Source: a phage. Taken from it: a stretch of DNA of 64,000 bases. Positions 1 through 64,000 of this stretch are shown here, one piece after another. Where the stretch lies: sequence record PZ445448.1; one strand, given 5' to 3'. The notes beneath the pieces were generated by a model, which was given only the letters and a program-made list of their open reading frames with translations, was not told the origin of the DNA and did no database searches. The position numbers were made by a program, and so were the translations under genes. Positions within the stretch are counted from its first letter, which is position 1. The number at the start of each line of letters is the position of its first letter.

Positions 1-151
1 AATGAAGTTTGTCATTGGGCAACACGCCAACAAATTTACCTAGACCCTGTGTGGCTGATTGAAAATAGTCGTTGACAAGAAGTAAGGTTAGATGTAAGAT
101 ACTCCTCACAAACAGAGTATTGATTGTTAAATAATTAAGGAGACCTCTAAG

Positions 152-406
152 ATGAAAATCATGTTGAAACCAGAATGCGTTGCAAACGACCGAGCTTTTA
201 AAGATTGCACACTTGGCGCTACTTATGAAGCAGAGTTTTGTGAGAACCCTTTGGTAAAAGCCCTTTTGGAAGAAGGGGCCCCTCTATCACAAGAAGAGCT
301 TGATGAGCTGGAAAACTCAGCACAGTGCCTTACCTTTAAAGATGATGAAGGAGACTCTGTCTGGTGCACTGTTAACGAAGTAGTTTTTGTAAAAACTGAA
401 CATTAA
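152..406 (+). CDS. hypothetical small acidic protein
   Basis: ORF starts 8 nt after AAGGAG; TTGACA-type promoter about 70 nt upstream. Confidence 0.55.
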   Translation: MKIMLKPECVANDRAFKDCTLGATYEAEFCENPLVKALLEEGAPLSQEELDELENSAQCLTFKDDEGDSVWCTVNEVVFVKTEH

Positions 407-469
407 TACTTGACAACAGCGATAGGACCTAATACAATGGTCCTATCAAAACGAAAGGGGACCACAGCA

Positions 470-730
470 ATGACCAAACAATATCAACGAATTAAAGCCA
501 AGGTTAAGCCAGACTATCTAGAGAAGGACTCTGCTTTTCGGGACTGCACAGCTGACAAAGTTTACACAGGGGCCGTCCTGTTGAACGATAAACTTGAAGT
601 AGATGTGCTGGGTAAAGAGGCCGTTATCGAGGATGACAACGGTGACTGTGTTTTCTGCACCACACGAGAGCTAGAAGTCTTAGAATATTTCGGTGAAATC
701 TTCAACTCCTTAGACGACGAGGAAGCGTGA
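470..730 (+). CDS. hypothetical protein (start moved to internal ATG, MTKQYQ...)
   Basis: ATG preceded by AAAGGGGA; promoter TTGACA..TAATACAAT with hairpin upstream. Confidence 0.5.
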   Translation: MTKQYQRIKAKVKPDYLEKDSAFRDCTADKVYTGAVLLNDKLEVDVLGKEAVIEDDNGDCVFCTTRELEVLEYFGEIFNSLDDEEA

Positions 731-1119
731 TGAAAAATATTTGGGATATCGATATCTTTGAAGCCTCTAAGCTTGACGGTGCTGATGGAGTGATTATGGT
801 GTCTGATGGCAAGGCAACACTAACTTCCGGAGATATCATCTATGCCTTGGACGAGCTGGCGCTTCTGAAATCTACCGGTAACACTTTGGAGGAGCGTCTT
901 CAAGGATTCGCTTTCAAAGAAGGTACAAATACAGCCATGATGTGCACCACACGGACAGTTCAGGTTGGTAACGGTGTCTATATGATTATTGCTGTGTGTC
1001 CTAAATTCAGCAACGTCAACAAAGATGATGCTGACGCGGTCAACGATGTGGTTGTTCTCTTCGTGGGTGACGCTATGGCAGATCTGATGAATGCAGGAGA
1101 AGCAGCAAATGAAGACTGA
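727..1119 (+). CDS. hypothetical protein
   Basis: ATGA stop-start overlap with upstream gene (translational coupling). Confidence 0.5.
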   Translation: MMKNIWDIDIFEASKLDGADGVIMVSDGKATLTSGDIIYALDELALLKSTGNTLEERLQGFAFKEGTNTAMMCTTRTVQVGNGVYMIIAVCPKFSNVNKDDADAVNDVVVLFVGDAMADLMNAGEAANED

Positions 1120-1411
1120 AAACATCACCCCAGCAGGGTTCTTAAAAGTATACCGTGAACTGCTATATACTACAGAGGACAGTGTTCTAGAGTATCCAGA
1201 ATATCTTTTGCTGTATAAGTATCTGCAGGAGGCTGGTGAAAATCTGCCAGTTAGTGCAGAAGGTGGTCCAAACTGGATATACAGCGCATGGAGAAAGGTT
1301 GACATTCTCCCAGACCCAGGTAAAGATATGGTAGTTTGGCAGCTTATCAACAACATCGGGATTCCAATCTTTGATGAAGCTGTTAAAATCTATTTTGAAC
1401 TTGACGATTAA
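1109..1411 (+). CDS. hypothetical protein (start at MKTENITP)
   Basis: ATG 8 nt after GCAGGAGAAG. Confidence 0.5.
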   Translation: MKTENITPAGFLKVYRELLYTTEDSVLEYPEYLLLYKYLQEAGENLPVSAEGGPNWIYSAWRKVDILPDPGKDMVVWQLINNIGIPIFDEAVKIYFELDD

Positions 1412-1428
1412 TATCAGGAGACCTTAAG

Positions 1429-1674
1429 ATGACTGAAGCAGTTGCTCGCGCAGGACAGAAAGTACGTTGTGTTGAAGTAGGTTTTGGTGGCAAAGGGTGT
1501 CAAAACTTGACTCAAGGCAAGGAATATGCTGTTATCTCTGGTGGTGGCGACGAAAGTATTGTGTTCGAGGGCCACATCCTGGATGCTGAAAACTTTGAAA
1601 TCTTTGACGACGATGGGGATCCGATCACCTGCCTGCTGGACGGGAATTGGGGAACTTTCGAAGTGATTGGCTAA
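1429..1674 (+). CDS. hypothetical small acidic protein
   Basis: ATG after CAGGAGACC SD. Confidence 0.5.
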   Translation: MTEAVARAGQKVRCVEVGFGGKGCQNLTQGKEYAVISGGGDESIVFEGHILDAENFEIFDDDGDPITCLLDGNWGTFEVIG

Positions 1675-1757
1675 CAAATACCTATTGTAATTTACAGAAG
1701 GGGATGCTAAAATAGTGTCTCCTTCTATGTTGTTCAAATAAAATCGGAGATTCCATA

Positions 1758-2126
1758 ATGGAACAAATGAACGATCAAGAGTCGGTTGCGATGAACGAGC
1801 AAGAACAACCTCAAGAATTTTTCTTAGGGTTAAGTAAAGATCAAGTGTCTCTTTTGCTAGTGCTTTCTTCTTTCATGGGAAGACTTCAGGAGCTCACACA
1901 ACAACCGGAGGCTGAACAATTATTTCAGGCTCTGCGTGAAGAAGAAAAATATCGTCGTTTGGACTATGCCTTAGGTTGGGTAGCTCAACAACGAGATATG
2001 CTGATGGCCCTCTCTGGGACCACAAGTTTTGCAATGGGCCTGTTGGCTCAAGTTCAGGACAAATTAATTCAAGCAGGGTTTGCACACACGGCAAACACTA
2101 ACGAAGAACAAGGAGACAAAGAATGA
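1758..2126 (+). CDS. hypothetical protein
   Basis: ATG after TCGGAGATT SD. Confidence 0.5.
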   Translation: MEQMNDQESVAMNEQEQPQEFFLGLSKDQVSLLLVLSSFMGRLQELTQQPEAEQLFQALREEEKYRRLDYALGWVAQQRDMLMALSGTTSFAMGLLAQVQDKLIQAGFAHTANTNEEQGDKE

Positions 2127-3349
2127 GCGTTATTCAACAATTCGCTAACCCGATGAATCCGCGTGAAACTGTTTTACTGGCTCACGGCATGATTAAACGC
2201 GTCAGCATCAAGCCTATCAAAGGTGCTGATCCTACAACAGGTATTAAAACCACTGTGTGGCAAGGTAAGAAAATTGAATCCAGCCACACCATCTCTTTAC
2301 TGATTTCTGAACTGGATTCCTCTGATAACCTACTTCAAGGTGGTGAAGAAGTTTGGATCAGTATGGGCGATAAGCTGCTTAAACCGGGTCATCAAGACTC
2401 TGTCTCTGTTAAAATTGATGACAAGTGGGAAACCGTAACGCCAGGATGGATCGTAAATATCCCTTTGAAGGCAAACGAGCATAACGGTAAGACCTACTAC
2501 AAAGGCTCACTGGCTAAGATGGTTAAGCTGGGTGCAGGAGAGGCTCCAGCAGCGACTCAGCAGCAAAAACAGCAACAAGGTGCACAATCACAAGGCCAGA
2601 AGCAGAAACCTCAGCAGAATGCCAATCAGGACGTTTTACGCATCTATGGTGATGTGACTCAGATTGTTGGCAACGTGGTTACTGTAAATGATCACAAGAT
2701 TGGCGAAGGTGCTATGGTTGTAACTGATGAGCAGCTTAAAGACCTGGTGGTAGGTGGTCGTGTTGCAGCCATTGTGGACAAAGACACCGGAAACATTATC
2801 AGTGGTTTCAAAGCCTACCCACCTAAGGCAGAGAACGGCACTCAAGGCCCTGGTGGCAAGCGTAAATCCTCTTACGACCCTATTGGTGTGGAGACGGGGC
2901 ATAGCATCAATGCGTTGCAGATCATCCTGGATCGTGGGTTTAAGGTAGACGACCCACTAGGCGTGGCTAAAACACTGCACGTAGTCACCATCGAGCTTAA
3001 GAAAGAGTATGCTCAAGCCACCAACCGAACTGAAGATGAAGTAGGTGCCAGTGTCGGTAATGCGGTGTTGAACGCTTGTCGCCGTATTGACAAGAAAACG
3101 AAAGTTGATGATTTTGCAGCGGCAATTACTGCAGAAGCAAAAGATGTCTTGACTAATCTGGCTGAGCCGTTGTACGATTGGATCAAGAACGGTGCTGGGT
3201 CAACTGACCATCAAGAACCTCAGGCTGCCAAACAGGAAGCAGCTCCACAGCAAAACACTGTAGACGCTCCTCCTGTAAATGATGGGGAAGATGACCCGAT
3301 GGATCAGAATCCAGCACAGTATGACTTCTGTGATGACATACCGTTTTAA
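2123..3349 (+). CDS. SSB-like protein with Gln-rich linker and C-terminal YDFCDDIPF tail
   Basis: C-terminus DFCDDIPF matches the conserved acidic tip of bacterial SSB (DFDDDIPF); ATGA overlap with upstream gene. Confidence 0.55.
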   Translation: MSVIQQFANPMNPRETVLLAHGMIKRVSIKPIKGADPTTGIKTTVWQGKKIESSHTISLLISELDSSDNLLQGGEEVWISMGDKLLKPGHQDSVSVKIDDKWETVTPGWIVNIPLKANEHNGKTYYKGSLAKMVKLGAGEAPAATQQQKQQQGAQSQGQKQKPQQNANQDVLRIYGDVTQIVGNVVTVNDHKIGEGAMVVTDEQLKDLVVGGRVAAIVDKDTGNIISGFKAYPPKAENGTQGPGGKRKSSYDPIGVETGHSINALQIILDRGFKVDDPLGVAKTLHVVTIELKKEYAQATNRTEDEVGASVGNAVLNACRRIDKKTKVDDFAAAITAEAKDVLTNLAEPLYDWIKNGAGSTDHQEPQAAKQEAAPQQNTVDAPPVNDGEDDPMDQNPAQYDFCDDIPF

Positions 3350-3363
3350 CAATTAGTTAACAT

Positions 3364-3393
3364 AGCCCTGCCCGAAAGGGTGGGGCATTTTTG
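3364..3393 (+). terminator. intrinsic terminator (GC stem, GAAA loop, T-run)
   Basis: GCCCTGCCC GAAA GGGTGGGGC followed by ATTTTT. Confidence 0.6.
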
Positions 3394-3411
3394 TATAAGG
3401 AGATCTGAAAA

Positions 3412-3828
3412 ATGACATTAGAAGATATCATTGTTAAACCTGAGAACTATGACCAATACAACCTGTCAACTCAATCTGTAGACCTTGGATGCGCCACAGT
3501 TAGTGCGTGGCTGGTTAATGGAAAAGAGCTGGACAAGTGCTTAGAAGCTCACATGTCTGTTAACAAGTTTCTGGATGAAAATACTCACTGGCTTGAGGGT
3601 GCTGGAGTATATGCTTCATGGTTGGAGAGCATGGGCTTTGACTATCAATCTGATGAAGGGTGGTGGAGCTATCTAGCTATCTGTCCAGAAACACTGCAAT
3701 GCTTCATGAAATACTCTGAAGATCTTGAGTACCGGGCGGTGGTTGATAGTGCTATTGCCCGTTATAGCCGTAAACCTTTTTCCCATGACATTAAAACTGT
3801 GGAAGAATTTGTTGAAGTTTTCTGTTGA
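3412..3828 (+). CDS. hypothetical protein
   Basis: ATG after AAGGAGATC SD. Confidence 0.5.
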   Translation: MTLEDIIVKPENYDQYNLSTQSVDLGCATVSAWLVNGKELDKCLEAHMSVNKFLDENTHWLEGAGVYASWLESMGFDYQSDEGWWSYLAICPETLQCFMKYSEDLEYRAVVDSAIARYSRKPFSHDIKTVEEFVEVFC

Positions 3829-3924
3829 CACAGGTTGAAAGGTGTGCAATTATAACTTCATAAAACGGGAGGACGTGATGAACGAAGAAAACTGGGATGT
3901 ATAACTAACAGGAGGCCACTGCCC

Positions 3925-4122
3925 ATGATTTATCGAATCCGTGTAAGAGAAGATGCACCAGGCTGTTACTTTGACTGGCGTGGGTGGTGGTTTCTCCACC
4001 CAATGGATGGACTCACAGATAGAATGCTGGATGCTGCCCTTTATACAGATACCGACATAGAGTATAATCTTTATCTGAAGGATGGTATAGATAACGGCCT
4101 GTTTGAAGCAATTCCTGTGTAA
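3925..4122 (+). CDS. hypothetical small protein
   Basis: ATG after ACAGGAGGCC SD; TTGACA promoter at about 3826. Confidence 0.45.
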   Translation: MIYRIRVREDAPGCYFDWRGWWFLHPMDGLTDRMLDAALYTDTDIEYNLYLKDGIDNGLFEAIPV

Positions 4123-4247
4123 GAGACTGTGATAGCCATGTTTTATGATCTTCCTGTAGCACCACCTGTTGAACCTGGAGAACTAAGATGATCTATGAAA
4201 TGCCAAAATTGATCCGTGACGATGCCTAAAACGCTCACACCATTATT

Positions 4248-4613
4248 ATGGGCAAACGCATGGATATTATTTGTCATAAAGATTTCTGGGAAGGAAGTTA
4301 CTTCACAGAATATTTTGGTAAACTGGACAATGGTCTGCTGATCCAGTTCTACACCGATGCGGAAAACAACATTCACTGGGAGTTCGAAACTGAAGATATC
4401 CATAAACTTTTCACCTTCCTCGGTATTAAGGTTGAGGCCAAGTTTGAAGAAGGTGAGTGCGACGATTGTGGATTCTATGAGGTAACAGATTTCTATCTCC
4501 CGAGTGGTGAGAACCTTTACTATGAGAGTCACTTCGGAAACACCAACATGCCTCAAAGCTGGGAAGAATTTTTCAGTATCGTAGAAGAGGAGCTGGCATA
4601 CCGTGATTATTGA
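4248..4613 (+). CDS. hypothetical protein
   Basis: ORF in plus-strand array; weak SD. Confidence 0.4.
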   Translation: MGKRMDIICHKDFWEGSYFTEYFGKLDNGLLIQFYTDAENNIHWEFETEDIHKLFTFLGIKVEAKFEEGECDDCGFYEVTDFYLPSGENLYYESHFGNTNMPQSWEEFFSIVEEELAYRDY

Positions 4614-5061
4614 TACTGTAAAGGGAGATTTAATCTCCCTTTTTAAGAGCGGTGCTGGTCACCTAATCCACGGTTGTAACTGCTTCCACACAATGGGTAA
4701 GGGCATAGCAAAACAGATTGCCCGTGAGTTTCCTCAAGCATTGTCAGCCGACAAAGAGACCAGACACGGTTGCCTAAGTAAACTGGGTGCGTTCTCCCGA
4801 TGGGAGCACTTATCTCCGAGAGGTATTGTCTACGGAATCAATCTGTATACTCAGTTCTACCCAGGGCCTAATGCTGAATATTTCTCAATCCTGAAAGGCT
4901 TTGAGCTAGTCAATGAGGTATTCGAGGGATCGACTTTACCATTCTACATCCCTAAGATCGGGTGCGGCATAGGCGGTTTGAAGTGGGAGCACGTAGAGGA
5001 CGTTATTAACCTCGCCACTTTTGATATAGATATTATCGTGGTGGAGTACAAAGAGTGTTGA
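4603..5061 (+). CDS. macro-domain protein (ADP-ribose binding/processing fold)
   Basis: motifs HGCNCFHTMGKGIA and IPKIGCGIGGL resemble macrodomain Gly-rich loops. Confidence 0.5.
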   Translation: MIIDTVKGDLISLFKSGAGHLIHGCNCFHTMGKGIAKQIAREFPQALSADKETRHGCLSKLGAFSRWEHLSPRGIVYGINLYTQFYPGPNAEYFSILKGFELVNEVFEGSTLPFYIPKIGCGIGGLKWEHVEDVINLATFDIDIIVVEYKEC

Positions 5062-5086
5062 CAGCCGACTTTTGAGATGGTATAGT
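5058..5086 (+). promoter_or_regulatory. sigma70-like promoter TTGACA-N17-TATAGT
   Basis: consensus -35 and near-consensus -10 with 17-nt spacer. Confidence 0.45.
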
Positions 5087-5117
5087 CACCACAACGATTG
5101 AGAGAGGGAGCACCACT

Positions 5118-5318
5118 ATGGAGACTAAAATCTTAATTCTGGCTGTGATAGATACGACCGAAGGGGCCGTGTTCGAATCTGCAGGAGGGTATTTCTACCT
5201 GCCCTACGGAAAAATAACTTCCGAACCGAGTAAAGATTCAATCCTTAAAGTGTTCCCTTGTGCTTTCTGGCTGGAGATTCTAGTAGAAGATTGCAGAGGA
5301 TTGGGGAGAGAATTATGA
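5118..5318 (+). CDS. hypothetical small protein
   Basis: ATG after GAGAGGGAGC SD. Confidence 0.4.
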   Translation: METKILILAVIDTTEGAVFESAGGYFYLPYGKITSEPSKDSILKVFPCAFWLEILVEDCRGLGREL

Positions 5319-5509
5319 GAAACAAGAAAGAGCTTTATTCTGGCGAGTGGATCAACGATCAACAGGTCGGAGAGGTAACCTGCTTCCGGTGTTTTACTCG
5401 GTACAATCTTAAAACTGCACCAAAAAGTGTTCCAAAGACTGACGGTTATTACATAAAAGAACCTCATTGCCCAAAATGTAAATGCCGATTGTACTGGAGC
5501 AATCTATAA
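5315..5509 (+). CDS. zinc-ribbon small protein (CxxC...CxxC)
   Basis: ATGA overlap with upstream gene; TCFRCF and HCPKCKC motifs. Confidence 0.45.
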   Translation: MRNKKELYSGEWINDQQVGEVTCFRCFTRYNLKTAPKSVPKTDGYYIKEPHCPKCKCRLYWSNL

Positions 5510-5513
5510 GAGG

Positions 5514-5541
5514 TTGACATCTGAAAACTGCAGTGTATAGT
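5514..5541 (+). promoter_or_regulatory. sigma70-like promoter TTGACA-N16-TATAGT
   Basis: -35/-10 hexamers. Confidence 0.45.
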
Positions 5542-5572
5542 ATACGCATAAACTAACAGAGAGCGATGTATT

Positions 5573-5764
5573 ATGGTAATTTTTAACCGGGATGGTATCA
5601 TAGTTAGACAGCACCCGTTCCTTGAATACTATCAAATTGAGCAATGGTGCTACGGGGATTGCAGTCACTCCTATGGGCAAAGTTGGGGATATCGCACAGT
5701 TTTTGAATCAACAGACCTTGACAAAGTAAGACAGAAAGTTTTAGAACTTATTAACAACAAGTGA
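5573..5764 (+). CDS. hypothetical small protein
   Basis: ORF downstream of promoter. Confidence 0.45.
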   Translation: MVIFNRDGIIVRQHPFLEYYQIEQWCYGDCSHSYGQSWGYRTVFESTDLDKVRQKVLELINNK

Positions 5765-5773
5765 GTATGATAT

Positions 5774-6106
5774 ATGGTAACATTAGAAAGACGTAAAGCT
5801 ATCGCCGCCACACTGGCAGACATCTTTTGGGATTGCAACTTAAAAGATACCAGAAATTGTGGCGCATCTGTAGATGTATTATTCCCACGGCCCACCATTG
5901 TTGCAATGGGAAACCTGTTAAACGTAGTGTACGGAGCATGGGACAAAGAAGGTGGATTCTATATCTGGCAACCTGACTACGGAGCCTGGAAAGAGGTAAG
6001 GGGTGCGGATGACTTTGGGCCTACAGTTGCTAAGATGGATGGCTGGGAAATTTATGTTGGAAACGACATGAAGCTGAAAGGCGAGATTGTTTACTGGTTA
6101 CCTTAA
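5774..6106 (+). CDS. hypothetical protein
   Basis: ORF in array. Confidence 0.45.
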   Translation: MVTLERRKAIAATLADIFWDCNLKDTRNCGASVDVLFPRPTIVAMGNLLNVVYGAWDKEGGFYIWQPDYGAWKEVRGADDFGPTVAKMDGWEIYVGNDMKLKGEIVYWLP

Positions 6107-6126
6107 GAAAGTGCAGGAGATAAAGT

Positions 6127-6372
6127 ATGAACAAAGGGTGGACATTTGTAGACGGCGTTAAAAACATGCCTCTAGGAAAGTATATCGTAGCCATGGCTGA
6201 TGAGGATGGCAATGTAGATTTCGGAGCTTGCGAGGTTGTTCTTGCAGGATCTGGTAACTATGTGAGTAAAACCGGGATAATTAACGGTCAGTTCTACTTT
6301 GATCACAACCCTGTTGTAGCGTATATGGCTATGCCAGAGTTCAAGTTCCCAAAGGAGGGTGCAGATGTTTAA
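6127..6372 (+). CDS. hypothetical protein
   Basis: ATG after GCAGGAGATAAAGT. Confidence 0.5.
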   Translation: MNKGWTFVDGVKNMPLGKYIVAMADEDGNVDFGACEVVLAGSGNYVSKTGIINGQFYFDHNPVVAYMAMPEFKFPKEGADV

Positions 6373-6562
6373 GCTTAAATCTGCATGGAACATCGCTGTG
6401 GGGGACGAGATCCGTATCCCAGGTGGAAAGACCATTATGAAGATATCTCGTATTGAGTACGAAGGTGACCGTGTATTCCACATCTTCGCAGAAGATGGTC
6501 GAGAAATTTATATACAGGCAGGTTCTCACATTTATATCCGTAAGAAAGGGGACGACAAATGA
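6359..6562 (+). CDS. hypothetical small protein
   Basis: ATG after AAGGAGGGTGCAG. Confidence 0.45.
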   Translation: MQMFKLKSAWNIAVGDEIRIPGGKTIMKISRIEYEGDRVFHIFAEDGREIYIQAGSHIYIRKKGDDK

Positions 6563-6888
6563 CAGAGATCATCATTTCAACTGCAGGGTATGTGTTCCTG
6601 ACAATCATTGCACTGACTATTTTGGTGACAGTGTATGGGTTTGTTATCCTTCCTATCCTTGAGACATTTAGTTTGTGTCGGTGTTGGAGAAAAGCTTACG
6701 GTCCACAACCATGGAAGGACTGGCCCCACCTGGTGCGCTTAGCGTTCTCTTATGCTTACGATCACTCCAGTAGTGCATGCATAACCGGATACCACGCCCA
6801 CAACTGGAGCTGGGAAGGATTGAGGAAATGGAATGTTACAAAGACCATACCTCTACGCATGTACAAACCTAAAAACAAAGACAGCTGA
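6559..6888 (+). CDS. hypothetical membrane protein
   Basis: N-terminal hydrophobic stretch; ATGA overlap. Confidence 0.45.
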   Translation: MTEIIISTAGYVFLTIIALTILVTVYGFVILPILETFSLCRCWRKAYGPQPWKDWPHLVRLAFSYAYDHSSSACITGYHAHNWSWEGLRKWNVTKTIPLRMYKPKNKDS

Positions 6889-6889
6889 T

Positions 6890-7480
6890 ACTTGAAAATT
6901 CCTGGCATATCAAGTGTAAGGGGGATTTCTAAAATGGATTTCCTCCTTTTGATATTTCACCGGGCTGGATATTTTAAAATTCTTAGAAAATCAGAAAATG
7001 GATCGAAAACTAAAATGGATTTTTCAGAGTAGGCGCGACAAGCTGAATAACTCATCCTATCGTTTGCACCATATTCCAGGCCACCATTATAGATTTCCCA
7101 CACATGCTAACCTCCCTCTACTAGAACTTCCTCCACTTGCCCTTAACCTTCTATGGTAACAATCTAACCACTATCTTGAAGTTGCGGTGCAGCTTTCCAA
7201 GTACTCGATCTACTTTTCATTTCATGGCTTGGATTTTCTGAAAATTTTTCTCGATAAATTTCTCAGTACTCGATCTGTTTTTCGTTTTCTGAATCGGATT
7301 TTCTGGAAATCGTTCCGGATCTCGACCTGAAATTTTTGGGGACGAAATCGATTTTTCGTTTTCAGAAATGGATTTTTAAAATTTCTATATGGGAATATTT
7401 TATGGGATACTGTTTTATAGGAAATTGTTACGGAGGGTAATTAGCATGCTAATTAAATTTATTAAATGCGAGGAGTTCTC
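6890..7480. repeat. gene-free AT-rich region with GGATTTT(C) repeats and duplicated AGTACTCGATCT
   Basis: at least 6 copies of (A)TGGATTTT and two copies of CAGTACTCGATCT; no ORF with SD. Confidence 0.5.
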
Positions 7481-7524
7481 ATTTAGAATTTTGAATGATA
7501 ATCATTCTCGTTTGCAGAATAACG

Positions 7525-7549
7525 GGCAGGCCCGGTGATTGTCTCCCCC
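7525..7549 (+). repeat. 25-bp core GGCAGGCCCGGTGATTGTCTCCCCC inside a longer hairpin; inverted partner at 17149-17173
   Basis: 24/25 identity to the reverse complement of 17149-17173. Confidence 0.6.
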
Positions 7550-7949
7550 GTCACCGGTGCCTGCCGTCCTTTCGATAGGTATATTGTGCCACCTGGCGGG
7601 GCCGCTGTCAACACTTTTCAAAAAATTTTTCTAACCTGATGCGCTAACCGCTGCAACCTGGCGGGGCCAGCCTGGCAGGACCTAACTGACCAGGTAGGAG
7701 AGAATGAAGGCTTGTAAACCTGGTGGGCCTATGCTATAGGACAGGTAACAATTGAAGAGGAGGTACAAAAATGAAAGGTAATGTGATCCCCTGGAAAATG
7801 TAGCTATTAATGACGCTGAGGCTATCGCCCTGGTTGAAAAGGCCATGGCGGGAGCGTTGGAACATAAAGAAGAGTACGAAAAAATGATGGTTAACCTGGT
7901 AGGGCGGCGGCAGGTGGATTCTATCATAAAAAATAATTTAAAATAATTG

Positions 7950-7977
7950 TTGACAACCGGGGGAGTCCTGCTATTCT
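7950..7977 (+). promoter_or_regulatory. sigma70-like promoter, first of the cassette array
   Basis: TTGACA and TATTCT 16 nt apart, followed by strong SD and ATG at 8030. Confidence 0.45.
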
Positions 7978-8029
7978 TACCCTACAAGGTGAACAACACC
8001 GCACTAACTAGTAAAGAGGATAAAAAATC

Positions 8030-8227
8030 ATGAACGCATACGGAATCAAAGTACGTCGCAACACTCGCCAGGTGGTCACCGATCAAGTGGTTTGCCTGGT
8101 GGATGTAACCATCAACAACGGGCAAGGCCTTTATAAATTTCGTCGCGGTCATAGCTATACCCTGCAACAGCTTAATCGTTGCGCCCTGACAAAAGGTCAG
8201 ATCAATCACTGGTTTAATAAAAAATAA
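8030..8227 (+). CDS. hypothetical small basic protein
   Basis: AAGAGGATAAAAAATC-ATG. Confidence 0.55.
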   Translation: MNAYGIKVRRNTRQVVTDQVVCLVDVTINNGQGLYKFRRGHSYTLQQLNRCALTKGQINHWFNKK

Positions 8228-8230
8228 GTA

Positions 8231-8259
8231 TTGACATACGCCCCGACACAAAATATACT
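8231..8259 (+). promoter_or_regulatory. sigma70-like promoter TTGACA-N17-TATACT
   Basis: hexamers with 17-nt spacer. Confidence 0.5.
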
Positions 8260-8291
8260 GAAATCACAAAAGACACTAAGAGGATAAAATC

Positions 8292-8690
8292 ATGAAAACC
8301 ACAACCTTTAATTTTGACAATGCCGACTTCTCTTTTTCTGATGTCAAGAACTGCCGCCGTGATCGTGGATTTTACAAGGCTTATAATCTGGTTGGCCTGG
8401 ACGATGATAATAATTTGCACGAAGTAGCGGAGATCCGGTACTATGCCGCCGCCAGCGGTAACACTAACTACTGCGTTTTTTGGATACACGACAACAAGAA
8501 CAATAAGTACGGTTATACTGGCGGCAAGGCGAGCGGTCACGGTTATGATAAAGCTAACGCAGCACTTGAGAGCGCATTAAATGCTATGGGGATCACTGCC
8601 AACGGCTGGATCTATGAAGAAGAGTTTTTGTCAGCACTTGCTGCCCACCTGGGGTATAAAAAGCACATTGTGACATGCGCCCACGAATAA
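8292..8690 (+). CDS. hypothetical protein
   Basis: AAGAGGATAAAATC-ATG. Confidence 0.55.
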   Translation: MKTTTFNFDNADFSFSDVKNCRRDRGFYKAYNLVGLDDDNNLHEVAEIRYYAAASGNTNYCVFWIHDNKNNKYGYTGGKASGHGYDKANAALESALNAMGITANGWIYEEEFLSALAAHLGYKKHIVTCAHE

Positions 8691-8782
8691 AAAAAAAAAA
8701 AATTATTGACACGCTGCAAAATTCAAGTAAACTATACACAAAAGGCGGGAATGTTTCCCGCCAACACAAAGGAAAAAAGATC

Positions 8783-9178
8783 ATGAATAAGAACGTACGC
8801 CGCATCATGAACGAACTGGCAAACGATGAAAAAATTATTGATATGCATTTGGTCAACATTTGCCGCCGTTGTGTAACATATAACAACCGCGCCGCAAAAG
8901 CGCGTGAGATGAACGCAAAAGGCACCTTAAAGCCCTTTCAGGTGGTTGTAAAATCTATAACCAGTGCAGCAGGCCAGGCGCATGACCACAACAACGGGAG
9001 CACTAATATTGATCCGTCTTACGTAATGAAACGGATCCGGACTTGCAAGAATAAAGAGCAGGTGTATAACGTCATAGATTGGCTGGACTCCCTGGGCGAT
9101 GTGGTTTATAATAGGTTTTCTGCAGCTATCGAGATCCAGCTTGACAGACTGGACGGGAAAGTACTGAAAACTTACTAA
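8783..9178 (+). CDS. hypothetical protein (start at MNKNVRR)
   Basis: promoter, GGCGGGAATGTTTCCCGCC hairpin, CA-rich leader, AAGGAAAAAAGATC-ATG. Confidence 0.55.
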   Translation: MNKNVRRIMNELANDEKIIDMHLVNICRRCVTYNNRAAKAREMNAKGTLKPFQVVVKSITSAAGQAHDHNNGSTNIDPSYVMKRIRTCKNKEQVYNVIDWLDSLGDVVYNRFSAAIEIQLDRLDGKVLKTY

Positions 9179-9180
9179 GT

Positions 9181-9228
9181 TTATTTTTAGATGGCCTTGA
9201 CGCCAGGGCCATCAATAAAGTAAACTAA
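9181..9228 (+). repeat. 45-bp palindromic element copy 1 (TTATTTTTAGATGGCCTTGAC.CCAGGGCCATCAATAAAGTAAAC)
   Basis: near-identical copies at 9800-9846 and 13511-13560; hairpin ATGGCC..GGCCAT overlapping TTGAC -35-like hexamer. Confidence 0.65.
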
Positions 9229-9257
9229 TCCCAGTTAAGCTAAAAGGAGGCTTGAAG

Positions 9258-9377
9258 ATGAGCACTACACGCCAGCACACAAAGGTAACTATTATCGTTT
9301 GCATCATTGGTTATATCCTGGCGCAAATGTTGATGGGTAGCGCCAACGGTGTCGCAAAATTTTTCTTAAACTTTTAA
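9258..9377 (+). CDS. small hydrophobic peptide (39 aa)
   Basis: AAAGGAGG SD 7 nt before ATG; single predicted TM helix; below ORF-track size cutoff. Confidence 0.45.
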   Translation: MSTTRQHTKVTIIVCIIGYILAQMLMGSANGVAKFFLNF

Positions 9378-9455
9378 TTGACAAGCTAACTTAGATCGGT
9401 ATACTAAACACATCAACGGGAAAACTTCCCAGAACACACAAAAGGAGAAAACACC

Positions 9456-9797
9456 ATGACCACTATGACCGCCGCAGAAAAAGCTATTCAGATCGCTGCC
9501 CTGAAAAAACAGATCGCAGACCTTGAGAATAAGATCGATAACTTTGAAATCGACGAGGACAAGTACGACGAAAACTATGATGAATGGTTAGACGAGATCT
9601 ACGGCGAAATTATGATCGGAAACATTTCTTTTCTTCCGTCGCGTATCCTCAAGGAGCTAGATCCTATCGCTTACCGCTGCGGATTTAGCGACTACATCGA
9701 CAGCCTGGATATTGAGGACGATGAAGAATACCAGGAATTACAGACAGAGTTGGAAGAAGCAAAAGAAGAGCTTGCGGAGCTGGAAGAAAACGAGTAA
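9456..9797 (+). CDS. hypothetical acidic coiled-coil protein
   Basis: AAAAGGAGAAAACACC-ATG; promoter and hairpin upstream. Confidence 0.55.
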   Translation: MTTMTAAEKAIQIAALKKQIADLENKIDNFEIDEDKYDENYDEWLDEIYGEIMIGNISFLPSRILKELDPIAYRCGFSDYIDSLDIEDDEEYQELQTELEEAKEELAELEENE

Positions 9798-9799
9798 GA

Positions 9800-9846
9800 T
9801 TATTTTTAGATGGCCTTGACTCCAGGGCCATCAATAAAGTAAACTT
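9800..9846 (+). repeat. 45-bp palindromic element copy 2
   Basis: sequence identity with 9181-9228. Confidence 0.65.
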
Positions 9847-9886
9847 TATACTGTTAACACTGAACTAATGCATAGGAGTTAAAACC

Positions 9887-10132
9887 ATGGCAGCACTAAT
9901 CACTAAATATTACGCCCCTACCAACACCAAAAGCGCCCGTATCATGGTAAAAGGCTTCGGACGTAAAAAGGTTTACACCTGGGATTATGCCTTAGACACG
10001 GAAGACAACTACACCAACGCGATGACAGATTTTATTAATGAGCTGAACACGCGGATCTTGACAAATTATAAAATTACCGATATTGCCTATATAGGGGAAG
10101 GCGGGATCTGTTTTGTCGGTATCGTCAAATAA
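9887..10132 (+). CDS. hypothetical protein
   Basis: AGGAGTTAAAACC-ATG. Confidence 0.55.
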   Translation: MAALITKYYAPTNTKSARIMVKGFGRKKVYTWDYALDTEDNYTNAMTDFINELNTRILTNYKITDIAYIGEGGICFVGIVK

Positions 10133-10208
10133 ACTGTTTTTTCGGTGGTCCTGGTAGCAGGGCCATCTATAAAGATAGTTTATCAATACAATGAAAGGAG
10201 AAAGTAAC

Positions 10209-10562
10209 ATGATCAGTGGGGCAAGTTTTATCATTGGCGCTATTGCTACGGCTTTAATTGTAAATAAGATCCAGGATAAAAAGGAAAGAGGAAGTACCGC
10301 CCTTGCAGAATATCCATTTTGGGCATTCAACGATAACGAAGATTATATTATAAAGTATAAAAATAAAGAAGGTGACCAAGTAACACCACGACCGATCCCG
10401 GCTTACAAAATGCAGGAAACACTATACCGCCTGGAGGCGGGTGGCGCAAAAATTGTAGACTTTTGGGGATACGACCACACAGATCAGGAAGTTATAAAGC
10501 GCCGTATCCGGGCTATTCAGGCCAATATTGAAGTTAGCAAGGGGGGAATATATGAAAATTAA
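10209..10562 (+). CDS. hypothetical membrane protein (start at MISGASF)
   Basis: AAAGGAGAAAGTAAC-ATG; N-terminal TM helix. Confidence 0.5.
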   Translation: MISGASFIIGAIATALIVNKIQDKKERGSTALAEYPFWAFNDNEDYIIKYKNKEGDQVTPRPIPAYKMQETLYRLEAGGAKIVDFWGYDHTDQEVIKRRIRAIQANIEVSKGGIYEN

Positions 10563-10749
10563 TTTCGAGAAAATTGTAAAGCGCCCTCATGATTCCGAAG
10601 AGCTGCCAGAACGCCGCCAGCGTAACAATAAACTGAATAAGCCAAAAAGGTTTGGGAAGATCTGGCGGAATCATTATGATCGTAAATTGCCGGGCCTACT
10701 TTTGGAACGTGAACGACAAGCGGAACGATACCGCCACAAAGACAAATAG
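10552..10749 (+). CDS. hypothetical small basic protein
   Basis: GGGGGAATAT-ATG; overlaps upstream stop. Confidence 0.45.
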   Translation: MKINFEKIVKRPHDSEELPERRQRNNKLNKPKRFGKIWRNHYDRKLPGLLLERERQAERYRHKDK

Positions 10750-10756
10750 CAACCAA

Positions 10757-10786
10757 CGCCCCGCCATTGTGCGGGGCTTTTTATTT
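10757..10786 (+). terminator. intrinsic terminator
   Basis: GCCCCGCCATTGTGCGGGGC followed by TTTTTATTT. Confidence 0.65.
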
Positions 10787-10966
10787 CTATCCTACGAATA
10801 GCGCCCCTGGTTGGCCCTGTAAGCGCCAAAAAGGCCCCCACCTATGCAATCGCCCCTTTAACCTGAAAACATCGCCCAGGGCCGTTTTATGGCGTTAAAA
10901 ATATCATTGACATCGTCAACAGGTTAGCTATACTAACCACATCAAAGAGAGAAAGGAGTAAACGCC

Positions 10967-11227
10967 ATGCGTAAATTAAAAAATTTTGATAAAGTTGATG
11001 TTATCCTGAATAATTTTTACTACTGCAACAACAAGGCTATTTGGTGGCGTGATAGTTCCACCGATAAAGTCAAAGCGCGCTTTCTTCAGGGGCACTGGCA
11101 AGGCCGCCCAGTGATTAAAATCATGGGGCAATTGGTAGCGTTTAAAAATTGCCGCCGTGTTGATGACGTTGAGGAGATTTTAAACATTTTGCGCCACAAT
11201 AATTTAAAAAATAGTGTTGACAAGTAA
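10967..11227 (+). CDS. hypothetical protein
   Basis: TTGACA..TATACT promoter; AAGGAGTAAACGCC-ATG. Confidence 0.55.
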   Translation: MRKLKNFDKVDVILNNFYYCNNKAIWWRDSSTDKVKARFLQGHWQGRPVIKIMGQLVAFKNCRRVDDVEEILNILRHNNLKNSVDK

Positions 11228-11244
11228 ATCTCAATAAGTATAAT
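11217..11244 (+). promoter_or_regulatory. sigma70 promoter TTGACA-N16-TATAAT
   Basis: consensus hexamers. Confidence 0.55.
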
Positions 11245-11301
11245 TAAACACACAGGCGGGAAAACTTCCCGCCACTAACAAAGAAAACAGGAGAAAATAT
11301 C

Positions 11302-11925
11302 ATGACCACCGTTAACATTACCACAGGTTACAATTTAGCTTTCGACGTGCTGACCGACGAACAAAAAGAAAAAGCCGTTGAAATGGTCCGCGAAAGAGAA
11401 GAACACAGCGGGGATAACTTTTTTGCAGAAAGTGTAATTGAAGACTATAAAGAATATATCTTTCCAGAGTATGGCCTTGAAGATACCGAAGTACATTGGT
11501 CCGGCTTTTGGTGCCAGGGCGACGGCGCATCAATCAGTGCGGAAAACGTGGATTTAGAAAAATTCTTGCGTAAAGTCAAGTCTCTGACTAAATTCCGCTC
11601 AATTCGTCACTTGTTCGGCACAATGCACGATGGCGAGCTATCCGCAAGTGTTGAGCGCGATCCATATAGCCGTTATAGTCACGAAAACACTGTAAGCGGG
11701 TACATCGATACTACATGGCTAGACCTGACCGCCAAACAAGAAAACAAAGTGGAAGACCTGGAAGAACTGATCACCGAGACGGTACGGGAGCTATCCCGCA
11801 AGGTTTACGTAGACCTGGAGGAGGCCTATCTAGAACAGTTCACCGCAGAAAACCTGATCGGCCTTATCGAGGCCAATGATTGGCGGTTTGATGTCGATGA
11901 ATATGGTGAGATGACTTTTTCATAA
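11302..11925 (+). CDS. hypothetical protein
   Basis: hairpin GGCGGGAAAACTTCCCGCC then AACAGGAGAAAATATC-ATG. Confidence 0.55.
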   Translation: MTTVNITTGYNLAFDVLTDEQKEKAVEMVREREEHSGDNFFAESVIEDYKEYIFPEYGLEDTEVHWSGFWCQGDGASISAENVDLEKFLRKVKSLTKFRSIRHLFGTMHDGELSASVERDPYSRYSHENTVSGYIDTTWLDLTAKQENKVEDLEELITETVRELSRKVYVDLEEAYLEQFTAENLIGLIEANDWRFDVDEYGEMTFS

Positions 11926-12015
11926 ATAAAGTGTTGCAATAACCTAAAAACCTGCTATATTAAAACTCAAGGGGGCAAGACGTTTGCCCCCACACAAAAC
12001 AAAGAGGAAAACATC

Positions 12016-12396
12016 ATGAAAAACACTACTAAAGCTATTGACACTGTTATGTTTAACCTGGTTACATTCCGTGAAGATATGAAAGATCTTCCACGTGAAA
12101 CAGTGTGCGATCACATTGAAAACTATCGCAAACTAATCAAAGAGTTGCCTTTAAAACGTGACCAGTATGCGGCTAACGCTATGCTTAACGCCATGATCAA
12201 AAAGATGATTCAGTGTGATTTAACTCTGGCCTATGATTATGCAGGTGGTCGTTTTGCAGTATACAATCAGCCCGTGCCTGGTATGAGCACCACCGAAGAA
12301 TTGCACGCGTTAAATCTGAAACAAGATGTATGGGATAACATGCCCCGCGTGGTGGTGTGGGCAGAAAGCGGAAAGATTTACGGCGATAATTTTTAA
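12016..12396 (+). CDS. hypothetical protein
   Basis: hairpin GGGGGCAAGACGTTTGCCCCC then AAGAGGAAAACATC-ATG. Confidence 0.55.
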   Translation: MKNTTKAIDTVMFNLVTFREDMKDLPRETVCDHIENYRKLIKELPLKRDQYAANAMLNAMIKKMIQCDLTLAYDYAGGRFAVYNQPVPGMSTTEELHALNLKQDVWDNMPRVVVWAESGKIYGDNF

Positions 12397-12460
12397 TCAG
12401 GTAACAGGCGGCATATTTGCCGCCTTATTGTTAAACAGAACTGCAAAAGAGGTACATAGA

Positions 12461-12832
12461 ATGGAATTTATTATTTTGGCTGTAGTAGTTGCCTTGTTCA
12501 ACGCCTGGATCGCTGGCAAGATAGGTAGATCCGCTTTTCTATGGTTTGTTATATCTATTTTCCTGGGAGTGGTTGCAACTATTGTATTGGTTATCCTTGC
12601 AATTGTTGACAAGGGCGATAATAGAAAGGGTAAAGTGTTTTCCGACCTGTATGACGCACAAACGTTTGTCAACGCCTATTATAGTGATCTTCCAGTCTCC
12701 CTACGCTGCAGCCTGGCACAACAGGTTTTTGATGAGGCTAAAACCAGAGACCAAGCCCATGAGATATGTTTAACTGAAGCGGATCGCCTATTTGAGAGGA
12801 ATAGAAAATATGTGGACCAGCCGTTTAAATAA
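12461..12832 (+). CDS. hypothetical membrane protein (start at MEFIILAV)
   Basis: terminator hairpin then AAGAGGTACATAGA-ATG; two hydrophobic segments. Confidence 0.5.
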   Translation: MEFIILAVVVALFNAWIAGKIGRSAFLWFVISIFLGVVATIVLVILAIVDKGDNRKGKVFSDLYDAQTFVNAYYSDLPVSLRCSLAQQVFDEAKTRDQAHEICLTEADRLFERNRKYVDQPFK

Positions 12833-12942
12833 CGCCACGTTAATTAATCCCTTTAGTGAAGATTTGAAGCCAGCCGCCTGGCGTGACGGATTCAATAACG
12901 AACGCTTTATTTTCAGGCCTGATCTTGAGGAATTTTATAACA

Positions 12943-13068
12943 ATGGATCGAACAACAGCGGAGATAATTTTTCTTGTGGTGTGCGTGGTGATAGGACTCC
13001 TGGGGGCCATTGTAAACCACGTCACTACTAACAGGAGGGAAGGGGGAGACGATGACAACCAAGGATAA
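12943..13068 (+). CDS. possible small TM peptide
   Basis: hydrophobic 41-aa ORF; competing overlapping ORF 12810-13031 in another frame. Confidence 0.25.
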   Translation: MDRTTAEIIFLVVCVVIGLLGAIVNHVTTNRREGGDDDNQG

Positions 13069-13170
13069 GCCATGCGCTGATAAGGTGCGCCGTGTTATGG
13101 TATGGCTTGAGATTATCGCCCTTGAAATATTGTTAGGCGTAGGGATGTACTTTATCGCTGTAAGTAACTA
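13052..13170 (+). CDS. small hydrophobic peptide (39 aa)
   Basis: GGGGGAG SD then ATG; followed by terminator. Confidence 0.4.
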
Positions 13171-13173
13171 AGA

Positions 13174-13203
13174 GCGGCCCCCGATCATGGGGGCCTATCT
13201 TTT
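13174..13203 (+). terminator. intrinsic terminator
   Basis: GGCCCCCGATCATGGGGGCC followed by TATCTTTT. Confidence 0.6.
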
Positions 13204-13309
13204 AAAAAATTTTTCTTCCGGGGTGTTGCAATCCGGTCCGGAATGTGGATAATAACAATCAACGGGGAGCTAATCCCCACCACCACAAAAACCAGAAAGG
13301 AGAAACAAA

Positions 13310-13510
13310 ATGAGCAACAATATCCGCGTTATTAACTTCAAAAAAGAAGAAAAAATTGCCGTGCTGATTGACGGTCAAGAAATCTTCAAGGGCGACTATG
13401 AAGATCATCAAACGGCGATTAGTATCACTCGCGTGATTGGTTATCATAATTTCTACCCCCAAGGCGCTGAGGCAGCAGTTAAACGAATCAAAGAGATTGT
13501 AGGCCTGTAA
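13310..13510 (+). CDS. hypothetical small protein
   Basis: hairpin GGGGAGCTAATCCCC then AAAGGAGAAACAAA-ATG. Confidence 0.55.
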   Translation: MSNNIRVINFKKEEKIAVLIDGQEIFKGDYEDHQTAISITRVIGYHNFYPQGAEAAVKRIKEIVGL

Positions 13511-13560
13511 AATTTATTTTTAGATGGCCTTGACTTCAGGGCCATCGATAAAGTAAATTT
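13511..13560 (+). repeat. 45-bp palindromic element copy 3
   Basis: sequence identity with 9181-9228. Confidence 0.65.
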
Positions 13561-13603
13561 AAACCCTGTTAAAATACCACGCAGTTAACAAGGAGTGATA
13601 GAC

Positions 13604-13903
13604 ATGTTTATCCAGGCTAATAATCTTTATTTCTTTGATGGTCAGATCGTAGATGGTGTGGAAGTGGAGATCACCGGGTGCCCTGGCGGTCAGGCTATGA
13701 CTTTTCGGAATAATGCCTTTGATGATTCTCATATCGTTATGAGAATGGAAGTTACGAAGCTGGACGACAAGAAAACACTTATTGACTATTCTGTGAAAGA
13801 TCATCCAGACTACCGCATGATCCATGGTGATTTGTGCATTGTTGACCGTGACAAGGTGGGCGGCATTGTGATCGCTATTGTGAACGATGTTTTCTCAAAC
13901 TAA
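13604..13903 (+). CDS. hypothetical protein (start at MFIQANN)
   Basis: AAGGAGTGATAGAC-ATG. Confidence 0.5.
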   Translation: MFIQANNLYFFDGQIVDGVEVEITGCPGGQAMTFRNNAFDDSHIVMRMEVTKLDDKKTLIDYSVKDHPDYRMIHGDLCIVDRDKVGGIVIAIVNDVFSN

Positions 13904-13920
13904 TTTCAGCAGGCGATTTT

Positions 13921-14271
13921 ATGAAAGTCAAACTATATTACCTTAATGAGCTTAACCCCCTTGCCCAGGTCCGCGCCCTAGCTAATACCTTGATTTGTGA
14001 GAAATCTGTATATTGTGTTGAGCTTAACGCCATGCGTGAACGTCTCAAAGGTGGTTACTTTGACATCCATGCTGCAATCAACGGCCTGAATATGGAATTT
14101 ATACGCTTACGTAACAGCCGCCGGAATCTGGCAAGAATGGAACAAGATCCGGCCCACCTTCGTAAGCTGGTTATTGAAAATCATCTGATGTTTAATGCCG
14201 AGGGTGATTATTACCATTTTCACCGCAAACGCTGGTACCGTGGCGGCAATACAGGCAAGAATGCAAAATAA
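13921..14271 (+). CDS. hypothetical protein
   Basis: ORF in array. Confidence 0.5.
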   Translation: MKVKLYYLNELNPLAQVRALANTLICEKSVYCVELNAMRERLKGGYFDIHAAINGLNMEFIRLRNSRRNLARMEQDPAHLRKLVIENHLMFNAEGDYYHFHRKRWYRGGNTGKNAK

Positions 14272-14308
14272 GGCCCCTAGCAGGGCCTGCAGCAATATAA
14301 TCACATAA

Positions 14309-14340
14309 AGGCCATGCGGTTGCATGGCCTTTATTATTTT
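14309..14340 (+). terminator. intrinsic terminator
   Basis: AGGCCATGCGGTTGCATGGCCT followed by TTATTATTTT. Confidence 0.65.
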
Positions 14341-14473
14341 GGCGTTACAACGGCATACGGGGCGCTTAAAAAATTTTTAAAGAAGTACTTGCATCATTCC
14401 CGACAATATGGATAATAAGAGTTGTCGAGGGGGAGGCCCCCAATCGTTGACCAGATAGATAGGAGTTAAAATC

Positions 14474-14758
14474 ATGGCTATTGTTACCGCTGGCGATGTA
14501 GTAGAAATGGAAGCAAAATACTTAAAAGCGGGTATGCACATCCTACGGAATGATCAAGAGTTATTATTAACGATGGTTGACTATAATCACGGCCAGGATT
14601 ATCCAAGCATCGACTACTTTTTTGAGTATGTTGATGAAGAGTTGAAAGAGGATGAGGCCTATTGCGGTGAGTTCTGCAACTTCTTTTGTCCTGATGAGGT
14701 TGTAAAGGTTATTTATCAACCTGGCGTAGCTTTCCCGCTGCACGCTATCAATAAATAA
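14474..14758 (+). CDS. hypothetical acidic protein
   Basis: hairpin GGGGGAGGCCCCC then AGGAGTTAAAATC-ATG. Confidence 0.55.
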   Translation: MAIVTAGDVVEMEAKYLKAGMHILRNDQELLLTMVDYNHGQDYPSIDYFFEYVDEELKEDEAYCGEFCNFFCPDEVVKVIYQPGVAFPLHAINK

Positions 14759-14813
14759 ACCTGGCGGGGCCGAAAAGGCCCCCAATTATGAAAATAAAGA
14801 GAGGCAAATCATC

Positions 14814-15047
14814 ATGATGGAACAAATTAAACGCGCCGAGGCTATTAATGGCAACGTGATCTATTTTGTCAGCAAAAACGAAAAAGGCGTACCATATGCG
14901 GCAGTAATAGTACAACCTGACGGCGATTATTGGTTTACTGTGTACGGCGCTTATTCTTTTGGGCGTCCAGTGCATGATAAAATTTTGAAAGTAGCGAACC
15001 CTACCGGGAAGAATATCACAGCAGAAAAATTTTTTGAAAATAGTTGA
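14814..15047 (+). CDS. hypothetical protein
   Basis: AAGAGAGGCAAATCATC-ATG. Confidence 0.5.
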   Translation: MMEQIKRAEAINGNVIYFVSKNEKGVPYAAVIVQPDGDYWFTVYGAYSFGRPVHDKILKVANPTGKNITAEKFFENS

Positions 15048-15122
15048 CATGACCATATAAGACTGTAATATATAAATCAAAGGGGGCAACTAACCCCACC
15101 AACTACAAAGAGGATAAAAATC

Positions 15123-15302
15123 ATGGCTATTATTGCAAAGACTGAGATCGTAGGCTTAGATTCTATTCTCCTCGCATATGAGGAAGCTATAGAAATGTAT
15201 GTGGTTTCCTATGGTGAGTATATCCGTGAATATAAATCTATTGATCTGGCTTTTGAATGTTATATCCGCCAGGTTAATAAAGCGTACGATGATTATCGTT
15301 AA
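15123..15302 (+). CDS. hypothetical small protein (59 aa)
   Basis: promoter, hairpin GGGGGCAACTAACCCC, AAGAGGATAAAAATC-ATG; below ORF-track size cutoff. Confidence 0.5.
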   Translation: MAIIAKTEIVGLDSILLAYEEAIEMYVVSYGEYIREYKSIDLAFECYIRQVNKAYDDYR

Positions 15303-15389
15303 AATAGTTTGACAACAGCCATCTTACAAAGCATAATACATAAGGCGGTGGAATGGTCCGCCACCTGGAACAAAGAAGAGGTAAACACC

Positions 15390-15635
15390 ATGAAAAGCAA
15401 TAAAGGTTATAACGGTTACAAAAACAAAACTCATTGGAATGTAAGCCTTTGGATTAATAACGATGAGTCATTGTACCGGTTGGCCCAAGGCTTTATTAAC
15501 GCCAATGCTAATCGTAATGATGCGGCGCGGGATATGATGCTTTTTCTGGAGCTAACCGGACAAGATAAGACCCCGGACGGCTTCAAGTACAGCACTACGG
15601 CGATCCGTGCCGCGATGGTTGGAATGAAACACTAA
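15390..15635 (+). CDS. hypothetical protein (start at MKSNKGY)
   Basis: promoter, hairpin GGCGGTGGAATGGTCCGCC, AAGAGGTAAACACC-ATG. Confidence 0.55.
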   Translation: MKSNKGYNGYKNKTHWNVSLWINNDESLYRLAQGFINANANRNDAARDMMLFLELTGQDKTPDGFKYSTTAIRAAMVGMKH

Positions 15636-15712
15636 AAGCACATAGCTGCCTTACCCTGGGGCTGTGGTAGCGGCCCCATGAATAAGGTTACTAACAGAAG
15701 AGAATAAACACC

Positions 15713-15817
15713 ATGAAACAGAAATTAATCGATGCAGTGATCTTGGTTATTGCCCTGGGTATTGGCCTGATTGCAACCATGTCTAATATGATCTTGTCTT
15801 CCAACGGTATCGGGTGA
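15713..15817 (+). CDS. small hydrophobic peptide (34 aa)
   Basis: AGAGAATAAACACC-ATG; single TM helix. Confidence 0.4.
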   Translation: MKQKLIDAVILVIALGIGLIATMSNMILSSNGIG

Positions 15818-15826
15818 GGTTGGCAA

Positions 15827-16042
15827 ATGATCACTAACAAAACAGGCAAAACGGAATTTTTACGCAACTTACAGATCGGCAAGCCTGAGATCTGGTACTG
15901 CACTAAAACACCACGTGACGAAATGAAAGACTTCACCGCCACGCTGCAACGGGTAAAGATATCTATCACGCAGAAAAAGGCCTTACTAGTGGTGGAAGGG
16001 GAGATCCCCCAAACCGTTGTTATAGTTGAGCGTACAGCATAG
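15827..16042 (+). CDS. hypothetical protein
   Basis: GGTGAGGTTGGCAA-ATG. Confidence 0.45.
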   Translation: MITNKTGKTEFLRNLQIGKPEIWYCTKTPRDEMKDFTATLQRVKISITQKKALLVVEGEIPQTVVIVERTA

Positions 16043-16133
16043 TTTAATTTATACAGATACCTGAAAATTAACCAACAAAGCATAAACAGGCGGTTACCGC
16101 CGCCTTAAACGTAGCAGAAAGAGGATAGACACA

Positions 16134-16418
16134 ATGAAAAAGATGATCGCAGTGGTTACCCTGGTTGTTGGACTTAATGCGCCTGTAATGGCTAAAGAGC
16201 TGGCAAAAGAGGTTAATCTAACGGATATTCATGCCGTCAATCAAATCGGGGTTACTTATCGCTTATGCCTTGCCGCTAAAACTTTTAAGGACGGCACAAC
16301 AGAGTACTACGGATTCGAGGGTATCCGGTGCGGTGAGCTTGCTCGCGACCTTAAGGAAGATCCAGACCTGGAGGATCTGCCCATAACCGTGAACGGAAAA
16401 ACTTACGTGAACCGTTAA
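16134..16418 (+). CDS. hypothetical secreted protein with signal peptide
   Basis: hairpin GGCGGTTACCGCCGCC, AGAAAGAGGATAGACACA-ATG; N-terminus MKKMIAVVTLVVGLNAPVMA. Confidence 0.55.
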   Translation: MKKMIAVVTLVVGLNAPVMAKELAKEVNLTDIHAVNQIGVTYRLCLAAKTFKDGTTEYYGFEGIRCGELARDLKEDPDLEDLPITVNGKTYVNR

Positions 16419-16420
16419 CC

Positions 16421-16555
16421 ATGAGAAAGATAATTATTACCATGGGGATCGTGGCGGCAATGTTGGCGATCTTTCCCTTTATGGTTAGGTATGTGCTGAT
16501 TAATGTTGTCCTGGTAGTCAGCGATCTGGTGTTATATATTAACTCATTGTTTTAG
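16421..16555 (+). CDS. small hydrophobic peptide (44 aa)
   Basis: ATG 2 nt after upstream stop; strongly hydrophobic. Confidence 0.35.
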   Translation: MRKIIITMGIVAAMLAIFPFMVRYVLINVVLVVSDLVLYINSLF

Positions 16556-16563
16556 GCGCGATA

Positions 16564-16755
16564 ATGACAGCGGAAGAAGTTAAAAAAGTACTGGCGGTAC
16601 TGCGTTATCATAATCATTGCAAGGTGAAGAATGATCCTGATTATCTTGATTCATCCCTTGAAGAGGATACACTACAAGCCATAAGCAACATGCAAGAATT
16701 GCTTAAGCGTATGACAGAGAAAAACCGACCGGACTACATAGGGGGTAAAATATGA
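16564..16755 (+). CDS. hypothetical protein
   Basis: ORF in array. Confidence 0.45.
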   Translation: MTAEEVKKVLAVLRYHNHCKVKNDPDYLDSSLEEDTLQAISNMQELLKRMTEKNRPDYIGGKI

Positions 16756-17063
16756 TCGCTATTACGCCAACCGTTTTAGATTGGTATCGGCAACGCATAG
16801 CGCCTCCGCTGGCTATCTTCAAAGATGCGGAAGCAAAACAACGCCGGATCTCAATACATGAGATCATCAACCTTAACGCTGGAGGCACACCATACCGCCC
16901 AGGACCTGGCCGTGAGATGGACAATACATTGGCGATCCTGAAGATACGCCGTAAACGGTCCTCCCTTACGCTGGATTCATTACACACAATGCAGTCCCCG
17001 TTCCAGGTGACTGGGAAACGGATCGCCAGGTCCTGGACAAAGGCCAATGACCGGACCGTATAA
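16752..17063 (+). CDS. hypothetical protein
   Basis: ATGA overlap with upstream gene. Confidence 0.45.
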   Translation: MIAITPTVLDWYRQRIAPPLAIFKDAEAKQRRISIHEIINLNAGGTPYRPGPGREMDNTLAILKIRRKRSSLTLDSLHTMQSPFQVTGKRIARSWTKANDRTV

Positions 17064-17148
17064 ATAAAAAGTGTTTTGGTACTGATTTTGGGGTTGACTT
17101 GTTCGGCCCCTTTTGCTATTCTTATTAAACGGGCGGCACTTGGGAACA

Positions 17149-17173
17149 GGGGGAGACAATCACCAGGCCTGCC
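17149..17173 (-). repeat. inverted copy of the 25-bp core at 7525-7549
   Basis: reverse complement GGCAGGCCTGGTGATTGTCTCCCCC. Confidence 0.6.
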
Positions 17174-17281
17174 TGTCATATAAGAACTATAAAAACCGTT
17201 GACATCTGCCAGGGGGTGGGGTAACATTTATCTTGAAGGGGCAAAGGTGCCCACACAACAACCAGAAGAGAGGAAAACACT

Positions 17282-17554
17282 ATGTCAAGCTGGATTAATC
17301 AAGAAGTCGAATCACGTTTTAATGCTATTTGGGATCTCATCGAAAAAGAAGACGGCACATCAAGCCCCTACCTCAACAATTTGGAATTCCATTTTGTGGA
17401 AGCGATGAACGCAGAACATGATCACGAAGGTGGTGCGGACGAGTTCGCTAAAGGGTATGGCTTCAACAATGCCAACGAAATGATCGAGGCGGTTGTACTC
17501 CAGGCTGAGGAAGATTATCAATTAAAAACGCTTGAATTCTGCCGCCGTAAGTAA
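17282..17554 (+). CDS. hypothetical acidic protein
   Basis: TTGACA promoter, hairpin, AGAGAGGAAAACACT-ATG. Confidence 0.55.
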   Translation: MSSWINQEVESRFNAIWDLIEKEDGTSSPYLNNLEFHFVEAMNAEHDHEGGADEFAKGYGFNNANEMIEAVVLQAEEDYQLKTLEFCRRK

Positions 17555-17614
17555 TAAGATAATGACACGGGCCGGGAGGCCCACTAATCAGAACCACACA
17601 AAGAGGTAAACATC

Positions 17615-17878
17615 ATGAAACGTCTTGATCAGCTTAAACTAGTTCAGTACATGGCCTACAAAGTTCTTGAAGTCCAAAAAGGTAGCAAAAAAGAGGTTTG
17701 CGAGAAAGCATATAAGATCTTTACCCGTAAAAAAGATGATTGGATGTTACGCCAGACCAAAAAAGCCGATATCCTGGGATACCTGGAAGAAGAGATCCGA
17801 CTTGAAGAACAAGAAGAGATCCGCCGTAGTGAGGCAGATTATCAGGCAGCTTGGGAAAACTGGATGAGCAACAAATAA
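17615..17878 (+). CDS. hypothetical protein
   Basis: hairpin GGGCCGGGAGGCCC then AAAGAGGTAAACATC-ATG. Confidence 0.55.
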   Translation: MKRLDQLKLVQYMAYKVLEVQKGSKKEVCEKAYKIFTRKKDDWMLRQTKKADILGYLEEEIRLEEQEEIRRSEADYQAAWENWMSNK

Positions 17879-18022
17879 TACAACAAGTTACATGGTCAGG
17901 GGCAATAAAGCCCCTTGATCACATAAAAATTATGCTATCCCTGGTTGACAGGGATCGGCAGTTTTGCTATATTCTTTTTTGAAGGGAAGTTGTAAGAAAA
18001 TTAACTAAGAGGTAAAAACACC

Positions 18023-18442
18023 ATGAACATTAAATCTAATAATCCGGCATATAGCTTTGATAACGCTTTTTGTCACGGTCCGGCGGCGAAAGGATTCGAA
18101 ATCGATGGTAAACTAATTATTGTCAATGTTGACGGGGAAGAGGTTGCAGTATATCCGGTGGCAGACGTAAAAAGCCGTTTACAATGCCGCATGGATGTTA
18201 CCGCCTATCAGCTTGATCCGGTCCGCATAGTTGCCCTGGTCCTGGAAGAAGAAATTAAAGCCATGCACCATAGCAACAGATTTATTGGTGACGCGCAGGA
18301 TAATATGAAAGTATGCCGCCATAAAGTTAATGAAGTGCTTAAAGAGTACGGCTATAAAGATCTTATGATCAAACGTGAGGAAAAATTCCGCTACCGTAAC
18401 GACCTGGCAAATCGGATTTTTGAAATATACGAATCATTATAA
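18023..18442 (+). CDS. hypothetical protein
   Basis: TTGACA..TATATT promoter; AAGAGGTAAAAACACC-ATG. Confidence 0.55.
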   Translation: MNIKSNNPAYSFDNAFCHGPAAKGFEIDGKLIIVNVDGEEVAVYPVADVKSRLQCRMDVTAYQLDPVRIVALVLEEEIKAMHHSNRFIGDAQDNMKVCRHKVNEVLKEYGYKDLMIKREEKFRYRNDLANRIFEIYESL

Positions 18443-18461
18443 TTTTTTAACTGAATTATCA

Positions 18462-18486
18462 AGGGGCTTAGGCCCCTTTCTTTTTG
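18462..18486 (+). terminator. intrinsic terminator closing the plus-strand array
   Basis: AGGGGCTTAGGCCCCT followed by TTCTTTTTG. Confidence 0.65.
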
Positions 18487-18489
18487 TCT

Positions 18490-20950
18490 GCTCTTCCTCC
18501 TACCACAAACGGCCCAGCCTGGCAAGTGGAATAATTGACTAGCCATCAATCCCACACACTGTACAAATATACATGGAAAATAACTATTGCATAATTTTTC
18601 ATTGTGTGGTAGCAGGTCCATTTTTACCCGTTTTCTCTCTCAAAATTGCACGTAATGCCGCTATTGCACAAAATTTAACCTGATGCACATCTTCAATATC
18701 TTGTCAACAACTAAAAATCTTTATAAGTCATACACTTACACACTCACAAAAGCGTGTTCTACGTGAAAAATCGAGTATAACTATAGCCGCCAGATCTCAG
18801 AATTTACGTACGCTCACCATTCTATAGTCTGCTAAGTATTTATTCCAACCATGGAATAACGGAATAGTCAATACCTGCATAAAATAATTATTCGTGTAAA
18901 CTGCATAACATAAATCAGCTCAGGTGTCAACATTTTTCGTAAACAGTCCGAAATTGTCACGGTGAGTTATCATAAACAGAGAAATATTTAGTCGTCTAAT
19001 GTTTACTGTACATTACTATACTGACTGGAATCATTAGATGACTAAGAGAAAGATAAGAAATAATTAACAATACAATTATTTTATCTGTAACAATAAGGCA
19101 ACTATGCAAACGAATGGCATGGCGCGACGGAGTCGCGACATAATATAAAAGCAGTAACCATCACCCCCGTGATAGTTTGTCTGCAAACTATTAATCAGAT
19201 CATAGTTGCCTTGTATTTAGTTAATCATGACATAACAAGCAAGGCAACTATAGATCTTCTAATAGTTGCCCTGCTTTTATATTATGTCATAGAAACACCC
19301 GAAGGGGTGACCAAAGGTCACCTGGCATGGCCAGTGAAAGATTATTAACTTGTTAATTGTTAACTTGCTAATTGTTTTCATGCAAACGAATGTCATGGCT
19401 TATCCTATCTGTGTAAACAGTCAAGGTGTAAACTATCCAGGCGTAAACAATCTATACGTGAACAGTGAAACATGAAATAATAACAGTCGTTATTGTGTCG
19501 AAAGTGTATAAGGTGTCATAGTATGTCAGACAAGTTTTTCTCCTCTTTGTCAAGTGCTGCATGAAAAATTTACAAGCTTGTATGGTAGCATTTTTGCTGC
19601 CCTGTTTACATTCAGTTGTGTATGTATAACCCTTGTTGTGTGGGCGTTTAGACGTCTAGACGGTTGGAAGTCCGCAGGTTAATATCTAATCTATTGGCTG
19701 CTAACTATATCCCACACAAATAGTAAGAAATATAATTGTTATGTGCGTAAACAGTAACTCATGTTATCAATCCCTGTATGTATCGCCAGTGGTGCGCATA
19801 ATGGGTATTATGTTAAATTGCCCGTAATGATAACTATTCTCACAATGATAGGTATTCTCATTCACTCCCACAAGATAGGTTGCAAATGTTGTGCCACTGT
19901 GTGAACGGCCTCACCTATTAATTTGCCTCACTGCCTCGATATTTGAGAATTGTTATAAGAATGAGAAGTATTCCCATTTCGTCCGCCTGGCAGCACTCCA
20001 GTCGCTACCGCTCATGACAGGGCAGAACTAGACCCTCTTCAGATATTTCTGGCTGACTCTTCAGGCCTGTGTGGGAAAAGCCAACCTCTCCGGCGGCGGG
20101 GAGGGGTTTGTCAGGAAAATTGCAGGTCAATTAAAAAATTTACGTGGTATATGAAGCGCTCTTCAGGTAAGGCATGTATTATGGGATGAAACCCTCTTCA
20201 GGCAATGATATTTGTGGGTGTGATATTTGCTGGAAAGCCAGATATGACGGGACTCCCGGCGGGGCAGGGGTAGTACAGACAGGGGAAATATGGAGGATGT
20301 AGTTGGGGGAGTTGATCAAACAGGTAGAGTATGGAATATGTTACAAGTATGTTAAATATGGAGGGTGGATATCTGTAGGATTTATGTGTAAAATCAAAGA
20401 CTTAAGTGGTGTTGTGGTATTTTCTATAAATAATTCAAGTTTAATAGGTAATATTTGTCTCTATCCGCTTTGTGTGGTAAACAAATTCAGATGGTGTTGG
20501 TTTACAAGTGTATACATAATATACAAATTAAAGATACAAGAAACCCCCCTCCCCCTTCGGCTACCATTCACCTTTTCCTCTGACTGGTACTTAAACACTT
20601 ATTCAGACTCTTCAGGTTATCACCCATATATCATATGGCAGTGACTGGTGTCCTCCGGCCCCTCTTTCGTCACCCGTCCGCTTCGCCATGCTAATGCCAT
20701 AGCCAATGGTTCGGTTGTTCACCCTGTTCACTCAGGTGTATCTCCATACCCCTTCAAACCGAAGAGAACAGAAAACCCGAATTACTCGGTAAAAGAAAAG
20801 AGAAGAACTTAATTTTATCAGGATAGGCAAGAATGTCAAGGCATGACTGCTCACTAAACAAGCAAACAGTCATGTGTGGGAGGTAAGTGATTGTGGTGGT
20901 AGGAAATTTAGTTGAAAGATGTGTTATAGGTGCTCCCAGCACTTTAGCCG
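18490..20950. repeat. 2.4-kb gene-free repeat-dense region (GTAAACAG iterons, AAGGCAACTAT sites, CTCTTCAGG repeats)
   Basis: no ORF with SD on either strand; multiple short repeat families. Confidence 0.6.
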
Positions 20951-20966
20951 GGTAGCTAATTGTGTG

Positions 20967-21182
20967 TCAGTCCAGTGGTTCATCACCTACTTCACTGAAA
21001 TCAATGTTCATGGTCTCCTCCCAACCATCAATCTCAGCACCAGAGTAGAGATCTTTAGGACTTACTCCCAAAGCATCAGCAACAGAGTCCATATTTAACA
21101 CCTCTGGCAGGTATGATTTATCGAATTCAAGGTAAATCAGGCCACGAGTATTGTCAGCTCCACCAAATATTTCTATCTTCAT
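20967..21182 (-). CDS. hypothetical small acidic protein
   Basis: AGAGGAGATTTC-ATG on minus strand. Confidence 0.45.
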   Translation of the reverse strand: MKIEIFGGADNTRGLIYLEFDKSYLPEVLNMDSVADALGVSPKDLYSGAEIDGWEETMNIDFSEVGDEPLD

Positions 21183-21303
21183 GAAATCTCCTCTGGAAAT
21201 GAGAGTGTGAACAGGGTTTTATACGTTCCGATGCACAGGAATTATGCACGTTTTCCTCTTCAGGCCATGCTTTAGCATGAGGAACCTGTGTGGGCTCGGT
21301 GCT

Positions 21304-21516
21304 TCATAGTCTACCACCCCTGAACTCTTCGTGCTCAGGCATAATAGAGAACCAGATATCTACGATGTCTTCCCACGTTAGGTCATCAGCCTCAGGATCT
21401 ACCTGGAGCAAAGATGGAGAATCTTCAGAATCGAAGTTTTCCTCTTGCACTGGCTCAGTCAAGGGACATATAGTCACTCCTTTGGATGTCTCTTCAGATG
21501 CATGCGTGTTTATCAT
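21304..21516 (-). CDS. hypothetical acidic protein (internal start of a longer ORF)
   Basis: acidic C-terminal half; upstream half has atypical composition. Confidence 0.3.
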   Translation of the reverse strand: MINTHASEETSKGVTICPLTEPVQEENFDSEDSPSLLQVDPEADDLTWEDIVDIWFSIMPEHEEFRGGRL

Positions 21517-21876
21517 GTTCCACCCGTGAGTATTCCGGCAACAGCCGCTATGGACGTAATGATCATCAGAATAACCACCAAAACCTCTGACAATGTTTTC
21601 ATTGTGTATCCCATATTCTCCAAACGATGTGTGGATACTATCACTGGAGCGGCAATGTGTCAACAGAAACGCCGCGAGGGTTTGGTTAAAATCCGAGCGT
21701 ATGGTGATTTGGGTCAAAACGGACGTGCGTTCTCGCTACGCTCGAAATATAGAGTTGTTTGTAGGAAGCTCTTAAACGCTCTGTAACGAGATTATCTGTC
21801 CAAGGTATGCAATCGTGCACCAGATAAAGAAAAGGACGCCACAGAGCGTCCTAGGTGTCTTAAATTTGATATTTTG

Positions 21877-22176
21877 TTATACCCATGAGGGTTTATCAAG
21901 GTTGGAGTAGCTGAAAGGTGTCAAAAGGTGATTGTCAAAATCTCTCAAACTATCCAGATCTTTCTCCTCGTCCTGACACCATCTGTGCCTACATTTATTG
22001 TTGTAGTGCATAGAATGCATAGCGTTCTGCAACTTAACAGGTACAAGTGATTCAGGAGTAGATAGTATTGTTGGGTATGCCAGAACCACCTCAAACAGTG
22101 GAAACACATCGAAACTAAAGTCTACCTCTGCAGAGGTTGATGGCATGTAAGAGTATTTAGCCGCCTTTGTAGACAT
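21877..22176 (-). CDS. hypothetical protein (start at MSTKAAKY)
   Basis: GAGGTGG SD then ATG. Confidence 0.4.
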   Translation of the reverse strand: MSTKAAKYSYMPSTSAEVDFSFDVFPLFEVVLAYPTILSTPESLVPVKLQNAMHSMHYNNKCRHRWCQDEEKDLDSLRDFDNHLLTPFSYSNLDKPSWV

Positions 22177-22184
22177 AATCCACC

Positions 22185-22511
22185 TCACACAGGTTTGATA
22201 ATACCTTTACCGAATAATTCTTCGTATCTAATCTTATCCGGATCCCACTCCTGGATAATTTCGAAGACAATATCCAACCCAGGGATAATCACTTCTCCAG
22301 TGTCAAGTTTGGCAAGAACAAAACCAGAAGGCTGAATGGTTTCCCAGTTGCGCCGATTGGAATAGAAGACCTCGAAAATATCGCCGACCTTTATCTGTTG
22401 ATCAAGATGTTCAAGATTCTCTTTCATATAGACGCAGCGGATTTTTCGTGCAGGCCATAGACCACCTGCATCACGTTCATTTAGCTCTTTTACAGTAATC
22501 GGTATACCCAT
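22185..22511 (-). CDS. hypothetical protein
   Basis: ORF in minus-strand array. Confidence 0.45.
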   Translation of the reverse strand: MGIPITVKELNERDAGGLWPARKIRCVYMKENLEHLDQQIKVGDIFEVFYSNRRNWETIQPSGFVLAKLDTGEVIIPGLDIVFEIIQEWDPDKIRYEELFGKGIIKPV

Positions 22512-22532
22512 CTCAAATCTCCTTCATAGATA

Positions 22533-22560
22533 GTAAAAAGAGGGGCCCAAGCCCCCCTCT
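22533..22560 (-). terminator. intrinsic terminator (minus strand)
   Basis: AGAGGGGGGCTTGGGCCCCTCT followed by TTTTTA on the minus strand. Confidence 0.55.
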
Positions 22561-22566
22561 TTGTCA

Positions 22567-22872
22567 TTATTCTACAGAGCGTTTGAACAGAATGTCTGCC
22601 TCAGACATGTGCTCAACCTCTTCTTCGATTTTAGCGCGACGTTTTTCAGCCTCATAGCGAATATCGAACTCGGTAGCCACCAGAGATTTGATGAATTTAG
22701 GAGAATACAGGTGATCCTGCTTCTCAACGAGAATGATATCCTTAATGGCATCTTTCAGATCTTTAATCTGAAGTTGGAGTTCTACCAGTTCTTCGATTGT
22801 TTTGCGAAGGCGATCACGCTCTGCAGTGTCAGAAGGAAGAGAGGTGAACAGTTCAACTTTAGATTTAGCCAT
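22567..22872 (-). CDS. hypothetical coiled-coil protein
   Basis: ORF with charged heptad-like sequence. Confidence 0.45.
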   Translation of the reverse strand: MAKSKVELFTSLPSDTAERDRLRKTIEELVELQLQIKDLKDAIKDIILVEKQDHLYSPKFIKSLVATEFDIRYEAEKRRAKIEEEVEHMSEADILFKRSVE

Positions 22873-22900
22873 AGTAAGAGTCTCCTTATGTTGTTTTAAA

Positions 22901-23152
22901 TTAACGTTCTACAAAAATACCGTTCAGTTCAATAACCAGGAATTTCTGGTCTTCACTATCGTCTCGTGCCAGCACCTCACAGACGTATCGGTCATCCCCA
23001 TCATCATCGCAGTCAAATACAAGACTGAGGACTTTATCATGGTAAACCTTCGCAACTACCGCCTCGTAAGTATTGCCGATTGTGAATCCAAGATAATCTC
23101 CGATGCATTTGACAACAACATGGTCTCCAGCATTTAAGTCAATCTTCGTCAT
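22901..23152 (-). CDS. hypothetical protein (start at MTKIDLN)
   Basis: AAGGAGCGCAGTA-ATG. Confidence 0.45.
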   Translation of the reverse strand: MTKIDLNAGDHVVVKCIGDYLGFTIGNTYEAVVAKVYHDKVLSLVFDCDDDGDDRYVCEVLARDDSEDQKFLVIELNGIFVER

Positions 23153-23307
23153 TACTGCGCTCCTTGGGTAATAATACTGTATGTAAAACTTTAACCAGAG
23201 ATGTGAATAACGCCCCAAAACACACCGATAGCGCTAAAACAGACAAGGCCATCATTAAAGCTTCAGTAAAATCAGTCATTCCTCACCTCTTGTTAGTCAC
23301 TATACTA

Positions 23308-23571
23308 TCATTTATCCTTGTCGTCAAGAACTTTTTTAAATCTTTCAGGGATATCTCCCGTTCTTAGATAGTTCATGACCTCGCAAGGTTCCCACTTGAA
23401 TTTCTTACAGAGCAGGGCGGCTGAGATTGTTTCATTGCGAAAAGAAAGGATATTAATATCCCACTCTGAGAACCCCAACTTCCGAAGGGTAGCTACAGAA
23501 ATCCTCACCGCAACCCAGCAGCAAAAACATGCAACAAACGCCACTGCTACAACCCACATCAGGATGTTCAT
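23308..23571 (-). CDS. hypothetical membrane protein
   Basis: N-terminal TM helix. Confidence 0.45.
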   Translation of the reverse strand: MNILMWVVAVAFVACFCCWVAVRISVATLRKLGFSEWDINILSFRNETISAALLCKKFKWEPCEVMNYLRTGDIPERFKKVLDDKDK

Positions 23572-23580
23572 ATAAGCACC

Positions 23581-23664
23581 TTACTGAAATACAAGACACA
23601 GTGTTAAGGTTACTGACCAGCAAATAATTAACAGTGCCGTTGCAACCTTGGCAAGATTTATCAT
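23581..23664 (-). CDS. small hydrophobic peptide (27 aa)
   Basis: ATGA overlap with upstream stop; AGAGG SD. Confidence 0.35.
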   Translation of the reverse strand: MINLAKVATALLIICWSVTLTLCLVFQ

Positions 23665-23948
23665 AGTGCCTCTAAGATTTCATATCCTTCGGGTCGGAAT
23701 ACAAGCCACTCCGTGGCTCCGTTTGGTCGATACGCTTTATACAGAACAACCTGGTCTCGGCACATGCACATGGCTACATAGTTTTCATCCACACCTGCAG
23801 CCTGCATTGCATCTTCTTCTCCGGCAACTGCTTTGCTTACAACTTCCTTGGTAGGCAGGTGTGCGATCAGCTCGTCACCATCATTAATTCCAAAATGGCT
23901 GAGTTCGCCGTTGGTATCTTTAATCTTAATCTTAACCAGATCTTTCAT
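23661..23948 (-). CDS. hypothetical protein
   Basis: ORF in array. Confidence 0.45.
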   Translation of the reverse strand: MKDLVKIKIKDTNGELSHFGINDGDELIAHLPTKEVVSKAVAGEEDAMQAAGVDENYVAMCMCRDQVVLYKAYRPNGATEWLVFRPEGYEILEAL

Positions 23949-24277
23949 TAGTCTTCCCCCAGGTTCAAAGGTCCTAAGATTTCATATGCCAGATTAGAAG
24001 TTACAAGAGGGTCTTCTGCGTCTTTAGTATTATACCACCCGTGAATAACCAGAGTCCCACTTTGTTTCATGTCCAACTGGAACTCTTCTGCCGTTTCCTC
24101 ATCCAGCTCCAAGATTTCCATAAGGTATTTGATGTTAGGGAGGTATGCAGCTGTTACAGTCCCCTCTACCAGACCTTCAGGCCAACCTACATCTGGATGA
24201 CAAGTAGGAACCAGATTGGTCAGCTTAATGGTGTACGCTTTTTCTGCACGAGCCTTCAGTAACGGGTCAATCTTCAT
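23948..24277 (-). CDS. hypothetical protein
   Basis: ORF in array. Confidence 0.45.
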   Translation of the reverse strand: MKIDPLLKARAEKAYTIKLTNLVPTCHPDVGWPEGLVEGTVTAAYLPNIKYLMEILELDEETAEEFQLDMKQSGTLVIHGWYNTKDAEDPLVTSNLAYEILGPLNLGED

Positions 24278-24627
24278 TATTCGTCCTCCTCTTCGGTACC
24301 TGCTTCCAGTAATAAGTTAAGAATATCTTCTGCACAAGGCTCATAGAACTCTTGGCCTTCATTATCGATGATTTTGTAGTCATCTCCGCGAATAATCAGA
24401 GGATCACTCTCAAAATTATCGAGACCTTTAACAACGACAACACGATCGATTGCCATCATTGTAAGAACTTTATCGACATCTTCCTCTGCTACACCATACT
24501 GCAGCAGAATGTCTTTGGTAGGAGGAACAGCATCCACCACAACACCGTTACCAAAACCTTCCGGTAAGTTAGCTAAAATATCTTCCGGAACCACACTAAC
24601 ATCAAAACCAGTAATTTCTACTTTCAT
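24277..24627 (-). CDS. hypothetical acidic protein
   Basis: ORF in array. Confidence 0.45.
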   Translation of the reverse strand: MKVEITGFDVSVVPEDILANLPEGFGNGVVVDAVPPTKDILLQYGVAEEDVDKVLTMMAIDRVVVVKGLDNFESDPLIIRGDDYKIIDNEGQEFYEPCAEDILNLLLEAGTEEEDE

Positions 24628-24888
24628 TTACAGCACCTCTTCGTCAACTACTTCATAAAAATGGCCTGGGATTGCAATAGCGTTCTCACCTTCACCTACA
24701 AACACAGTTCCGTCAAGAATCAACATCATAAGAGTTTCTGGAATATCCTCTTCCTGAACGTTGCCAAAACCTTTAATCAGCTCGTAGGTTGGAAGATTTA
24801 CCTCTAAGATGTCACCATCTTTAGAGCGGAAATCAACACCATCCTGAATCTCTGCCATTTCAAGGTTTTTCAGTTTAATCTTCATCAA
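24628..24888 (-). CDS. hypothetical small protein (MKIK family-like)
   Basis: N-terminus MKIKLKNLE similar to neighbouring small proteins. Confidence 0.45.
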   Translation of the reverse strand: MMKIKLKNLEMAEIQDGVDFRSKDGDILEVNLPTYELIKGFGNVQEEDIPETLMMLILDGTVFVGEGENAIAIPGHFYEVVDEEVL

Positions 24889-24964
24889 TCAGTCTCCCGT
24901 CTTGTTAAGATGAAGGTATTATTTCACACAGGGTTGGCGTTGTCAACACCTGTGTGCAAGAAAA

Positions 24965-25360
24965 TTACTGAAACAGTGCGGATAAATTACCTTCTGGTGG
25001 GAACTTATCTGCCAAAAACGGTGTTAGCACAGTAGCCTTCTGAAGATCTGGGGTCCACTCGTTGTTCAGAACATCCCAGTAGTACGCAATGTTGCTGTGT
25101 GGGTGCCGCATTACGAACTTTTTCCCTTCGTAGTCATCTGAAACCTCTACAGAAGAAATAACAACAGAATCTTCAAGGGTTTCTTCATAGAAAGATCCAC
25201 CTTCAAATTTCCAACGAGATGCAAGAGCTCCTGCCTTGAACGCTGCAGATAACGGACTGTCTGCAAGAACATACATTTCTTGCACTCTGTCGCTGCGATC
25301 TTTGCTTCTTACGTTGTATACAGTATCTGAGCTATACTCAACACGGTATAGGCTTACCAT
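24965..25360 (-). CDS. hypothetical protein, paralogue of 27167-27565
   Basis: shared segments HP.S...YW......WTP with 27167-27565. Confidence 0.45.
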   Translation of the reverse strand: MVSLYRVEYSSDTVYNVRSKDRSDRVQEMYVLADSPLSAAFKAGALASRWKFEGGSFYEETLEDSVVISSVEVSDDYEGKKFVMRHPHSNIAYYWDVLNNEWTPDLQKATVLTPFLADKFPPEGNLSALFQ

Positions 25361-25719
25361 TACCGCACCTCCTCAATAACTTCCACATCTGAGCCCACCA
25401 CAAATGCAAAAGGACAGGTTTCATGAAAGACATCCGGATCGCCGCCAAGCTTGCTAACAATCTCTCCACCACTAATAAACACAAGCTCACCGATATTCAT
25501 CAGATTGCTGAAATAGTACCCATAATGATTAAAGAATGCAGCAGGGTCAGGTAGACTAGTAGCCTCAAGCACTACATCAGTTGAGGTTACTTTCTTATCA
25601 TAACCTCTCGCCTTTTGAGATGCAAGATCTGCAGAATCCTCAGGCGACCGGAGATGCACAGGAATTGTTTCACCAATAAAGCGTACTTTCATATTATCAC
25701 CCAACAACCATAGCTTCAA
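25360..25719 (-). CDS. hypothetical protein
   Basis: ORF in array. Confidence 0.45.
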   Translation of the reverse strand: MKLWLLGDNMKVRFIGETIPVHLRSPEDSADLASQKARGYDKKVTSTDVVLEATSLPDPAAFFNHYGYYFSNLMNIGELVFISGGEIVSKLGGDPDVFHETCPFAFVVGSDVEVIEEVR

Positions 25720-25960
25720 AAGGGGTCATGAACGAATAAACGGCATCATCATCTGCTTCAGGGAATGCTCCCAAAGACTTCATGTCTGAGCCCTTGACAA
25801 ATACAAGGTTTTGATCAAAAGCTTCTTGAGGATCAATCCGATACATATTTCGTAGAATATCGCCTACCTCCTCATCAAGAGGTGAGTATGCTGTGCACGT
25901 TTTTCCGATCAAGCTTTGAGAATCAGGGTATCCACCTGAAGTTTTAAAATAAACAATCAT
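25697..25960 (-). CDS. hypothetical small protein (divergent member of MKVK family)
   Basis: shared VKG.D...GA motif. Confidence 0.4.
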   Translation of the reverse strand: MIVYFKTSGGYPDSQSLIGKTCTAYSPLDEEVGDILRNMYRIDPQEAFDQNLVFVKGSDMKSLGAFPEADDDAVYSFMTPFEAMVVG

Positions 25961-26051
25961 ATAGTATCACCTCTGGTAAGAGATTGGGATTCCTTTCCCA
26001 CAAATAATTACAAACCTTCCTTATCGAGGAAGTATGCTAATCCAAGCAGGA

Positions 26052-26321
26052 TTATTCCTCTACAATCTCATACACATCCGGAGTTACAATCAACTCTTCT
26101 CCGTTACCCGGTGCAACAAACACCACCATGCCTTCAGGTGTGTGCTTTTTAGCCATCTCGATAACATCTTCTCGCAGAGCTGGCTCCATCAGATCAAAAC
26201 CTTCACCCAGGGCATCACGAACCACCTTCATATAGTCAACTGGTTGTGCTTCGACAATCATACCTTCAACCAGTCCACAGTTTTTGTCTGCCAGCTCAGT
26301 TTTGAATAATTTAATTTTCAT
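26052..26321 (-). CDS. hypothetical small acidic protein
   Basis: ORF in array. Confidence 0.45.
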   Translation of the reverse strand: MKIKLFKTELADKNCGLVEGMIVEAQPVDYMKVVRDALGEGFDLMEPALREDVIEMAKKHTPEGMVVFVAPGNGEELIVTPDVYEIVEE

Positions 26322-26458
26322 TTAGAGGTCTCCTCAATTATTTGATATTAATAGCCGTAACCTAACACATTAACTACAACTGCGATTGCAAACATAATTT
26401 CAAAGCATGCAATCTCTACATTTGGAACTAATTTCTTGATCACACCCATTGTAGCACC

Positions 26459-26776
26459 TCATTCTCTAAAGTCAATCTTTACTTTGCCTTTCCCCTTACC
26501 TTTCTTTCCACCGCATTTAGCCAGTTGACGTGCTGCAACATCTACCATACGGTCAGTTGCCTCGTAAGCATCACTGCCTTTAGCTTTGGCAATAACTTCT
26601 TTTCCAGAATTGTCAAAAATGAACGCCATAACTTCCTGGTGATCATTTTCAACTTTTACACTCACACGTGCATAGTTGGCAGAGGGATGCAAACGCTCCA
26701 GCTTAGACATTTTGTGGGAAATGAAAGACACCATACCTTCAGTGATTTCTACGTTGCCAGTGATTTCAATTTGCAT
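26459..26776 (-). CDS. hpf: ribosome hibernation promoting factor homologue (HPF/YfiA/RaiA family)
   Basis: MQIEITGNVEITEG...KVE...DAYEATDRMVDVAARQLAK aligns with E. coli HPF MQLNITGNNVEITEA...KVEK...DMYAAIDGLIDKLARQLTK. Confidence 0.65.
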   Translation of the reverse strand: MQIEITGNVEITEGMVSFISHKMSKLERLHPSANYARVSVKVENDHQEVMAFIFDNSGKEVIAKAKGSDAYEATDRMVDVAARQLAKCGGKKGKGKGKVKIDFRE

Positions 26777-26858
26777 AACGTGTTCCTTTTAAAGAAGAGG
26801 GAACCAAACCCTCTTTGAAAACAATGATACTAAATCTGAAGCGTTGTGTCAACAGTTT

Positions 26859-27149
26859 TTACAGATTGTTGTCGATAGTTTTTAAAATATCCACAGCAAG
26901 ATCTGCCATTTTTCGAACATACTCTGCAAACTCAACAGGATCCTTGATCAAAGAATTCACAGGGTCGTACCCTAGAGCGTTCAAAATGGCTGCAGCATCT
27001 ACAACCTTCTCATCATTTGCGAAGATCTCTCCATCAAACTTGTAGGTCCATTTTGAGTCAATCTTGGCAGGGAATGATTGGTCAACGCTTGTTACACCAT
27101 CCTTTTTAAACGCTCCGGTGTTATCAGTGTCTAGAACTAAATCCATCAT
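26859..27149 (-). CDS. hypothetical protein
   Basis: ORF in array. Confidence 0.45.
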   Translation of the reverse strand: MMDLVLDTDNTGAFKKDGVTSVDQSFPAKIDSKWTYKFDGEIFANDEKVVDAAAILNALGYDPVNSLIKDPVEFAEYVRKMADLAVDILKTIDNNL

Positions 27150-27166
27150 GTTAGTACCTCACCGTT

Positions 27167-27565
27167 TCAGTTTAGCTTTTCTTCAACAACCCCATAGCTC
27201 GGGACAGAGTCAAGAGCTTTCTGGTTTAAAAGTGGTGTAGCAGAATCTGCAAACGGTGTCCAAGTTTTTGTTCTGGCATTCCAGTAATGCTTCACTCTGG
27301 AATCTGGATGCACTATAACAAAAACTTTTTCACTTGTCAACACATTAATTTCTTCTACACCCTTGCTGATAATTTCTCCGTCATAGCCACCAGTCTGGTA
27401 TCCTTCGTACCAGGTTCTTGCATATGCATAGCCAGCCTGCCAGCATGCAGCCTCCTCCGAGGTGGAGACTACGTAGAAGTCTTTCTCAAATTCTGGGATA
27501 CGCCCTTGCTTTACGCTCCAAGCTCCGCGAATTTTCATTGTAACTTTGAACAGTTTATTTTTCAC
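27167..27565 (-). CDS. hypothetical protein, paralogue of 24965-25360
   Basis: shared motifs with 24965-25360. Confidence 0.45.
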   Translation of the reverse strand: MKNKLFKVTMKIRGAWSVKQGRIPEFEKDFYVVSTSEEAACWQAGYAYARTWYEGYQTGGYDGEIISKGVEEINVLTSEKVFVIVHPDSRVKHYWNARTKTWTPFADSATPLLNQKALDSVPSYGVVEEKLN

Positions 27566-27577
27566 AACGGTTACCCA

Positions 27578-27832
27578 TCACAGCTCTACAATCTCTGCAT
27601 CTGACCCTGCCCCAAAGGCATAATAGGATTCTTCCCCGAAATAATATTCCGGTGCACCAGCAGCGATCAGGTCTGATCCCAAGATAAACACCACGTTGTG
27701 GCCTACATAACTGTGATGTTGCCGCACAGGATCATCCCACGGCAACCCTTCAAAGTATACCGCAGGAACGACCTTTCCCTTCAGGAAGGATTGTCCCAAG
27801 TAGACGTTAGAATCAAGAATTTTAACCTTCAT
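27578..27832 (-). CDS. hypothetical small protein, MKVK family
   Basis: MKVKILDSNVYLGQ..LKGKVV....ILGSDLIAAGA..E.VEL paralogous to 27822-28049 and 31469-31702. Confidence 0.5.
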   Translation of the reverse strand: MKVKILDSNVYLGQSFLKGKVVPAVYFEGLPWDDPVRQHHSYVGHNVVFILGSDLIAAGAPEYYFGEESYYAFGAGSDAEIVEL

Positions 27833-28049
27833 TCTCGTCCTCCACTATCTCTACATCCTCACCAAGGGCAAAGTTGTAGGTCCACTGGCTGTCAAAGCAG
27901 TCCTGAGATGCACCAGCGGAAATAAGATCTGCACCTTTTATTTTTAAAAGGTCAGGATAATCTTCGTTAGGGATAGCGGTAAACACTTTCCCCACTAAGG
28001 GCTCCTGACCAATATAGAAGCTTGAATCTAAAACTTTAACTTTCATCAA
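27822..28049 (-). CDS. hypothetical small protein, MKVK family
   Basis: MMKVKVLDSSFYIGQ..LVGKVF....IKGADLISAGA. Confidence 0.5.
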   Translation of the reverse strand: MMKVKVLDSSFYIGQEPLVGKVFTAIPNEDYPDLLKIKGADLISAGASQDCFDSQWTYNFALGEDVEIVEDENEG

Positions 28050-28333
28050 CGGTCTCCCTCAGGCGGTTGTGGGACGTAAACACTGTTACGAATATCGTCA
28101 GCAGTGTAGTAATAAGTGGTTCCAACCCTATCTCGGGCTGCAATGTACTCTGCTATACCAATAAGTGCCATTGATTTGGTGGCGTATCTTCCCCACTCGT
28201 TAGCTCCCCAGTAGAATTTAGACCAGTAGGGAATAATACCGAACAAATATACCTTTTGACGAACTTCCCAGTAAGTGCCTTTTCCGACAAGTTTAAACTC
28301 TACTTCACTACTGTTAATCTTTTTCATTATCAA
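28046..28333 (-). CDS. hypothetical protein
   Basis: ORF in array. Confidence 0.45.
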   Translation of the reverse strand: MIMKKINSSEVEFKLVGKGTYWEVRQKVYLFGIIPYWSKFYWGANEWGRYATKSMALIGIAEYIAARDRVGTTYYYTADDIRNSVYVPQPPEGDR

Positions 28334-28626
28334 TCTCCCTCTACCGTGGTCGGATTGTCAGTAAGAAATTGAGCATTGGCTGGAGGCACGCCTGACATTT
28401 TCCACACAACCATAAGTTTGTAACCAGGAACTCTATTAAGTGCAGATCGAGTAGAGTTTGTGCACGTATACTTTCGCTTTCCAAACCCGTTCTCCATCAT
28501 AATCCAGTACCCAGTATCTTTGTCACCAGGTATCGGTAGACCACCTTCATCAACCCACTGAATGGACCACGGCACGATGGCTACAGCTTTATATTTAAAC
28601 TTTTTAAACCACTCAAAAAGTTTCAT
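28330..28626 (-). CDS. hypothetical protein
   Basis: ORF in array. Confidence 0.45.
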   Translation of the reverse strand: MKLFEWFKKFKYKAVAIVPWSIQWVDEGGLPIPGDKDTGYWIMMENGFGKRKYTCTNSTRSALNRVPGYKLMVVWKMSGVPPANAQFLTDNPTTVEGD

Positions 28627-28721
28627 AATTCAGCCTCGCATAGACATAATCACTATAAACAGGCAAACAATGAATCCGAATGCCACGCCACCCATAAACG
28701 TTAATATTGATGCAATCATAG

Positions 28722-28907
28722 TCAATCAGCCTCGCTTGGCAACTCTTCTACCTTAACATGCCGAAAAGTGTTACCGTAATGGTTGATCCATGACATCAGC
28801 TCGCTTTCTTGCTCTTCCTCTGGGATGAACTCTCGAATGCTGACAAGTTTTAAGAAAACCCAATCACAATCTGCACCCATTCTACCAGACAGGCAATAGT
28901 GCTTCAT
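28722..28907 (-). CDS. hypothetical small protein (start at MKHYCLS)
   Basis: AGGTGGGGG SD before internal ATG. Confidence 0.4.
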   Translation of the reverse strand: MKHYCLSGRMGADCDWVFLKLVSIREFIPEEEQESELMSWINHYGNTFRHVKVEELPSEAD

Positions 28908-28923
28908 AAAACCCCCACCTGGT

Positions 28924-29118
28924 TTAGAATATTGCTTCTTCCATTGCACCTGAGAGCAACAAAGAGGTGATCTGGCTAACATTCATCTCAGACTCTACTT
29001 CCTCCCCTTTGAAAGGTTCGCGGCAGAATAGGACTGTTTCAGGACTTTTACTTCGAACAATATAATACAAATCATTCAATGTGTTGTAGTAATAAGTGTT
29101 AAAACGTAAGTTTTTCAT
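28924..29118 (-). CDS. hypothetical small protein
   Basis: ORF in array. Confidence 0.4.
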   Translation of the reverse strand: MKNLRFNTYYYNTLNDLYYIVRSKSPETVLFCREPFKGEEVESEMNVSQITSLLLSGAMEEAIF

Positions 29119-29402
29119 TTTCTAGTCCCCTTCTTAGATTTTTGTGTAGAAACGCTTTCTGCAATACGAGACAAACGTTCTTCTGAAGCCTTGCCTATTC
29201 CAGGTTTTTTGAGTGGGTTATCTTTATGACCACAATCCAATTGGATATTGGATACCTCTCCAACCTTGTAAGTCAATTCTAGCAAAAGGTTGTCGTCCTT
29301 GTCAAATGTTCTTACGATAAATTTTTTATCGTTCTCCTGAACTTCGTATCGGGTACCCGCAGTATACAGCATGGTGCCATCCGCATAGGATATCCAGATC
29401 AT
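29115..29402 (-). CDS. hypothetical protein
   Basis: ORF in array. Confidence 0.45.
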   Translation of the reverse strand: MIWISYADGTMLYTAGTRYEVQENDKKFIVRTFDKDDNLLLELTYKVGEVSNIQLDCGHKDNPLKKPGIGKASEERLSRIAESVSTQKSKKGTRK

Positions 29403-29746
29403 TGAACCTCCTTCTGCTGCAACAGCATTAACTCTTTGTTGGAGATTTTTACTGCTGTTTTTATTGTTCCATCTTCACGAAACCACGACCAGAACTCTAC
29501 AGTGTCCCCACTGTCAAGCAAAGCATACCCGTGGTAGAAGTCTTTGTCCTTAGACAGTTTCTCATCTATGTCTGCATCGACACATTCGTGATCCATAGCA
29601 TTTTGCCTGAATGCATCGGTTATACCAATGCACGCCTTGCTCTCAAGACTGGTATATCCGATATCTTTTAATTCAGTTTCCCAAGTCCAGTACCCTATAA
29701 AAGCTAAAACAGCTACCCACATTAATAACGTTTTAATCTTTGGCAT
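29399..29746 (-). CDS. hypothetical exported or membrane-anchored protein
   Basis: N-terminal hydrophobic segment LLMWVAVLAFIGYW. Confidence 0.45.
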   Translation of the reverse strand: MPKIKTLLMWVAVLAFIGYWTWETELKDIGYTSLESKACIGITDAFRQNAMDHECVDADIDEKLSKDKDFYHGYALLDSGDTVEFWSWFREDGTIKTAVKISNKELMLLQQKEVQ

Positions 29747-29808
29747 TCTCTCTACCTCTTTCTTAGTTTATTTCACTATGGCACATCCTTTGTGCCATAT
29801 CTCAACCA

Positions 29809-30270
29809 CTACTTAAATAGTAGTCCAAAATAGTGCAAAATTAACAGAAGTTGAACTACACCTAGTGCAACGGCGAGTATGTTAATCTTAGAATCGAAAA
29901 ACTTCTTAACTTTTACTCTAAAAGGTTCCTTAATGTCCTTTACGATCCTATTTATAGATGATTTCATATCCCTGATTACCATCCTAAACATTAGAGACGG
30001 ATCTTCCTTCTCTGTAATAGAATCGAAAACATACTCTCTTCGGTCATAAGGACCTCCAGATCTGCGTATTAACCTCTCCACAGAGACCTCGTACGACACA
30101 CCTGTAACGTAATCATCTATGATAAGTAGTGACGGGTCTTTATCGTCCAAGGGTATTAAAGTTATCTTTCCAGATTTTGTTAAAATTTCCCCTTTTTCAA
30201 GCAAGGTGTACCAATGCTCTCTGCCAAGACTGTTGAGGCACGTTTTTACATATTTAACAAACATCGTCAC
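29809..30270 (-). CDS. hypothetical protein with C-terminal TM helix
   Basis: C-terminus ILAVALGVVQLLLILHYFGLLF. Confidence 0.45.
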   Translation of the reverse strand: MTMFVKYVKTCLNSLGREHWYTLLEKGEILTKSGKITLIPLDDKDPSLLIIDDYVTGVSYEVSVERLIRRSGGPYDRREYVFDSITEKEDPSLMFRMVIRDMKSSINRIVKDIKEPFRVKVKKFFDSKINILAVALGVVQLLLILHYFGLLFK

Positions 30271-30452
30271 CCCTCATCGCACGTCTGATATAACCACTCT
30301 ATAAAATCTTGATACCATTCGCCCTCTGAGCGCTCCGTAGGCCAATAATCTTCACCCTCTCGTGCATTAAAATCTGAGTATTCAACTTTCCACTCCTTTA
30401 CCAGCTCGTGGAGAAGGTTTTCAGCCTGCTCTAAAGATTTATTTTTTACCAT
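30267..30452 (-). CDS. hypothetical small acidic protein (start at second ATG)
   Basis: AAGGAG SD before second ATG. Confidence 0.4.
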   Translation of the reverse strand: MVKNKSLEQAENLLHELVKEWKVEYSDFNAREGEDYWPTERSEGEWYQDFIEWLYQTCDEG

Positions 30453-30671
30453 TGCTGTCTCCTTTTTCAAGATAGTTATACATCAGAACTGCACCACCTA
30501 AGATGGCTACCAGTAACAATACCCCAGATAGCATCTCAATAAACATGGCTTGAAACACTGGAAGGCCTCCCTAAATTAACGCACCATTTTAAATACATGC
30601 TCTTTTCCCATAAAGGTGCCTGGCTAAGATCTGCGTAGAACGCAATCTCTTTAAGAACAGTATAAACAGTT

Positions 30672-30908
30672 TTAGGTGCGGTCTCCATCCCTACCCTCCT
30701 TTTTCTCCTTACGGATATTCTTGTAGTAATCAACCAAGCACATTATCACGATGAAGATAACAACAGGCCAAAAAGGTGCAGCAGTGATGATGGTGATAAA
30801 ATCATCAAACTTCACCCTTCGTCTGGACACGATGCATACACCTGTCAAGAATACCGCTGTTATAACGGACATTACCAGGTAACCTATTAGCACAACATTT
30901 ATACTCAT
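30672..30908 (-). CDS. hypothetical membrane protein (2 TM)
   Basis: two hydrophobic segments. Confidence 0.4.
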   Translation of the reverse strand: MSINVVLIGYLVMSVITAVFLTGVCIVSRRRVKFDDFITIITAAPFWPVVIFIVIMCLVDYYKNIRKEKKEGRDGDRT

Positions 30909-30938
30909 TGGTCCTCCCTTTGTAGGTTAAATTGTATA

Positions 30939-31472
30939 CTACAAATGGTCGCTGAGGGTGTCAAGAAAATTATCCCGTTCTTTCTCAGAGTTTTCATGTG
31001 TGTAGCTGAAAAACATATCGAGAATAACCTTATTGATATATTCCAGCTCCTCTGTGTTCAGATGCTTAGCAGGATCTACAATGACATCCCAAATATCATA
31101 CAGACCGCACTCATGATACCCATAACGCCACTCAATTGTCAAGCTGAGCGGCAAATCTTTACCTTCACAAACAACCTTCCATCTACATATGTTGGTATCT
31201 GGTCGTACCTGTGCACGGTACACCTGCACAAAATCCAATTTGAATTTGAGGTACTCGTCATACAATTTAAGCACAAAGCTCTCGATTTGTGGAGACACTT
31301 TTGCAGCAAACTGTGCGTATTTGTACTTGCACTGGATGATCTTTCTGCGTTTTGCAGTTAAATTTTTTGCCGCCAGTTGTTCTTCAGTGTATCTCCACCT
31401 ACGATCAACAAACGCAACAGGGTCTTTGTCCCCATAGAGGTCTTCCCAGTTAATCAGAAGCATACCTGTCAC
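30939..31472 (-). CDS. hypothetical protein
   Basis: ORF in array. Confidence 0.45.
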   Translation of the reverse strand: MTGMLLINWEDLYGDKDPVAFVDRRWRYTEEQLAAKNLTAKRRKIIQCKYKYAQFAAKVSPQIESFVLKLYDEYLKFKLDFVQVYRAQVRPDTNICRWKVVCEGKDLPLSLTIEWRYGYHECGLYDIWDVIVDPAKHLNTEELEYINKVILDMFFSYTHENSEKERDNFLDTLSDHL

Positions 31473-31702
31473 TCCTCCACAACTTCAAGGCCTTTACCGC
31501 CTCGCTCTGGCAGATTACTTAAAGATAGGTAATACATATAATCAGGAGAGATCCTGCCAGACTCTGCACCTGCAGCTAGTAAATCCTTCCCTTTAACCAG
31601 GACAACATTCTCGTTTGCAGATAGCCGTTTTGCTTCCACAATTTTACCAACACAGTCAACCAAGGAAGGGTACCCTAAATCTGTAAGAAATTTAACTTTC
31701 AT
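31469..31702 (-). CDS. hypothetical small protein, MKVK family
   Basis: MKVKFLTDLGYPSL..VGKIV....VKGKDLLAAGA..LEVVEE. Confidence 0.45.
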   Translation of the reverse strand: MKVKFLTDLGYPSLVDCVGKIVEAKRLSANENVVLVKGKDLLAAGAESGRISPDYMYYLSLSNLPERGGKGLEVVEE

Positions 31703-31739
31703 GCTACCTCCTACCTACCGTCCCTGGTAAGATAAATTA

Positions 31740-32138
31740 TTACTGAACAGAGCGCGGTGCTGGGAAGGATAACTCTTCTAAAGAGAAGATTTCATTTCCT
31801 ACCACCCAAGTTGCTGGGTCATCTGGATCAACAGGTTGGATAATCATTACCTCATCCGCCTCGCACACACGTTTCCCACCCATAGTAGCGTCAGCCACTA
31901 ACATACGCGGCTCTTCAGAAATGCACAGGTAGCCACCTCGGCCCACTGTTCCTTCCACGGGATCCTGCCCTTTGACCACAATGAATACCTTCTCTCCTGT
32001 GGAGATATTACTTTTCACACTAACAGTTTGACCAACTTTAGATGTACCGATCTTGGTGGCTTCAAACATTAAATCCCGAATTACTGTTGCATAGTTGCCG
32101 GACACTTTCTTACCTTCTTTAGTAATCTCAATCTTCAT
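31740..32138 (-). CDS. hypothetical protein
   Basis: ORF in array. Confidence 0.45.
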   Translation of the reverse strand: MKIEITKEGKKVSGNYATVIRDLMFEATKIGTSKVGQTVSVKSNISTGEKVFIVVKGQDPVEGTVGRGGYLCISEEPRMLVADATMGGKRVCEADEVMIIQPVDPDDPATWVVGNEIFSLEELSFPAPRSVQ

Positions 32139-32410
32139 AATCTAGGCTCCTTAAATGAATCTATGTAATCAATTAAATCCCAAGCATCGCGATGGGCTGT
32201 CAGAGGGTATACTTCTCCGAGAGGGATCATAGCAATAAGTCTATCAAAAACCCAGTCTGGACGCAACATTTTATGGTGATATTCCCACTCACCTTCCACA
32301 GATTTTTTCTGAGTGATCAGGATCTCTGTGTAGTGTTTCGCCTGTCTTGAGTAGATTGAAAATGACTTGTACATAAATGACCCCCTCTTGTTGAAAACAA
32401 CAATACACAA
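32135..32410 (-). CDS. hypothetical protein
   Basis: ORF in array. Confidence 0.45.
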   Translation of the reverse strand: MCIVVFNKRGSFMYKSFSIYSRQAKHYTEILITQKKSVEGEWEYHHKMLRPDWVFDRLIAMIPLGEVYPLTAHRDAWDLIDYIDSFKEPRL

Positions 32411-32725
32411 CTACCAGGTTACTGTCAAGTAGGCAACCGTATTATTTTTCTCTGGGGAGATGCCAACAACATCTACCTGCAGACCTCCTGCTCTTAAATC
32501 TCCAACAATGTGCGGGAAGTAATCTGAGAGATGCGAGGGTAGATTTATCGAAAATCCGCACCCCAGAAAGCCTGCTAACGCTTTATTTTGTATCTCCCCT
32601 ACAATCGCATCATAAATGGAGTTAAGCTCGTCAGGGAGCGTTACAGGGCGTTTTAGCGCTAGCTGGTGTAATTTGTCCTTAGCACTCATTTTCATTTCAG
32701 GTCTACCTCTGGGGGTGCCAACCAC
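32411..32725 (-). CDS. hypothetical protein
   Basis: ORF in array. Confidence 0.45.
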   Translation of the reverse strand: MVGTPRGRPEMKMSAKDKLHQLALKRPVTLPDELNSIYDAIVGEIQNKALAGFLGCGFSINLPSHLSDYFPHIVGDLRAGGLQVDVVGISPEKNNTVAYLTVTW

Positions 32726-33225
32726 ATAAACGGCGGCAAGTCTAAACGGTTTTTCTTATCCCACACAAAATATGCATATGCTTGCCCGTCAGTTCTGCCG
32801 TTTGATTGAAATGATGGACGCTTAGATATTGTGATCACAGTAGTAGGTGCATTATCAAGCCACCATTCAAATCTGGCTTTGCTTTCCAGAAAATTAAGAC
32901 GCAAAAGCATAATAACTACGTCAGCATCTTTCAACGCCTTGTCTACAAACTCACGAGCCAGGCTGTATGGTGGGTTGGTGATAATACAGTCAACATGGTT
33001 GTATTCTGTATTCAGATAGTCAACACCTTCTTGTATTTCTCCCCATGCAGATCCTAACGGCATACGGGAGTAGAACACACCTGAGGCACTATTCCTGCAA
33101 GGCTCTAAGTAGGTCCAGTCTTCTGGGAACGGAATAAGGTCATACAGCCCTTCTGCACACCACTCCGGTGTCACATACTCATCGTAGGCGTTACGTTGTT
33201 CATCAGGTTTTCTAGCACAAGTCAT
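32692..33225 (-). CDS. putative small N6-adenine methyltransferase-like protein
   Basis: catalytic-type motif ITNPPYS. Confidence 0.4.
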   Translation of the reverse strand: MTCARKPDEQRNAYDEYVTPEWCAEGLYDLIPFPEDWTYLEPCRNSASGVFYSRMPLGSAWGEIQEGVDYLNTEYNHVDCIITNPPYSLAREFVDKALKDADVVIMLLRLNFLESKARFEWWLDNAPTTVITISKRPSFQSNGRTDGQAYAYFVWDKKNRLDLPPFMWLAPPEVDLK

Positions 33226-33240
33226 GCAAATCTCCAGATC

Positions 33241-33264
33241 ATAAAAGCCCTCCGAAGAGGGCTT
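33241..33264 (-). terminator. intrinsic terminator (minus strand)
   Basis: AAGCCCTCTTCGGAGGGCTT followed by TTAT on minus strand. Confidence 0.5.
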
Positions 33265-33276
33265 TAGAATTAATGT

Positions 33277-34326
33277 TTAAGCTTCTTCGACAATTCCTGC
33301 ACCCAGGATTTTTTCATTGAGCTCTTTTGCTGTTTTAATAATATTGTCCACCAGACGCTTGCGAGTCTTATCTTTCACCTTAACCTCTTCACCGCCGTTC
33401 AGAGTAGTCTTCAATTGAGACAGAATATCCTGAAGTTCAACGACAGAGAATCTCTGCAGATCTTCTGAAGTAATCTCACTCAGGGCAATTCTGACGGTCT
33501 CGCCACTTTCCATCTGCAGATTCAGGAACACAGTGTGAACATCACCTTTCGAACCACCCGCTTTTGCAGATTCAACAGCATGAACTAACTCATCTAAAGA
33601 TGTGCACTGGTGAATCTCCGGAAGACCTGCTTCACCTAACACGCCTTCTTCATCACCTTTTGCCAGAAGCTTTTTCGGTTTTTGTCCGTTCTGGATGCGT
33701 TGTATGTTGCCTTCATCCAGAATAATAGCTCCAGTGCGTGCTGCCAGCTCTTCTCCGTCCAACCACACTTCGCCACCAGCTGTGATGGATGCGATCTCAT
33801 CTTCTGTCAGCACCCCACCGTAGTATTTTTCGATCAGGCGTTCAAAACGTTTTTTCCAGTAGCTGACCTGAGTATTCATGTTCACACCGTTACCATAAGT
33901 GCCACCTTGATAGTAGTGGAACATAAACTCTGTGTCCGGAGCCACAGTACGTTCTTTACAACCAAGCCATAAGATTGTTCCAGCAGAGCAGCACATCCCT
34001 TCAGCATGTGCAACAACGCTTGCCTGAGACTCTCGGAATGCCTGCAGATAAGCCATTGCAATGTTCACGCAACCCCCAGGGCTATTGATGATCACCCGAA
34101 TGCTTTCTTCCGGCTGAGCCATACGGATCGTCTGCAGACGAGACATATGATCTTGTAAGTCTTCCAAATCGTCGATATAAAGAACGTGGTCAACAACAGG
34201 TGTTGGGTAGCTGTATGTTTCCATGATACCGCCCGGCATACCAAACATTTTATTACTCATAGGTTCGAAACCGTTCTGTTTTTCTTTCATGCCGTGTACC
34301 ATGGTTCTGCGAGGTGTTAAATTCAT
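33277..34326 (-). CDS. ClpP-family serine peptidase with about 150-aa C-terminal extension
   Basis: INSPGG and MCCSAG(T) align with ClpP INSPGG and AASMG; downstream His in FHYYQ. Confidence 0.55.
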   Translation of the reverse strand: MNLTPRRTMVHGMKEKQNGFEPMSNKMFGMPGGIMETYSYPTPVVDHVLYIDDLEDLQDHMSRLQTIRMAQPEESIRVIINSPGGCVNIAMAYLQAFRESQASVVAHAEGMCCSAGTILWLGCKERTVAPDTEFMFHYYQGGTYGNGVNMNTQVSYWKKRFERLIEKYYGGVLTEDEIASITAGGEVWLDGEELAARTGAIILDEGNIQRIQNGQKPKKLLAKGDEEGVLGEAGLPEIHQCTSLDELVHAVESAKAGGSKGDVHTVFLNLQMESGETVRIALSEITSEDLQRFSVVELQDILSQLKTTLNGGEEVKVKDKTRKRLVDNIIKTAKELNEKILGAGIVEEA

Positions 34327-34386
34327 GAGAAATCCTTAATATTGGAAGTTGAAAGCTATTTATTTAAACCTGATTCACATTTACCT

Positions 34387-34698
34387 TTATTTAGCAATCA
34401 CTATGGAATACTTACGATTGTCAGAAGCATCACAACTCAATGATTGCCAGTCTACCACATACCACGTATCATTGTCAACAATTACTTTATCGCCTGTTCT
34501 GTAGCAGGTACTGCTTTCAATAATCCGAGACTCGATAAAGAATCTGTGTCGGCGCTCACGTAGCAACGCTAAGTTGATTATATTACCACCACTGTCCTTG
34601 ATCCACACATTCTTGGATCCTTTATTTGCCAAAATTGTCTCGCCGTTGTAGACAAACAGGCAGTATATTTTATTCAGTTTCTCTTGTATTGTAGCCAT
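34387..34698 (-). CDS. hypothetical protein
   Basis: TTGACA..TATTAT promoter on minus strand upstream. Confidence 0.45.
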   Translation of the reverse strand: MATIQEKLNKIYCLFVYNGETILANKGSKNVWIKDSGGNIINLALLRERRHRFFIESRIIESSTCYRTGDKVIVDNDTWYVVDWQSLSCDASDNRKYSIVIAK

Positions 34699-34799
34699 AC
34701 TGTCCTTCTCTCTGTTTTGTCCGATAATAATATCTAAAGCTTACCTATTTGTCAACAACTGTTTTAGATATTTAAGGGTGGAATAACCACCCTTCTGTA

Positions 34800-35588
34800 T
34801 TACTCGGAAACAGGGGTCCAAATATGATTTGCACGATCCTCAATAAGATTGAGTGCGATCTGACGACCCAACCCGGAACGAACGACATCGTCTGGACTAT
34901 CAAAGCTGATCATTCCAACCTCAGGATCTGGATGACGAGTAAAGAAATCCGTCACCCATGCAAGGCCAGATTTACCAGGGATGTCACGTTGGCTATTATC
35001 ACCCATAATTACAAGGGTGGCCTGATCAGAGATCCTTGTGATAATTGACAACATTTCTTCAGGGTTAGTTTGCTGTGCCTCGTCAATCAGGACAAAGCAT
35101 CGCTCATCGAAACTACGACCACGAATGCTTTCAACTTCACAAATCTCGATACGACTGTTCTGACCGTCTCCCAGCATTGCGGCAAAAGCACCTTTGCCAA
35201 CACGACGACAAATCGTGTCCATCATGCTTCGAAGATAGGGCCACAGTTTCTGCATTGCATTTCCGGGTTTAAATCCTGAAGTCTTTCCTGTCTGGACGTA
35301 AGGACGTGCAACAATGATCTTATCAATCTCGTTCTTACGCAGAAGATCACCTGCATATGCAGATGCCATAAATGTCTTACCGGATCCAAACACACCGTTT
35401 ACAATAATAATCTTACGTGACCCTAGATAATCAAGATACTTTTGCTGCTTCTTATTCATTGGTCGGAGAGCTGGAGCGGTGTGCTCTCTTTCGTCAGCAA
35501 ATTTCTCAGCAGCCTTACGCAGGCGATCAGATTTGCGAGCCTCTCTAGCTTCATCACGCATGCGTTTTGTTTCTTTAGCTCGACCCAT
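34800..35588 (-). CDS. phoH: PhoH-like ATPase
   Basis: Walker A GVFGSGKTF and overall PhoH-like layout. Confidence 0.75.
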   Translation of the reverse strand: MGRAKETKRMRDEAREARKSDRLRKAAEKFADEREHTAPALRPMNKKQQKYLDYLGSRKIIIVNGVFGSGKTFMASAYAGDLLRKNEIDKIIVARPYVQTGKTSGFKPGNAMQKLWPYLRSMMDTICRRVGKGAFAAMLGDGQNSRIEICEVESIRGRSFDERCFVLIDEAQQTNPEEMLSIITRISDQATLVIMGDNSQRDIPGKSGLAWVTDFFTRHPDPEVGMISFDSPDDVVRSGLGRQIALNLIEDRANHIWTPVSE

Positions 35589-35626
35589 GTTGGGACTCCT
35601 TTCAGATTGAGATGTGCCAAGTACTT

Positions 35627-35977
35627 TTACTGCAACAGTTTTTCAATAGCCGCTTCCATGCTGCTTGCAACAGCCTGAACTCGGATATTCATCTCTTCTT
35701 GGTGGATCAGCTCCTTAAGCTCTTTAATGGTAAATTCTTTAGAGAAACCTTCCACCATAATCTTGTGCAAAGATTCTTGCGTGTCTACTTGCAAGAACTT
35801 TTCCAGTTTGTTGGCAGAGGCTTCTAAATCAGCCCGAATACGAGGGTCATCTGTGCGATTCAGCATTAGGCGTAAGCCATCAAGATTAGTAGAAATAGCA
35901 TCTGCATGTTGAGTAACTAACCGTGGCAAAATGATGTCTACAAACTTATTAGCCAAATCGATACGTTCTTGTGTCAC
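35627..35977 (-). CDS. hypothetical protein (GTG start)
   Basis: ORF overlapping upstream stop. Confidence 0.4.
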   Translation of the reverse strand: MTQERIDLANKFVDIILPRLVTQHADAISTNLDGLRLMLNRTDDPRIRADLEASANKLEKFLQVDTQESLHKIMVEGFSKEFTIKELKELIHQEEMNIRVQAVASSMEAAIEKLLQ

Positions 35978-36087
35978 TGTTGCACCCCCTCTTCATCTTC
36001 ATGATGTTTCTTTTCACGCTTGTGTTTTTTCTTAAGCTCAAGCGCAATCTCTTTCTTGTACGCCTTCTTCAAGGCTTTTTTAGCCAT
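35974..36087 (-). CDS. small basic protein (37 aa, Lys-rich)
   Basis: GAGGAGGTGCCAA-ATG; below ORF-track size cutoff. Confidence 0.4.
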   Translation of the reverse strand: MAKKALKKAYKKEIALELKKKHKREKKHHEDEEGVQQ

Positions 36088-36118
36088 TTGGCACCTCCTC
36101 TGCTTTCATTTTACGATA

Positions 36119-36148
36119 ATTATACCTATCTAAACAAAGCTTTGTCAA
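36119..36148 (-). promoter_or_regulatory. sigma70 promoter TTGACA-N18-TATAAT (minus strand)
   Basis: consensus hexamers upstream of 36087 start. Confidence 0.5.
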
Positions 36149-36151
36149 CAA

Positions 36152-36625
36152 CTAGTCTACCTGAACCCAACCGCCTGATACTTTTTTAAACATTCTTTGG
36201 TTATCACTGCCTCGGAACGGTTTCTTGGTTGGTAAATCTTTTACATACTTACCGTCAATGATGATATCAGCCAGTTTAAGAACATCACTAGAGATATGGT
36301 CAAATGTGAACCCAGTATATACAAGAATAGTTTTCTTGTCACCAAATTTTTCCTTAATTTTCTCCATCAGGCTAATAATATCTGGCTCATTATAGTATGC
36401 TAAGGGTTCTCCACCCAGCAGAGAGATACCGCACACAGACGGGTTATCTAAATCTGACAAGATTTTTTGCAAGTCTTCTTCAGTGAACTCCCTCCCCTTA
36501 TCTTTTGACCAAAATGCCTGATTAAAGCAACCAGGGCAAGCGTGTGGGCACCCAGATACCCACAAGGCAGTTCTAATACCTGGCCCTTCGGTGTAAGATA
36601 TTTCTGTGTATCCGACAATGTTCAT
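36152..36625 (-). CDS. nrdG: anaerobic ribonucleotide reductase activating protein (radical SAM)
   Basis: CPHACPGC radical-SAM cysteine motif; adjacent to nrdD. Confidence 0.75.
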   Translation of the reverse strand: MNIVGYTEISYTEGPGIRTALWVSGCPHACPGCFNQAFWSKDKGREFTEEDLQKILSDLDNPSVCGISLLGGEPLAYYNEPDIISLMEKIKEKFGDKKTILVYTGFTFDHISSDVLKLADIIIDGKYVKDLPTKKPFRGSDNQRMFKKVSGGWVQVD

Positions 36626-36738
36626 AGATACTCCGCATCACATTTAGGGCAATGCCAAATAAAATCGTCTAGTGCCTTGCACCAACGAAGATTGCAACTA
36701 CATCCGCACTTGCAAATTTTATAAATACCTGATGACAT
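36622..36738 (-). CDS. Cys-rich mini-protein (38 aa), probable zinc ribbon
   Basis: AGGAGGTG SD; CKCGCSC...C...HCPKC; stop overlaps nrdG ATG. Confidence 0.45.
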   Translation of the reverse strand: MSSGIYKICKCGCSCNLRWCKALDDFIWHCPKCDAEYL

Positions 36739-36801
36739 ACTGCACCTCCTAGCTCACTGTGTGTCAATAATATGCCACATCCTTGTGGCTTTTGTCAAGA
36801 A

Positions 36802-38010
36802 TCAGCAACCACAACTTCCGTAGTGCTTAACTCGCTCGATAACTTCCGCTTGCTTACCTTTATTGTAAGGACGGGAGTTAGGACTGGAAAGATATCCAGA
36901 CACTCTTCGGATCACTGAGATATATTGTTCATCGTGGCATCCGCACGCAGGGCAGCAGAACCCTTTAGCTGTTGCACTGAACTCACCAGAGAAACCACAC
37001 TTGAGACATTTATCCACAGGTTGGTTAATACCAAAATACATAATGTGTTTATACCCGAAGTCAACAAGAGCCTCTAAAGCATCCAAGTTGTTTTTCAGGT
37101 TAGGTGTCTCTACGTATCCGATGTTGCCACCAGAGGAGATCATAGCAAAACCTTCCTCATACTCCCACTTATCAAAAGGAGAGCTATTTATCCATACTGG
37201 CTGATGGAAACTGTTGGTGAGATATTCATGCTCGTGCTTCAACACTTCCGGATATTCACGATCCAGACAGGTTGCAGCTTTATAGCATAGACTCTCAGAA
37301 GGAGTGCCGTACAAGCTAAACGCTAGTCTACTTTCCTTCTTGTATCGCTCACAAGCATCTCTCATGTGCTGAAGGATTCCAAGAGCTAAAGCCTTGTCAC
37401 CCTCTCTACCCAAAATCTGACAGGTTTCATACACACCAATATACCCAATACTGATGGAAGCGTACCCGTCATAGAAGAGTTTATCAATACTCTCTTCAGG
37501 ATCCAGGCGAGCAAGAGCTCCTTCACACCACATGATTGGGTTCTGCCCTGCCTTTGTTCCTTTTAGACGGTTAACCCTTACAAGGTGAGCCTCGTATGCA
37601 AGATCCAAGTATTCGTCAAGAACTGCAAAGAAATCAACACCTTCCGTCTTAGCTTTTGCCGCAATCATTGGTAGGTTAAGGCTAACAACGCCTAAGTTAA
37701 ATCTGCCAAGATATTTCTCCTCGCCTGTTTCCAAGTCACTGTATTTGCTAAGAAAACTCCGGCAACCCATGCTCGTTACTTTGCCATCTGTCGAGCCTGT
37801 CACTTTTCTATTTAGTGGTACAGATACGAAGTCAGGGTAGATACGTTCTGCACAGCATTCCAGAGCTAATCGTTTCAAATCATAGTTAGGATCCTCAGGG
37901 TTCATGTTGACACCCTCTTCTAGGAAGAACAGCACTTTAGGGAACACAGGTGTGATCCGTTCTTCACCAAGACCCATTTTGTGGACTTTCAAGTAATTTT
38001 TGGTAATCAT
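36802..38010 (-). CDS. nrdD: anaerobic ribonucleoside-triphosphate reductase, C-terminal exon (boundary approximate)
   Basis: C-terminal CCPACGC zinc site and glycyl-radical-type RRVSGYL motif. Confidence 0.7.
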   Translation of the reverse strand: MITKNYLKVHKMGLGEERITPVFPKVLFFLEEGVNMNPEDPNYDLKRLALECCAERIYPDFVSVPLNRKVTGSTDGKVTSMGCRSFLSKYSDLETGEEKYLGRFNLGVVSLNLPMIAAKAKTEGVDFFAVLDEYLDLAYEAHLVRVNRLKGTKAGQNPIMWCEGALARLDPEESIDKLFYDGYASISIGYIGVYETCQILGREGDKALALGILQHMRDACERYKKESRLAFSLYGTPSESLCYKAATCLDREYPEVLKHEHEYLTNSFHQPVWINSSPFDKWEYEEGFAMISSGGNIGYVETPNLKNNLDALEALVDFGYKHIMYFGINQPVDKCLKCGFSGEFSATAKGFCCPACGCHDEQYISVIRRVSGYLSSPNSRPYNKGKQAEVIERVKHYGSCGC

Positions 38011-38318
38011 TCTACCAAAGACCGAGGTATCCAGTCCTAAACTTAATGTGATAAAAGGGGTTTGCGGTCCCCACCCTTATGTTTCCACAAGGCCAGACTA
38101 TCTCTTGCCTGAAATCACACCGTGTGATTCTTAATCAGACCCCTGCGTTTCGGAATCTTCCATAATCCCTACACCAAAAGGTTAGTCGTTACAACCGCCT
38201 CACTCCTTGTGAAGCTAGTCACGGGATTGGCATAGCTTTCGCCTTAGCGTTCCCCGTTAGCCAGCGATCAGCTGACCCCTCATACTAAGGTTAGCAGAGT
38301 TTTAAAACGGCCAGTTTG
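38011..38318 (-). other. candidate self-splicing group I intron interrupting nrdD (exact splice sites not determined)
   Basis: about 308-bp ORF-less GC-rich hairpin-dense insert between two halves of nrdD; AGATAGTCTGG element; ACCTCGGT repeated at both flanks. Confidence 0.5.
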
Positions 38319-39182
38319 TTAACCGTTTACCGAGGTTAGTGTGTTGATCTGATAAAGCAACGTCTGCATGCTGTCAAACACGTCTTTATCTGTCATTTGC
38401 ATTGCAACAGTCTCAGCATCTGGCAACCAATGTTCCTGGCAAAATTTAAGGTTCTTCTCATAAGTCGCCTCAGCATACTGTGCCAAATAATGGTCAATAT
38501 GGCTCATAGTCTGACCCCCATATTGAGCACTAGCTACTGCACTAGAGATTTGGCTAAGGATTGTTGTTGCAACCCCTATTGACTTCGGCTTACTGACATG
38601 GGCGTTACCAATGTTGAATCCGTTTTCCAACATATCTGGATAATTTACCAAACAACAGTTTGTTAACGGACTGATCAAGTAGTCAAGATCATGCACATGG
38701 ATGAAGCCTTTATTGTGCTCTTCTGAAACACGGTCTGGCAGGATCTGTGTTGATGCAAGGTGTTTGCTAAGGATGCCTGCAAGCAGGTCACGATGAGTGT
38801 GTACATGATTGGTAGGCTTATTTGCGTTTTCTTTTGTAAATTCATCACAAGTTCGATCCAAGAAGCCACTAATATCTGCAAGCAGTTTTCCACCTGCCTC
38901 TCTGTTATTATCTCTTGTCTGTCTATACTGGATGTATTCTCTGGCTGCACATTTTAAACCCATATCCATAAGAGCATCTTCAACAAGGATATGGATATTT
39001 TTTACAGAGATCGTGCACTGGTCGGTTGGTAGATTGTTAGCAACAACTTCATTAACCGCGCAGGCGATCCGGTAAGCTTCTTCTTCAGTATGTCCAGACT
39101 CAAGTAAGGCGGACTCTGCCGCCTTGATCACCTTAATTCCGTTATAGAACTCTTCTCTACCGTCCCGTTTTACAACTTTCAC
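38319..39182 (-). CDS. nrdD: anaerobic ribonucleoside-triphosphate reductase, N-terminal exon (boundary approximate)
   Basis: N-terminal ATP-cone-like segment MKVVKRDGREEFYNGIKVIKA; in-frame stop lies inside the presumed intron. Confidence 0.7.
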   Translation of the reverse strand: MKVVKRDGREEFYNGIKVIKAAESALLESGHTEEEAYRIACAVNEVVANNLPTDQCTISVKNIHILVEDALMDMGLKCAAREYIQYRQTRDNNREAGGKLLADISGFLDRTCDEFTKENANKPTNHVHTHRDLLAGILSKHLASTQILPDRVSEEHNKGFIHVHDLDYLISPLTNCCLVNYPDMLENGFNIGNAHVSKPKSIGVATTILSQISSAVASAQYGGQTMSHIDHYLAQYAEATYEKNLKFCQEHWLPDAETVAMQMTDKDVFDSMQTLLYQINTLTSVNG

Positions 39183-39457
39183 TTTTTCTCTCCAAAACCA
39201 TTCTTAACAAAAGAGATGAAATCGTCGGCACCGCCTATATGGACACTGTCAAGATCGCTTTCTAAGAAGATCTGCGGCAACGTTCTGGGGACAATTGGAC
39301 TGCACTTCTCAATAAGCTCTTCTTTTGTGTAGCCCTCGCCAAGTGTCTTATATACAAAAGGCAGACCTTTGCTGATTGCAAATTCTTTTGCTCTGACACA
39401 ATGTGGGCAGTTATCCTTACCGTAAATGATGATGAAAAAAGATTTTTCGCAGCTCAT
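39179..39457 (-). CDS. glutaredoxin-like redoxin (CPHC)
   Basis: YGKDNCPHCVRAKEF active-site motif; between nrdB and nrdD. Confidence 0.7.
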   Translation of the reverse strand: MSCEKSFFIIIYGKDNCPHCVRAKEFAISKGLPFVYKTLGEGYTKEELIEKCSPIVPRTLPQIFLESDLDSVHIGGADDFISFVKNGFGEKK

Positions 39458-39460
39458 ATA

Positions 39461-40549
39461 TTAAAACTCCCAAATTTCTTCTTCAGCGTCGTTAACAGTT
39501 GTGTTGACGCGGTAGTCAGTGTTCGACATTTCTTGGTTCGCCGTCTGTTGTAATGAAGGTTTCATCCACACCTGCATAAACGGTAGCGGGTCCTTTGTTG
39601 GCGGCACAAAGTCTTTGTCGATGTCGTAGTAATCATAAATCGGTGAGCAGTTATAGTCAACCCACTCTTTAAGCAACGGTGAGTTAAGACCTATAATCGC
39701 TCTTCCTTCGCTGAAAATATAGTCACTCCAACCGTACTCTTTGGTTCGTACTTCATCAAGAATCTCTTTTAACTCCCCCTTTATCTCAAGGAAGCTTTTC
39801 TCCCATGCGGGATCATTAAGCAAGATATCAATGATGGCAAAATCACCTTTCGAATGTAGCATTTCGTCAAGCATGATTTTTTGAACAAGCTGCGCCACCT
39901 GAACAAAGATACCCTGTTCAGCTACTGCGAAAGTGCATGCAAAACTTGCAATAAACTCAATACTTTCCAGAGCTAAAAGCGCAAAAAGCGCTCTAAGAAT
40001 GCATTTCCGCACAATATCTTCTTCAACACTAGAAGGATCCAGGCGGTATTTTGCACCAATAACCTCAAGCTCTTGCATGTATTTGACAATAACGCCGGAT
40101 CTGCTCAGAACGTTTTGGTTTTCCTGAATCTCTTCTATAATCTCACGGGCATTGGGGAGGCATTGTCTAACAATCTCTGAGTAAGTTAGTGCGTGAAGAA
40201 CTTCAATCTCTGACTGTTTCATCAATAGAGTGAAAAGCTCACTATTAGTGATGAATGGTGAAAAGAGGCAGATGATCGATCTTGCCGCAACGCTATCAGC
40301 CTCCCATTGCCACATCAAGGTCTGCACCATCACGTCATAAGTTGACTTTGAGCATGTTACAAAATCTGAAATAGATTGCGACAAATCCACTTCATCCTCT
40401 GCCCAATCTTGCTCTTTTTGTTTTTTGTATAGTTCAAACAGTTGTGGATATTTTTTGTTGATAGAGTCGTACATACCCATTTGCTGTCCCAGAAACAGCG
40501 GATAGTCACCAGTTTTATGAGCGGTGTTCTCAGCATTAAATACAGCCAT
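39461..40549 (-). CDS. nrdB: ribonucleotide reductase class Ia small subunit
   Basis: ferritin-like di-iron protein immediately downstream of nrdA. Confidence 0.75.
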   Translation of the reverse strand: MAVFNAENTAHKTGDYPLFLGQQMGMYDSINKKYPQLFELYKKQKEQDWAEDEVDLSQSISDFVTCSKSTYDVMVQTLMWQWEADSVAARSIICLFSPFITNSELFTLLMKQSEIEVLHALTYSEIVRQCLPNAREIIEEIQENQNVLSRSGVIVKYMQELEVIGAKYRLDPSSVEEDIVRKCILRALFALLALESIEFIASFACTFAVAEQGIFVQVAQLVQKIMLDEMLHSKGDFAIIDILLNDPAWEKSFLEIKGELKEILDEVRTKEYGWSDYIFSEGRAIIGLNSPLLKEWVDYNCSPIYDYYDIDKDFVPPTKDPLPFMQVWMKPSLQQTANQEMSNTDYRVNTTVNDAEEEIWEF

Positions 40550-40560
40550 TATTCTACCTC

Positions 40561-40581
40561 TAAAATGGGGCCGGAAGCCCC
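40561..40581 (-). terminator. possible attenuator/terminator between nrdA and nrdB
   Basis: GGGGCTTCCGGCCCC followed by ATTTTA on minus strand. Confidence 0.35.
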
Positions 40582-40588
40582 TTTAAAA

Positions 40589-42904
40589 TTATAGTGCACA
40601 GCTTTCGCAATACGGATCTTCAACTGAACTATCTGCAATCAAAGGATAGTTCTTTCTGGTTTCATCTTCAGCCTGTTTCTTGGCATGAAGTTCCTCTGCC
40701 AAGGAGTCACCAGCACCAACCCTAGAGTTTAAATAATACCATGTCTTCATCCCGAATTTAGTGGCACGGATAAGGTACCCTAACTGCTCCTTCATTGAAA
40801 TTTTACCATCTTTCAACTTGGTGTAGTCTATGTATAAATCCGCGCTGATTGCCTGACCTGTGAATTTTTGAATCACGGCATACATATCGATCATGTCGTT
40901 AGTATCAACGTCCCAAGCCGAAGTGTAATACTCTTTCAACTCATCATAGTCAGGAACGATAAACAGCACCTGCCCTTGTGGCGACTTTTTAAAGATAATG
41001 TGCTCACGGACAGGATAAACCCCGTTAGTGGTGTTTGTTGCCAGCGAAGAGCTTTCATTAGGCATATATGCTTCAAGAACGCTATTACGTAGCCCACCAT
41101 TTTCAACGATTTCTTTACGTAACCCTTCCCAATCCTGTTTAAGAGAAGGATCTTTCACCACGCTATCGACCTCTTTGTTATAGGTGTCGATTGGTAACCA
41201 ACCTTCTGGATATTTTGTTTTATGCATCCACTCGCAGACACCACGCTCTTTTGCCAACCGTAAACTTGCCTTATGCAAGCTGTAGCTGTGAAGTTCTGCA
41301 AGATCGTGAACGAGCTGTTTACTTTCAGGAGATCCGTAAGTAACCTTGTGGCTGGCAATAAAATGTGCAACATTGGTAAGGCCAACCCCGATGGATCTGC
41401 GTTTTTTAACTGTGCTTTCCATATTTTCATACGGATATGTCATGATTTCCATAACATTGTCAATCATAAGCACCGTATAGTATGCAACATCCTCATACTC
41501 CTCTGGAGTAACCCTCCCAGCTACAAGAGATGACAGGAAGCACAATGCAACCTCTCCATCATCAGCATCGTACTTGAAGATATTACGCATATCTGAATAG
41601 CCTTTTGTCGGGAGGGCTATTTCTGCACACAGGTTACTTGAATAGATCACATCTTTAAAAGGTGTATGTCTATTCATCTCATCTGTCCAGTATACATACA
41701 GCCTTCCCACCTCAGTACGCTGCGTGATCAGTTCAACAGCAAGATCTCTGGCCCGGATCCATGTTTTAGGAATACTGTCATCTTTAGCAATACGATCAAC
41801 CTCTGCATCAAACTCCTCCATAGACATGGTGAAGATACCCTCATGCAGTTGAGGCGCGTGCTTATAAGAAACAAGCATCCAATCCAAATTCTTAGCCACA
41901 CGGTTGATAAACGACCTATTAATACCGATGGAGTAGTCCATGGTGTTGATTCTTTTTGAAGCAACAGTCATAGGGTTTCTCAAACGGATTAGCTCATCAA
42001 TCTGCGGGTCCAGTGCAAGGAATGATACTGTTGCAGAACCGCCACGTGATTGTTGTCTGTTCTCCTTAACACCAGCATCAATACCTCGATAATATGGAAT
42101 CTTACCCATATGTTTAATAGTGTTACCACGAACACCATCGCCTGCAGATCTTGAGGATAAATAGTAGCCGATACCTGCCTGGTTAACCGTCATTGTGTAC
42201 GCAACTTCACGTGCCACGCCAATAGATTTTGCTGTATCGTCAGCTTTTATTACACAACAAGATGCATACCCTGTCTTACCTGTGCGCAGCCCGTTTAAGT
42301 ACGGTGTCGGGGCATTGATTTTTAAGTCGGACAGATAAGTGTATAATTTTACAACATCGTTGATACGACGTTCTTTCGGCATATTCTTCATGACAGCCAT
42401 TGCTATCCCCATAAACATCATCTGGGGAGATTCAAACAAGGTGTCTTTAAGAGTATCCTTGATCCCGTATTTGTCGCGAAACTGTTTAAGGACTGCATAG
42501 CCATAACCGAGATCTTTACTGTGGTCAATAACAGCGTCTAAAGTGTTTAGCTCGGTAAAGCTATAACCCATATCCTCCCAATACCCTTTCTCAACCATGG
42601 TATTGTAAAATGATGGTAAGGAAGGGATCTTTGTAAACCCTCCAAAAGCCTCTTTATAAATCTGACCAATAAGAACACGACCAGCCATACGGGAATGTGC
42701 TTCGTCTTTACGGCTAACACATGAGTCTATGATAGCTTGGTTAACTTCTTTGGTTGTACATCCATCATACAGTCGTTTGTATGCATCCAGTGCAATGTGT
42801 GACCAATTGCCGTTACCGTCGTCACCGAAAATAGCTGCCTTATTTAAACGTTCTGGATCGAATGCCACTTCACATCCGTTGCTTTTAATTACCTTGGTGA
42901 TCAA
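40589..42904 (-). CDS. nrdA: ribonucleotide reductase class Ia large subunit
   Basis: N-terminal ATP cone, NLCAEIALPT active-site region, C-terminal CESCAL. Confidence 0.85.
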   Translation of the reverse strand: MITKVIKSNGCEVAFDPERLNKAAIFGDDGNGNWSHIALDAYKRLYDGCTTKEVNQAIIDSCVSRKDEAHSRMAGRVLIGQIYKEAFGGFTKIPSLPSFYNTMVEKGYWEDMGYSFTELNTLDAVIDHSKDLGYGYAVLKQFRDKYGIKDTLKDTLFESPQMMFMGIAMAVMKNMPKERRINDVVKLYTYLSDLKINAPTPYLNGLRTGKTGYASCCVIKADDTAKSIGVAREVAYTMTVNQAGIGYYLSSRSAGDGVRGNTIKHMGKIPYYRGIDAGVKENRQQSRGGSATVSFLALDPQIDELIRLRNPMTVASKRINTMDYSIGINRSFINRVAKNLDWMLVSYKHAPQLHEGIFTMSMEEFDAEVDRIAKDDSIPKTWIRARDLAVELITQRTEVGRLYVYWTDEMNRHTPFKDVIYSSNLCAEIALPTKGYSDMRNIFKYDADDGEVALCFLSSLVAGRVTPEEYEDVAYYTVLMIDNVMEIMTYPYENMESTVKKRRSIGVGLTNVAHFIASHKVTYGSPESKQLVHDLAELHSYSLHKASLRLAKERGVCEWMHKTKYPEGWLPIDTYNKEVDSVVKDPSLKQDWEGLRKEIVENGGLRNSVLEAYMPNESSSLATNTTNGVYPVREHIIFKKSPQGQVLFIVPDYDELKEYYTSAWDVDTNDMIDMYAVIQKFTGQAISADLYIDYTKLKDGKISMKEQLGYLIRATKFGMKTWYYLNSRVGAGDSLAEELHAKKQAEDETRKNYPLIADSSVEDPYCESCAL

Positions 42905-43131
42905 TTTGCTTCCTCCACTTCACTAACGTATTTATCAAGGCAGGTATCAGTATCTTGCTGGATAAAAGTATCCTCTTCTACAGAGATATTTATAATTTTA
43001 CCTGTATACTCGTCATAATAGACATCATCATACATTTTAATATCGTTTGTCAGGCCATTGAACCAAAGCCAACCAACATACTCTGCCCGACTTGCAAAAC
43101 CAAGATCCTTCCACTTGGAGTTATGACTCAT
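42901..43131 (-). CDS. hypothetical protein (start at MSHNSKW)
   Basis: AAGGTGG SD before internal ATG. Confidence 0.4.
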   Translation of the reverse strand: MSHNSKWKDLGFASRAEYVGWLWFNGLTNDIKMYDDVYYDEYTGKIINISVEEDTFIQQDTDTCLDKYVSEVEEAN

Positions 43132-43141
43132 CTTCACCACC

Positions 43142-43603
43142 TTAGCTTTCAATACCGAATAATTTTTCCAGGCGATGCAGATCTTCAAAATTGAAAGGTT
43201 CATCAACAATATGAATATCTTCAGCCTTTTCAGATTGTTTTGTATACTTTCTTACATTAACACGATCCTCTACAGGGATATCATACGGGAGATCTTGAAC
43301 AAGCATTGCCTCACCAGGTGCTTTATCTACATCTAAAATATCTACACCGTTATACATTTGTGGGTATCTAAAGTCTGCACGCATGACACCAGCAAATACA
43401 TCTGCCTTTCGATAATGTGTTGGCTTATTTTTGCATCGAACGTTTTTTCCACGAAGAACATCAATACTTTTTAAATCAAACCCTACGGCAAAGAGTGCAG
43501 CTCGGAGACCGTTTCGTGTGCGAACGTTAAACCCGGGGACGGTAGATAGAAAATCTAAAGTAACTGAAATAAATGTCTTTTTAGGAATCATAACATTACT
43601 CAT
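43142..43603 (-). CDS. hypothetical protein (start at MSNVMIP)
   Basis: GGAGACAGAT-ATG; TTGACT..TATAAT promoter upstream. Confidence 0.4.
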   Translation of the reverse strand: MSNVMIPKKTFISVTLDFLSTVPGFNVRTRNGLRAALFAVGFDLKSIDVLRGKNVRCKNKPTHYRKADVFAGVMRADFRYPQMYNGVDILDVDKAPGEAMLVQDLPYDIPVEDRVNVRKYTKQSEKAEDIHIVDEPFNFEDLHRLEKLFGIES

Positions 43604-43701
43604 ATCTGTCTCCATTTCTGGCTCACCAACAAAGTGAGCCATTATTATAGATTATCTAATACTATTAGTCAACACAAAAGTTACCTATCGCTGTGATAGG
43701 A

Positions 43702-44685
43702 TTAACCTTTCACGAAGTGGTTATTAAGCAGTTGTCTGTGCTGAACCCACCCACAAAAGTTGGCAGACCAGAATTTACCATCACGGTCTTGATGGGTTAC
43801 ACCTTCCTGCCAAGTACTGATGTCTTGTGTGATTTCACATGAAGACAGGTAGTAGTTTAAACGTTCCATTGCATTATCGTGATCCATAGGTGTTGCCTGG
43901 TGCTCGTAAGGGCTTGCATGAATACGATCCCCACCAATCAATTTTTTAGCAACACTATCTGCCTTTTCAAACGTGCTGTCAATATTTCGATAAGATACTT
44001 GTGCACAGCAACTAGCACTGATAGACAGAGCTTCTTTAGTATCGAGAATGCAAAGCTTTCCTTCTGTGTCACGTACAGCGTAGTTAAACTCTCCGTCCAA
44101 ATAAACGTGCTCTACATATGGGGTGTGCCATTGACCCGGTTTAAGGATTTCAGGAGTGCTATTCTCAAGAGCCTCCCACATACAATTAGCTAACATCTGA
44201 ATCGTAGGATCCGCATCGTGCCAGCAACGGAGGTGGAAAAAATTATTCCACTCGGTGCTTGTTACAACTGTTTTCATGCGCTGGAACGGCTCCACTAAGC
44301 GGTTACATACTTGCTTATGGTAACCAGCAAGGGCGAACTTCTCTGCATGCCAAGCGGCGTTTTTTGCAGCTTCTTTCCAAAACTCTTCAGGAGTTAGCTC
44401 CATGTCAGTGTACTCTACACGGATCTTTTGATCGTGTTCCCCACCATCTTCCATTCCTCGCTTATTTACACCGAAGCGAACTGGCATTGCCGGATTCTCC
44501 ACAATCTGTTGCAGCATCTTTCCGACAGGCACTGCACGGGAAGACATGGCGTTTCGGCTGAACACTCGGTGCGTCATAAGCTCTGAGTGAATAATTCGAG
44601 GATACTCTAGCTCAAAAGTGGTGATGCGCTTACCTTTCTCGGAAATGCTGTCAGCAATGATCTTTGCAGTGCACAGTTTTAGCAT
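43702..44685 (-). CDS. thyX: flavin-dependent thymidylate synthase family protein
   Basis: THRVFSRNAMSSRA matches the ThyX RHRxxSxNxxSxR signature. Confidence 0.65.
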   Translation of the reverse strand: MLKLCTAKIIADSISEKGKRITTFELEYPRIIHSELMTHRVFSRNAMSSRAVPVGKMLQQIVENPAMPVRFGVNKRGMEDGGEHDQKIRVEYTDMELTPEEFWKEAAKNAAWHAEKFALAGYHKQVCNRLVEPFQRMKTVVTSTEWNNFFHLRCWHDADPTIQMLANCMWEALENSTPEILKPGQWHTPYVEHVYLDGEFNYAVRDTEGKLCILDTKEALSISASCCAQVSYRNIDSTFEKADSVAKKLIGGDRIHASPYEHQATPMDHDNAMERLNYYLSSCEITQDISTWQEGVTHQDRDGKFWSANFCGWVQHRQLLNNHFVKG

Positions 44686-44885
44686 TATTTAGCTCTCCTT
44701 GTTTTAATTTTGGAAATTTCGTCTGGGTTTATGTTGGCCTTAAATGCAAGGTATCTGTTGAACATATCGGAGCACATGTCTTGGGTGATCCTGGAGGCAT
44801 ACACCAGCTTACCTCCCAGATCATACACCTCTAGCCAGTCACCGTATCTGACTACAGGATCGCCACCTTTAGAACATCTGCCCAT
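44685..44885 (-). CDS. hypothetical small protein
   Basis: ORF in array. Confidence 0.4.
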   Translation of the reverse strand: MGRCSKGGDPVVRYGDWLEVYDLGGKLVYASRITQDMCSDMFNRYLAFKANINPDEISKIKTRRAK

Positions 44886-44886
44886 T

Positions 44887-45480
44887 TCAAATACCTTCTA
44901 AAAACTTTCCTATTTTATACCAGCTATTAGCGGTATAGTCAACACTGACCTTTAACTCCTCAAATTGCTCATAAGGCGTATCTTTTAGGATTTTAATAAC
45001 TTCAGGGCGTGAAGCGAATTGGTTCAGGTATTCATGCCTGTCGTCAATTATAACATCTACAGCCACATTTCCCTTGAAATGCGTGGCGTAGAAGCCGTGA
45101 CCCTGGGTGTGATCGTCCAGATCCATAAAATCACTAGTCCAACGCTTTAAGAACCTTGATTTAGATGCAAGGTGACCTTTCTTGCATACCGAGATAAATG
45201 CAAGCTTGTGACCACGAGCCACCAAATCTTTCATAACCTCAATAGCCCCCTCTTCAGGCTTAAGAAAGTCGTAGAGGAACGGGTCACTCCAGAAATCAAA
45301 AGGCCCTATGATGTTTTCTTTGGGGCGATCAGGCCAATACTTTGACAGATCGTAATACATTAACCCATTAGAAGGTTTAGTGACTGTCTTACTGGCTGGA
45401 CCATATAAACGCTCCAACCACTCCCACCATGCTGTTCCTGAATCTACCAGTGTCAAATCTACATCAATACCGATTAACAT
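44887..45480 (-). CDS. putative HAD-like phosphatase / deoxyribonucleotidase
   Basis: N-terminal IGIDVDLTLVDS resembles HAD motif I. Confidence 0.35.
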   Translation of the reverse strand: MLIGIDVDLTLVDSGTAWWEWLERLYGPASKTVTKPSNGLMYYDLSKYWPDRPKENIIGPFDFWSDPFLYDFLKPEEGAIEVMKDLVARGHKLAFISVCKKGHLASKSRFLKRWTSDFMDLDDHTQGHGFYATHFKGNVAVDVIIDDRHEYLNQFASRPEVIKILKDTPYEQFEELKVSVDYTANSWYKIGKFLEGI

Positions 45481-46088
45481 TCTTCTTGGGCCTCTTTAGC
45501 ATCAATATACTTGCACACAATCTCCGATGCACATTCCCAAGGTGCACCTTCAGGGTTTACAACATCGAACTCAATTCCTTTTATTCCGTTCTTTTCCAGA
45601 CTTAGATAGGTTCTGGAATCATTTCCCCAGTCATATCCGACACGGTGAATACGGAACAACAACAGATCTCCACCTGTGCTGTACGCGTACTCGCTAAGGC
45701 ATGCCAGCTCCTCTTTGAATCCACCATCGGAGTAAACAACAACCCCTTTACCTTTAGGGAAATCTTTCTTCAAAGATGCGACTGCGGCTTTACCGAAAGC
45801 ATCTTCACCAAAGATAGGTTTAATCAGATTTTCACTACAATGGATCATCCATTCTCGCGGAGAAACATGCTTGCCGTCTATCATTAAGAAAGGGCAAGGC
45901 TCTTCTTTGTAGTGGCGGTCATAAAGTGCATTCCAGAGTTGAGGAGTTACACCAGCTGCCTTAATTGCCACACTGAAGAGCATCTCCTTAACCTCACGGT
46001 GGTGTGAGTTAGGAATAGCTTCCAACAAGAGATCTGCAATGTGATCCTTACCACTGCTGGGTGGGGCGTTAAGAACAATAATATCCAT
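45474..46088 (-). CDS. putative deoxynucleoside monophosphate kinase (T4 gp1-like P-loop)
   Basis: P-loop NAPPSSGKD with GKD variant as in T4 dNMP kinase; GGAGGT SD. Confidence 0.45.
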   Translation of the reverse strand: MDIIVLNAPPSSGKDHIADLLLEAIPNSHHREVKEMLFSVAIKAAGVTPQLWNALYDRHYKEEPCPFLMIDGKHVSPREWMIHCSENLIKPIFGEDAFGKAAVASLKKDFPKGKGVVVYSDGGFKEELACLSEYAYSTGGDLLLFRIHRVGYDWGNDSRTYLSLEKNGIKGIEFDVVNPEGAPWECASEIVCKYIDAKEAQEEC

Positions 46089-46291
46089 CAAAAACCTCCG
46101 TGGTATTCTTCAACTGCATCAATAATACTTTTACACTTATCTACCAGCTCGTTAGCCACTACAGCATCGTCTTCCCAAACAGCTTCCTCGATCTGATCAA
46201 GCAATGATCGCATCTTACCCATCATTTCTGGGATAAAGTCTTCTGAAAAGCTGTCTGGAATTGTTAACTTTAGTGTCATTGCGTTCTCCAA
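46088..46291 (-). CDS. hypothetical small acidic protein
   Basis: ORF in array. Confidence 0.4.
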   Translation of the reverse strand: MENAMTLKLTIPDSFSEDFIPEMMGKMRSLLDQIEEAVWEDDAVVANELVDKCKSIIDAVEEYHGGF

Positions 46292-46306
46292 TCATACTAT
46301 GCGTTA

Positions 46307-46765
46307 TTAGAAGTTTGTTTTTACACGTCCCTTTTCATCAACCTCGTTGTTGGCTAGAAGCGTTACAAAGTCTGTGAAACGGACATGAAGAACTCTTTTC
46401 TTATCAAGGTATCCTAAAGCCACCCCTGAGAAATTTAGCATCAAAGGGGCTAAAGAAGCTCTGGCACTGAAATGCTGTTGTTCTACCCTTCCAACACCCT
46501 TAGTGTAGGATGGGTTAAGATTGTAAGTTCTGAATCCCAGTTTTGTTGGAGCTTTAGAATTAAAAACAACTTTATAGCGTTTCTTACTCAACTTATGCTC
46601 CAGGATAAGCATTCCCTTATCACCCTTGATAAGTTGAAAATCTGTAAAGTGCTCTTTTAATACGAAAGGTAATGCCAGTCCCATCGCCTGCCCCCTTTGT
46701 ACCGCTGTCTCACCAAAAGCTTTTGCATCAGTAAGTTCTTTGGTCAAGTCTATGCTTTTGATCAT
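46307..46765 (-). CDS. hypothetical protein
   Basis: GGAGAC SD. Confidence 0.45.
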   Translation of the reverse strand: MIKSIDLTKELTDAKAFGETAVQRGQAMGLALPFVLKEHFTDFQLIKGDKGMLILEHKLSKKRYKVVFNSKAPTKLGFRTYNLNPSYTKGVGRVEQQHFSARASLAPLMLNFSGVALGYLDKKRVLHVRFTDFVTLLANNEVDEKGRVKTNF

Positions 46766-47546
46766 ACCTAGTCTCCAAAATGTATTGTAGTTCTTTCTTA
46801 CCTATACTCTTCATTCCGGCAGTCTTACCTGCTTCTTCTTGAAAAGAAGAATAGCATTCAGCAAACACTCTGTCAACACCGTCAACTAAAGATTTTATGA
46901 AATATGTTGATTCTTCAGATTTTGGGTCATCCTCCCCCAATACTTTTCCAGCATTATACCCAACACGTCTTACACAGAAGTCGTAGTCATCTGGAGTGCT
47001 AAAAGAAAATAACTTATTCTCCCCAATCTCTACAGGATCCCTGTTGCACGCCTTTTTCTCCCAAATTTGGAAAACACACGGCACGTCATAAGGTTTGCCA
47101 TTAAGTAGAAACGAGTTCTTAGGGCACCTTTCACTGTAGACAAGGTGCATCGACATGTCCAGTTTGTTTGCAAAAAATATTTTTTCAAATGTCCGTGGCA
47201 AGATGAAGGCTATAGCCCCTCCAAGCTCTAGCAATGATGCACAATGGTTGAAGAATTTGCAAGCTAAAGATGAATTCTTGCCAAATGGTGGGTTACCTAT
47301 GAAGACATCTGCCTTGGGATGAACCTCCAAGAAGTTTGCCTGAATGCACGGTGTTGGTCCTTCAAATTCAGGATCTGGTACTAAATCGTACGACAGTATC
47401 TCTGAAAATAGTTTTGAAAAAGAACCCCTTCCAGCAGAAGGCTCAACGTATGCACAATTCCCATACTTATCTTTTACTTTACCAACAAGATATTCTGCAT
47501 ACTCAGGGTTTGTGTAATATTTGTCGTTGGACTCTTTCTTACTCAA
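46728..47546 (-). CDS. DNA methyltransferase (amino-MTase, NPPF motif)
   Basis: motif I VEPSAGRGSF and motif IV FIGNPPFG. Confidence 0.55.
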   Translation of the reverse strand: MSKKESNDKYYTNPEYAEYLVGKVKDKYGNCAYVEPSAGRGSFSKLFSEILSYDLVPDPEFEGPTPCIQANFLEVHPKADVFIGNPPFGKNSSLACKFFNHCASLLELGGAIAFILPRTFEKIFFANKLDMSMHLVYSERCPKNSFLLNGKPYDVPCVFQIWEKKACNRDPVEIGENKLFSFSTPDDYDFCVRRVGYNAGKVLGEDDPKSEESTYFIKSLVDGVDRVFAECYSSFQEEAGKTAGMKSIGKKELQYILETRYDQKHRLDQRTY

Positions 47547-47559
47547 AGTGCCTCCAAAA

Positions 47560-47583
47560 GGAAAAGGGAGGCTTGCGCCTCCC
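47560..47583 (-). terminator. intrinsic terminator (minus strand)
   Basis: GGGAGGCGCAAGCCTCCC followed by TTTTCC on minus strand. Confidence 0.5.
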
Positions 47584-47592
47584 TATACTTGA

Positions 47593-48576
47593 TTAGATTA
47601 TCTGAATCAGGGTGTTTTTCATTTCTTCTCTGGTACGGATGTTGTTACGGTCACGAACAACAGATCCACAACCTTCGCAGCGATATGTTTTAAATGCACT
47701 CAGTTGAGTATACGCCAAAGCTTCTTCCTCGTGAAGGTGTTCTCCACCACAGCGTGGGCAACGAACCTTTGGCTCCTCGTCCTGGTAGTACAATGACATG
47801 TTTGGGTGCTGCTTAGCAAACGGGCGAGCCAGCAAATACAGTCCTTCCAGAGACAGGATATCACCAACATTATACTCCCGCATCTGTTTAAATGCCTCAA
47901 GATCGCCATGGACACACTTGATCCACATTTCAAATGTGTGATCAATCAGTTTCTGTCTGGCCAGTTGGAAGTATTTGCATGCATACTCCAAAGTGTTTGC
48001 ATTCAAACGGAATGCCTTCTTGATCATTTTAAGGGTGTCAACCTCTTTGTAGGGGCTTGTTGGAGGCAACCCGTGAAATGCAAATCGTTGGTTGGCCCAC
48101 CCGCAGTCAAAACCTGAATTGTGGGCTACTGCGACATCGCATTTATCCAGATAATACCACAAATCCTGAATCAATTCGAGATCATTGTGAATATCCTCAT
48201 CCCACATTTTGTAATCGGGAAGAGCGCAGTCAACCACACTAGGGCTGTCTAACCACTTACCTGCGAAAGTTAGCATATAAGGCATAACTTCAATACCACA
48301 GGTTTGAATGTTGGTCTTATAGTGCCCAAAGAACCAGCCGTTTGTTGGGGATGTCTCTGTATCATACACCCAAACTTTAGCGCCTTTGTGCTCTTCAAGG
48401 AAGCGCTCCGTTGCTTCTCCTACAATCTCTGACATATTCTCTTGTGCACGTTTAAGCTGTAGTCGGATCCAGCTCTCACGTGACTCACGGCCTAAAAATT
48501 CACGAGCAATTTGTCTATTAGTGTATCCCTGTTGCTTTAGTGTTAAAATTTGCTCAAGAGTTAACTTTGTCATCAT
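47593..48576 (-). CDS. putative DEDD-type 3'-5' exonuclease with N-terminal HTH and C-terminal zinc ribbon
   Basis: VWVYDTETS exonuclease motif I-like; CPRCGG...CEGCG. Confidence 0.4.
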   Translation of the reverse strand: MMTKLTLEQILTLKQQGYTNRQIAREFLGRESRESWIRLQLKRAQENMSEIVGEATERFLEEHKGAKVWVYDTETSPTNGWFFGHYKTNIQTCGIEVMPYMLTFAGKWLDSPSVVDCALPDYKMWDEDIHNDLELIQDLWYYLDKCDVAVAHNSGFDCGWANQRFAFHGLPPTSPYKEVDTLKMIKKAFRLNANTLEYACKYFQLARQKLIDHTFEMWIKCVHGDLEAFKQMREYNVGDILSLEGLYLLARPFAKQHPNMSLYYQDEEPKVRCPRCGGEHLHEEEALAYTQLSAFKTYRCEGCGSVVRDRNNIRTREEMKNTLIQII

Positions 48577-48588
48577 CGTTAAGATTCC

Positions 48589-48810
48589 TTAGTAAAACTG
48601 AAGAATGTCTTTTAAAGCGAAGTCACGATATTCGCCCTTGTCTACATCGAAGGCACGCATCAACCACTGCTCTTCTTTATGATACTCTGTAGAGCCAAAC
48701 CATAAATTAGGCTCAGTAACGCAGCGATCTGCAACAACACCTTTCCAGTTACGGTATTTCATCCTGATCAGGACTGAGTCGCAAGGATTGAATACCTTTT
48801 TCATCCCCAT
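48589..48810 (-). CDS. hypothetical small protein
   Basis: ORF, partially overlapping next gene. Confidence 0.35.
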   Translation of the reverse strand: MGMKKVFNPCDSVLIRMKYRNWKGVVADRCVTEPNLWFGSTEYHKEEQWLMRAFDVDKGEYRDFALKDILQFY

Positions 48811-49354
48811 AGAAATCTCTCTCCTCAGTTTTCTTTATAAACTCTTGCATGTAGAACTCAATAGCCTCATGCTTGGTGCACTCCGGATCAATGACAAGAT
48901 TGAGATCTGATTCTGCTCGTGCAATAATCGTAGCTTTAGAGCATCTCCTCAAGAACTTTGTCATATCATCTCTGTAGTTTTTGTGGAGCGGGAAGTCGCT
49001 GTAGTCTTTCTCCAAATAGTCAGCCATCCGGCGCAACGCCTCTGATAAACTGCAATCTGTATACTCGTTACAGTATTTCATCCAGTATTTAAGCACATAC
49101 CCCTCAAAGGTATTAGTGCATTGAGACAAAACACCCCTGCAACGACCAGTCAGATGATCATGATCTAAACAAGGCTTACGAAGTGGCTCGCACAAGATCG
49201 GATCAAGACCATCCTGCTCCTCTGACAATTCTTTTCGAAAGTTGGCTATGTCCTTAGAATCTTTTAACCACCCGTTATGAACTGGGGCTTTGACAGCTTT
49301 CTTTCTTATTTTACGCTTTGCGATAATCCCTCCAGATGAGCCCTGCCTATCCAA
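48749..49354 (-). CDS. endonuclease VII-family protein (Holliday junction resolvase-like)
   Basis: CEPLRKPCLDHDHLTGRCRGVLSQCTN matches the endo VII zinc/His-Me finger signature. Confidence 0.55.
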   Translation of the reverse strand: MDRQGSSGGIIAKRKIRKKAVKAPVHNGWLKDSKDIANFRKELSEEQDGLDPILCEPLRKPCLDHDHLTGRCRGVLSQCTNTFEGYVLKYWMKYCNEYTDCSLSEALRRMADYLEKDYSDFPLHKNYRDDMTKFLRRCSKATIIARAESDLNLVIDPECTKHEAIEFYMQEFIKKTEERDFYGDEKGIQSLRLSPDQDEIP

Positions 49355-49935
49355 TAAGCATCTGCGAGATCGGCCTTACCTTGTACCAAATTGATCCCGT
49401 CTAGGAACCCAGGTTCAGATACTTCGCAGGCCTTAACCATCAACTTTTTATCCATTGTAACAGGTTTCTTCACAGTATGCTCTTTACCTGTCTTTTTGTC
49501 AAGCTTTTTCTTCTCCTCAAAAGCAAGTTCTTCAGGAAGATGACTACGAGCAAACTTTTTGGCAGTTGTTGGTGTCACTGTGTGGACCTTAAACAGGCCG
49601 TCATTTTCACAATCAGCTAAGGCATCCCAAAGCATAATTTCAAGACCGTAAAACAACCCAGCCAGTTCACGTGTGGCATCCCCGCGTGATCCAAAGGAAA
49701 GCCCTTCCATAACCACGGTGTCAACGTGATGCGTGTGGATATAATATCTGACCTGTTTGCAGATCCAGTCAATACGCTCAGCAGCTGTTGCAAAAGAAAC
49801 CGTCCCTGGTTTCTTCTCTTTTGCAGATGAGCTTTGAGTTCGTAACACAACCTTATGAACAGGCTTTCCATCGTCCCATACAACGCAAGCTGTGTGTGTC
49901 AACGACTGGTCTATGGATAATAGACGCTCTCTCAT
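49306..49935 (-). CDS. putative RuvC-like nuclease
   Basis: N-terminal LLSIDQSLTHTACVVW resembles RuvC-fold first strand; weak. Confidence 0.3.
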   Translation of the reverse strand: MRERLLSIDQSLTHTACVVWDDGKPVHKVVLRTQSSSAKEKKPGTVSFATAAERIDWICKQVRYYIHTHHVDTVVMEGLSFGSRGDATRELAGLFYGLEIMLWDALADCENDGLFKVHTVTPTTAKKFARSHLPEELAFEEKKKLDKKTGKEHTVKKPVTMDKKLMVKACEVSEPGFLDGINLVQGKADLADAYWIGRAHLEGLSQSVK

Positions 49936-50267
49936 GCTTCCTCATCCTCCTCTCCTTCATCAGGAGCATAAGCCTTATCTTTGAACAAGACGAGAGAGCA
50001 AAGCTTAACATCTGTTTCCACACTGGTGAACATGCATAACCGCTCGCCCTCAATCAACTCACAATCCTCTTTTAAAACAGCAGACCATACACGGTCATCT
50101 GCGTAATCATCTGTGTACAGGATGTATGAAATAGTGTCATCTTCATACAACCGCCACATACCTGTGGCAACAATAAATGTATTTTTTGTTTTAATGGTCC
50201 CTGTTGTATGATCATCCTCAAAAACAGCTTCCATAATTGCACTATCTACAGAATTTTTAGTCATCAA
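49932..50267 (-). CDS. hypothetical protein
   Basis: ORF in array. Confidence 0.4.
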   Translation of the reverse strand: MMTKNSVDSAIMEAVFEDDHTTGTIKTKNTFIVATGMWRLYEDDTISYILYTDDYADDRVWSAVLKEDCELIEGERLCMFTSVETDVKLCSLVLFKDKAYAPDEGEEDEEA

Positions 50268-51403
50268 ATTGCTCCAACATTTCTAAGAACGTTAACAAGT
50301 TTTGTTTGATCATTGAATGTTCGCTTCATATACAAACAGTCAAAAATTATACTCATCCATTGACCTACGGAAATTCTACGATCAATACCATTGAAGTCAG
50401 TATACTTAACAACACCTTTCGGGAACCACTTCTTGTACTGATCAATAATAGCCATCCACATCTCCTTTGGAGTGCTGCACTGAGACAGTAGGTAGAATGC
50501 TGAGGCATCTCCGAACTTACCCTTACCGATAAGTCCCTGATACGGCTTGATGTTGTCAGCAGAGTCACCACACAGCATTTGGTATCCGAAGAACAGCATT
50601 CCGTAACCACCAACCTCTCCATTAGGCTTCATGAAGATGTTCCCCATACCGTTATCGATCAGCATAGGGGTTTCTCTTACAAAATCTCCCTTATCGTTTC
50701 GCATGGGATCGAACACAAGCCCCGGTAGTGTTCTTTGGTCCTTATCAATAGAGATAATAAACTTGTTGAACTTACCTGTTTTTTGGTAGTGGTTCCAACC
50801 TTCAAATTGCTGGATAGCTAACCAGTCGTCAGCCTCGATACCGTTGATCACTTGAGCATTATACTGCTTTTGGAGATACTGTCTTGCATCTCCAAGCAGC
50901 AGTGGTCGAAGAGTATTGTTACGGTTGGCTTTATATCTTTCCGGCATGGGAAGATCTAGTCTGAAATTACCTGTGCCTCCAAGTACCCCCACGCACCGAT
51001 CTTCCGGAATACCGAGATAATTAAGGACTGCATTAGCTTTACACTTAATTGTGTGCAAGCAGTTCTCTACAGGATCAGGGGTTTGGATATCTAAGACATC
51101 GAAATCTTCTCGTGTCCACGGAATAAACTCCTTGCCAGCCTTTTTACATGCAGCTTCACGGTTGGTATTCTCAGCTTTTAACCAACCACCAACGGTGTTC
51201 TTCTGCCGCCCCCAGAACTCTGTTCGTGTTTTAAACATCTTCTTACGTCCGGAGGCTTTGTGTGTTACCTCAATTGTCCTTTTTTCACAACTTGCTGCAG
51301 CTTGATATGCAACCTGATCGAAGTCATAATAAACTATAGCGTCAGGTTCAAGAAGATCAGCCAGACAATCTATGGACTCAATAAGTGGATATTCTCTACT
51401 CAA
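50264..51403 (-). CDS. putative flap endonuclease / 5'-3' exonuclease (RNase H-like)
   Basis: NGIEADDWLAI matches the G.EADD.IA motif of the 5' nuclease family. Confidence 0.5.
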   Translation of the reverse strand: MSREYPLIESIDCLADLLEPDAIVYYDFDQVAYQAAASCEKRTIEVTHKASGRKKMFKTRTEFWGRQKNTVGGWLKAENTNREAACKKAGKEFIPWTREDFDVLDIQTPDPVENCLHTIKCKANAVLNYLGIPEDRCVGVLGGTGNFRLDLPMPERYKANRNNTLRPLLLGDARQYLQKQYNAQVINGIEADDWLAIQQFEGWNHYQKTGKFNKFIISIDKDQRTLPGLVFDPMRNDKGDFVRETPMLIDNGMGNIFMKPNGEVGGYGMLFFGYQMLCGDSADNIKPYQGLIGKGKFGDASAFYLLSQCSTPKEMWMAIIDQYKKWFPKGVVKYTDFNGIDRRISVGQWMSIIFDCLYMKRTFNDQTKLVNVLRNVGAI

Positions 51404-51704
51404 AGACCCTCCTGTTAGTTATTCTGCAAGATGGTTGGATGCTGTAATGGAAGGCATCATCACTCTCTGCAATAAGTGACTCAACATCCCAATACTTTTC
51501 AAAAAGGAACGGATTAGACCCCCAGTGGTGGGTTATTTTCATCAAGGAGTCTGGTATCATATAACCACAGATCTTAATTACATCGCCAGGTTGAATTGTG
51601 TTTTCATGAAGGTTGCTTGCCTTCTTCAGAATCATACCTTTATGATTCTCGTTTGCATACAACTGGACAATATCTTTATCTTCAACAATAAAAATTTTAA
51701 GCAT
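51396..51704 (-). CDS. hypothetical protein
   Basis: ORF in array. Confidence 0.4.
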   Translation of the reverse strand: MLKIFIVEDKDIVQLYANENHKGMILKKASNLHENTIQPGDVIKICGYMIPDSLMKITHHWGSNPFLFEKYWDVESLIAESDDAFHYSIQPSCRITNRRVFE

Positions 51705-51763
51705 ATCTAGTTCTCCTAGTTTATAGATATCTTACCGATAATATCAGATTAATAACACTTTTG

Positions 51764-52057
51764 TCAAGACTTTTTAGTCTTTCTTGGAGAGCTTTTTGTT
51801 GATCTTTTCCTTTTGTGGTAGATTCCAAGTGCAGCGTTTTCTTGGGCGCACGTTTTAACAGTTCTCAGACAAGAACTTTCAGCTTTAGGCAGGTTTAACT
51901 CCCACCAACCAAGCCAGTAAAGTTCTGATTCAGACAACTGCTCAGATTCAGCCTTCCGATACAAGGCTTGCATACCTCTGATGATATCGTCCAGAGGTGT
52001 ATCGAATACAAAAGCTGTCTTATCGAATTTCTCTTTTACAGGTTTCTTATCCATCAA
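51764..52057 (-). CDS. hypothetical basic protein
   Basis: TTGACA promoter upstream on minus strand. Confidence 0.4.
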   Translation of the reverse strand: MMDKKPVKEKFDKTAFVFDTPLDDIIRGMQALYRKAESEQLSESELYWLGWWELNLPKAESSCLRTVKTCAQENAALGIYHKRKRSTKSSPRKTKKS

Positions 52058-52511
52058 GGTAACCCTCTATCCACGAAAAGTCAGTCTTCCACTCTGGAAC
52101 TTTACTAAGCTCACGCCACTCTGCAAAGCAGTCTCGGTAATACTCCTCTGCCATACCTTTGGTGATCTTATTCACCTTAGCCAACTGATTAACTGCCTGA
52201 GCATACTTTCCACGAATATTTGCTAACCCAGGATGCACCGATGTGTGACAATCTGGGCACAACGCTATCAGTCCGACAAGCCGGATCACTCCCTCTTCGA
52301 AAGTGTAAAGTTCATGACACTCCACTGGGTGTTTGCTGCCTTTACCGCCGCACACCTCACAGGTGTAGTTGGCTTCTCTATAGCACTTCTTGCGGATCTT
52401 ATCCCACTCACTCTTCTTTACAGCGTTTCGGAGGTTATTATACCAAGCTGTTTCTGGGATCAGTTGCACAATAAGCCTGCGTTCAGACTTCATTAAACGT
52501 CCGTCTTCCAC
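52047..52511 (-). CDS. putative HNH-like zinc-finger nuclease
   Basis: CEVCGG...HPVECHE...CPDCH arrangement. Confidence 0.35.
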   Translation of the reverse strand: MEDGRLMKSERRLIVQLIPETAWYNNLRNAVKKSEWDKIRKKCYREANYTCEVCGGKGSKHPVECHELYTFEEGVIRLVGLIALCPDCHTSVHPGLANIRGKYAQAVNQLAKVNKITKGMAEEYYRDCFAEWRELSKVPEWKTDFSWIEGYLDG

Positions 52512-52520
52512 GTATCCTCC

Positions 52521-52727
52521 TCATTCAAAGAAATGGGTACGAGGGCAGGAACCTGCCTCTCCTTGTTTCACAAGTTCGTAGAGCTCACCTTGGCTTGTCT
52601 CATAAAGGCAAATACGTTTACCATTGTCCCGATATACATCGACAAGATACGCTGTTTCACCTGCAAACACTACACCACAGGCCAGACATGCTGCCATGAA
52701 CAAAATTGCCAACAGAAAATCTTTCAT
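52521..52727 (-). CDS. small putative lipoprotein / secreted protein
   Basis: N-terminus MKDFLLAILFMAACLAC signal-peptide-like with Cys. Confidence 0.45.
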   Translation of the reverse strand: MKDFLLAILFMAACLACGVVFAGETAYLVDVYRDNGKRICLYETSQGELYELVKQGEAGSCPRTHFFE

Positions 52728-52790
52728 GGTTAAACCCTCCTAAACATTTTATGAGGCAACAATACCACGTCCGTGTGGTTATGTCAATGA

Positions 52791-53261
52791 TCAATCAAGG
52801 ACAACACCGCCTGCCTTTTTAAACACCTCGATCAACTTCTCAATCTTCTGTTCATGCTGACCATATCCAGCACCAGGTAACGAAGCCCAGCGGGAACGGC
52901 ATTTATGGATAGCCTCGTGGATACGCCCTTCGTCAATGTCGGCGAGAGCCTTGCACTCACGGATCAGTTGCAACGCAATCTTGTCCTGACTGGCAGGGCC
53001 AAAATCTGGCAATCCTAACTGTTCCATGTAGTGTTTAGCAAACTTCTCCAAAACCTGGTAACGCCCAGCAGCGGAGGAGGTAAGTTTAGCATTTAGCTTA
53101 ACGTACACACCTGGATGCTTGCTGTAATCGCTAAACAGCTTGCCACCAACTATGACATCATAGCCCCGATCCTTGGTGGGTTGTCTACCATTATCTGTGC
53201 CTTCTGAATATGCGATCATATCCAAGAAAGCTTTTCGTTGAACATTTTTATCAAGTTTCAT
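52791..53261 (-). CDS. endolysin, lambda R-like lytic transglycosylase
   Basis: QRKAFLDMIAYSEGTDNGRQPTKDRGYDVIVGG closely matches lambda R N-terminus. Confidence 0.75.
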   Translation of the reverse strand: MKLDKNVQRKAFLDMIAYSEGTDNGRQPTKDRGYDVIVGGKLFSDYSKHPGVYVKLNAKLTSSAAGRYQVLEKFAKHYMEQLGLPDFGPASQDKIALQLIRECKALADIDEGRIHEAIHKCRSRWASLPGAGYGQHEQKIEKLIEVFKKAGGVVLD

Positions 53262-53385
53262 TTTTCATACTCTCCAGTTTACTCATAACTAACCAGATCA
53301 ACAACACTACACAGTGTGGTTATGTAGGTGCCAATTGAAAAACCATCATTCGATTGGCTACCGTTACCTACTAAACCTTCCTACA

Positions 53386-54669
53386 TCATTCCAGAACCTC
53401 CCAAGTGTCTGGGTCAACATTTCGGACGCAGATACCGACAGGGAATTGGTAGTTGTTGTCTTCTGTCCTTGATTGATATTTGAAGGTGACAAACTTGCCG
53501 ATCATTTCCTGCATCCTGTCATAGCTACGCTCCTCGTGCGTGCCTTTCATCTTCATTTTAACAATAACACCTTCCTTGTCAACACAGATAAGAACACCTT
53601 CATCATTCTTATCTTTCTCAACGTCAATAACTTTCACCTCTGCGTCGTTGAACTTTTTCCATTTCAATGCTTCAGATGTTCGCTGACCGTACTCGTATTT
53701 ACCGCAGAAATTACGCATGATAGTACCTTCATATCCTTCGGACATGAATATACCAACAGATTCTTCGCAATGATCAACTGTGTACGCAAGCTCTGCGTCA
53801 ACAACCTTGATATGGTCAAGCATCAGAGTGGTAACGGTATCCTCTGCATCCATAAGATCCTTGCAGCGTCCAGACTCTGTTTCTGGATCCCACCACACCT
53901 TGTCGCTAGGAATATCAAAAATGTGATACTCCAGATCGTAGCTACAGTACCCACCGTAACGCAAATCATCACGAACAGGCTCAACATCGACAGGAATATC
54001 TACCTTGTTGAAGTTTTTGTATGTTGATAAGCCTGCCTTAATTGCTGCATGACGGCGTTTTTTATCTGCCTCATAGTCTTTATCGATCTCGGCCTGAATC
54101 TCTTCCTGTGTGCGCCACCGTTTAGCAAGAGACACTATTTTCTGCAAAGGAAGACCATGAATGTATAGTTCCCCATCAAGTTGTTTAATCCCAGTGGTAG
54201 AATGGAAAGAACGAAGTTGCTCTAAAAGCTTTCCTTGAATAGGGTAGGACTTATTACCACGGGAAATAAATTTAGGCTCACCATTTTGGAAAACAACAAG
54301 CAGACGAAGGCCATCTAACTTACGCAAGATCCAGCAAGGTAATTTAAGTGCCTTGCCACGCTTCAGGTAGTCATGCACCAGCATGGGTAAAAGATCAACA
54401 CCCTGCTCGCAATCTTCCATGTTTTCAACATACCCCAGACGGACTTGTTTTTCCCACTTGCTGATAGCCTCAAGCTCGGCCTGTTGCTCAGCTGTAGTCT
54501 CGTTGGCACGACCTACGTTCTTAGGTGTGCATACCGTCTCTTTGTACTGCAGTTTACCATCAAGCTTGCCAAACTCTACGATAACCTTATCACCATCCGT
54601 GAATACTTTCCACTGTTGGTAGCTGCCATCTTTATTCAGTGCGTACAGTGTTGTTTTGATCTGATGCAT
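53386..54669 (-). CDS. ATP-dependent polynucleotide ligase (DNA ligase-like)
   Basis: nucleotidyltransferase motif I KLDGLR; later EGTIMRN and KWKKF motifs. Confidence 0.55.
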   Translation of the reverse strand: MHQIKTTLYALNKDGSYQQWKVFTDGDKVIVEFGKLDGKLQYKETVCTPKNVGRANETTAEQQAELEAISKWEKQVRLGYVENMEDCEQGVDLLPMLVHDYLKRGKALKLPCWILRKLDGLRLLVVFQNGEPKFISRGNKSYPIQGKLLEQLRSFHSTTGIKQLDGELYIHGLPLQKIVSLAKRWRTQEEIQAEIDKDYEADKKRRHAAIKAGLSTYKNFNKVDIPVDVEPVRDDLRYGGYCSYDLEYHIFDIPSDKVWWDPETESGRCKDLMDAEDTVTTLMLDHIKVVDAELAYTVDHCEESVGIFMSEGYEGTIMRNFCGKYEYGQRTSEALKWKKFNDAEVKVIDVEKDKNDEGVLICVDKEGVIVKMKMKGTHEERSYDRMQEMIGKFVTFKYQSRTEDNNYQFPVGICVRNVDPDTWEVLE

Positions 54670-54938
54670 TACTCGGCCTCTTCCTTAAAAATTTTAAACA
54701 TCTCTTCTTTACTCATTACCAACCAGTCTCCCATAAAGTCAACTAGCCAATCTCCCTGGTACAAGACAAGGTTACCAAAAGGCTCGACAAGCTCACACAT
54801 GCGACGAAGATCTCTGGTCCGAACAGGTGACGATGTAAACACACCTGTATCAATCCACCGTTGCAGATCAGATACTGATGAAGAGCTTCCGTCAAACTGA
54901 TGTGCTTCTACAGGTTTAGCAAGATTAAATAACGGCAT
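54669..54938 (-). CDS. hypothetical protein
   Basis: ORF in array. Confidence 0.4.
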   Translation of the reverse strand: MPLFNLAKPVEAHQFDGSSSSVSDLQRWIDTGVFTSSPVRTRDLRRMCELVEPFGNLVLYQGDWLVDFMGDWLVMSKEEMFKIFKEEAE

Positions 54939-55233
54939 TGCAGTCCTCCTTCTGTAGTAGGTCTTTTATAGGATAAACAAGTAAGTGTGGGTCGTAATAA
55001 CGTATAGTCCTATTCTGCCACACTATGAACTTTATTACAACCAAATTTACAATATCTTTATCACCATGTAGCCCAACACACACATTTGTCCATATTTTGT
55101 GGTTGAAGACCTTGCTATCGATGTAGATTTTAGTGTCAAACTTATCCTCCATTCTACCAATAAGTTTGATCAGCTCCTTCATCTGGTCGCCAAACACAGC
55201 ATCTTTTTCAAGATCTCTGGAATGCTTGTACAT
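54925..55233 (-). CDS. hypothetical protein
   Basis: ORF in array. Confidence 0.4.
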   Translation of the reverse strand: MYKHSRDLEKDAVFGDQMKELIKLIGRMEDKFDTKIYIDSKVFNHKIWTNVCVGLHGDKDIVNLVVIKFIVWQNRTIRYYDPHLLVYPIKDLLQKEDCNAVI

Positions 55234-55295
55234 AACTGACTACCTCACTGCATACTTTCCATAGTAAGTAAAGCCGGGTAATCCCGGCTATGTTG

Positions 55296-56009
55296 TTAAA
55301 TATACTCTGTTACATCCTTGAAGCTCGAAGGCTTCATAATCTTACCTTTACTGTCAAGGAATATAATAACTTTATTGCCGTTGTAGAACTCCTCTTTAGC
55401 AACGAAACCTTCGTAGCGACCACCAAAACGACGCTCAAGATCTTTAATCTCCAACTCGATGAGTTGTTCAGCAGGCATATCTGCACTGGCACCGTGTGAA
55501 TGCCGTAGATGGTTGATCCGTGCAAACTTACTGTCATTAGATTTTAGAACCTTCCGCATCATCCCACACACATCCCCGCTAAGCTGGAACAGCAAAGCTG
55601 TTGATAACTCCGCTAGTCGGTAAGCTGACGCTCTTTGCTTGGATGTGTTTTTCGCAGCGATCAGTGTATCATAGAACTCACCGATCTTGAACTTAAGACC
55701 TCGCGGATTATCAAACAGGTTTGACCACTTTTCGTGGTTATCATTAACAAGATAAGCTGCATAACTTGTGACAACGTGAAGATCGCAGGCCTCTTTTAGC
55801 AGGTGATCTCCACCATCACCTTTCTCCAGCTCTTCCAAAACCTCATTGAACTCTTCCTCAATGAAGCTAAGCTGTAATTCGAATGGTGTGTATGATTTTT
55901 TCACTTTAGCTGCCACACGGTTCCAGTTTTCCACCCAGTTGGCAGACCAAAGGTAGTTTTCAGGCTGGGACAGTTTTTCCAGGTTGTCGATCAGTTTAGT
56001 ATTCAGCAT
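55296..56009 (-). CDS. putative MazG-like nucleotide pyrophosphohydrolase
   Basis: IEEEFNEVLEELEKGDGGDHLLKEACDL resembles the MazG EExxE...D metal-binding helix. Confidence 0.4.
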   Translation of the reverse strand: MLNTKLIDNLEKLSQPENYLWSANWVENWNRVAAKVKKSYTPFELQLSFIEEEFNEVLEELEKGDGGDHLLKEACDLHVVTSYAAYLVNDNHEKWSNLFDNPRGLKFKIGEFYDTLIAAKNTSKQRASAYRLAELSTALLFQLSGDVCGMMRKVLKSNDSKFARINHLRHSHGASADMPAEQLIELEIKDLERRFGGRYEGFVAKEEFYNGNKVIIFLDSKGKIMKPSSFKDVTEYI

Positions 56010-56022
56010 TAAAGGTCTCCTT

Positions 56023-56784
56023 TTAAAGTTCCATAAAGTTTTCTACAGTTTCAATAAATGCTTTATCAGAGAAAGCGTCAACAGCACCGTTAAACCATAC
56101 AGGGATCCCGCGATCCTCATATTGATAAAGGTCGCTACGTGAAATGCCACTTCCATCTGCACTCTGCGAATCATACTTGTTTACAATCAGCAGTTTTGTG
56201 CCTTTACAAGTAGCAGGAAACAATTCCCAGTTAAAATTAATAACTGTGTTAGAACAACCTACCAGGATCACCATATCATTGCTTGTGAGAGATGTCAACA
56301 GGTCATACATGTCTGTATACTTAGGAGCAACCTCACCGAAGAACACTACATTGGGCTTAACCCAGGTATACTTGCCTGTATCTACCTCCGTGTATCCGAT
56401 ATTTTTAATTACATCATTACCTTCAGCATCTTCGTAGGTGATTTCAGGCAAATACCCGTGGACATGTAAAATATCTTCATGTTTTACACCAGCACGCTCC
56501 AGCAAATCATCTACATTGGTAGTAAGGTTGATCACACGACCAGACCAGCGGGAATACCACTCAGCGATCCGAAGATGTGCAAGGTTAGGATCAACACTGC
56601 CCAGAGCTACACGACGTGCATTGTAAAAGTCATGCACCTTATAGTAGTTCTTGGCAAAGGTGTGGATGTTGCACACCTCATCGATGCTGAAATTCTCCCA
56701 CATTGCAGTGCTACCAGATCGGAAAGTGGGAATACCAGATTCAGCGCTCAAACCAGCACCGGAGATAATAATCAGTCGTCGCAT
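56023..56784 (-). CDS. Sir2-family NAD-dependent deacylase / ADP-ribosyltransferase
   Basis: GAGLSAESGIPTFRSG Rossmann/NAD motif at N-terminus. Confidence 0.75.
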   Translation of the reverse strand: MRRLIIISGAGLSAESGIPTFRSGSTAMWENFSIDEVCNIHTFAKNYYKVHDFYNARRVALGSVDPNLAHLRIAEWYSRWSGRVINLTTNVDDLLERAGVKHEDILHVHGYLPEITYEDAEGNDVIKNIGYTEVDTGKYTWVKPNVVFFGEVAPKYTDMYDLLTSLTSNDMVILVGCSNTVINFNWELFPATCKGTKLLIVNKYDSQSADGSGISRSDLYQYEDRGIPVWFNGAVDAFSDKAFIETVENFMEL

Positions 56785-56792
56785 AAGTGTCC

Positions 56793-57143
56793 TCAGTAGA
56801 TGTTTTGTTTAATCTCTATTCCAAACTTCTTGAATGAGTCAGCAGCAAGCATAAATTTACGAGCTGCCGATGGATTAGAAGTATGCACGAAAATAATCAC
56901 GTTGTCAATAAGTGGTGGCTTTCCGAATACAAGTTTCTCCTCTAGCGCAGAGAAGCAGTCGTACCCTTCAAGCACTTCACCTAGATCATTGTCAAAATGC
57001 CACTCAGAAACGCGCCTGTAGAGCTTTCTATTATCGTTAATAAAATCCATGAACTCAGAAGAGTTCTTCAGCCAAAGAGCATCTTGGATTCCGTAATTTG
57101 ACGGATCTCTCAAGTCATCTAGCCACACAATCAACTTCTTCAT
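56793..57143 (-). CDS. hypothetical protein (start at MKKLIVW)
   Basis: ATGA overlap with RNA ligase stop; GAGGA SD. Confidence 0.4.
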   Translation of the reverse strand: MKKLIVWLDDLRDPSNYGIQDALWLKNSSEFMDFINDNRKLYRRVSEWHFDNDLGEVLEGYDCFSALEEKLVFGKPPLIDNVIIFVHTSNPSAARKFMLAADSFKKFGIEIKQNIY

Positions 57144-58075
57144 TGCATATAGTCCTCGTTGTGAAAATAGCAATCAAGTATCTCACGGCGTTCCTGCTCC
57201 AGGAGGCAGTTCCACACATCTTCTGTGTAATTGCTACGAATGAAGTTTACCATGCCATAAAACTCTTCGTCAATACGTTTAAAGATATCATCATCCCAAA
57301 TCTTCCAAGCTTTACCCCTCATTACGGCCTTCCGTGCCAAATAGTATGGAGACTTGATCTTCAGCTGCAGGTCATAAGGGTAGTAAGGCTTACGGATCAT
57401 ATACCCTTCGCCCCTTGTTTCTGCAGCTAATTCTTTTGCATAGCTGAACGGGATTTCACGCAAAGTGTGAGGACGTTTTGCACCAAGGTATTTGGCAATC
57501 CCATCTAAAGCTGCTTCTGGTAGCATTATTCCAGAATCATTATATCTGCAACCTATCAAATATGCGCCATGGTCTTCTTGAACAATATGCGGATCTGAAG
57601 GGTGACAAATTTCAAACATGAATGTCATGTTTTCATTGCCCATAACCTTCTTGATAAGATCTAAATTACCACATTGCTCTTGGATGGTTTCCTTTGCAAG
57701 GTTACAATATGGAGAATCAAGAGACCCGGTTGTTGAGAACAATAGGTCACCTTTATGAGATGATACCACACCAAGGAATCCGTTCTTTTTCTCTACCGCA
57801 GTCACAAGCTTATTGTCAGGCAGGTTGGTGGAGTTTTCTCCCAAGTTAAACACTTTTGTGAAGGGCCATGCCACAACATTTCCTTCATTACCTACAACAA
57901 TGCCTCGGCACTCCAGTAAACGAGGGGACAAATGCCATAAATTGTTGTAAAATACTTTTCTAGCATATTTATAGATCTTTAACCCGAGATCTGGGTAATA
58001 CCTACTGGTTACAAGACCTTTGTCAACTAGGTCGTCTGCATTAAAATACTTCATCATACGTTCCTCATTTGTCAT
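57140..58075 (-). CDS. RNA ligase 1-like (T4 RnlA family)
   Basis: LLECRGIVV, KVFNLGEN and VEKKNGFL align with T4 Rnl1 ALECRGIMF, KFFNLNEN and TKEDGSL. Confidence 0.6.
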   Translation of the reverse strand: MTNEERMMKYFNADDLVDKGLVTSRYYPDLGLKIYKYARKVFYNNLWHLSPRLLECRGIVVGNEGNVVAWPFTKVFNLGENSTNLPDNKLVTAVEKKNGFLGVVSSHKGDLLFSTTGSLDSPYCNLAKETIQEQCGNLDLIKKVMGNENMTFMFEICHPSDPHIVQEDHGAYLIGCRYNDSGIMLPEAALDGIAKYLGAKRPHTLREIPFSYAKELAAETRGEGYMIRKPYYPYDLQLKIKSPYYLARKAVMRGKAWKIWDDDIFKRIDEEFYGMVNFIRSNYTEDVWNCLLEQERREILDCYFHNEDYMQ

Positions 58076-58175
58076 TTTGTCAGTCTATCCTGCCACACAA
58101 ATAACCTAGTGTCAACACTTGAAATTAACAAAACAGTTAGATATACTATCGTTGAAATTAAAACGGAGGGTCACT

Positions 58176-58586
58176 ATGTCTAAAATGCTATATATCGTGC
58201 GTGGTCTACCAGGGTCTGGCAAATCAACACTGGCAAATGCGCTATCTTTAGAGGGTCTGTATCCACATTTTGAGAACGACATGTTCTGGTATGACGATGA
58301 CGGCAATTACAACTGGGATGCAAGTAAAGTAACACTCGCAGCGAAATGGTGCAAAGATAACGTAGAAGATATGATGCGTATGGGATACGACCGTATCGTG
58401 GTAAGTAATACGTTTACAAAAGAAAAACATGTGCAGGAATATGTTGACATGGCAATCAGTCATGGGTATAGTTATACCGTGATCGTGGTTGAAAACCTCC
58501 ACGGTAATAAAAGCATTCATGATGTTCCAGACAAGGTTGTGGATCGTATGGAACGCCAGCTTAAAAACTGCATTAAACTTAAATGA
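58176..58586 (+). CDS. P-loop kinase (polynucleotide kinase-like)
   Basis: Walker A GLPGSGKST; GGAGGG SD; divergent from RNA ligase gene. Confidence 0.55.
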   Translation: MSKMLYIVRGLPGSGKSTLANALSLEGLYPHFENDMFWYDDDGNYNWDASKVTLAAKWCKDNVEDMMRMGYDRIVVSNTFTKEKHVQEYVDMAISHGYSYTVIVVENLHGNKSIHDVPDKVVDRMERQLKNCIKLK

Positions 58587-58593
58587 GGAATGT

Positions 58594-59148
58594 ATGAAAT
58601 ACTTTGTAACAAGCGACACACACTTTCTCCACCAGCGGGTCATGGAGTTTGATTCATGTCAAAAACACAGATCTCAGTATGATCACAATCTTGACAGTAT
58701 GAATGCGGGAATCATCGCCGAATGGAACTCTGTTGTGTCACCTGCAGACACTGTGTTCCACTTGGGAGATATTGCGTGCACTAATGATAAGAATATCAAC
58801 AACTTACTTCCAGATATTCTAAATATGTTGAACGGACATATTATTCTTGTTCGTGGCAACCATGACACACGGACGACTGTCAGAATTATGAAAGAGTTCG
58901 GTCATGAGGTTGTAGATTATTACGAGCTTCGCCACAACAAGAATTTGATCTGTATGAGCCATTACCAGTTTGCAAAGTGGAACAGAAAGCCTCACGGATC
59001 AGTCCAACTGTTCGGTCATGCTCACGGAACCACACAGCAGTTGTTTGGCAGGCAGTTTGATGTCGGTTGGGATGTGTGGGGGAGACTCTTACCATTAGAA
59101 GAGGCATACCGTATTGCAATGAGTCTTGCTATTGACAGCTGGGAGTAA
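58594..59148 (+). CDS. metallophosphoesterase (calcineurin-like phosphatase)
   Basis: motifs TSDTHF, GDIA and RGNHD. Confidence 0.6.
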   Translation: MKYFVTSDTHFLHQRVMEFDSCQKHRSQYDHNLDSMNAGIIAEWNSVVSPADTVFHLGDIACTNDKNINNLLPDILNMLNGHIILVRGNHDTRTTVRIMKEFGHEVVDYYELRHNKNLICMSHYQFAKWNRKPHGSVQLFGHAHGTTQQLFGRQFDVGWDVWGRLLPLEEAYRIAMSLAIDSWE

Positions 59149-59195
59149 TCCCTGCTATTTTAAAGAAAATTGCCACACAAGGAGAATCAGGAGAT

Positions 59196-59546
59196 ATGAA
59201 AGATGGGGATAAGCTGCTATATCTTAAAGTCCCCCTTGAAATACTGTCTATGTCAAAAGTTTTGAATGACACAACTGGGGAGGTTGTTGTTCTTGACTTG
59301 TATGACAAGATCGTATACTGCTACCTGCACAACTGGTATAAGCTTGGAGGAAGTTCACGCTTCACACCCAGCACAAGGAAAATTGCAGCAGATGTTGGGA
59401 TAAAGAAAACAAAAGCAGCAGCGTGCGTTAAAACTTTAGAATGTGCAGGAGTGGTTGAAATATCCACACAAGGGAGAGGTAAAAGATGCACATTTTCCAA
59501 AGTTTTGCCACCAGAAGAGGTTATTCGAATGTCAACAACTGGTTAG
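59196..59546 (+). CDS. putative DNA-binding protein (winged-helix-like)
   Basis: ORF with SD; C-terminal segment TRKIAADVGIKKTKAAACVKTLECAGVV; immediately upstream of hairpin repeat array. Confidence 0.4.
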   Translation: MKDGDKLLYLKVPLEILSMSKVLNDTTGEVVVLDLYDKIVYCYLHNWYKLGGSSRFTPSTRKIAADVGIKKTKAAACVKTLECAGVVEISTQGRGKRCTFSKVLPPEEVIRMSTTG

Positions 59547-59620
59547 ACCAGTAAAAACTTAAATATCTGTACTATAAGGATTCGTATGTTTTATGTTCGC
59601 TCTGGAACAGAGGTTAGTAA

Positions 59621-59703
59621 CTGTCCGTGATACGGACACTACTGTCCGTCACGCGGACACATCTGCCCGTAATACGGACACTAACTGTCCGTGATACGGA
59701 CAC
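59621..59703. repeat. four tandem 21-22-bp units each holding a 7-bp-arm hairpin (CTGTCCGTGATACGGACAC)
   Basis: units start at 59621, 59642, 59663, 59685; TGTCCGT / ACGGACA arms. Confidence 0.7.
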
Positions 59704-59850
59704 ATAAAGAATATAACTAAAATAACTAAATAATAAAAAATAAAAGATCTAGTACTTATGGTACTAAGTACATATACTTAACTTATGTAGAATATACTAG
59801 ATCCTAAGTACCATGTTTTAAATTTATTACTTACTATGGGTAGTGTCGGC

Positions 59851-60100
59851 CCTTCATTGGCACTCGCCTACGAGGGGCGAGATGCCGGGCCTCCCTGGTG
59901 CACACAATAACAGAAGTGCATACATGCAGGTCTGGTAACATGTGTGGGAGCGAAGCGATAGCGCAGGCCAAAGGCCGAGCACTGATGTGGACCACCGACG
60001 AAAGCTTGCCAGCGCCGTAAGGAGTCGGTTGAGAGTCTCCCGCGCGAGCTTGGATGAAGTTTATGTGTGGAAACGGACAAGAAGGCCCCTAAATCGCTCC
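59851..60100. ncRNA. candidate structured RNA or regulatory element (GC-rich island)
   Basis: abrupt GC rise; nested hairpins such as GGCACTCGCC-TACGAG-GGGCGAGATGCC; no credible ORF. Confidence 0.25.
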
Positions 60101-60206
60101 ACAGCTATATAAACTATACCAGGTAAGGCAATCGCACCAGTTTGATAGAAAAGCTCGTTACAAAGCGATACAGTGAGTTTTTCTATAACTTGAAGAGGAG
60201 GTAGTT

Positions 60207-60785
60207 ATGAGTCCACGCAAAGATGACCGTGAAAAGATTGCAAAACGTTATCAGAATGAAGAACAGATGGAGAAAACTTTCAAGTGGAAGCCAGGTTTCC
60301 AGCGTAATCATTCTAACGCTCGTGATCGTAAGCATCCGGATAAGTGGTTAACACCGCCAAATGATGGCATTCAGGTTGGTGATGAGAAGGAGCTGTCACC
60401 TGGAAAAGATGGCAACTACATTCGAACTAAGGAAGCAGGTCCAAAGGATGACAGCTATCTTGTAGATAAGGTTCTTGACGGTGTTGATGTAGGTGTTGAC
60501 ACTGTACGAAACCTTTTTCTTGGTTGGTATCGCACAGGGTTTTTCGACATCAAGGCTATTCGTCGTGTTTGTGATATTAAAAAGTCTGCCTACGATGATG
60601 ATTCCCTACATCGCACTCTGAGACAATACTCAGAGAGATACGGTCATCCAGTTATCACTCTTGACGATATTAACGAAGTTATGTATCATGTAGAGGTTGT
60701 TGCAGGTAGGTTCGGTGATGCATATCTCGGTATTCTCTCTGCAAAGGATGAGGTAATGTTAAATAAGATTTACTATGAACGCTGA
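60207..60785 (+). CDS. hypothetical protein
   Basis: GAAGAGGAGGTAGTT-ATG. Confidence 0.5.
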   Translation: MSPRKDDREKIAKRYQNEEQMEKTFKWKPGFQRNHSNARDRKHPDKWLTPPNDGIQVGDEKELSPGKDGNYIRTKEAGPKDDSYLVDKVLDGVDVGVDTVRNLFLGWYRTGFFDIKAIRRVCDIKKSAYDDDSLHRTLRQYSERYGHPVITLDDINEVMYHVEVVAGRFGDAYLGILSAKDEVMLNKIYYER

Positions 60786-60795
60786 GGGGCGATTA

Positions 60796-60984
60796 ATGAA
60801 CAATCCGGTAGCAAAGAACTGTAATAAATTCAACAAGTCTGCGATTCACACTGACAGGAAAAAGAGTTGGTTTCCTGACATTGACGAGGAGCTTGAGAGT
60901 TACTTTGAAGATTTAGTCACCAATGCAGAGGAGGTTGCGATTAAAGAATACGCAGACAGGAGGGATAAGGCCGGAATCTGTTGA
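60796..60984 (+). CDS. hypothetical small protein (start at MNNPVAK)
   Basis: GAGGGG SD. Confidence 0.4.
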   Translation: MNNPVAKNCNKFNKSAIHTDRKKSWFPDIDEELESYFEDLVTNAEEVAIKEYADRRDKAGIC

Positions 60985-61060
60985 CAAAAATAATGTTACC
61001 TGATAAGATCTGCAATATGATGTGATACAATTTTAACTTACGAGGTCTACAGGTAATGCT

Positions 61061-61303
61061 ATGTTTAAGGTTAAGCTCGTTTTTCGTTCCATGAATGAGG
61101 ATTATTTAGAAGATGAAGGTGAATTTCGTGCACTGGATGATGCAATAGATTTTGCCAACGACTTAGCTTGTATGAATACGGGTTATGGGCTATGCTGTTG
61201 GGATGGTGGTGTTCAGATCGGTGATAGCAAGATCTTCTACTTCTACCCTGAGCCCGATAACAAACAAATTAAGTATGTTTTATTTATTTGTGCTTTACAA
61301 TGA
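61061..61303 (+). CDS. hypothetical protein
   Basis: TTGACA promoter at 60973; ORF. Confidence 0.45.
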   Translation: MFKVKLVFRSMNEDYLEDEGEFRALDDAIDFANDLACMNTGYGLCCWDGGVQIGDSKIFYFYPEPDNKQIKYVLFICALQ

Positions 61304-61329
61304 GGTTGTTTTCGTGTATCATGATGAAT

Positions 61330-61620
61330 ATCCAATTTAAAGATGAATTTGATGGCTTTATCTCCGGATGCTTTGAAACAGGGTTCGGAGAAGACTGAGT
61401 TCCCCTTAGAGGGCTTGATAGTGCACCACACTTAAAATGGTAGGGGCAGCCAGCACATGACGATGTGACTCCAGCCAACCTGTAACAAGGTCGAGCCGAA
61501 GCGCGGGTAATAGGCCTCTGGTAACCCACTTGTTGGGTCTTGCTGGTCCAGGACGCTGGACAAGTCGCAGGGAACACCACCCTGCGGCGAACTTGACAAT
61601 CAGTATTTGCTATGATAAAA
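61330..61620. ncRNA. candidate structured RNA or leader (second GC-rich island)
   Basis: GC-rich with perfect hairpin CGCAGGG-AACACCAC-CCTGCG and others; no credible ORF. Confidence 0.2.
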
Positions 61621-61649
61621 TCCACCTATCACGTGATAATGGAGGAAAC

Positions 61650-61988
61650 ATGGCGGATACAACTAAAAAGCGTCGCCGTAGAGGCAGACCTCTGAAAGAG
61701 GAGTCCAACGCCATTCAGCTAGAGAAGAACATCCTTGATATGAAGGAATCTTTTATAGCGATGGTTCCAGAAGCTCACAAAGTTTTAAGAGAGCTGATGT
61801 TGGACCCGAAAACCAAACAAAATATTCGTCAAAGCATTGCAGAGTATGTTCTTGATAAGGCAGACCGAATGCAGGAAGAATATGATGAGATGTTTGGTGA
61901 AGAGGAAGAGGTGGTAGTAGAAGAGGCTGAAAAACCAGCACCTTTTATGCCATTCACCACAGAAATACAGCCTGTTGGCAATAGTTAA
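61650..61988 (+). CDS. hypothetical protein with AT-hook-like KKRRRRGRP motif and acidic C-terminus
   Basis: TGGAGGAAAC-ATG; TTGACA-N17-TAAAAT promoter upstream. Confidence 0.5.
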   Translation: MADTTKKRRRRGRPLKEESNAIQLEKNILDMKESFIAMVPEAHKVLRELMLDPKTKQNIRQSIAEYVLDKADRMQEEYDEMFGEEEEVVVEEAEKPAPFMPFTTEIQPVGNS

Positions 61989-61997
61989 AATATTTTC

Positions 61998-62026
61998 TTG
62001 ACAAACTTTGCTTAACAGTGTAATAT
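61998..62026 (+). promoter_or_regulatory. sigma70 promoter TTGACA-N17-TAATAT ahead of tRNA cluster
   Basis: consensus hexamers about 60 nt upstream of first tRNA. Confidence 0.5.
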
Positions 62027-62084
62027 TGTAAACATGGTCTCCCACCTTTTCTGGCGGCTAAGGTGTAAAAGAAAGCCACCCAGT

Positions 62085-62159
62085 GCCCTGTTAGCTTAGT
62101 GGATAAAGCAGCGGCCTTCTAAGCCGTTGACACTGGTTCGAGTCCAGTACGGGGTGCCA
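62085..62159 (+). tRNA. tRNA-Arg (anticodon TCT)
   Basis: cloverleaf folded by hand: acceptor GCCCTGT/ACGGGGT, anticodon loop CTTCTAA, T-loop TTCGAGT, encoded CCA. Confidence 0.75.
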
Positions 62160-62163
62160 AATT

Positions 62164-62250
62164 GGGGAGTTATCCCGTAGAGGTAGCGGTGTAGACTGTA
62201 AATCTATTGTCATTGCGACTCGGGTGGTTCGACTCCACCACTCCCCACCA
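62164..62250 (+). tRNA. tRNA-Tyr (anticodon GTA), long variable arm
   Basis: acceptor GGGGAGT/ACTCCCC, anticodon loop CTGTAAA, T-loop TTCGACT, CCA. Confidence 0.7.
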
Positions 62251-62364
62251 AATTTATATTTTTAGATGCATAAATAATACAGATAATGGCATTGATATTT
62301 ATCGTCGTTTATACTAGTCACTAACTGCTCGAAAATCAGTGTCATTATCAGTATAATTTATAAA

Positions 62365-62455
62365 GGAGGGTAGGGAGCAATGGTGCTCAAGCGGTCTTGA
62401 AAACCGTCCCGTTGAGGATGACTCGATGATGGTTCGATTCCATTACTCTCCGCCA
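62365..62455 (+). tRNA. tRNA-Ser (anticodon TGA), long variable arm
   Basis: acceptor GGAGGGT/ACTCTCC, anticodon loop CTTGAAA, T-loop TTCGATT, CCA. Confidence 0.65.
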
Positions 62456-62553
62456 CATTGTTGACCTTGTAATTAAGCGAAAGCCGGAAGCAGAACCGGA
62501 TTATCAAATGTTACAGTCGTCATCGCCGACTAGCAACATGGTCAACATACTGA

Positions 62554-62650
62554 GCTAGGTAAGCCCTTTGGCAAGGGCGAGGATTTTTAATCCTGAAAAT
62601 AGACGAGGTAGTCGTTGAATACATAGGTGGTTCGATTCCATCACCTAGCA
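62554..62650 (+). ncRNA. 97-nt tRNA-like element with irregular anticodon region
   Basis: perfect 7-bp acceptor GCTAGGT/ACCTAGC, D-arm, T-loop TTCGATT, but about 10-24 nt too long and no clean anticodon stem. Confidence 0.35.
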
Positions 62651-62657
62651 CCTTTTT

Positions 62658-62733
62658 GCTGATGTAGCACAATCGGTAGTGCAATTGATTTGTAATCAAT
62701 AGGTTGTAGGTTCAAGTCCTGCCATCAGCACCA
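62658..62733 (+). tRNA. tRNA-Thr (anticodon TGT)
   Basis: acceptor GCTGATG/CATCAGC, anticodon stem ATTGA/TCAAT loop TTTGTAA, CCA. Confidence 0.8.
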
Positions 62734-62734
62734 A

Positions 62735-62809
62735 GGCCCTGTAGCTGGAAGGTTCAAGCAAGCGACTCATAATCGCCAGACGGTGGTTCAATTCCACCCA
62801 GGGCCACCA
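62735..62809 (+). tRNA. tRNA-Met or Ile2 (anticodon CAT), elongator type
   Basis: acceptor GGCCCTG/CAGGGCC with G1-C72, anticodon loop CTCATAA, CCA. Confidence 0.7.
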
Positions 62810-62820
62810 AATAGTAAATA

Positions 62821-62897
62821 CTCCGCGTAGCTCAGCTTGGTAGAGCGCCTGATTTGGGATCAGGAGGTCGAGTGTTCGAATCACTCCGTGGAGACCA
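62821..62897 (+). tRNA. tRNA-Pro (anticodon TGG)
   Basis: D-arm GCTCAGCTTGGTAGAGC, anticodon stem CCTGA/TCAGG loop TTTGGGA, T-loop TTCGAAT, CCA. Confidence 0.8.
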
Positions 62898-62943
62898 CTT
62901 TCAGTTATACTTTAAACATATATAAACAAAAGGAACCTTTAAA

Positions 62944-63213
62944 ATGTATACACTTAAAATTGTAGAGCGTGTAAATCCAACTCATACCGTAGATTTTCGT
63001 GACGATTTCAATCCTCTGGCTGTAAATCTTCGAGAGTCATATCATGAACTCAGCTGCGATGCAGTGGTGGTCTTTTTTGAAGACAACTCTGAAGGGGCGG
63101 TAGCTTGTGTTGTTGATAGTGAGCAGAAGTTTTATATTTACAGAGATGTAGATGCATACTTGATGAATGAAAACGCAGTTACTGTTAGAATCATCCACCG
63201 AGTGCCTCGATAA
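62944..63213 (+). CDS. hypothetical protein
   Basis: AAAGGAACCTTTAAA-ATG. Confidence 0.45.
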   Translation: MYTLKIVERVNPTHTVDFRDDFNPLAVNLRESYHELSCDAVVVFFEDNSEGAVACVVDSEQKFYIYRDVDAYLMNENAVTVRIIHRVPR

Positions 63214-63266
63214 GTATTAGTCTCCTTTTAGTTAGTTTCGATCTATTTAGGTTACTCAATTTTAAC

Positions 63267-63300
63267 CCGCCCCGTTAGCTGTATAGCTGCGGGGTTTTTT
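63267..63300 (+). terminator. intrinsic terminator
   Basis: CCGCCCCG...CGGGG followed by TTTTTT. Confidence 0.6.
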
Positions 63301-63318
63301 CGTTTCTGGAGCCTTAAA

Positions 63319-63717
63319 ATGATTTCAGGTTTAACATGGCTGAGTAGGTATAGAGGGATCATAAAAGGTTTAGTTTTTGCAGCGGCTATAGGTACAGCTT
63401 ATCTTGGGGCCGTGTATTGGTTTAACTCTAAGCTTAATGAAGCCTACCAAGAAGGTGTGTTAGCAACAGAGTTGAAGTGGGAACGGATCCTTGATCAGCA
63501 ACAAAAGCAGGCCGACAAAATTAAAATGGGCCACGCAGAGGAGGTTAAAAACCTTGAAAAATCCCTTTCTGATCTACAGGATAAATTAAATATAGCTGAG
63601 AGGGCAGGTAGAGAAAAGCAGATTATCTACCTCCAATCACCTGAAGGTAAGAAGTCAACACTTCCTGATCAGCTTATAGATATTTATAATGAGAGTATCA
63701 ATCAGGAGGATCGATGA
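63319..63717 (+). CDS. putative inner-membrane spanin (Rz-like)
   Basis: N-terminal TM helix then long charged coiled coil; o-spanin gene starts at its stop. Confidence 0.5.
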   Translation: MISGLTWLSRYRGIIKGLVFAAAIGTAYLGAVYWFNSKLNEAYQEGVLATELKWERILDQQQKQADKIKMGHAEEVKNLEKSLSDLQDKLNIAERAGREKQIIYLQSPEGKKSTLPDQLIDIYNESINQEDR

Positions 63718-64000
63718 GAGTTGCCACACTGTTTATTGCGTGCTTGTTATTATGTGGGTGTGCAACCAGCGTTGAGAGAGAATACAAGATTGACCCTCCG
63801 GATGTAGGAAGGTTGATTGTTAAACCCCCAGAAGGTGCCATGAAACCACCTGCTAAGGCTATGCCTTTGAAGAAAGGTGCGCCAGATGCAGTGAATTCTG
63901 GCATTATGAGGGATAATAATCTGTCTTGTAGCAATGATAGAGCTAAATTGATCATTTTGCAAGACTATATTAGAACACTGTTTCCAAAGGAGAGAGGTTA
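63714..64000 (+). CDS. putative outer-membrane lipoprotein spanin (Rz1-like), 3'-partial at window end
   Basis: signal peptide with lipobox-like LLCGC; Pro-rich mature part; ATGA overlap with i-spanin. Confidence 0.5.
   Translation, partial: MRVATLFIACLLLCGCATSVEREYKIDPPDVGRLIVKPPEGAMKPPAKAMPLKKGAPDAVNSGIMRDNNLSCSNDRAKLIILQDYIRTLFPKERG

Follow-up and report, generated by a model that had tools for sequence, protein, structure and literature searches.

Ribonucleotide reductases (RNRs) of other classes are served by small redox partners encoded within their operons, such as YfaE, NrdH and NrdI. To our knowledge, no small accessory partner of this type has been described for class III RNR. The phage microprotein considered here is likewise small, possibly metal- or redox-active, and encoded within an nrd operon, but it has no sequence or fold relation to YfaE ferredoxin, NrdH or NrdI. 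Moreover, its co-occurrence with nrdD and nrdG is neither necessary nor sufficient.

Free-standing zinc-ribbon microproteins are a known kind. The CPxCG-type zinc-finger micro-proteins, including HVO_0758 of Haloferax and ZifS of Thermus, fall in the same size class as the phage protein, carry two knuckles of which one is C-P-x-C, and are likewise predicted to form a small beta-ribbon. Both were among its near-matches in fold and sequence searches, although all of these matches were below threshold (E 0.2-4) and do not establish homology. Compared to the CPxCG proteins, the phage microprotein has three additional cysteines, of which C13 and C15 are invariant and C20 nearly so, and its 38-aa form differs in having C-x-C as the first knuckle. 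The C-terminal Zn ribbon of NrdD also shares a layout with it, C-x2-C-G ... aromatic-x-C-P-x-C-G.

The gene lies in a stretch of 64,000 nucleotides of phage DNA (record PZ445448.1), hereafter the window, which at this locus is 99.9% identical to the phages vb_EcoM_bov10K2 and EmilHeitz and belongs to an rV5-like coliphage (Vequintavirus). The genes and translation signals of the locus are:

36802..38064, minus strand: nrdD exon 2, encoding the glycyl-radical domain and C-terminal Zn ribbon, upstream neighbour (from Pfam and comparison with intact nrdD)
36743..36750, minus strand: Shine-Dalgarno sequence AGGAGGTG of the microprotein gene, 8 nt, consensus (from the sequence)
36622..36738, minus strand: microprotein gene, 38 aa with seven cysteines, PHROG 20137 (from the ORF list and sequence, PHROG profile, pN/pS and tblastn)
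36631..36634, minus strand: GGAG within the last microprotein codons, a weak Shine-Dalgarno sequence of nrdG, 5 nt before the nrdG ATG (from the sequence)
36622..36625, minus strand: ATGA overlap of the microprotein TGA with the nrdG ATG, two bases being shared (from the sequence)
36152..36625, minus strand: nrdG, encoding the activase of class III RNR, coupled cistron downstream (from Pfam and annotation in relatives)

The geometry of the locus agrees with the original prediction in most respects. Sequence and ORF list both place a 38-aa ORF before nrdG at these coordinates, and reading its 38 codons gives MSSGIYKICKCGCSCNLRWCKALDDFIWHCPKCDAEYL. A Shine-Dalgarno sequence had been claimed, and the consensus AGGAGGTG is indeed found 4 nt before the ATG (6 nt when counted from the GGAGG core); its AGGAGG is unchanged in all five Vequintavirus sequences compared. 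An in-frame TAG lies five codons upstream with no start codon in between, and therefore the ATG at 36738 is the sole possible start. The overlap between stop and nrdG start was also as predicted, with the TGA at 36622..36624 and the nrdG ATG at 36623..36625. The cysteine count, in contrast, had been put at eight, while the peptide has seven (C9, C11, C13, C15, C20, C30 and C33). The flanking genes were identified by Pfam matches of the nrdG product to Fer4_12 (9e-43) and Radical_SAM (8e-10), and of nrdD exon 2 to NRDD (8.5e-105) and Gly_radical; the exon boundary was set by comparison with intact nrdD.

The ORF had also been described as unannotated. However, it is already catalogued in GenBank, NCBI, UniRef and the PHROGs, and hence is not new as an ORF. 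An identical protein is listed as hypothetical protein QOC57324.1 in bov10K2, the exact sequence recurs in NCBI under CUL03106.1, QEG04578.1 and other accessions, again as 'hypothetical', and UniRef holds it as an uncharacterised Vequintavirus protein (e.g., A0AAE8AYV3). It matches PHROG 20137 with an E-value of 4.7e-30, with residues 1-38 on profile positions 1-38 of 38. Our literature search did not find a paper on this protein.

Several of the existing annotations appear to be in error. Records covering the microprotein locus carry the names 'putative anaerobic ribonucleoside-triphosphate reductase' and 'putative minor capsid protein' in GenBank, but searches of Pfam, NCBIfam and PDB sequences backed none of these names and found no similarity to RNR families. 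Judged by these family searches, the 'ribonucleotide reductase' label of PHROG 20137 and GenBank is unfounded, the name having been taken from the neighbouring genes. The Murica record has no CDS at the position of the microprotein gene. In rV5, ORF114 (L005 2436..2663; DQ832317 87773..88000) spans the gene in a different frame. Correction of the unfounded label, the wrong frame in rV5 and the omission in Murica is a useful outcome of the analysis.

The microprotein frame itself bears a clear mark of selection. In a codon comparison of seven homologues from four lineages, pooled pN/pS was 0.11 in this frame, while the two other frames gave 1.07 and 2.53. Between lineages, pS ranged from 0.5 to 1.0, which is near saturation, while pN was only 0.03-0.14; variation was seen at 20 of 29 third codon positions and at three of the 29 second ones. 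An alignment of 38 distinct variants from databases and metagenomes points in the same direction. The six cysteines C9, C11, C13, C15, C30 and C33 never vary, and neither do K7, K10, G12, L17, R18, W19, D24, D25, W28, P31, E36 and Y37, whereas C20 is substituted in two of the 38 variants (by R and S). H29 is exchanged for Y among the variants, and hence is not a metal ligand. The low in-frame pN/pS and the invariant residues together argue that the peptide sequence itself is under selection. At the level of codon evolution, these data demonstrate that the ORF is a real, strongly conserved phage gene under purifying selection.

The alternative frames can be set aside. The frame of rV5 ORF114 did not show purifying selection, and the overlapping alternative frame is interrupted in the window, where a 32-aa ORF with a TTG start remains (36669..36767); pN/pS was at least 1 in both other frames. 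Fusion to nrdD by read-through can be excluded as well. Both ORFs share a frame in the window, yet two stops lie between them, and in rV5 and locus L007 they are out of frame with each other.

Because the microprotein stop overlaps the nrdG start, ribosomes that finish the microprotein are positioned for reinitiation on nrdG. Judging from this geometry, termination-reinitiation at the ATGA would carry ribosomes from the microprotein onto nrdG. In this lineage, the microprotein-nrdG junction replaces the direct nrdD-nrdG ATGA of most other phages. Yet, nrdG has its own GGAG, present near the microprotein 3' end in all aligned homologues, and the coupled partner of nrdG in rV5-type genomes is a different ORF, of 78 aa. 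It could be argued that the ORF is chiefly a translational coupling device that loads ribosomes onto nrdG, with a peptide that is itself irrelevant. The consensus Shine-Dalgarno sequence upstream, the weak GGAG as the only such signal of nrdG and the ATGA overlap would all fit such a device. We nevertheless regard it as very improbable, as strong purifying selection holds the amino-acid sequence against a background of saturated synonymous sites, and the peptide is kept in rV5, ime and L067, where it is uncoupled from nrdG.

The distribution of the gene is narrow but informative. A tblastn search found the microprotein in 121 phage records, of which 120 are Vequintavirus or 'Campylobacter phage' entries that are nearly identical to Vequintavirus. 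In about 120 Vequintavirus records it lies between nrdD and nrdG, in one of two arrangements. In the arrangement of the window the ORF is ATGA-coupled to nrdG, and in 85 of 119 records the match to the 751-nt query extends over 80% or more of its length. In the rV5-type arrangement the microprotein ORF ends in TAA and is followed by a 34-aa ORF, a 78-aa ORF (phrog_3249) that overlaps the nrdG start, and a divergent nrdG that is 54% identical to that of the window. The window and rV5 are homologous across nrdD and the microprotein gene; this homology halts 4 nt past the microprotein stop and resumes in the last third of nrdG.

The same nrdD-microprotein-nrdG order was found in a sister clade that consists of metagenome assemblies only (contigs of 136-140 kb; loci L007, L008, L012 and L067). 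Its microproteins come in a form of 54 aa, with a Lys/Glu-rich N-terminal extension, and a form of 41 aa. The 4-nt ATGA overlap with nrdG is also present in L007, L008, L009 and L012, while in L067 a 34-aa ORF sits between the microprotein gene and nrdG.

Elsewhere, the gene is the exception. The microprotein gene is present in only two of 56 diverse IMG/VR nrdG loci, L009 and L012, and in most of these phage loci the nrdD stop overlaps the nrdG start directly, as ATGA. The microprotein was not found in the related contigs of ~140 kb L011 and L013, nor by tblastn in Phapecoctavirus-like isolates with nrdDG. Overall, it occurs in only 121 of 2085 phage records with NrdG homologues. Since most phage nrdDG loci lack the microprotein, the gene is not needed for a working phage nrdDG pair.

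These patterns bear directly on the claim that the microprotein is an accessory to the anaerobic RNR or its activase. If it were a dedicated class III RNR accessory, its binding partner would be NrdG or the C-terminal region of NrdD, and it would help or tune glycyl-radical activation. It could serve as an adaptor or a chaperone; alternatively, it could donate electrons to the [4Fe-4S] cluster of NrdG in the manner of a miniature rubredoxin, through an Fe(Cys)4 site. Translational coupling would supply it in a fixed ratio with NrdG. In line with this idea, every myovirus occurrence lies between nrdD and nrdG, and the ATGA coupling to nrdG is seen again in a second clade, although the NrdG proteins of the two clades are only ~52% identical. 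Furthermore, conservation of the microprotein core between the clades (88%) tracks that of the C-terminal, glycyl-radical domain of NrdD (85%) rather than that of NrdG (52%). Yet, the gene is missing from most of the nrdDG phages sampled, including L011, L013 and the Phapecoctavirus-like isolates, and in rV5-type genomes and L067 its coupling to nrdG is lost. A near-identical peptide is paired with two nrdG alleles that are 54% identical, and the alleles it accompanies share only 52-54% identity. Thus, the evidence is mixed: gene order in two myovirus clades speaks for the claim, whereas the patchy and separable occurrence of the gene, and its presence in the podovirus ACG-C91, speak against the rest. 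Gene order makes a link with RNR plausible, but the link is clearly not obligatory, and we consider a dedicated accessory role rather doubtful.

ACG-C91 is a 43.7-kb SP6/K1E-like podovirus (Vectrevirus) and provides the sole match outside the myoviruses. Its homologue, MSVFKICKCGCRCNLRWCKALDDVIWYCPKCNTEYL, is 77% identical by tblastn, matches PHROG 20137 with an E-value of 4.9e-23 and is unannotated in the GenBank record. The gene sits between a nucleotide kinase and a DNA ligase gene and is ATGA-coupled to the ligase, a location that weighs against a dedicated RNR accessory; annotation of nrdD or nrdG is absent from the ACG-C91 record in the region examined. DNA homology with the window is restricted to 36728..36618, and the ATGA overlap at 36622..36625 is the recombination breakpoint with respect to both rV5 and ACG-C91. 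With homology confined in this way, the gene moves as a self-contained cassette that persists without phage nrdDG. On this sequence comparison, it is shown to behave as a portable cassette between unrelated phages.

The slot between kinase and ligase in K1E/SP6-like podoviruses holds interchangeable, unrelated tiny ORFs (L004 3999..4108; L065 699..815; L066 699..872). Alignment of Vectrevirus genomes indicates ORF-precise replacement, from a common ATG to a common ATGA, with a CxxC...CxxC protein in K1E, a protein without cysteines in vB_EcoP_B and the microprotein in ACG-C91. The K1E protein also has 38 aa and two knuckles, yet it is not homologous to the microprotein (hhalign 11%); the vB_EcoP_B protein, with 57 aa and lacking cysteines, is unlike it altogether.

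An alternative explanation of such mobility might be that the gene encodes an exchangeable microprotein for host takeover or counter-defence, with no relation to RNR, and that the nrdD-nrdG junction merely tolerates insertions that are then kept by collinearity. This would account for the patchy distribution with its cross-family transfer to a podovirus, and for a Vectrevirus slot that holds three unrelated tiny ORFs at one ORF-precise position. It would also be consistent with mosaic breakpoints at the end of the microprotein ORF and with the nrdD region as a hot spot of mobile DNA, with a group I intron in the window and HNH genes in L008 and L067. However, the two contexts in which the gene is known, both of them nucleotide or DNA-precursor modules, are not typical early host-takeover blocks, and searches of PHROG, Pfam, NCBIfam and PDB did not find similarity to known anti-defence or takeover proteins. 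We therefore consider this explanation unlikely.

What kind of protein the cassette encodes can be approached from its fold. Two cysteine knuckles, C9-x-C11 and C30-P-x-C33, are present in all 38 variants, although the first is C-x2-C in the 41- and 54-aa forms and C-x-C in the 38-aa form. An AF2 model from a shallow alignment (mean pLDDT 65.7) has three short strands, at residues 16-20, 25-30 and 35-37. All Foldseek matches of this model in the PDB are of zinc-ribbon type (Rpb9, the Nudix N-terminal ribbon, ZifS, HVO_0758 and ELOF1), with a best E-value of 0.68. Sequence searches did not find a curated zinc-ribbon family above threshold: the best Pfam match was zf-LITAF-like (E 0.029; 15 bits versus a cut-off of 23.8), and NCBIfam and PDB sequences gave sub-threshold matches to generic ribbons only. 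A profile search of 1.84 billion representative proteins returned three clusters, of which two were the microprotein family and one a spurious repeat protein; by these searches the family is narrow and without a characterised relative. Hence, the zinc ribbon of the original prediction agrees with our results as a generic fold in AF2 and Foldseek, but not as a significant fold match or as membership of a curated family. We infer a generic zinc-ribbon fold from the model, most likely stabilised by metal, putatively zinc.

The second knuckle, W-x-C-P-x-C, resembles rubredoxin-type knuckles, which would suit an electron donor to NrdG. In contrast, a Pfam match to rubredoxin was lacking at E<=10, and hhalign gave only 22.8% over nine columns, confined to this second knuckle; membership of the rubredoxins was therefore rejected. 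An origin as a duplicate of the NrdD ribbon was considered as well. Hhalign matched the microprotein to the C-terminal ribbon of NrdD with a probability of 78-82%, above 200 column shuffles. However, rubredoxin reached 95% and the unrelated K1E slot protein 77% in the same comparison; scores against the NrdD ribbon profile (A6) were 25.2 for the microprotein (A5), 36.8 for rubredoxin and 24.1 for the K1E protein. Because the controls match the NrdD ribbon equally well or better, the likeness reflects generic knuckle chemistry and is not evidence of duplication. HMMER did not find a match of the microprotein to NRDD.

Weighing these results, we favour, with a probability of about 55%, a predicted metal-binding zinc-ribbon microprotein that is portable and belongs to the nucleotide-metabolism module. 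With 38 residues and six invariant cysteines, it is probably too small to be an enzyme. It would be a cytoplasmic microprotein of ~4.3 kDa with a metal-stabilised, zinc-ribbon-like fold, encoded in the nucleotide-metabolism block of rV5-like phages. As a characterised homologue is lacking, its mode of action can only be inferred. Most likely, it binds a partner that is available in E. coli with or without phage nrdDG. Candidate partners would belong to dNTP supply or DNA-precursor metabolism, with NrdD or NrdG, of phage or host, first among them. Since E. coli itself encodes NrdDG, a host target is possible for the microprotein of ACG-C91 as well.

A bolder version would make the microprotein the first dedicated third component of class III RNR, a 4-kDa Zn or Fe(Cys)4 ribbon. 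It would then dock on NrdG or on the glycyl-radical domain of NrdD, and either donate electrons or stabilise the activation complex. Action on the NrdDG of the E. coli host would account for its persistence in a podovirus that lacks nrdDG. We consider this version improbable, but any role in RNR, if true, could add an unrecognised factor to anaerobic ribonucleotide reduction. Although the peptide is as conserved as the catalytic domain of NrdD, its gene travels between unrelated phages as a cassette. Should it prove to have a partner in dNTP supply, the microprotein would offer a rare example of a functional phage microprotein; if there is no such partner, it would be one more small conserved phage gene.

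The 63-nt spacer between nrdD and the microprotein gene holds a hairpin and an overlapping promoter-like match:

36774..36789, minus strand: intercistronic hairpin GCCACA-AGGA-TGTGGC (from a scan for terminator-like structures)
36769..36798, minus strand: sigma-70-like promoter match, TTGACA-18-CATATT preceded by a TG, in overlap with the hairpin (from a consensus scan, 10/12)

The hairpin is unchanged in all five Vequintavirus sequences. In L067 it has an identical loop with one stem pair flipped and L007 has a different hairpin, while none was found in the spacers of L008 and L012; because it is missing from these two, we rejected the idea that it is a universal part of the microprotein unit. 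By consensus, the hairpin is a putative, terminator-like expression signal. The promoter-like match is also unchanged within the five Vequintavirus sequences and was not found in sister-clade spacers; it is a putative promoter by consensus match. A 'terminator' annotated within the microprotein ORF of Murica was rejected as a weak stem in coding sequence. Just past nrdG, a 12/12 sigma-70 consensus, TTGACA-18-TATAAT, occupies 36119..36148 (minus strand) at the position of rV5 promoter P118. After this match comes an ORF of 37 aa, rich in Lys (35974..36087, minus strand), that is hypothetical in relatives.

Upstream, the nrdD gene of the window carries a 257-nt group I intron (38065..38321, minus strand) without an endonuclease gene. 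Rfam RF00028 gave a full-length match at 38075..38331, an offset of 10 nt, with 29.8 bits (gathering score 50) and an E-value of 6.8e-5. The last nucleotide is U in exon 1 and G in the intron, and removal of the intron yields a 707-aa NrdD of which 704 residues are identical to the uninterrupted Murica protein. The bov10K2 record annotates the two exons as separate CDS. In the sister clade, HNH-type endonuclease genes divide nrdD into two or three parts (L008 1588..2541 and 5279..5971; L067 2699..3172), and one of these endonuclease genes ends 29 nt before the microprotein gene.

The 34-aa ORF that follows the microprotein gene encodes a basic and hydrophobic peptide, MRKSIKKIKIKLLALKRKYKKLYGFIKWTFISLS, and occurs in the rV5-type locus L005 (2633..2737) and the sister-clade locus L067 (5142..5246). 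Its block is 87% identical at the DNA level between the clades, versus about 69-74% for nrdD. The 78-aa phrog_3249 protein (L003 3381..3617; L005 2769..3005), which overlaps the nrdG start in the place of the microprotein, carries the label 'putative minor capsid protein' without support. Eighteen GenBank 'Campylobacter phage' records (MG0656xx, host Campylobacter jejuni) are 96-98% identical to E. coli Vequintavirus at this locus, which suggests that they are mislabelled or contaminating coliphages.

Zinc-ribbon ORFs beside nrdG do not appear to be a recurrent theme elsewhere, as the 56 loci contained one further lineage only and the other candidates were NrdD fragments. In this unrelated phage lineage (L029-L031), a 114-aa protein (2160..2504) with a C-terminal CSYC...CPNC ribbon is ATGA-coupled to nrdG, and an 88-aa CPVC...CTKC protein (2997..3263) is encoded just downstream. 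Within the window, only one other small ORF starts with ATG and has both an SD-like motif and a pair of cysteine knuckles (CFRC ... CPKCKC); it encodes 64 aa and lies at 5315..5509 on the plus strand.

Follow-up and report, generated by a model that had tools for sequence, protein, structure and literature searches.

The nrdD (sunY) gene of phage T4 carries a group IA intron, recovered here from NC_000866 with a length of 1033 nt, which encodes the GIY-YIG protein I-TevII near its 3' end. An intron of only 233 nt, annotated as ncRNA, is found in the primase/helicase gene of Pseudoalteromonas phage RIO-1. For the Vequintavirus group, the introns treated in the rV5 paper are those of terL alone (PMC3606486), the list of split phage nrdD genes by Dwivedi et al. 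does not include the group, and the BASEL paper annotated intron boundaries comparatively and mentions them only generically (PMC8594841). The GenBank records of BASEL phages do contain a joined nrdD CDS (HeinrichReichert QXV79969.1; QXV75731.1; QXV84261.1) with an intron 100% identical to the one analyzed here and the same junction, and the existence and junction of the nrdD intron are therefore already public. These records give the join only, from a later Met start; an ncRNA or ribozyme feature is absent from them, as are a structure and a class. In most of the Vequintavirus records listed, nrdD appears as two or three distinct genes or under the label of hypothetical proteins. The searched literature contained nothing specific on a Vequintavirus nrdD intron or its splicing, and no description of its ribozyme class, structure, allele series or relation to T4. 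The BASEL start is an internal Met (MDMGLK..., 636 aa; L001, position 1832, for HeinrichReichert) that leaves out a 71-residue ATP-cone N-terminus, which both rV5 and the phage analyzed here encode, in the latter from a GTG start at 39182.

The window is a stretch of 64,000 nucleotides from an rV5-like Escherichia phage (Vequintavirus), with relatives that are 93-99% identical and phage HeinrichReichert as the best match (99.3%). Judged from its sequence, the minus strand between 38065 and 38321 very probably represents a group I intron within the nrdD gene, 257 nt long, without an ORF and of the phage IA2 / T4-nrdD type. A group I intron had been proposed here in an earlier note, and the idea is well supported by a full-length match to RF00028, a T4-like core, the U.G pair and terminal G, a restored NrdD protein, intron-less alleles, a sibling with an HNH gene and covariation. 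The two parts of nrdD lie on the same strand, as the note had stated, and the ORF list and the Pfam domains agree:

38319-39182, minus strand: nrdD N-terminal ORF, 287 aa, with ATP-cone and Pfam NRDD profile positions 1-154
36802-38010, minus strand: nrdD C-terminal ORF, 402 aa, with NRDD positions 180-562 and Gly_radical (glycyl-radical domain)

Genes for glutaredoxin and nrdB are located upstream and nrdG downstream. The 308-nt gap between the ORFs (38011-38318) contains no ORF of at least 30 aa on the minus strand according to the ORF list, and about 25 NRDD profile positions are absent between the two ORFs taken separately. The insert folds better than shuffled sequences (MFE z = -3.29, with 0/200 shuffles as good), in line with its earlier description as hairpin-dense, while "GC-rich" applies only moderately (49% vs 42.8% for the window). 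The absence of an ORF, the GC content, the better-than-shuffle folding and the split domain profiles together show that the nrdD split is real. Between nrdD and nrdG the window also contains a 38-aa Cys-rich ORF (36622-36738, minus strand; MSSGIYKICKCGCSCNLRWCKALDDFIWHCPKCDAEYL) that is conserved and "hypothetical" in relatives. Elsewhere it carries a tRNA gene cluster (62085-62894, plus strand) with at least six Rfam tRNA matches and two sub-threshold tRNA-Sec-like matches (62164-62246 and 62365-62451).

Joining position 38322 (...AACGGU) to position 38064 (CAAACC...) produces a 707-aa NrdD, which aligns without gaps to T4 NrdD (1h78) and to 9d3x across ...TSVNG|QTPFITL... and covers positions 1-562 of the 562 in Pfam NRDD, compared with 1-154 and 180-562 for the halves. 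This alignment of the spliced protein, which the earlier note had suggested, fixes the junction at SVNG|QTPF. The NrdD of rV5 is uninterrupted, also 707 aa long and identical at 694/706 residues, its gene reading AACGGG|CAAACT at the junction, and many other Vequintavirus genomes are likewise contiguous. When the HeinrichReichert product was built with the AACGGU|CAAACC junction it matched QXV79969.1, a CDS joined from two pieces, residue for residue. Sliding of the junction is excluded by the neighbouring bases, as the first base is U in the intron and C in exon 2, while the last base is U in exon 1 and G in the intron. From the restored NrdD, the intron-less alleles and the match to QXV79969.1 we therefore place the intron at 38065-38321. 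The ORF-less gap described earlier as a ~308-bp insert is thus real, but the intron is 257 nt long and does not coincide with 38011-38318. The features are:

38322-39182, minus strand: nrdD exon 1, 287 codons, ATP-cone and N-terminal NrdD, ending ...AACGGU; colinear with rV5 nrdD nt 1-861
38065-38321, minus strand: nrdD intron, 257 nt, ORF-less, starting UAACAAAC and ending ...GGACCG (terminal G = 38065)
36802-38064, minus strand: nrdD exon 2, 420 codons and stop, starting CAAACC = QTPF...

The predicted excision of 257 nt thus restores the reading frame as judged against T4, rV5 and GenBank. The apparent stop TAA (UAA) of exon 1 is the first 3 nt of the intron, in frame, and the first 18 codons of exon 2, lying upstream of the ATG at 38010 where the mechanically called ORF begins, are 54 nt of exon (QTPFITLSLGLDTSVFGR). 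Read further upstream, the exon-2 frame gives T*GWGP|QTPF..., with a stop and no start codon before the junction, so the 18 conserved residues need splicing. An intein was rejected, as the first codon of the insert is an in-frame UAA and none of its frames is free of stops, and a programmed frameshift was dismissed on the in-frame stop and the non-coding nature of the insert.

Technically, splicing would proceed as follows. The exon end AAACGGU would pair with the internal guide GCCGUUU in the pre-mRNA to form P1, and a free guanosine bound in P7 would attack 3' of the wobble U (38322). In the second step the terminal G (38065) would dock, and the freed 3'-OH of exon 1 would attack after this G, joining ...AACGGU to CAAACC... 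and giving the 707-aa NrdD (..TSVNG|QTPFITL..). Because UAA is the first codon of the intron, unspliced RNA would give only a 287-aa fragment.

The structure is composed of the following elements, in the order in which they are transcribed:

38305-38330, minus strand: P1, exon AAACGGU and intron UA paired with the internal guide UGGCCGUUU (38305-38313)
38294-38299, minus strand: P3 5' strand CUCUGC, paired with GCAGGG
38260-38290, minus strand: hairpins A (CCUUA-GUA-UGAGG) and B (GUCAGC-UGAUC-GCUGGC), inside J3/4; from covariation across 8 introns
38221-38259, minus strand: J3/4 (UAA) and P4-P5/P5a (GAAA loop)-P4', CGGGGAAC...GAAA...CAAUCCCGU; from the Rfam alignment, motif in 80 viral loci
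38193-38220, minus strand: P6/P6a, from fold and covariation
38183-38189, minus strand: P7 5' strand ACGACUA, with the same sequence in the T4 nrdD intron, paired with UAGUC
38152-38182, minus strand: P7.1 (ACC-UUUU-GGU) and P7.2 (GGGAUU-AUGGAA-GAUUCC), a subgroup IA hallmark, then GAAAC
38141-38146, minus strand: P3 3' strand GCAGGG, from fold and covariation
38107-38140, minus strand: P8, a long hairpin, the loop of which holds the HNH ORF in the FFH2-type sibling
38096-38106, minus strand: J8/7 and P7 3' strand AAGAGAUAGUC
38075-38092, minus strand: P9, CCUUGUG-GAAA-CAUAAGG

All helices of the catalytic core (P4-P6, the P3-P8/P7 pseudoknot and the G-binding P7) were located. The 5' splice site carries the U.G wobble at 38322 in P1 (AAACGGU/GCCGUUU) that is expected of group I introns, and the last intron base is G (38065), with the boundary set by the intron-less alleles; the FFH2 intron likewise ends ...GACAG. 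The earlier note had pointed to AGATAGTCTGG as resembling the 3' strand of P7, and it was found at 38103-38093 as the J8/7-P7 3' element, corresponding to AAGAGAUAGUC. As in T4 nrdD, and as a trait of subgroup IA2, P7.1 and P7.2 lie between P7 and the P3 3' strand and are followed by GAAAC and P3'. Another classic IA2 trait is absent, as the P3 5' strand is not joined to P4 by a short single-stranded J3/4, and P10 is weak with only ~2 bp.

A default Rfam scan at the gathering threshold reported no intron in the window. With permissive filters the covariance search that had been called for in the earlier note aligned RF00028 over its full length (model 1-253) to 38331-38075 on the minus strand with 29.8 bits, the E value being 1e-5 in the local search and 1.1e-3 when the whole window is considered. 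This score is below the gathering cut-off of 50, so the default scan missed the intron. The P2/P3 region of the model does not fit the layout of the nrdD intron; the introns L033 and L082, which share that layout, score 53.1 and 51.3 bits and thus above the cut-off.

Whole-intron MAFFT misaligned the variable hairpins and was replaced by hand-segmented helices and helix-only pseudo-sequences for eight introns, among them five compact ones of the same layout from viral contigs (L021, L033, L045, L059, and L082). With helix registers chosen by hand, 260/262 cells were paired, while controls with slid registers paired at only 30-37%. Changes on both sides were present in 28/34 pairs, and the covariation score was 0.98 vs 0.26 for shuffled data (0/500) in a helix-only pseudo-alignment of 7 of the 8 introns. 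Compared with FFH2, compensatory changes are found in P1 (exon A/guide U to exon C/guide G, giving CAACGGU/GCCGUUG), in P3 (CUCUGC/GCAGGG to CUCUCC/GGAGAG) and in P9 (CCUUGUG/CAUAAGG to CCCUGUG/CACAGGG), and the change of the P3 3' strand in the IMG/VR contig L055 (GCAGAG) is compensatory as well. The L055 and window copies of the intron are 97.7% identical, and the stem substitutions noted between them keep the pairing.

The nrdD site is polymorphic in Vequintavirus, with three states: empty, the 257-nt ORF-less intron, and a 798-nt intron with an HNH endonuclease. The 257-nt form is present in 13 records at 98.8-100% identity and in contig L055. The 798-nt form, of the FFH2/FV3/slur16 type, occupies the same insertion site and has the same layout, including two hairpins in J3/4. 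Its first 141 nt are 86% identical to the intron in the window and its 3' end (P7'-P9) is homologous, while P7.1, P7.2, and P8 are unrelated in sequence and P1, P3, and P9 differ by the compensatory changes described above. Only the FFH2-type intron has a 177-aa HNH_3 / I-HmuI-like endonuclease ORF in the P8 loop; no intron-encoded endonuclease was found in the 257-nt intron among ORFs of at least 30 aa on the intron strand.

When the window is compared with rV5, the mismatches are most frequent next to the intron: the final 30 nt of exon 1 contain 8 and the opening 30 nt of exon 2 contain 4, against 0-3 per 30-nt bin over most parts of the flanks. Those within 30 nt of the site are all synonymous, and only two amino acid differences (residues 343 and 357) occur within 100 codons on either side. 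On sequence grounds this cluster looks like a co-converted or recoded homing site. Three alleles at one site suggest that the intron probably spread by endonuclease-driven homing, the ORF-less form having then lost its ORF or relying on an endonuclease in trans. Mobility and catalysis are both what we infer, the evidence at hand being sequence, structure, covariation, and population data.

Further variation was noted in the same gene. A second cluster of mismatches to rV5 and FFH2 (7 and 3 per 30 nt) lies at window ~37795-37855 on the minus strand, +210 to +270 nt from the junction and just upstream of a second intron site of relatives; it may be another co-conversion tract. This second nrdD intron, found in 241Ecol014PP and A135 (L002 2537-3306 and L003 2037-2806) and absent from the window, is ~770 nt long, contains an HNH ORF and gives an Rfam group I score of 35.3 bits. 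Its insertion point, ...VTSMG|CRSFLS, immediately precedes the codon of a conserved Cys (window-equivalent ~37755-37765, minus strand), and its 5' end (AAACUAUAACUGCUCAUGUAAAAU) closely resembles the guide region of the T4 nrdD intron. Phage A135 also has a 310-aa ORF at the 3' end of nrdD and the nrdD-nrdG spacer (L003 3891-4823; window-equivalent 36750-36824), which is probably a free-standing homing endonuclease. Phage V18 (L006, KY683736, locus ~1592) has window-type exon flanks without the intron and without 2 extra nt (CA), a loss that frameshifts nrdD after SVNG. The gene is unannotated there, and either imprecise intron loss or an assembly error could account for it.

The evidence presented above has to be weighed against other explanations of the split. 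One is that the insertion does not splice and nrdD is truly split, with halves that are translated separately and assembled post-translation as reported for NrdA/mobE of Aeromonas phage Aeh1, and non-splicing HNH insertions do exist in related Certrevirus phages (PMC7344957). Both halves are indeed intact ORFs and exon 2 offers an in-frame ATG at 38010, but a start there drops the 18 conserved residues that align to T4 NrdD, no convincing Shine-Dalgarno precedes it on inspection, and the exon-2 frame does not have the start codon between the upstream stop and the junction that the Aeh1-type arrangement involves. As the intervening RNA moreover has all of the group I core, maintained by compensatory changes, we consider a non-splicing split most unlikely. 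A decayed remnant, where the ribozyme is inactive and nrdD a pseudogene in this lineage, would agree with the lack of an endonuclease ORF, with the sub-threshold RF00028 score and with phage V18, where nrdD can be seen disrupted at the same site. This is very unlikely as well, since the exons have neither stops nor frameshifts and retain ~98% protein identity to the intact NrdD of rV5, the intron is conserved in the 13 genomes, all core elements are intact relative to T4, and pairing is preserved between the window and L055.

The location of the junction was also at issue. The earlier note had correctly observed that the 8-mer ACCTCGGT is present twice, at 38336-38329 (LTSV, exon 1) and 38028-38021 (DTSV, exon 2), although the second copy starts 18 nt upstream of the exon-2 ATG and not 25 nt, and had suggested an intron of ~308 nt with its splice junction within this direct repeat. 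The 8-mer occurs nowhere else in the window, but two copies are not unusual there (expected 1.02; at least two in 35/100 shuffles) and the first is not conserved in rV5. A junction in the repeat would moreover delete NGQTPFITLSLGLD, which is conserved from T4 to the phage analyzed here, and in the intron-less alleles both TSV-coding segments are present with nothing missing between the two. Both copies are thus exon, and with the intron-less relatives and the joined GenBank CDS placing the junction at AACGGU|CAAACC, the chance that it lies in the repeat is negligible. The spliced 257-nt intron is the reading that we retain: a real and ordinary phage group I intron as far as its sequence can tell, with splicing as a prediction.

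In one respect the layout departs from that of T4. The order in T4 is P3-UAAAA-P4, while the intron analyzed here has P3-UAA-(hairpin A, G, hairpin B, U)-AA-P4 and thereby a block of 32 nt in J3/4, which in the catalytic core of group I introns normally makes base triples with P6. A reading that puts P3 directly next to P4, the one found in the Rfam alignment itself, was rejected on the lack of a complement before P8 in the window, FFH2, L045, and L033, and is also opposed by the distal strand, which covaries and matches T4 P3. The two-hairpin layout explains why the default Rfam scan misses the intron. When viral contigs were scanned with the P4-P5-P4' motif 80 loci were obtained, and ~26/58 (~45%) of the distinct metagenomic phage introns with the AACGGGGAAC...CAAUCCCGUG core have the two-hairpin layout. 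Locating P3 in the 80 loci by an automatic motif heuristic gave too much noise, since P7 is displaced by ORFs and chance matches to short helices occur, and the heuristic was dropped. In contigs L008-L087 the conserved 5' module of the layout reads ..GGUG-AA-hairpin-GU-hairpin(GU..GC)-UAA-CGGGG, and the remaining introns with this core have the classic td / T4-nrdD layout. BLAST of L033, L082, and the L019-type 5' module against named phages gave the layout in none besides Vequintavirus.

A keyword-limited search of the literature gave no description of a two-hairpin or "P3.1/P3.2" layout in J3/4. It is conceivable, though we hold it doubtful, that the nrdD intron belongs to a so far undescribed structural subclass among the phage IA2-like group I introns, with P2 absent and a conserved hairpin pair in J3/4; in this proposed subclass the second J3/4 hairpin is always closed by G-C and U.G. 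If the subclass is true, E. coli phages that can be cultivated, for example the BASEL strain HeinrichReichert, would be a tractable model for it. A 2025 study makes the case that phage IA2 introns are heterogeneous and ill served by the Rfam and GISSD models, and calls for a revision (PMC11878797). The sub-threshold RF00028 score obtained here fits this heterogeneity, and the two-hairpin layout supports the recent calls to revise the models for phage group I introns (PMC11878797).

For annotation, the locus is correctly read as one NrdD of 707 aa, its gene being interrupted at 38065-38321 by the 257-nt intron. The putative homing site is well resolved, with three alleles (empty, ORF-less, and HNH) and a synonymous tract resembling co-conversion.

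Among the known systems, the RIO-1 intron is likewise compact, ORF-less, P2-less and of IA type with a similar core, but it resides in another host gene and has the classic layout, where P3 (CCAAUC) is followed directly by UAAU and P4 without hairpins in J3/4. The T4 intron shares the host gene and the P2-less start (UAAC..., P1, UAAAA, P3), and both nrdD introns have an in-frame stop at their very start or close to it. P7, GUA, GAAAC, P3, and J8/7-P7' match element for element: P7 is ACGACUA in both, followed by GUA and GAAAC, P7.1/P7.2 are present, P3 is near-identical (UCUGCC/GGCAGA in T4 vs CUCUGC/GCAGGG), and J8/7-P7' reads AAGAUAUAGUC in T4 vs AAGAGAUAGUC in the window. The two introns differ in size and coding content (1033 nt with I-TevII vs 257 nt and ORF-less), in the 32-nt hairpin block of J3/4, which T4 does not have, and in position: the T4 intron splits the Tyr codon in AYE-Y-EVNTLFSSNG, while the intron in the window lies 32 nt downstream, between NG and QTPF. 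Being present in the same gene, only 32 nt apart and with a related core, the pair is useful for studies of intron site-switching and of endonuclease gain and loss.

Follow-up and report, generated by a model that had tools for sequence, protein, structure and literature searches.

Phage T4 repairs tRNA-Lys that has been cut by the anticodon nuclease PrrC with the help of two proteins, Pnkp (PseT) and Rnl1 (RnlA). The same three chemical steps, phosphorylation of the 5' end, removal of phosphate from the 3' end and ligation, would be needed of the cassette described here. The bacterial Pnkp/Hen1 systems (Clostridium thermocellum Pnkp; Capnocytophaga Pnkp1-Rnl-Hen1) resemble it in that a P-loop kinase and a metallophosphoesterase (MPE), the latter for the 2',3' end, heal the RNA before a ligase takes over. 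Their Pnkp domains are fused, unlike the proteins of the cassette. In fungi and plants, Trl1 and Tpt1 provide ligase, kinase and cyclic phosphodiesterase, followed by an NAD-dependent removal of the 2'-phosphate.

The cassette itself is not novel. Its six-gene neighbourhood was published by Iyer, Burroughs, Anantharaman and Aravind (2022, Viruses 14:1977, PMC9503650, section 3.7.3) as type 2 of the sirtuin-centred RNA-repair neighbourhoods of phages, with Escherichia phage V5 and Proteus phage Mydo as prototypes, and GenBank records already name the ligase, the kinase and the phosphoesterase. The locus is real, it had been read correctly in a first-pass annotation, and it is the same thing as the type 2 neighbourhood of that section. 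The description given there is purely computational and puts the sirtuin in the centre, whereas the present counts place kinase, MPE and ligase at the core. That section mentions neither the fusion proteins nor the variant R108L, both of which are dealt with below. We consider it quite probable that the locus, with its two back-to-back operons, is a split RNA healing-and-sealing system, in which a 5'-kinase, a 3'-end phosphoesterase and a ligase act on broken RNA. This reading is a computational one, built on family membership, intact catalytic residues, fold similarity, conserved neighbourhood and fusions, which agree with the set of activities that the first-pass annotation had proposed.

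The window, i.e., the whole stretch of 64,000 nucleotides analysed (record PZ445448.1), stems from a Vequintavirus, an rV5-like E. coli phage with 99% identity to published genomes. Of 121 matching phage records, 117 keep the cassette region of 5 kb, and its conservation is therefore far beyond chance. Kinase and MPE are read from the plus strand; ligase, cREC, Sir2 and a MazG-like gene follow each other, in this order, on the minus strand. The latter operon is tight, with an ATGA overlap and then gaps of 8 and 13 nt. The open reading frames of ligase, kinase and MPE are all found where the first-pass annotation had put them, and the divergent arrangement is found as well: the ligase faces the two other genes across an intergenic spacer of 118 bp (58058-58175, no strand), which separates the operons. 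This spacer probably holds promoters for both. As a pattern match only, a sigma-70-like TTGAAA-17-TATACT (10 of 12 matches) is seen at 58119-58147 on the plus strand, some 29 nt upstream of the ATG of the kinase. Sir2 and MazG-like genes had been reported to lie immediately next door. They are indeed present, but the gene that adjoins the ligase is that of cREC (56793-57143), which had been missed.

The ligase (57140-58057, minus strand) is an ATP-dependent RNA ligase of the Rnl1 clade. Its open frame reaches 58075 (57140-58075). The ATG at 58057, which yields 305 residues, is the more likely start, because it is preceded by a GAGGA Shine-Dalgarno sequence, is the annotated start in phage Bas59 and is the place where the homologues begin. 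The match to Pfam RNA_lig_T4_1 (PF09511) has an E of 1.4e-14 and 54.9 bits (cutoff 28.3), that to PHROG 562 an E of 8e-66. When the PDB was searched with the ligase or the kinase as a single sequence, nothing useful came up; family profiles were needed. The ligase profile finds the T4 Rnl1 structures 2c5u, 5tt6 and 9do4 at E=1e-21, and no Trl1 ligase is detected by sequence with it. Foldseek does not separate the candidates: the AF2 model (pLDDT 92) shows a TM of about 0.6 with Rnl1, Rnl3 and the Trl1 ligase domains alike, and the clade assignment therefore rests on the sequence profiles. The Pnkp ligase domain is not among the fold matches.

The nucleotidyltransferase residues align with those of T4. 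Motifs I, III, IV and V read K96-x-N98-G99, F154-E155, E223-G224 and K239-x-K241. Among 38 sequences, K96, G99, F154, E155, E223, G224, K239 and K241 never vary, and N98, which takes the place of T4 D101, is kept in >90%. The T4 equivalents of K96, G99, E155, E223, G224, K239 and K241 are K99, G102, E159, E227, G228, K240 and K242, respectively. The Rnl1-specific upstream residues are also invariant: R57, K74 and F76 correspond to T4 R54, K75 and F77, in an alignment that pairs LECRG with LECRG and PFTKVFN with PMEKFFN. R54, K75 and F77 are reportedly essential in T4 Rnl1, according to mutagenesis in the Shuman laboratory. All essential residues of the T4 enzyme are present except K119, which is T116 here. 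The ligase differs from T4 Rnl1 at its C-terminus. The all-helical domain of T4 that accounts for tRNA specificity (about 255-374) is absent, the profile alignment ending at T4 residue 269, and in the model the nucleotidyltransferase domain is followed by a short module of three helices (270-305). NCBIfam TIGR02308, the equivalog model of T4 RnlA, has a cutoff of 242 bits and is matched with 38, i.e., below the equivalog level.

Kinase and phosphatase are separate proteins, unlike in T4 Pnkp, as had been recognised from the start. The kinase (58176-58586, plus strand) is a standalone P-loop protein of 136 residues that matches Pfam AAA_33 (E=1.9e-10) and is, by fold and profile, a predicted polynucleotide 5'-kinase. 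A GGAGG stands 8 nt upstream of its ATG. Homologues of about 130 residues number 4775. The search for kinase loci, when run with the single protein, returned one near-identical contig only; an alignment-based query worked. The top Foldseek matches of the AF2 model (pLDDT 90) are T4 Pnk, CthPnk and PSTK with a TM of 0.73-0.78, whereas UMP-CMP, shikimate and adenylate kinases reach only 0.45-0.55. Profile comparison ranks a Rhizopus kinase, Capnocytophaga Pnkp1, T4 Pnk and CthPnk highest. The P-loop reads GSGKST (K16, S17), and the invariant D35 aligns with the general base D35 of T4 Pnk. Fold and profile support an enzyme of the polynucleotide kinase type and not a nucleotide kinase, the outcome that the first-pass annotation had named as counting against its reading. 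Unlike T4 Pnk, it has no equivalent of R38 (R41 in Cth), the residue that holds the 3'-phosphate of the acceptor; the position is W38 here and F or W across the family.

One new point of this analysis is found in the lid of the kinase. An arginine in the motif ENRHG, R108, is near-invariant: 81 of 87 loci have it, as have 115 of 120 database matches. By its position it would correspond to R120/R123 of the Cth enzyme, the lid arginines that contact the phosphates of the donor NTP. The kinase of this genome has R108L (T at 58498), which is unique; leucine is seen in this window only. The copy encoded here may therefore be weakened or inactive.

The MPE (58594-59148, plus strand; 184 residues) starts 7 nt past the stop codon of the kinase. 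The first-pass annotation had called it a calcineurin-like phosphoesterase and had pointed out that it replaces a HAD domain, and this difference from T4 stands: the T4 phosphatase is of the DxDxT (HAD) type, that of the cassette a binuclear metallophosphoesterase. It barely exceeds the cutoffs of Pfam Metallophos and Metallophos_2 (27.9 bits); the match to PHROG 547 is at 1.9e-51. Its motifs, D8-x-H10, G58-D59, G88-N89-H90, H123 and G141-H142-x-H144, are each kept in at least 90% of 93 members. The closest structure to the family profile is Aquifex aq_1665 (PDB 1xm7, 9e-25), followed by GpdQ-like proteins, MJ0936 and YfcE; neither a lambda-phosphatase nor the phosphatase domain of Pnkp1 appeared in this PDB search. 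The sequence comparison thus puts the enzyme into the aq_1665 clade and not into the lambda-phosphatase/Pnkp clade, for which RNA 2',3'-phosphoesterase activity is proven and whose Pnkp members the phage MPE profile does not detect. We predict that it heals RNA ends carrying a 2',3'-cyclic phosphate or a 3'-phosphate. An MPE as 3'-healing enzyme would be nothing new, since bacterial Pnkp already uses one.

Unlike T4, the cassette also carries cREC, Sir2 and MazG genes. cREC (cyclic-phosphate-processing receiver-like; 116 residues, minus strand at the coordinates given above) matches Pfam PF20274 at 5.7e-14 (53 bits, cutoff 27) and PHROG 1479 at 5e-34. Its ATG overlaps the stop codon of the ligase, the two genes being translationally coupled. 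D9, D10, D51 and D53, which make up a receiver-like acidic pocket, and H87 and N90 are conserved. The family was named, and a role as cyclic phosphodiesterase predicted, in PMC7824862 and PMC9503650. The sirtuin Sir2 (56023-56784, minus strand; 253 residues) belongs to a phage-specific clade and matches Pfam SIR2 (PF02146) at 6.9e-28 (98 bits, cutoff 24). Invariant are GAGxSxxSG..FR (G9-A10-G11, F21-R22), TTNVD (T88-T89-N90-V91-D92) and H109-G110. The zinc ribbon of four cysteines is absent, as no CxxC occurs between H109 and PNVVFFGE in nine of nine clade members. The last gene of the operon (55296-56009, minus strand) encodes a MazG-like all-alpha NTP pyrophosphohydrolase of 237 residues, which matches PHROG 671 at 1.9e-21 and no Pfam family; E52, E53, E56 and D76 are conserved. 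A Pfam scan of the six proteins revealed neither a KptA/Tpt1 family member nor a Hen1 methyltransferase.

What belongs to the core can be judged from 78 ligase-centred viral loci on unrelated contigs. A kinase lies within 3 kb of the ligase in 65 of them and directly adjacent in 48, and an MPE within 3 kb in 52. cREC is found in 11 and Sir2 likewise in 11, the latter always accompanied by a MazG-like gene (11/11). Of 78 viral loci centred on the kinase, 50 have an MPE within 3 kb, on the same strand every time. These counts suggest a widespread core of kinase, MPE and ligase, with Sir2, MazG and cREC added in certain lineages only. In loci that lack the Rnl1-type ligase, the kinase is followed by another RNA ligase (PF09414 with an OB domain) or by an enzyme of the CCA-adding type. 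In some metagenomic phages a conserved protein of 318-366 residues sits between kinase and MPE; the idea that it is another ligase found no support, as it has neither a Pfam match nor a KxDG motif.

Nature has also fused these proteins. Kinase and ligase form single reading frames of 421-432 residues in 11 viral loci, which comprise two lineages that are 65% identical, and PHROG 8238 is matched by both kinase and ligase. In Cardiobacteriaceae a kinase-ligase fusion has an MPE of the phage clade as its neighbour. Leptolyngbyaceae cyanobacteria possess a trifunctional protein of about 710 residues (e.g., L238:4726-6861), in which a Metallophos domain is placed between a kinase of the same family and an RNA_lig_T4_1 domain of the same ligase family (31-34% identity). 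It differs from the cassette in being cellular and fused, and the profile built on the phage MPE clade does not pick up its MPE domain; no cREC, Sir2 or MazG was detected at these cyanobacterial loci.

Such fusions, and the kinase's adjacency to two different RNA ligase families, speak against the view that the genes are an unrelated collection of enzymes for nucleotide pools or signal degradation, with the ligase merely nearby. The kinase would then act on nucleosides or nucleotides and the MPE, as a phosphodiesterase, on cyclic nucleotides, while the MazG-like protein would hydrolyse alarmones or dNTPs and Sir2 would consume NAD. AAA_33, Metallophos and MazG are of course broad superfamilies, some GenBank records label the kinase only as "ATPase" or "NTP hydrolase", and Iyer et al. 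call it a "nucleotide kinase" (PMC9503650, section 3.7.3). The fold and profile matches of the kinase, however, favour polynucleotide kinases, those of T4 and Clostridium being among the best. Nor did a PADLOC scan, which asked whether the genes might be defence rather than counter-defence genes, yield much: the kinase gave weak P-loop matches (best E=1.4e-05), the other five proteins none. We regard this view as extremely unlikely.

For the preferred healing-and-sealing system, we infer the substrates, the order of steps, the counter-defence role and the parts of cREC, Sir2 and MazG as follows. A metal-independent ribonuclease would cut RNA, most plausibly in the anticodon loop of a tRNA; host anticodon nucleases, toxins and Cas13-type effectors are the candidate cutters. 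The cut would leave one end with a 2',3'-cyclic phosphate and the other with a 5'-OH. The MPE would remove the phosphate from the 3' end, possibly after cREC has opened the cyclic phosphate, the 136-residue kinase would phosphorylate the 5'-OH, and the Rnl1-type ligase would adenylate the 5'-phosphate and seal the break. Sir2 and MazG may handle the 2'-phosphate or NAD-derived by-products.

Much the same proteins could be arranged into an NAD-dependent route resembling that of Trl1 and Tpt1, which is the model of Iyer et al. (2022; PMC9503650, section 3.7.3). Here cREC would open the cyclic phosphate to a 3'-OH and a 2'-phosphate, the kinase would phosphorylate the 5' end, and the ligase would seal with the 2'-phosphate staying at the junction, from where the sirtuin would move it to NAD+ as Tpt1/KptA does. 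MPE and MazG would then clear the by-product, ADP-ribose-cyclic-phosphate, instead of healing RNA. The cyclic phosphodiesterase would thus be cREC and not a 2H enzyme, and the 2'-phosphotransferase a sirtuin and not Tpt1/KptA. The tight operon of ligase, cREC, Sir2 and MazG speaks for such a route, as do the acidic pocket of cREC and the NAD-binding and catalytic histidine motifs of Sir2, all of which are kept. In T5-like contigs, moreover, the Sir2 clade adjoins an RNA-repair phosphatase of the HAD family (HAD_SAK_2, "Swiss Army Knife"), an independent link to RNA ends. In the C-terminal module of the ligase R296 is invariant and R297 near-invariant, and in Trl1 two arginines of the C-terminal domain confer specificity for the 2'-phosphate (PMC12440814). 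The ligase, however, is by sequence far nearer to T4 Rnl1, which does not join 2'-phosphate ends. The core trio, too, is widespread where cREC or Sir2 is missing. In 40 of 54 loci no member of the five other families lies within 8 kb of Sir2, whose membership in the repair system therefore rests on only two lineages; in some related phages of 149 kb it lies some 30 kb away from the ligase cluster. A literature search revealed no report of a sirtuin acting on RNA 2'-phosphate. On balance this route is unlikely, though it deserves some weight.

The boldest version, which takes up the same section's idea of the sirtuin as a Tpt1/KptA analogue, would make the zinc-less phage sirtuin a non-homologous NAD+-dependent RNA 2'-phosphotransferase and cREC a 2',3'-cyclic phosphodiesterase of a new, metal-independent kind; together with the short ligase of the Rnl1 type, these would provide V5-like phages with a complete Trl1/Tpt1-style tRNA joining made from unrelated folds. 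We consider this distinctly doubtful. If true, both folds would gain a chemistry that is new to them.

As to the biological role of the healing-and-sealing cassette, it would be to counter anticodon nucleases. The first-pass annotation had spoken of a counter-defence cluster; this role we likewise only infer, and the proposal of PMC9503650 (section 3.7.3) that Sir2 and MazG are parts of the same repair system had escaped it. The literature search turned up no experimental work on the cassette of V5, nor any on phage sirtuins that act on RNA. In the sister phage Bas54, the six orthologues tolerate transposon insertions, with no significant depletion on K-12 and two uropathogenic E. coli strains; the genes are dispensable on these three hosts, the ligase included, whereas T4 cannot do without the N-terminal domain of rnlA. 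Such tolerance fits accessory or conditional genes. If the cassette works as predicted, V5-like phages, which are common therapeutic-candidate coliphages and encode their own tRNAs, possess a second means of answering tRNA-cutting immunity, one of different construction, and their host range on strains with PrrC, RloC, PARIS, retron/PtuAB or Cas13-type systems would be affected. The pair of small kinase and aq_1665-type MPE is widespread and makes up a large enzyme family, with thousands of these kinases in metagenomes. The system is directly testable, as a saturated transposon library of Bas54 exists.

Seven phage tRNA genes (62085-62897, plus strand; ARAGORN, Rfam) lie 3 kb downstream. They include an unusual tRNA-Lys(UUU) of 97 nt, whose variable region contains an insertion of about 26-31 nt. 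The cassette might serve the phage's own RNA metabolism, i.e., maturation or repair of its tRNAs, including this tRNA-Lys, or of damage by its own nucleases. The vicinity of the cluster with its odd tRNA, the kinase family's association with CCA-adding-type enzymes and the lack of a defence-related phenotype on the three hosts of Bas54 could be taken in favour. Essential tRNA maturation would, however, not permit all six genes to be dispensable on K-12, and the insertion is not at the intron position; splicing of tRNA-Lys is therefore ranked low. No splicing endonuclease is evident, and many phages and cellular genomes that lack such a tRNA have the core trio. A domestic role of this kind is very unlikely.

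The same-strand neighbour downstream of the MPE (59196-59546, plus strand) encodes a helix-turn-helix protein of 116 residues, which matches HTH_36 at 8e-5 and DUF6945 at 2e-5, both under the Pfam cutoffs. Its membership in the cassette is uncertain. The Bas54 orthologue shows few transposon insertions, 13.6 as compared to 88-405 for the cassette genes.

The cassette consists of two divergent operons, as follows from gene order and gaps: the minus-strand operon is ligase-cREC-Sir2-MazG, the plus-strand one kinase-MPE(-HTH). The kinase gene (58176-58586, plus; GGAGG 5' of the ATG; Pfam AAA_33 1.9e-10, PHROG 4e-57) is followed, 7 nt past its stop codon, by that of the metallophosphoesterase (MPE; 59148 being its last and 58594 its first position, plus; Pfam Metallophos/Metallophos_2 ~3e-6, barely over the cutoffs, PHROG 2e-51). 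Directly 3' of it lies a helix-turn-helix (HTH) gene (59196-59546, plus). The ligase occupies the frame 57140-58075 on the minus strand (Pfam RNA_lig_T4_1 1.4e-14, PHROG 8e-66). Its true start is probably ATG 58057, which is preceded by a GAGGA Shine-Dalgarno sequence and equals both the start annotated in the near relative Bas59 and that of the homologues. For all three enzymes the PHROG matches are much stronger than the Pfam ones. The ligase stop codon is overlapped by the ATG of cREC, a 116-aa cyclic-phosphate-processing receiver domain protein (56793-57143, minus; Pfam PF20274, 5.7e-14); then come an 8-nt gap, Sir2, a 13-nt gap and the MazG-like gene. A 118-bp spacer with promoter-like sites, recognized by pattern matching, divides the operons. 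The ligase, kinase and MPE reading frames are all present where the first-pass annotation had placed them. It had also described Sir2 and MazG as immediately adjacent: both are near, but the cREC gene, which it overlooked, separates the ligase from Sir2.

What belongs to the cassette proper can be read from other phages. We sampled 80 viral contigs with kinase homologues (42-50% identity) and another 80 with ligase homologues (36-49% identity), scanned their ORFs with HMMs made from the window proteins, and counted 78 kinase-centred and 78 ligase-centred loci. Within 3 kb of the kinase, an MPE gene was found in 50 of 78 loci, on the same strand every time, and an Rnl1-type ligase in 21. The ligase had a kinase within 3 kb in 65/78 loci (adjacent in 48/78) and an MPE in 52/78. 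cREC occurred in 18 of the kinase-centred and 11 of the ligase-centred loci; the corresponding numbers were 2 and 11 for Sir2, 3 and 13 for MazG. From these counts we take kinase, MPE and ligase to be the core, and cREC, Sir2 and MazG to be additions restricted to certain lineages. In loci without the Rnl1-type ligase, another RNA ligase (PF09414 plus OB domain) can sit directly after the kinase; at one locus a CCA-adding-type nucleotidyltransferase takes this place.

The core enzymes are also fused. One ORF of 421-432 aa encodes both kinase and ligase in 11 viral loci, which belong to two lineages 65% identical. A scan of bacterial genomes revealed proteins of ~710 aa in Leptolyngbyaceae cyanobacteria, with AAA_33 kinase, Metallophos and RNA_lig_T4_1 in this order (one has RtcB 1.6 kb downstream), and, in Cardiobacteriaceae, fusions of kinase and ligase, behind each of which an MPE of the phage clade is encoded. 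The kinase and the ligase of the window each match PHROG 8238, a 737-position "RNA ligase" profile. That kinase, MPE and ligase act on one substrate is most strongly indicated by the fusions and the recurrent, rearranged neighbourhoods, which also speak for the kinase being a polynucleotide kinase. One group of metagenomic phages encodes a conserved protein of 318-366 aa between kinase and MPE (contigs L015:2052-3149, L019:8387-9484, L036:8387-9340, L028:3261-4295, L038:7348-8382 and L039:5119-6114); it matches no Pfam family and lacks ligase motifs.

With 4775 matches, the family of the kinase is very large; its members are standalone proteins of ~130 aa. Invariant are K16 and S17 of the P-loop, E33, D35, an SNT motif, H109 and H115; the ENRHG motif, which contains H109, is near-invariant. 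The general base of T4 Pnk, D35, aligns with D35 of the window kinase, whereas T4 R38 has an aromatic residue as its equivalent in this family. By Foldseek, the model (pLDDT 90) matches the kinase domain of T4 Pnk, Clostridium thermocellum Pnk (CthPnk) and the tRNA kinase PSTK with TM 0.73-0.78; for nucleotide, shikimate and adenylate kinases TM is just 0.45-0.55. In the PDB, the family profile best matches a Rhizopus kinase, Capnocytophaga Pnkp1, T4 Pnk and CthPnk. A nucleotide kinase, the possibility that the first-pass annotation had held against its own reading, is thus disfavoured: fold, profile matches and fusions favour a polynucleotide kinase.

A PDB search with the single ligase sequence yielded no match, and Foldseek with its AlphaFold model (pLDDT 92) did not separate Rnl1, Rnl3 and Trl1 (TM ~0.6 each). 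A profile of 38 homologues, however, retrieved T4 Rnl1 structures with E=1e-21 and Rnl3-type ligases with 7e-5. The essential residues of T4 Rnl1 have conserved counterparts in R57, K74, F76, K96, N98, G99, E155, E223, G224, K239 and K241; only for T4 K119 is there none, the ligase having T116 at this position. Instead of the ~120-residue C-terminal domain of T4 Rnl1 there are three short helices (270-305), and the NCBIfam equivalog for T4 RnlA scores 38 bits against a cutoff of 242. By its sequence the protein is therefore assigned to the Rnl1 clade, but not as an orthologue of T4 RnlA; the label "tail fibre attachment" in some records is carried over from T4.

The MPE family keeps all motifs of the binuclear centre across 93 members. 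Its profile finds Aquifex aq_1665, an uncharacterised protein, as the nearest solved structure (PDB 1xm7, 9e-25); it has no match in the PDB to the lambda-phosphatase/Pnkp clade, of which the window MPE is, by sequence, not a member. RNA 2',3'-phosphoesterase activity is established for that clade (PMC2190708). A mode of action like that of the Pnkp phosphatase is therefore inferred for the MPE.

As far as computation reaches, the earlier reading as RNA-repair enzymes is supported, best as a split healing-and-sealing pathway. The MPE would clear the 3' end, perhaps once cREC has opened a cyclic phosphate, the kinase would add a phosphate to the 5'-OH, and the Rnl1-type ligase would close the break. 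The main rival is an NAD-dependent route like that of Trl1/Tpt1. Iyer et al. 2022 (PMC9503650) proposed that the sirtuin strips 2'-phosphates in the fashion of KptA/Tpt1, and the tight ligase-cREC-Sir2 operon fits this idea. So does a conserved arginine pair, R296 and R297, in the C-terminal module of the ligase; it recalls the two arginines in the C-terminal domain of Trl1 that confer 2'-phosphate specificity (PMC12440814). Yet the ligase is far nearer to T4 Rnl1, an enzyme that does not join 2'-phosphate ends, and the core is widespread without cREC or Sir2. Healing-and-sealing and the NAD-dependent route could also coexist.

cREC (a domain defined in 2021 by the same authors in a jumbo-phage paper, PMC7824862) keeps the receiver-like acidic residues, the MazG-like protein its EExxE...D motif, and the sirtuin its NAD-binding motifs and catalytic His; the zinc-ribbon cysteines are absent. 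Around members of the Sir2 clade, repair genes are nearby in 13 of 54 loci, all on contigs of ~140-150 kb, and none in 40; in two related phages of ~149 kb, Sir2 lies ~30 kb away from the ligase cluster. On T5-like contigs, a HAD_SAK_2 "Swiss Army Knife RNA repair" phosphatase comes after the sirtuin, which is an independent link of the sirtuin to RNA ends. On one of them (L173:8001-9645) a zinc-less sirtuin of this clade, 57% identical, adjoins an anaerobic ribonucleotide reductase gene and lies ~320 bp upstream of HAD_SAK_2; within 8 kb of it the window's families of ligase, kinase and MPE are all absent.

Among the targets of anticodon nucleases, tRNA-Lys(UUU) is the classic one. The window encodes a tRNA of 97 nt (62554-62650, plus) with the anticodon loop UUUUUAA of this species. 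An insertion of ~26-31 nt in the variable region forms its own 5-bp hairpin; ARAGORN wrongly assigns a 4-base anticodon to the gene, and its Rfam score is 35.5 bits. Bas59 has an identical copy, a related phage (L092) an ordinary 76-nt tRNA-Lys(UUU).

Transposon data exist for the sister phage Bas54 (HIDEN-SEQ preprint, 10.1101/2025.11.20.689424). The cassette orthologues bas54_0206 to 0211 take many insertions on K-12 (mean counts 88-405) and are not significantly depleted on two uropathogenic isolates. The method is able to reveal such functions, as in the same study a T-even phage's Pnk orthologue proved conditionally required on a clinical isolate. Insertions are tolerated in the Bas54 ligase orthologue but T4 rnlA does not tolerate them in its N-terminal domain. 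The HTH orthologue bas54_0212 has a mean of 13.6, far below the six cassette genes, and because of this scarcity the HTH gene may be important for growth. The ~660 bp between it and the next sizeable ORF (59547-60206) are without a long plus-strand ORF and without an Rfam match at gathering thresholds; in Bas59 the matching stretch is annotated with three tiny hypothetical ORFs only.

In the phage database, the 5-kb region around the cassette is 99.0-99.4% identical to Vequintavirus (rV5-like myovirus) phages of Escherichia, among them EI-SP-GF, I29 and the BASEL phages EduardKellenberger (Bas59) and MaxTheCat; at least 80% of it is covered in 117 of 121 matching records. These already carry the labels RNA ligase, polynucleotide kinase (or ATPase), phosphoesterase and sirtuin. 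Our literature searches turned up no biochemical or genetic work on the V5-type system. The cassette is an annotated variant of known RNA repair systems, published in silico by Iyer et al. 2022 with phage V5 as a prototype; its interest is modest, its worth being that it is now easily testable.

The kinase gene differs from that of MaxTheCat and EI-SP-GF in a single base of 411, T for G at 58498, and none of the phage records matches the whole gene exactly (best match 410/411 nt). Codon 58497-58499, within the ENRHG motif, thus reads CTC (Leu108) instead of CGC (Arg). Since the lid arginines of CthPnk hold the donor NTP by its gamma-phosphate, R108L at a candidate lid arginine may weaken or inactivate this copy; alternatively, the T may be a sequencing error.

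Finally, 18 records titled "Campylobacter phage" (e.g., C12 and C14) are ~97% identical to window 55000-60000, which, this being a region of E. coli Vequintavirus, suggests that the public collection contains mislabelled or contaminant genomes.

Follow-up and report, generated by a model that had tools for sequence, protein, structure and literature searches.

Four short tandem repeats lie just downstream of a small winged-helix gene in the genomes of rV5-like phages: do they found a replication origin, or are they an array of operators? The alternative was raised by a sequence-only reading of the 64,000-nt stretch of phage DNA analyzed here (the window), which described an iteron-type origin or operator array. 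This either-or is supported by protein homology, the uniqueness of the array, purifying selection, and an unstable duplex beside the repeats. As to which half of it is true, the evidence leans towards the origin.

The window belongs to an rV5-like Vequintavirus and is 99.8% identical to Escherichia phage APECc02 in the region 59100-60300, which is matched by 117 further phage records, nearly all at 95-99% identity. The array corresponds to ~65.1-65.2 kb of rV5 (NC_011041), and the open reading frame upstream of the repeats is rV5 gp075. GenBank submitters labeled its product 'putative transcriptional regulator', whereas RefSeq and PHROG-based annotation call it 'replication initiation protein'; the repeats are entered in a few records as 'repeat_region' without explanation. 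Literature searches found no published work on the repeat locus. Skew analysis for an origin in the rV5 genome paper gave only changes that follow the direction of transcription, by which the authors considered the signal to be confounded (PMC3606486). The array is located 1.5 kb from a divergent transcription switch and a skew minimum. We rejected GC skew as an argument for an origin because it tracks the direction of transcription and is not independent.

Two groups of database entries stand out by their labels. CP057073.1 (L145), deposited as a circular 'plasmid' of 137.6 kb from E. coli RHB39-C03, represents the genome of an rV5-like phage, and 18 records under the name Campylobacter phage share 97-99% identity with rV5-like phages of E. 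coli. A carrier state, contamination, or mislabeling are possible explanations.

The array comprises four 19-bp units with start-to-start distances of 21, 21, and 22 bp (Table 1). Tandem Repeats Finder (period 21 with 4.0 copies; no other repeat in the window exceeds its score of 110) and a pattern scan agree with the earlier description of four tandem 21-bp units starting at 59621, 59642, 59663, and 59685. The unit core is TGTCCG-N5-CGGACA. The pattern TGTCCGNNNNNCGGACA matches at 59622, 59643, 59664, and 59686 with 0, 0, 1, and 0 mismatches, respectively; elsewhere in the 64 kb it has three scattered two-mismatch matches, against 1.29 expected by chance, and a total of 7 matches was reached in none of 100 shuffles. 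No further site was found in the remainder of the APECc02-type genome, making the array unique in ~135 kb. Inverted 7-bp arms had been ascribed to every unit. Perfect arms of this length (TGTCCGT / ACGGACA) are present in units 1 and 4, but those of unit 2 are 6 bp long and unit 3 carries C instead of T at arm position 3, a C found in nine of ten related phages. Asymmetric flanks (C...C) are common to all units, which are therefore half-palindromic direct repeats rather than pure palindromes.

Table 1. Features of the repeat locus, with coordinates in the window.
Feature	Coordinates	Strand	Sequence or properties
Sigma-70-type promoter, 5' of the winged-helix gene	59132-59161	+	TTGACA, 18-bp spacer, TATTTT, TG in front; 10/12 matches
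Winged-helix gene (rV5 gp075), proposed repeat binder	59196-59546	+	116 aa
Spacer, stop codon to array	59547-59620		No conserved feature; approximately neutral rate, 22% variable columns
Repeat 1	59621-59639		CTGTCCGTGATACGGACAC
Repeat 2	59642-59660		CTGTCCGTCACGCGGACAC
Repeat 3	59663-59681		CTGCCCGTAATACGGACAC
Repeat 4	59685-59703		CTGTCCGTGATACGGACAC
AT-rich tract, candidate DNA-unwinding element	59704-59837		Lowest GC, least stable duplex; 8% variable columns
GATCTTTTATTTT	59737-59749	-	Exact match to E. coli oriC 13-mer consensus GATCTnTTnTTTT; 33 bp from repeat 4
GC-rich, ORF-poor block	59838-60110	+	GC 51-64%; strongly conserved within the genus; RNA fold z-score -2.7

Nearly all matches in an exact scan of IMG/VR with CTGTCCGNNNNNCGGACAC were single chance matches, and one contig (L092, described below) was useful. 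The array was not found in any of 5,426 complete E. coli genomes, nor in true plasmids, and a satellite/decoy idea was rejected. Two Logan contigs of related phages, L007 and L008, come from short-read assemblies that stop at the repeat region, one inside repeat 2 and the other just beyond repeat 4. K-mer assembly probably fails at the repeats, and metagenome contigs may consequently contain the locus less often than it occurs.

Conservation of the array was compared with that of its surroundings in six Vequintavirus sequences, whose gp075 proteins are up to 13% different. Variable alignment columns amount to 2.4% in the repeats, 8% in the AT-rich tract, 22% in the spacer, and 21-28% at third codon positions of the flanking genes. 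Variation in the array is thus about tenfold lower than at synonymous codon positions, and the repeats are under strong purifying selection. What variation there is within the units falls on the central 3-5 bases and on arm position 3 (T or C).

The sequence-only reading took the neighboring ORF for a putative DNA-binding protein gene; the ORF exists, and its product is predicted to adopt a DNA-binding fold. An AlphaFold2 model built from 20 family sequences has a mean pLDDT of 83, and the predicted fold is that of PDB 4RO3. The same entry was found at the sequence level with the family profile (E 3.3e-10), and BLASTP with gp075 alone aligned 87 aa at 33% identity. The structure in 4RO3 represents the N-terminal domain of RepA, which acts as initiator in the Vibrio cholerae satellite PLE. 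In gel shifts, RepA bound to half-palindromic direct repeats of the PLE origin; these repeats are required for replication, and the protein was assigned to the RepA_N family from its structure alone (PMC7145576). The RepA N-terminal domain also occurs in ICP1 Odn, where it is fused to a T5orf172 nuclease and directs Odn to the PLE iterons (PMC8263062). Against Pfam DUF6945, gp075 scores 24.9 bits (E 2.3e-5), below the gathering cut-off of 28 bits, and its match to HTH_36 is sub-threshold as well. DUF6945 is matched by 19 of the 20 family members at E below 0.01, with 32.2 bits for the Henunavirus orthologue; for comparison, the RepA N-terminal domain scores 83.5 bits and Odn 119.9 bits. By its homology to DUF6945 and 4RO3, gp075 belongs, as a stand-alone domain, to a family whose characterized members recognize origin iterons, or is very closely related to that family, and we infer from this homology that gp075 binds the repeats.

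Yet gp075 is only the front part of an initiator. It aligns only to the first ~110 positions of PHROG initiator profiles that span 300-450 positions (O-like and DnaD-like families) and ends just after the wing, without a C-terminal effector domain of the kind found in RepA_N-type initiators. Neither Pfam RepA_N (PF06970) among matches at E up to 1 nor Pfam Phage_rep_O was matched. Close relatives of gp075 are confined to Vequintavirus, and a profile search adds small homologues in other phages.

Some of the longer relatives (P0013, P0015, P0016, P0022, P0029, P0030, and gp58 of the Pseudaeromonas phage KLEP7, encoded at 2459-2923 of L134) end in acidic tails such as ...EDENDPPF, ...DLDDIPF, and ...CDEAPF. 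Such a tail resembles the C-terminal tip of bacterial SSB (DDDIPF). The tails may recruit SSB-binding replication proteins and point to replication partners; they are absent from gp075 and the Henunavirus-type proteins. The second RepA-like domain of ICP1 is not located within 43.6-102 kb of ICP1_2006_A; the mapped ICP1 origin lies at ~60 kb.

Immediately beyond repeat 4, the DNA becomes exceptionally easy to melt. The 100 bp from 59703 to 59802 form the least stable duplex of that length in the genome (-102 kcal/mol; mean -133, sd 6) and have the lowest GC content, 17.5%, in ~135 kb. The AT-rich stretch with inverted repeats that had been noted here is borne out by a GC content of 17.5-29% over 59704-59837 and by two interleaved inverted repeats, 59746-59754/59795-59803 and 59758-59768/59804-59814. 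The tract further contains three ATAACTAAA-like units (59713-59738) and GATC sites at 59746 and 59800. It also includes the only zero-mismatch match in the 64-kb window to GATCTnTTnTTTT, a match that was noticed post hoc; GATCTnTTnTTTT is the consensus of the 13-mers in E. coli oriC (PMC4451416). A related element, AAAAGATCT, occurs at a similar distance from the sites in other genera of the Vequintavirinae. An exact DnaA box and an IHF consensus were both lacking between 59400 and 60300.

Promoter elements frame this region rather than occupy it. A consensus scan of both strands revealed no sigma-70-like promoter between 59547 and 60206, and the neighboring genes have near-consensus promoters at 59132, 60981, 61596, and 62000. 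The first of these, annotated as P76 in the rV5 RefSeq entry, would give early expression by host RNA polymerase. Because none of the 12-mers of the AT-rich tract recurs in the genome, the tract does not represent a repeated promoter class. The late-promoter motif of the rV5 paper, TGGTAAAATA, was considered as well and is not conserved at the locus.

On its far side, the tract gives way to a GC-rich block (59838-60110) that could encode a structured RNA or be part of the cis-acting region. The block has no Rfam match near the gathering score of any family and is too conserved to show covariation; in the rV5 reference, it carries an 18-nt deletion. A second block, 61330-61600, shares its main properties: both have 50-64% GC, no convincing ORFs, strong conservation within the genus, and stable hairpins with GNRA-like loops (GAAA, GUAA), and both precede the tRNA cluster directly, surrounded by small early genes. 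The two blocks may be structured RNAs outside known families. At gathering thresholds, Rfam reports tRNAs only, and at E up to 1 the region 59500-61700 yields just a weak match to rli43 (23.9 bits, compared to a gathering score of 100). The tRNA cluster includes a 99-nt tRNA-like gene at 62554-62652, which scores 35.5 bits with the Rfam tRNA model and is annotated as tRNA-OTHER in some records; ARAGORN reports an unassignable anticodon (4-base 'atcc'). The gp073 protein (192 aa) has no relative in PDB or Pfam, and its single-sequence structure model has a mean pLDDT of 35.

A homologous module is present in other genera of the subfamily. Henunavirus, Seunavirus, and Mydovirus have an orthologous small winged-helix gene at a divergent junction near RNA ligase and phosphoesterase genes, where it is the first gene of a Prs-Nampt operon; its products match Pfam wHTH-PRTase_assc. 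The region before this gene contains, in order, AAAAGATCTT, a T-rich tract, an invariant TATAGT, two copies of GTGCTCAnnnTGAGCA 23 bp apart, and the ribosome-binding site. The module of the window aligns to these regions only as its reverse complement (z 3.1-7.6 relative to dinucleotide shuffles), the forward alignment being at background. Across genera, the sites retain the outer GTG...CAC and the inter-site TTAGTGTC. The shared module thus consists of a GATCT/AT-rich tract and phased sites, at an identity between the orthologous proteins of only ~25%. Relative to these genera, rV5-like phages have the module in inverted orientation, shifted to the 3' side of the gene, and enlarged from two sites to four. 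Its retention after inversion and relocation suits a cis element that works independently of orientation. In the other genera, the module directly before the gene probably autoregulates that gene too.

The gene content next to the module also differs. Between 59547 and 60785, the window carries the repeat module, the GC-rich block, and gp073, whereas other Vequintavirinae genera (L133, L135, L147, and L148) have Prs (PRPP synthetase) and Nampt there, a pair for NAD salvage that lies between the winged-helix gene and a small DUF7230 gene.

For rV5-like phages, whose replication origin is unmapped, this locus is the best candidate to date. We put at roughly 50% the probability that the array and the AT-rich tract form an iteron-type origin of these phages, or one of their origins, in which the repeats are iterons for gp075 dimers. 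Phased and unique sites, iteron-binding homologues, the least stable duplex with its 13-mer, a module kept after inversion, the lack of an adjacent promoter, and the early host-type promoter of the gp075 gene lean towards this reading. Counting against it are the reduction of gp075 to a DNA-binding domain, the missing DnaA and IHF sites, and the operator position of the sites in the other genera.

In such an origin, gp075 would be made early from the host-type promoter, and each dimer would read the half-sites TGTCCG and CGGACA, the centers of which are 11 bp, or one helical turn, apart. Because the sites follow each other at 21-22 bp (two turns), four dimers would line up on one face of the helix, where they could assemble into a nucleoprotein complex and thereby put strain on the 100-bp tract next to the sites. 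The tract would then open, and the phage primase-helicase and DNA polymerase I-type enzyme, or host factors, would be loaded there. We infer the melting, helicase recruitment, and any replication function of the module; the recruitment step has no assigned agent because gp075 lacks a C-terminal effector domain.

Could the repeats serve gp075 in another way, or act as hairpins? It is possible, if rather doubtful, that they form an operator or roadblock array and that gp075 is a transcriptional regulator with no role in replication. As roadblocks, four dimers would keep transcription that starts at the early promoters (58119 and 59132) from reading through to the non-coding block, gp073, and the genes beyond; as operators, the dimers would regulate a non-canonical promoter that lies within the AT-rich tract and points either way. 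The sites of the other genera, between the invariant TATAGT and the ribosome-binding site, are in the classical autoregulatory position, and both the match of the orthologues to wHTH-PRTase_assc and the name chosen for gp075 by the GenBank annotators agree with a regulator, as does the absence of an initiator effector domain. In addition, gp073 has no promoter of its own in the scan and may therefore depend on read-through across the array, and a -10-like TATATT on the minus strand, 6 bp before repeat 4, is positioned similarly to the TATAGT of the other genera. In the window, however, the sites are downstream of the gene and inverted, and thus cannot autoregulate the promoter at 59132. The scan for sigma-70-like promoters around the array was negative on both strands, and a leftward promoter would run antisense into the gene. 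Moreover, four phased sites beside the least stable duplex with an oriC-type 13-mer exceed what a roadblock needs, and the closest characterized relatives of the protein are origin binders, not repressors. Origin and operator roles are not mutually exclusive. In P1 and pSC101, iterons serve as the basis of the origin and at the same time repress transcription from the rep promoter, a pattern matched by the layout in the other genera.

We consider it improbable that gp075 binds the array as a cis site of another kind, such as one for packaging initiation (pac), for partition, or for anchoring, or one that serves as decoy or target when the phage is in conflict with satellites or Odn-like nucleases. 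In favor of such a site, a small terminase is not annotated and the terminase large subunit is encoded ~4.5 kb downstream, relatives of the domain are fused to iteron-targeting GIY-YIG or T5orf172 nucleases (ICP1 Odn, P0012), and one rV5-like genome was deposited as a circular E. coli 'plasmid'. Least probable is that the units act as hairpins of RNA or single-stranded DNA, be it as a terminator or stabilizer stack, as processing sites, or as a primosome assembly signal. Every unit is able to fold into a stem of 6-7 bp with a loop of 3-5 nt, 59600-59850 folds as single-stranded DNA with a z-score of -6.2, and the array region is probably transcribed from the promoter at 59132. In 11 sequences, however, T at arm position 3 has repeatedly changed to C, each time with loss of the pair and without compensation, and covariation in the units equals that of shuffled controls (the observed value was reached in 226 of 500 shuffles). 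The array has no T-run and no terminator call, its 21-22-bp phasing and conserved asymmetric flanks are features of protein sites, and the sites of the other genera keep the outer GTG...CAC with a changed stem sequence and without the hairpin geometry. Uncompensated changes at arm position 3 combined with low variation fit a protein site on duplex DNA. Nothing in these comparisons favors an RNA hairpin.

If the repeats are iterons of an origin, the scheme may reach beyond the rV5-like phages. Tentatively, and with clear reservations, we propose that the Vequintavirinae share a two-part origin module, composed of phased sites for a bare RepA_N/DUF6945-type domain and an oriC-like unwinding element. 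The initiator would be reduced to its DNA-binding domain, and in rV5-like phages the module would have been inverted, doubled to four sites, and uncoupled from autoregulation. Melting and helicase loading would then come from the phage primase-helicase acting directly, from host factors that recognize the 13-mer, or from transcription or an R-loop at the GC-rich, purine-rich block.

Another region of the window invites comparison. The ORF-less 'non-coding' box of the rV5 paper, at 18.4-20 kb, is low in GC and situated at a convergent strand switch. Within it are five copies of ATAGTTGCCYTG, oriented both ways, several short tandem arrays, a perfect 18-bp inverted repeat (19137-19154/19271-19288), and the second least stable duplex of the window. 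The box is a candidate pac site or regulatory region, or else a candidate origin that rivals or complements the one proposed here.

Phages of the rV5 type are widely used in phage therapy, in biocontrol of E. coli O157, and in reference collections, and the locus offers a directly testable origin hypothesis with a defined site, protein, and unwinding element. The analysis extends the iteron-binding domain of RepA and Odn, known from the arms race between Vibrio PLE and ICP1, to a gene that belongs to the core of a whole subfamily of large phages of enterobacteria. It casts doubt on one or the other of the two labels, 'transcriptional regulator' or 'replication initiation protein'. If a DNA-binding domain of 116 aa alone marks the origin, the question becomes how a replisome is recruited without an initiator effector domain; if gp075 is only a repressor, the RefSeq label is wrong on more than 100 genomes.

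How does the module compare to known systems? It differs from all of those likened to it here in that the initiator is reduced to a DNA-binding domain, DnaA and IHF sites are absent, and gene and module are arranged tail-to-tail. Iteron plasmids (P1 oriR, pSC101, F, R6K) and the RepA_N plasmids of Firmicutes (pSK41, pTZ2162) differ from the locus, which has no DnaA boxes or IHF sites; such host-factor sites are common, though not universal, at iteron-type origins. Further, gp075 has no Pfam RepA_N match, and its replicon is a lytic phage. The tail-to-tail layout of the window also contrasts with P1 and pSC101, in which the module directly precedes the rep gene, as it does in the other genera of the Vequintavirinae. 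Winged-helix repressors with tandem operators (MarR, LexA, and phage types; wHTH-PRTase_assc) resemble gp075 as small dimeric winged-helix proteins on palindromic sites, and the orthologues of the other genera, like such repressors, are encoded just downstream of a promoter-like element with two sites. In the window, by contrast, the sites lie away from the promoter of the gene and have no detectable promoter next to them.

By descent, the closest systems to gp075 are PLE RepA and ICP1 Odn. The PLE origin has three repeats of ~30 bp, whereas the window has four 19-bp units spaced by 21-22 bp, and RepA and Odn carry a C-terminal domain (initiator or T5orf172 nuclease) that has no counterpart in gp075. 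PLE is a satellite that relies on the replisome of its helper phage; the phage of the window is lytic, has a genome of 135 kb, and brings a polymerase and a primase-helicase of its own. In anatomy, the closest is the lambda origin. There, four phased iterons, inverted repeats bound by dimers of a winged-helix domain, are followed by an AT-rich unwinding tract; the origin lies inside the O gene, and the C-terminal domain of O recruits P and DnaB. In the window, the array is instead intergenic, and gp075 has neither a second domain nor a Phage_rep_O match. The lambda arrangement and the core motif of the window occur together in L092 (IMGVR_UViG_3300037493_002298), a viral contig of high GC content, in which three TGTCCG-N5-CGGACA units, 21 bp apart at 819-880, lie inside the linker of an O-like initiator gene (438-1292), a lambda-style 'origin inside gene'.
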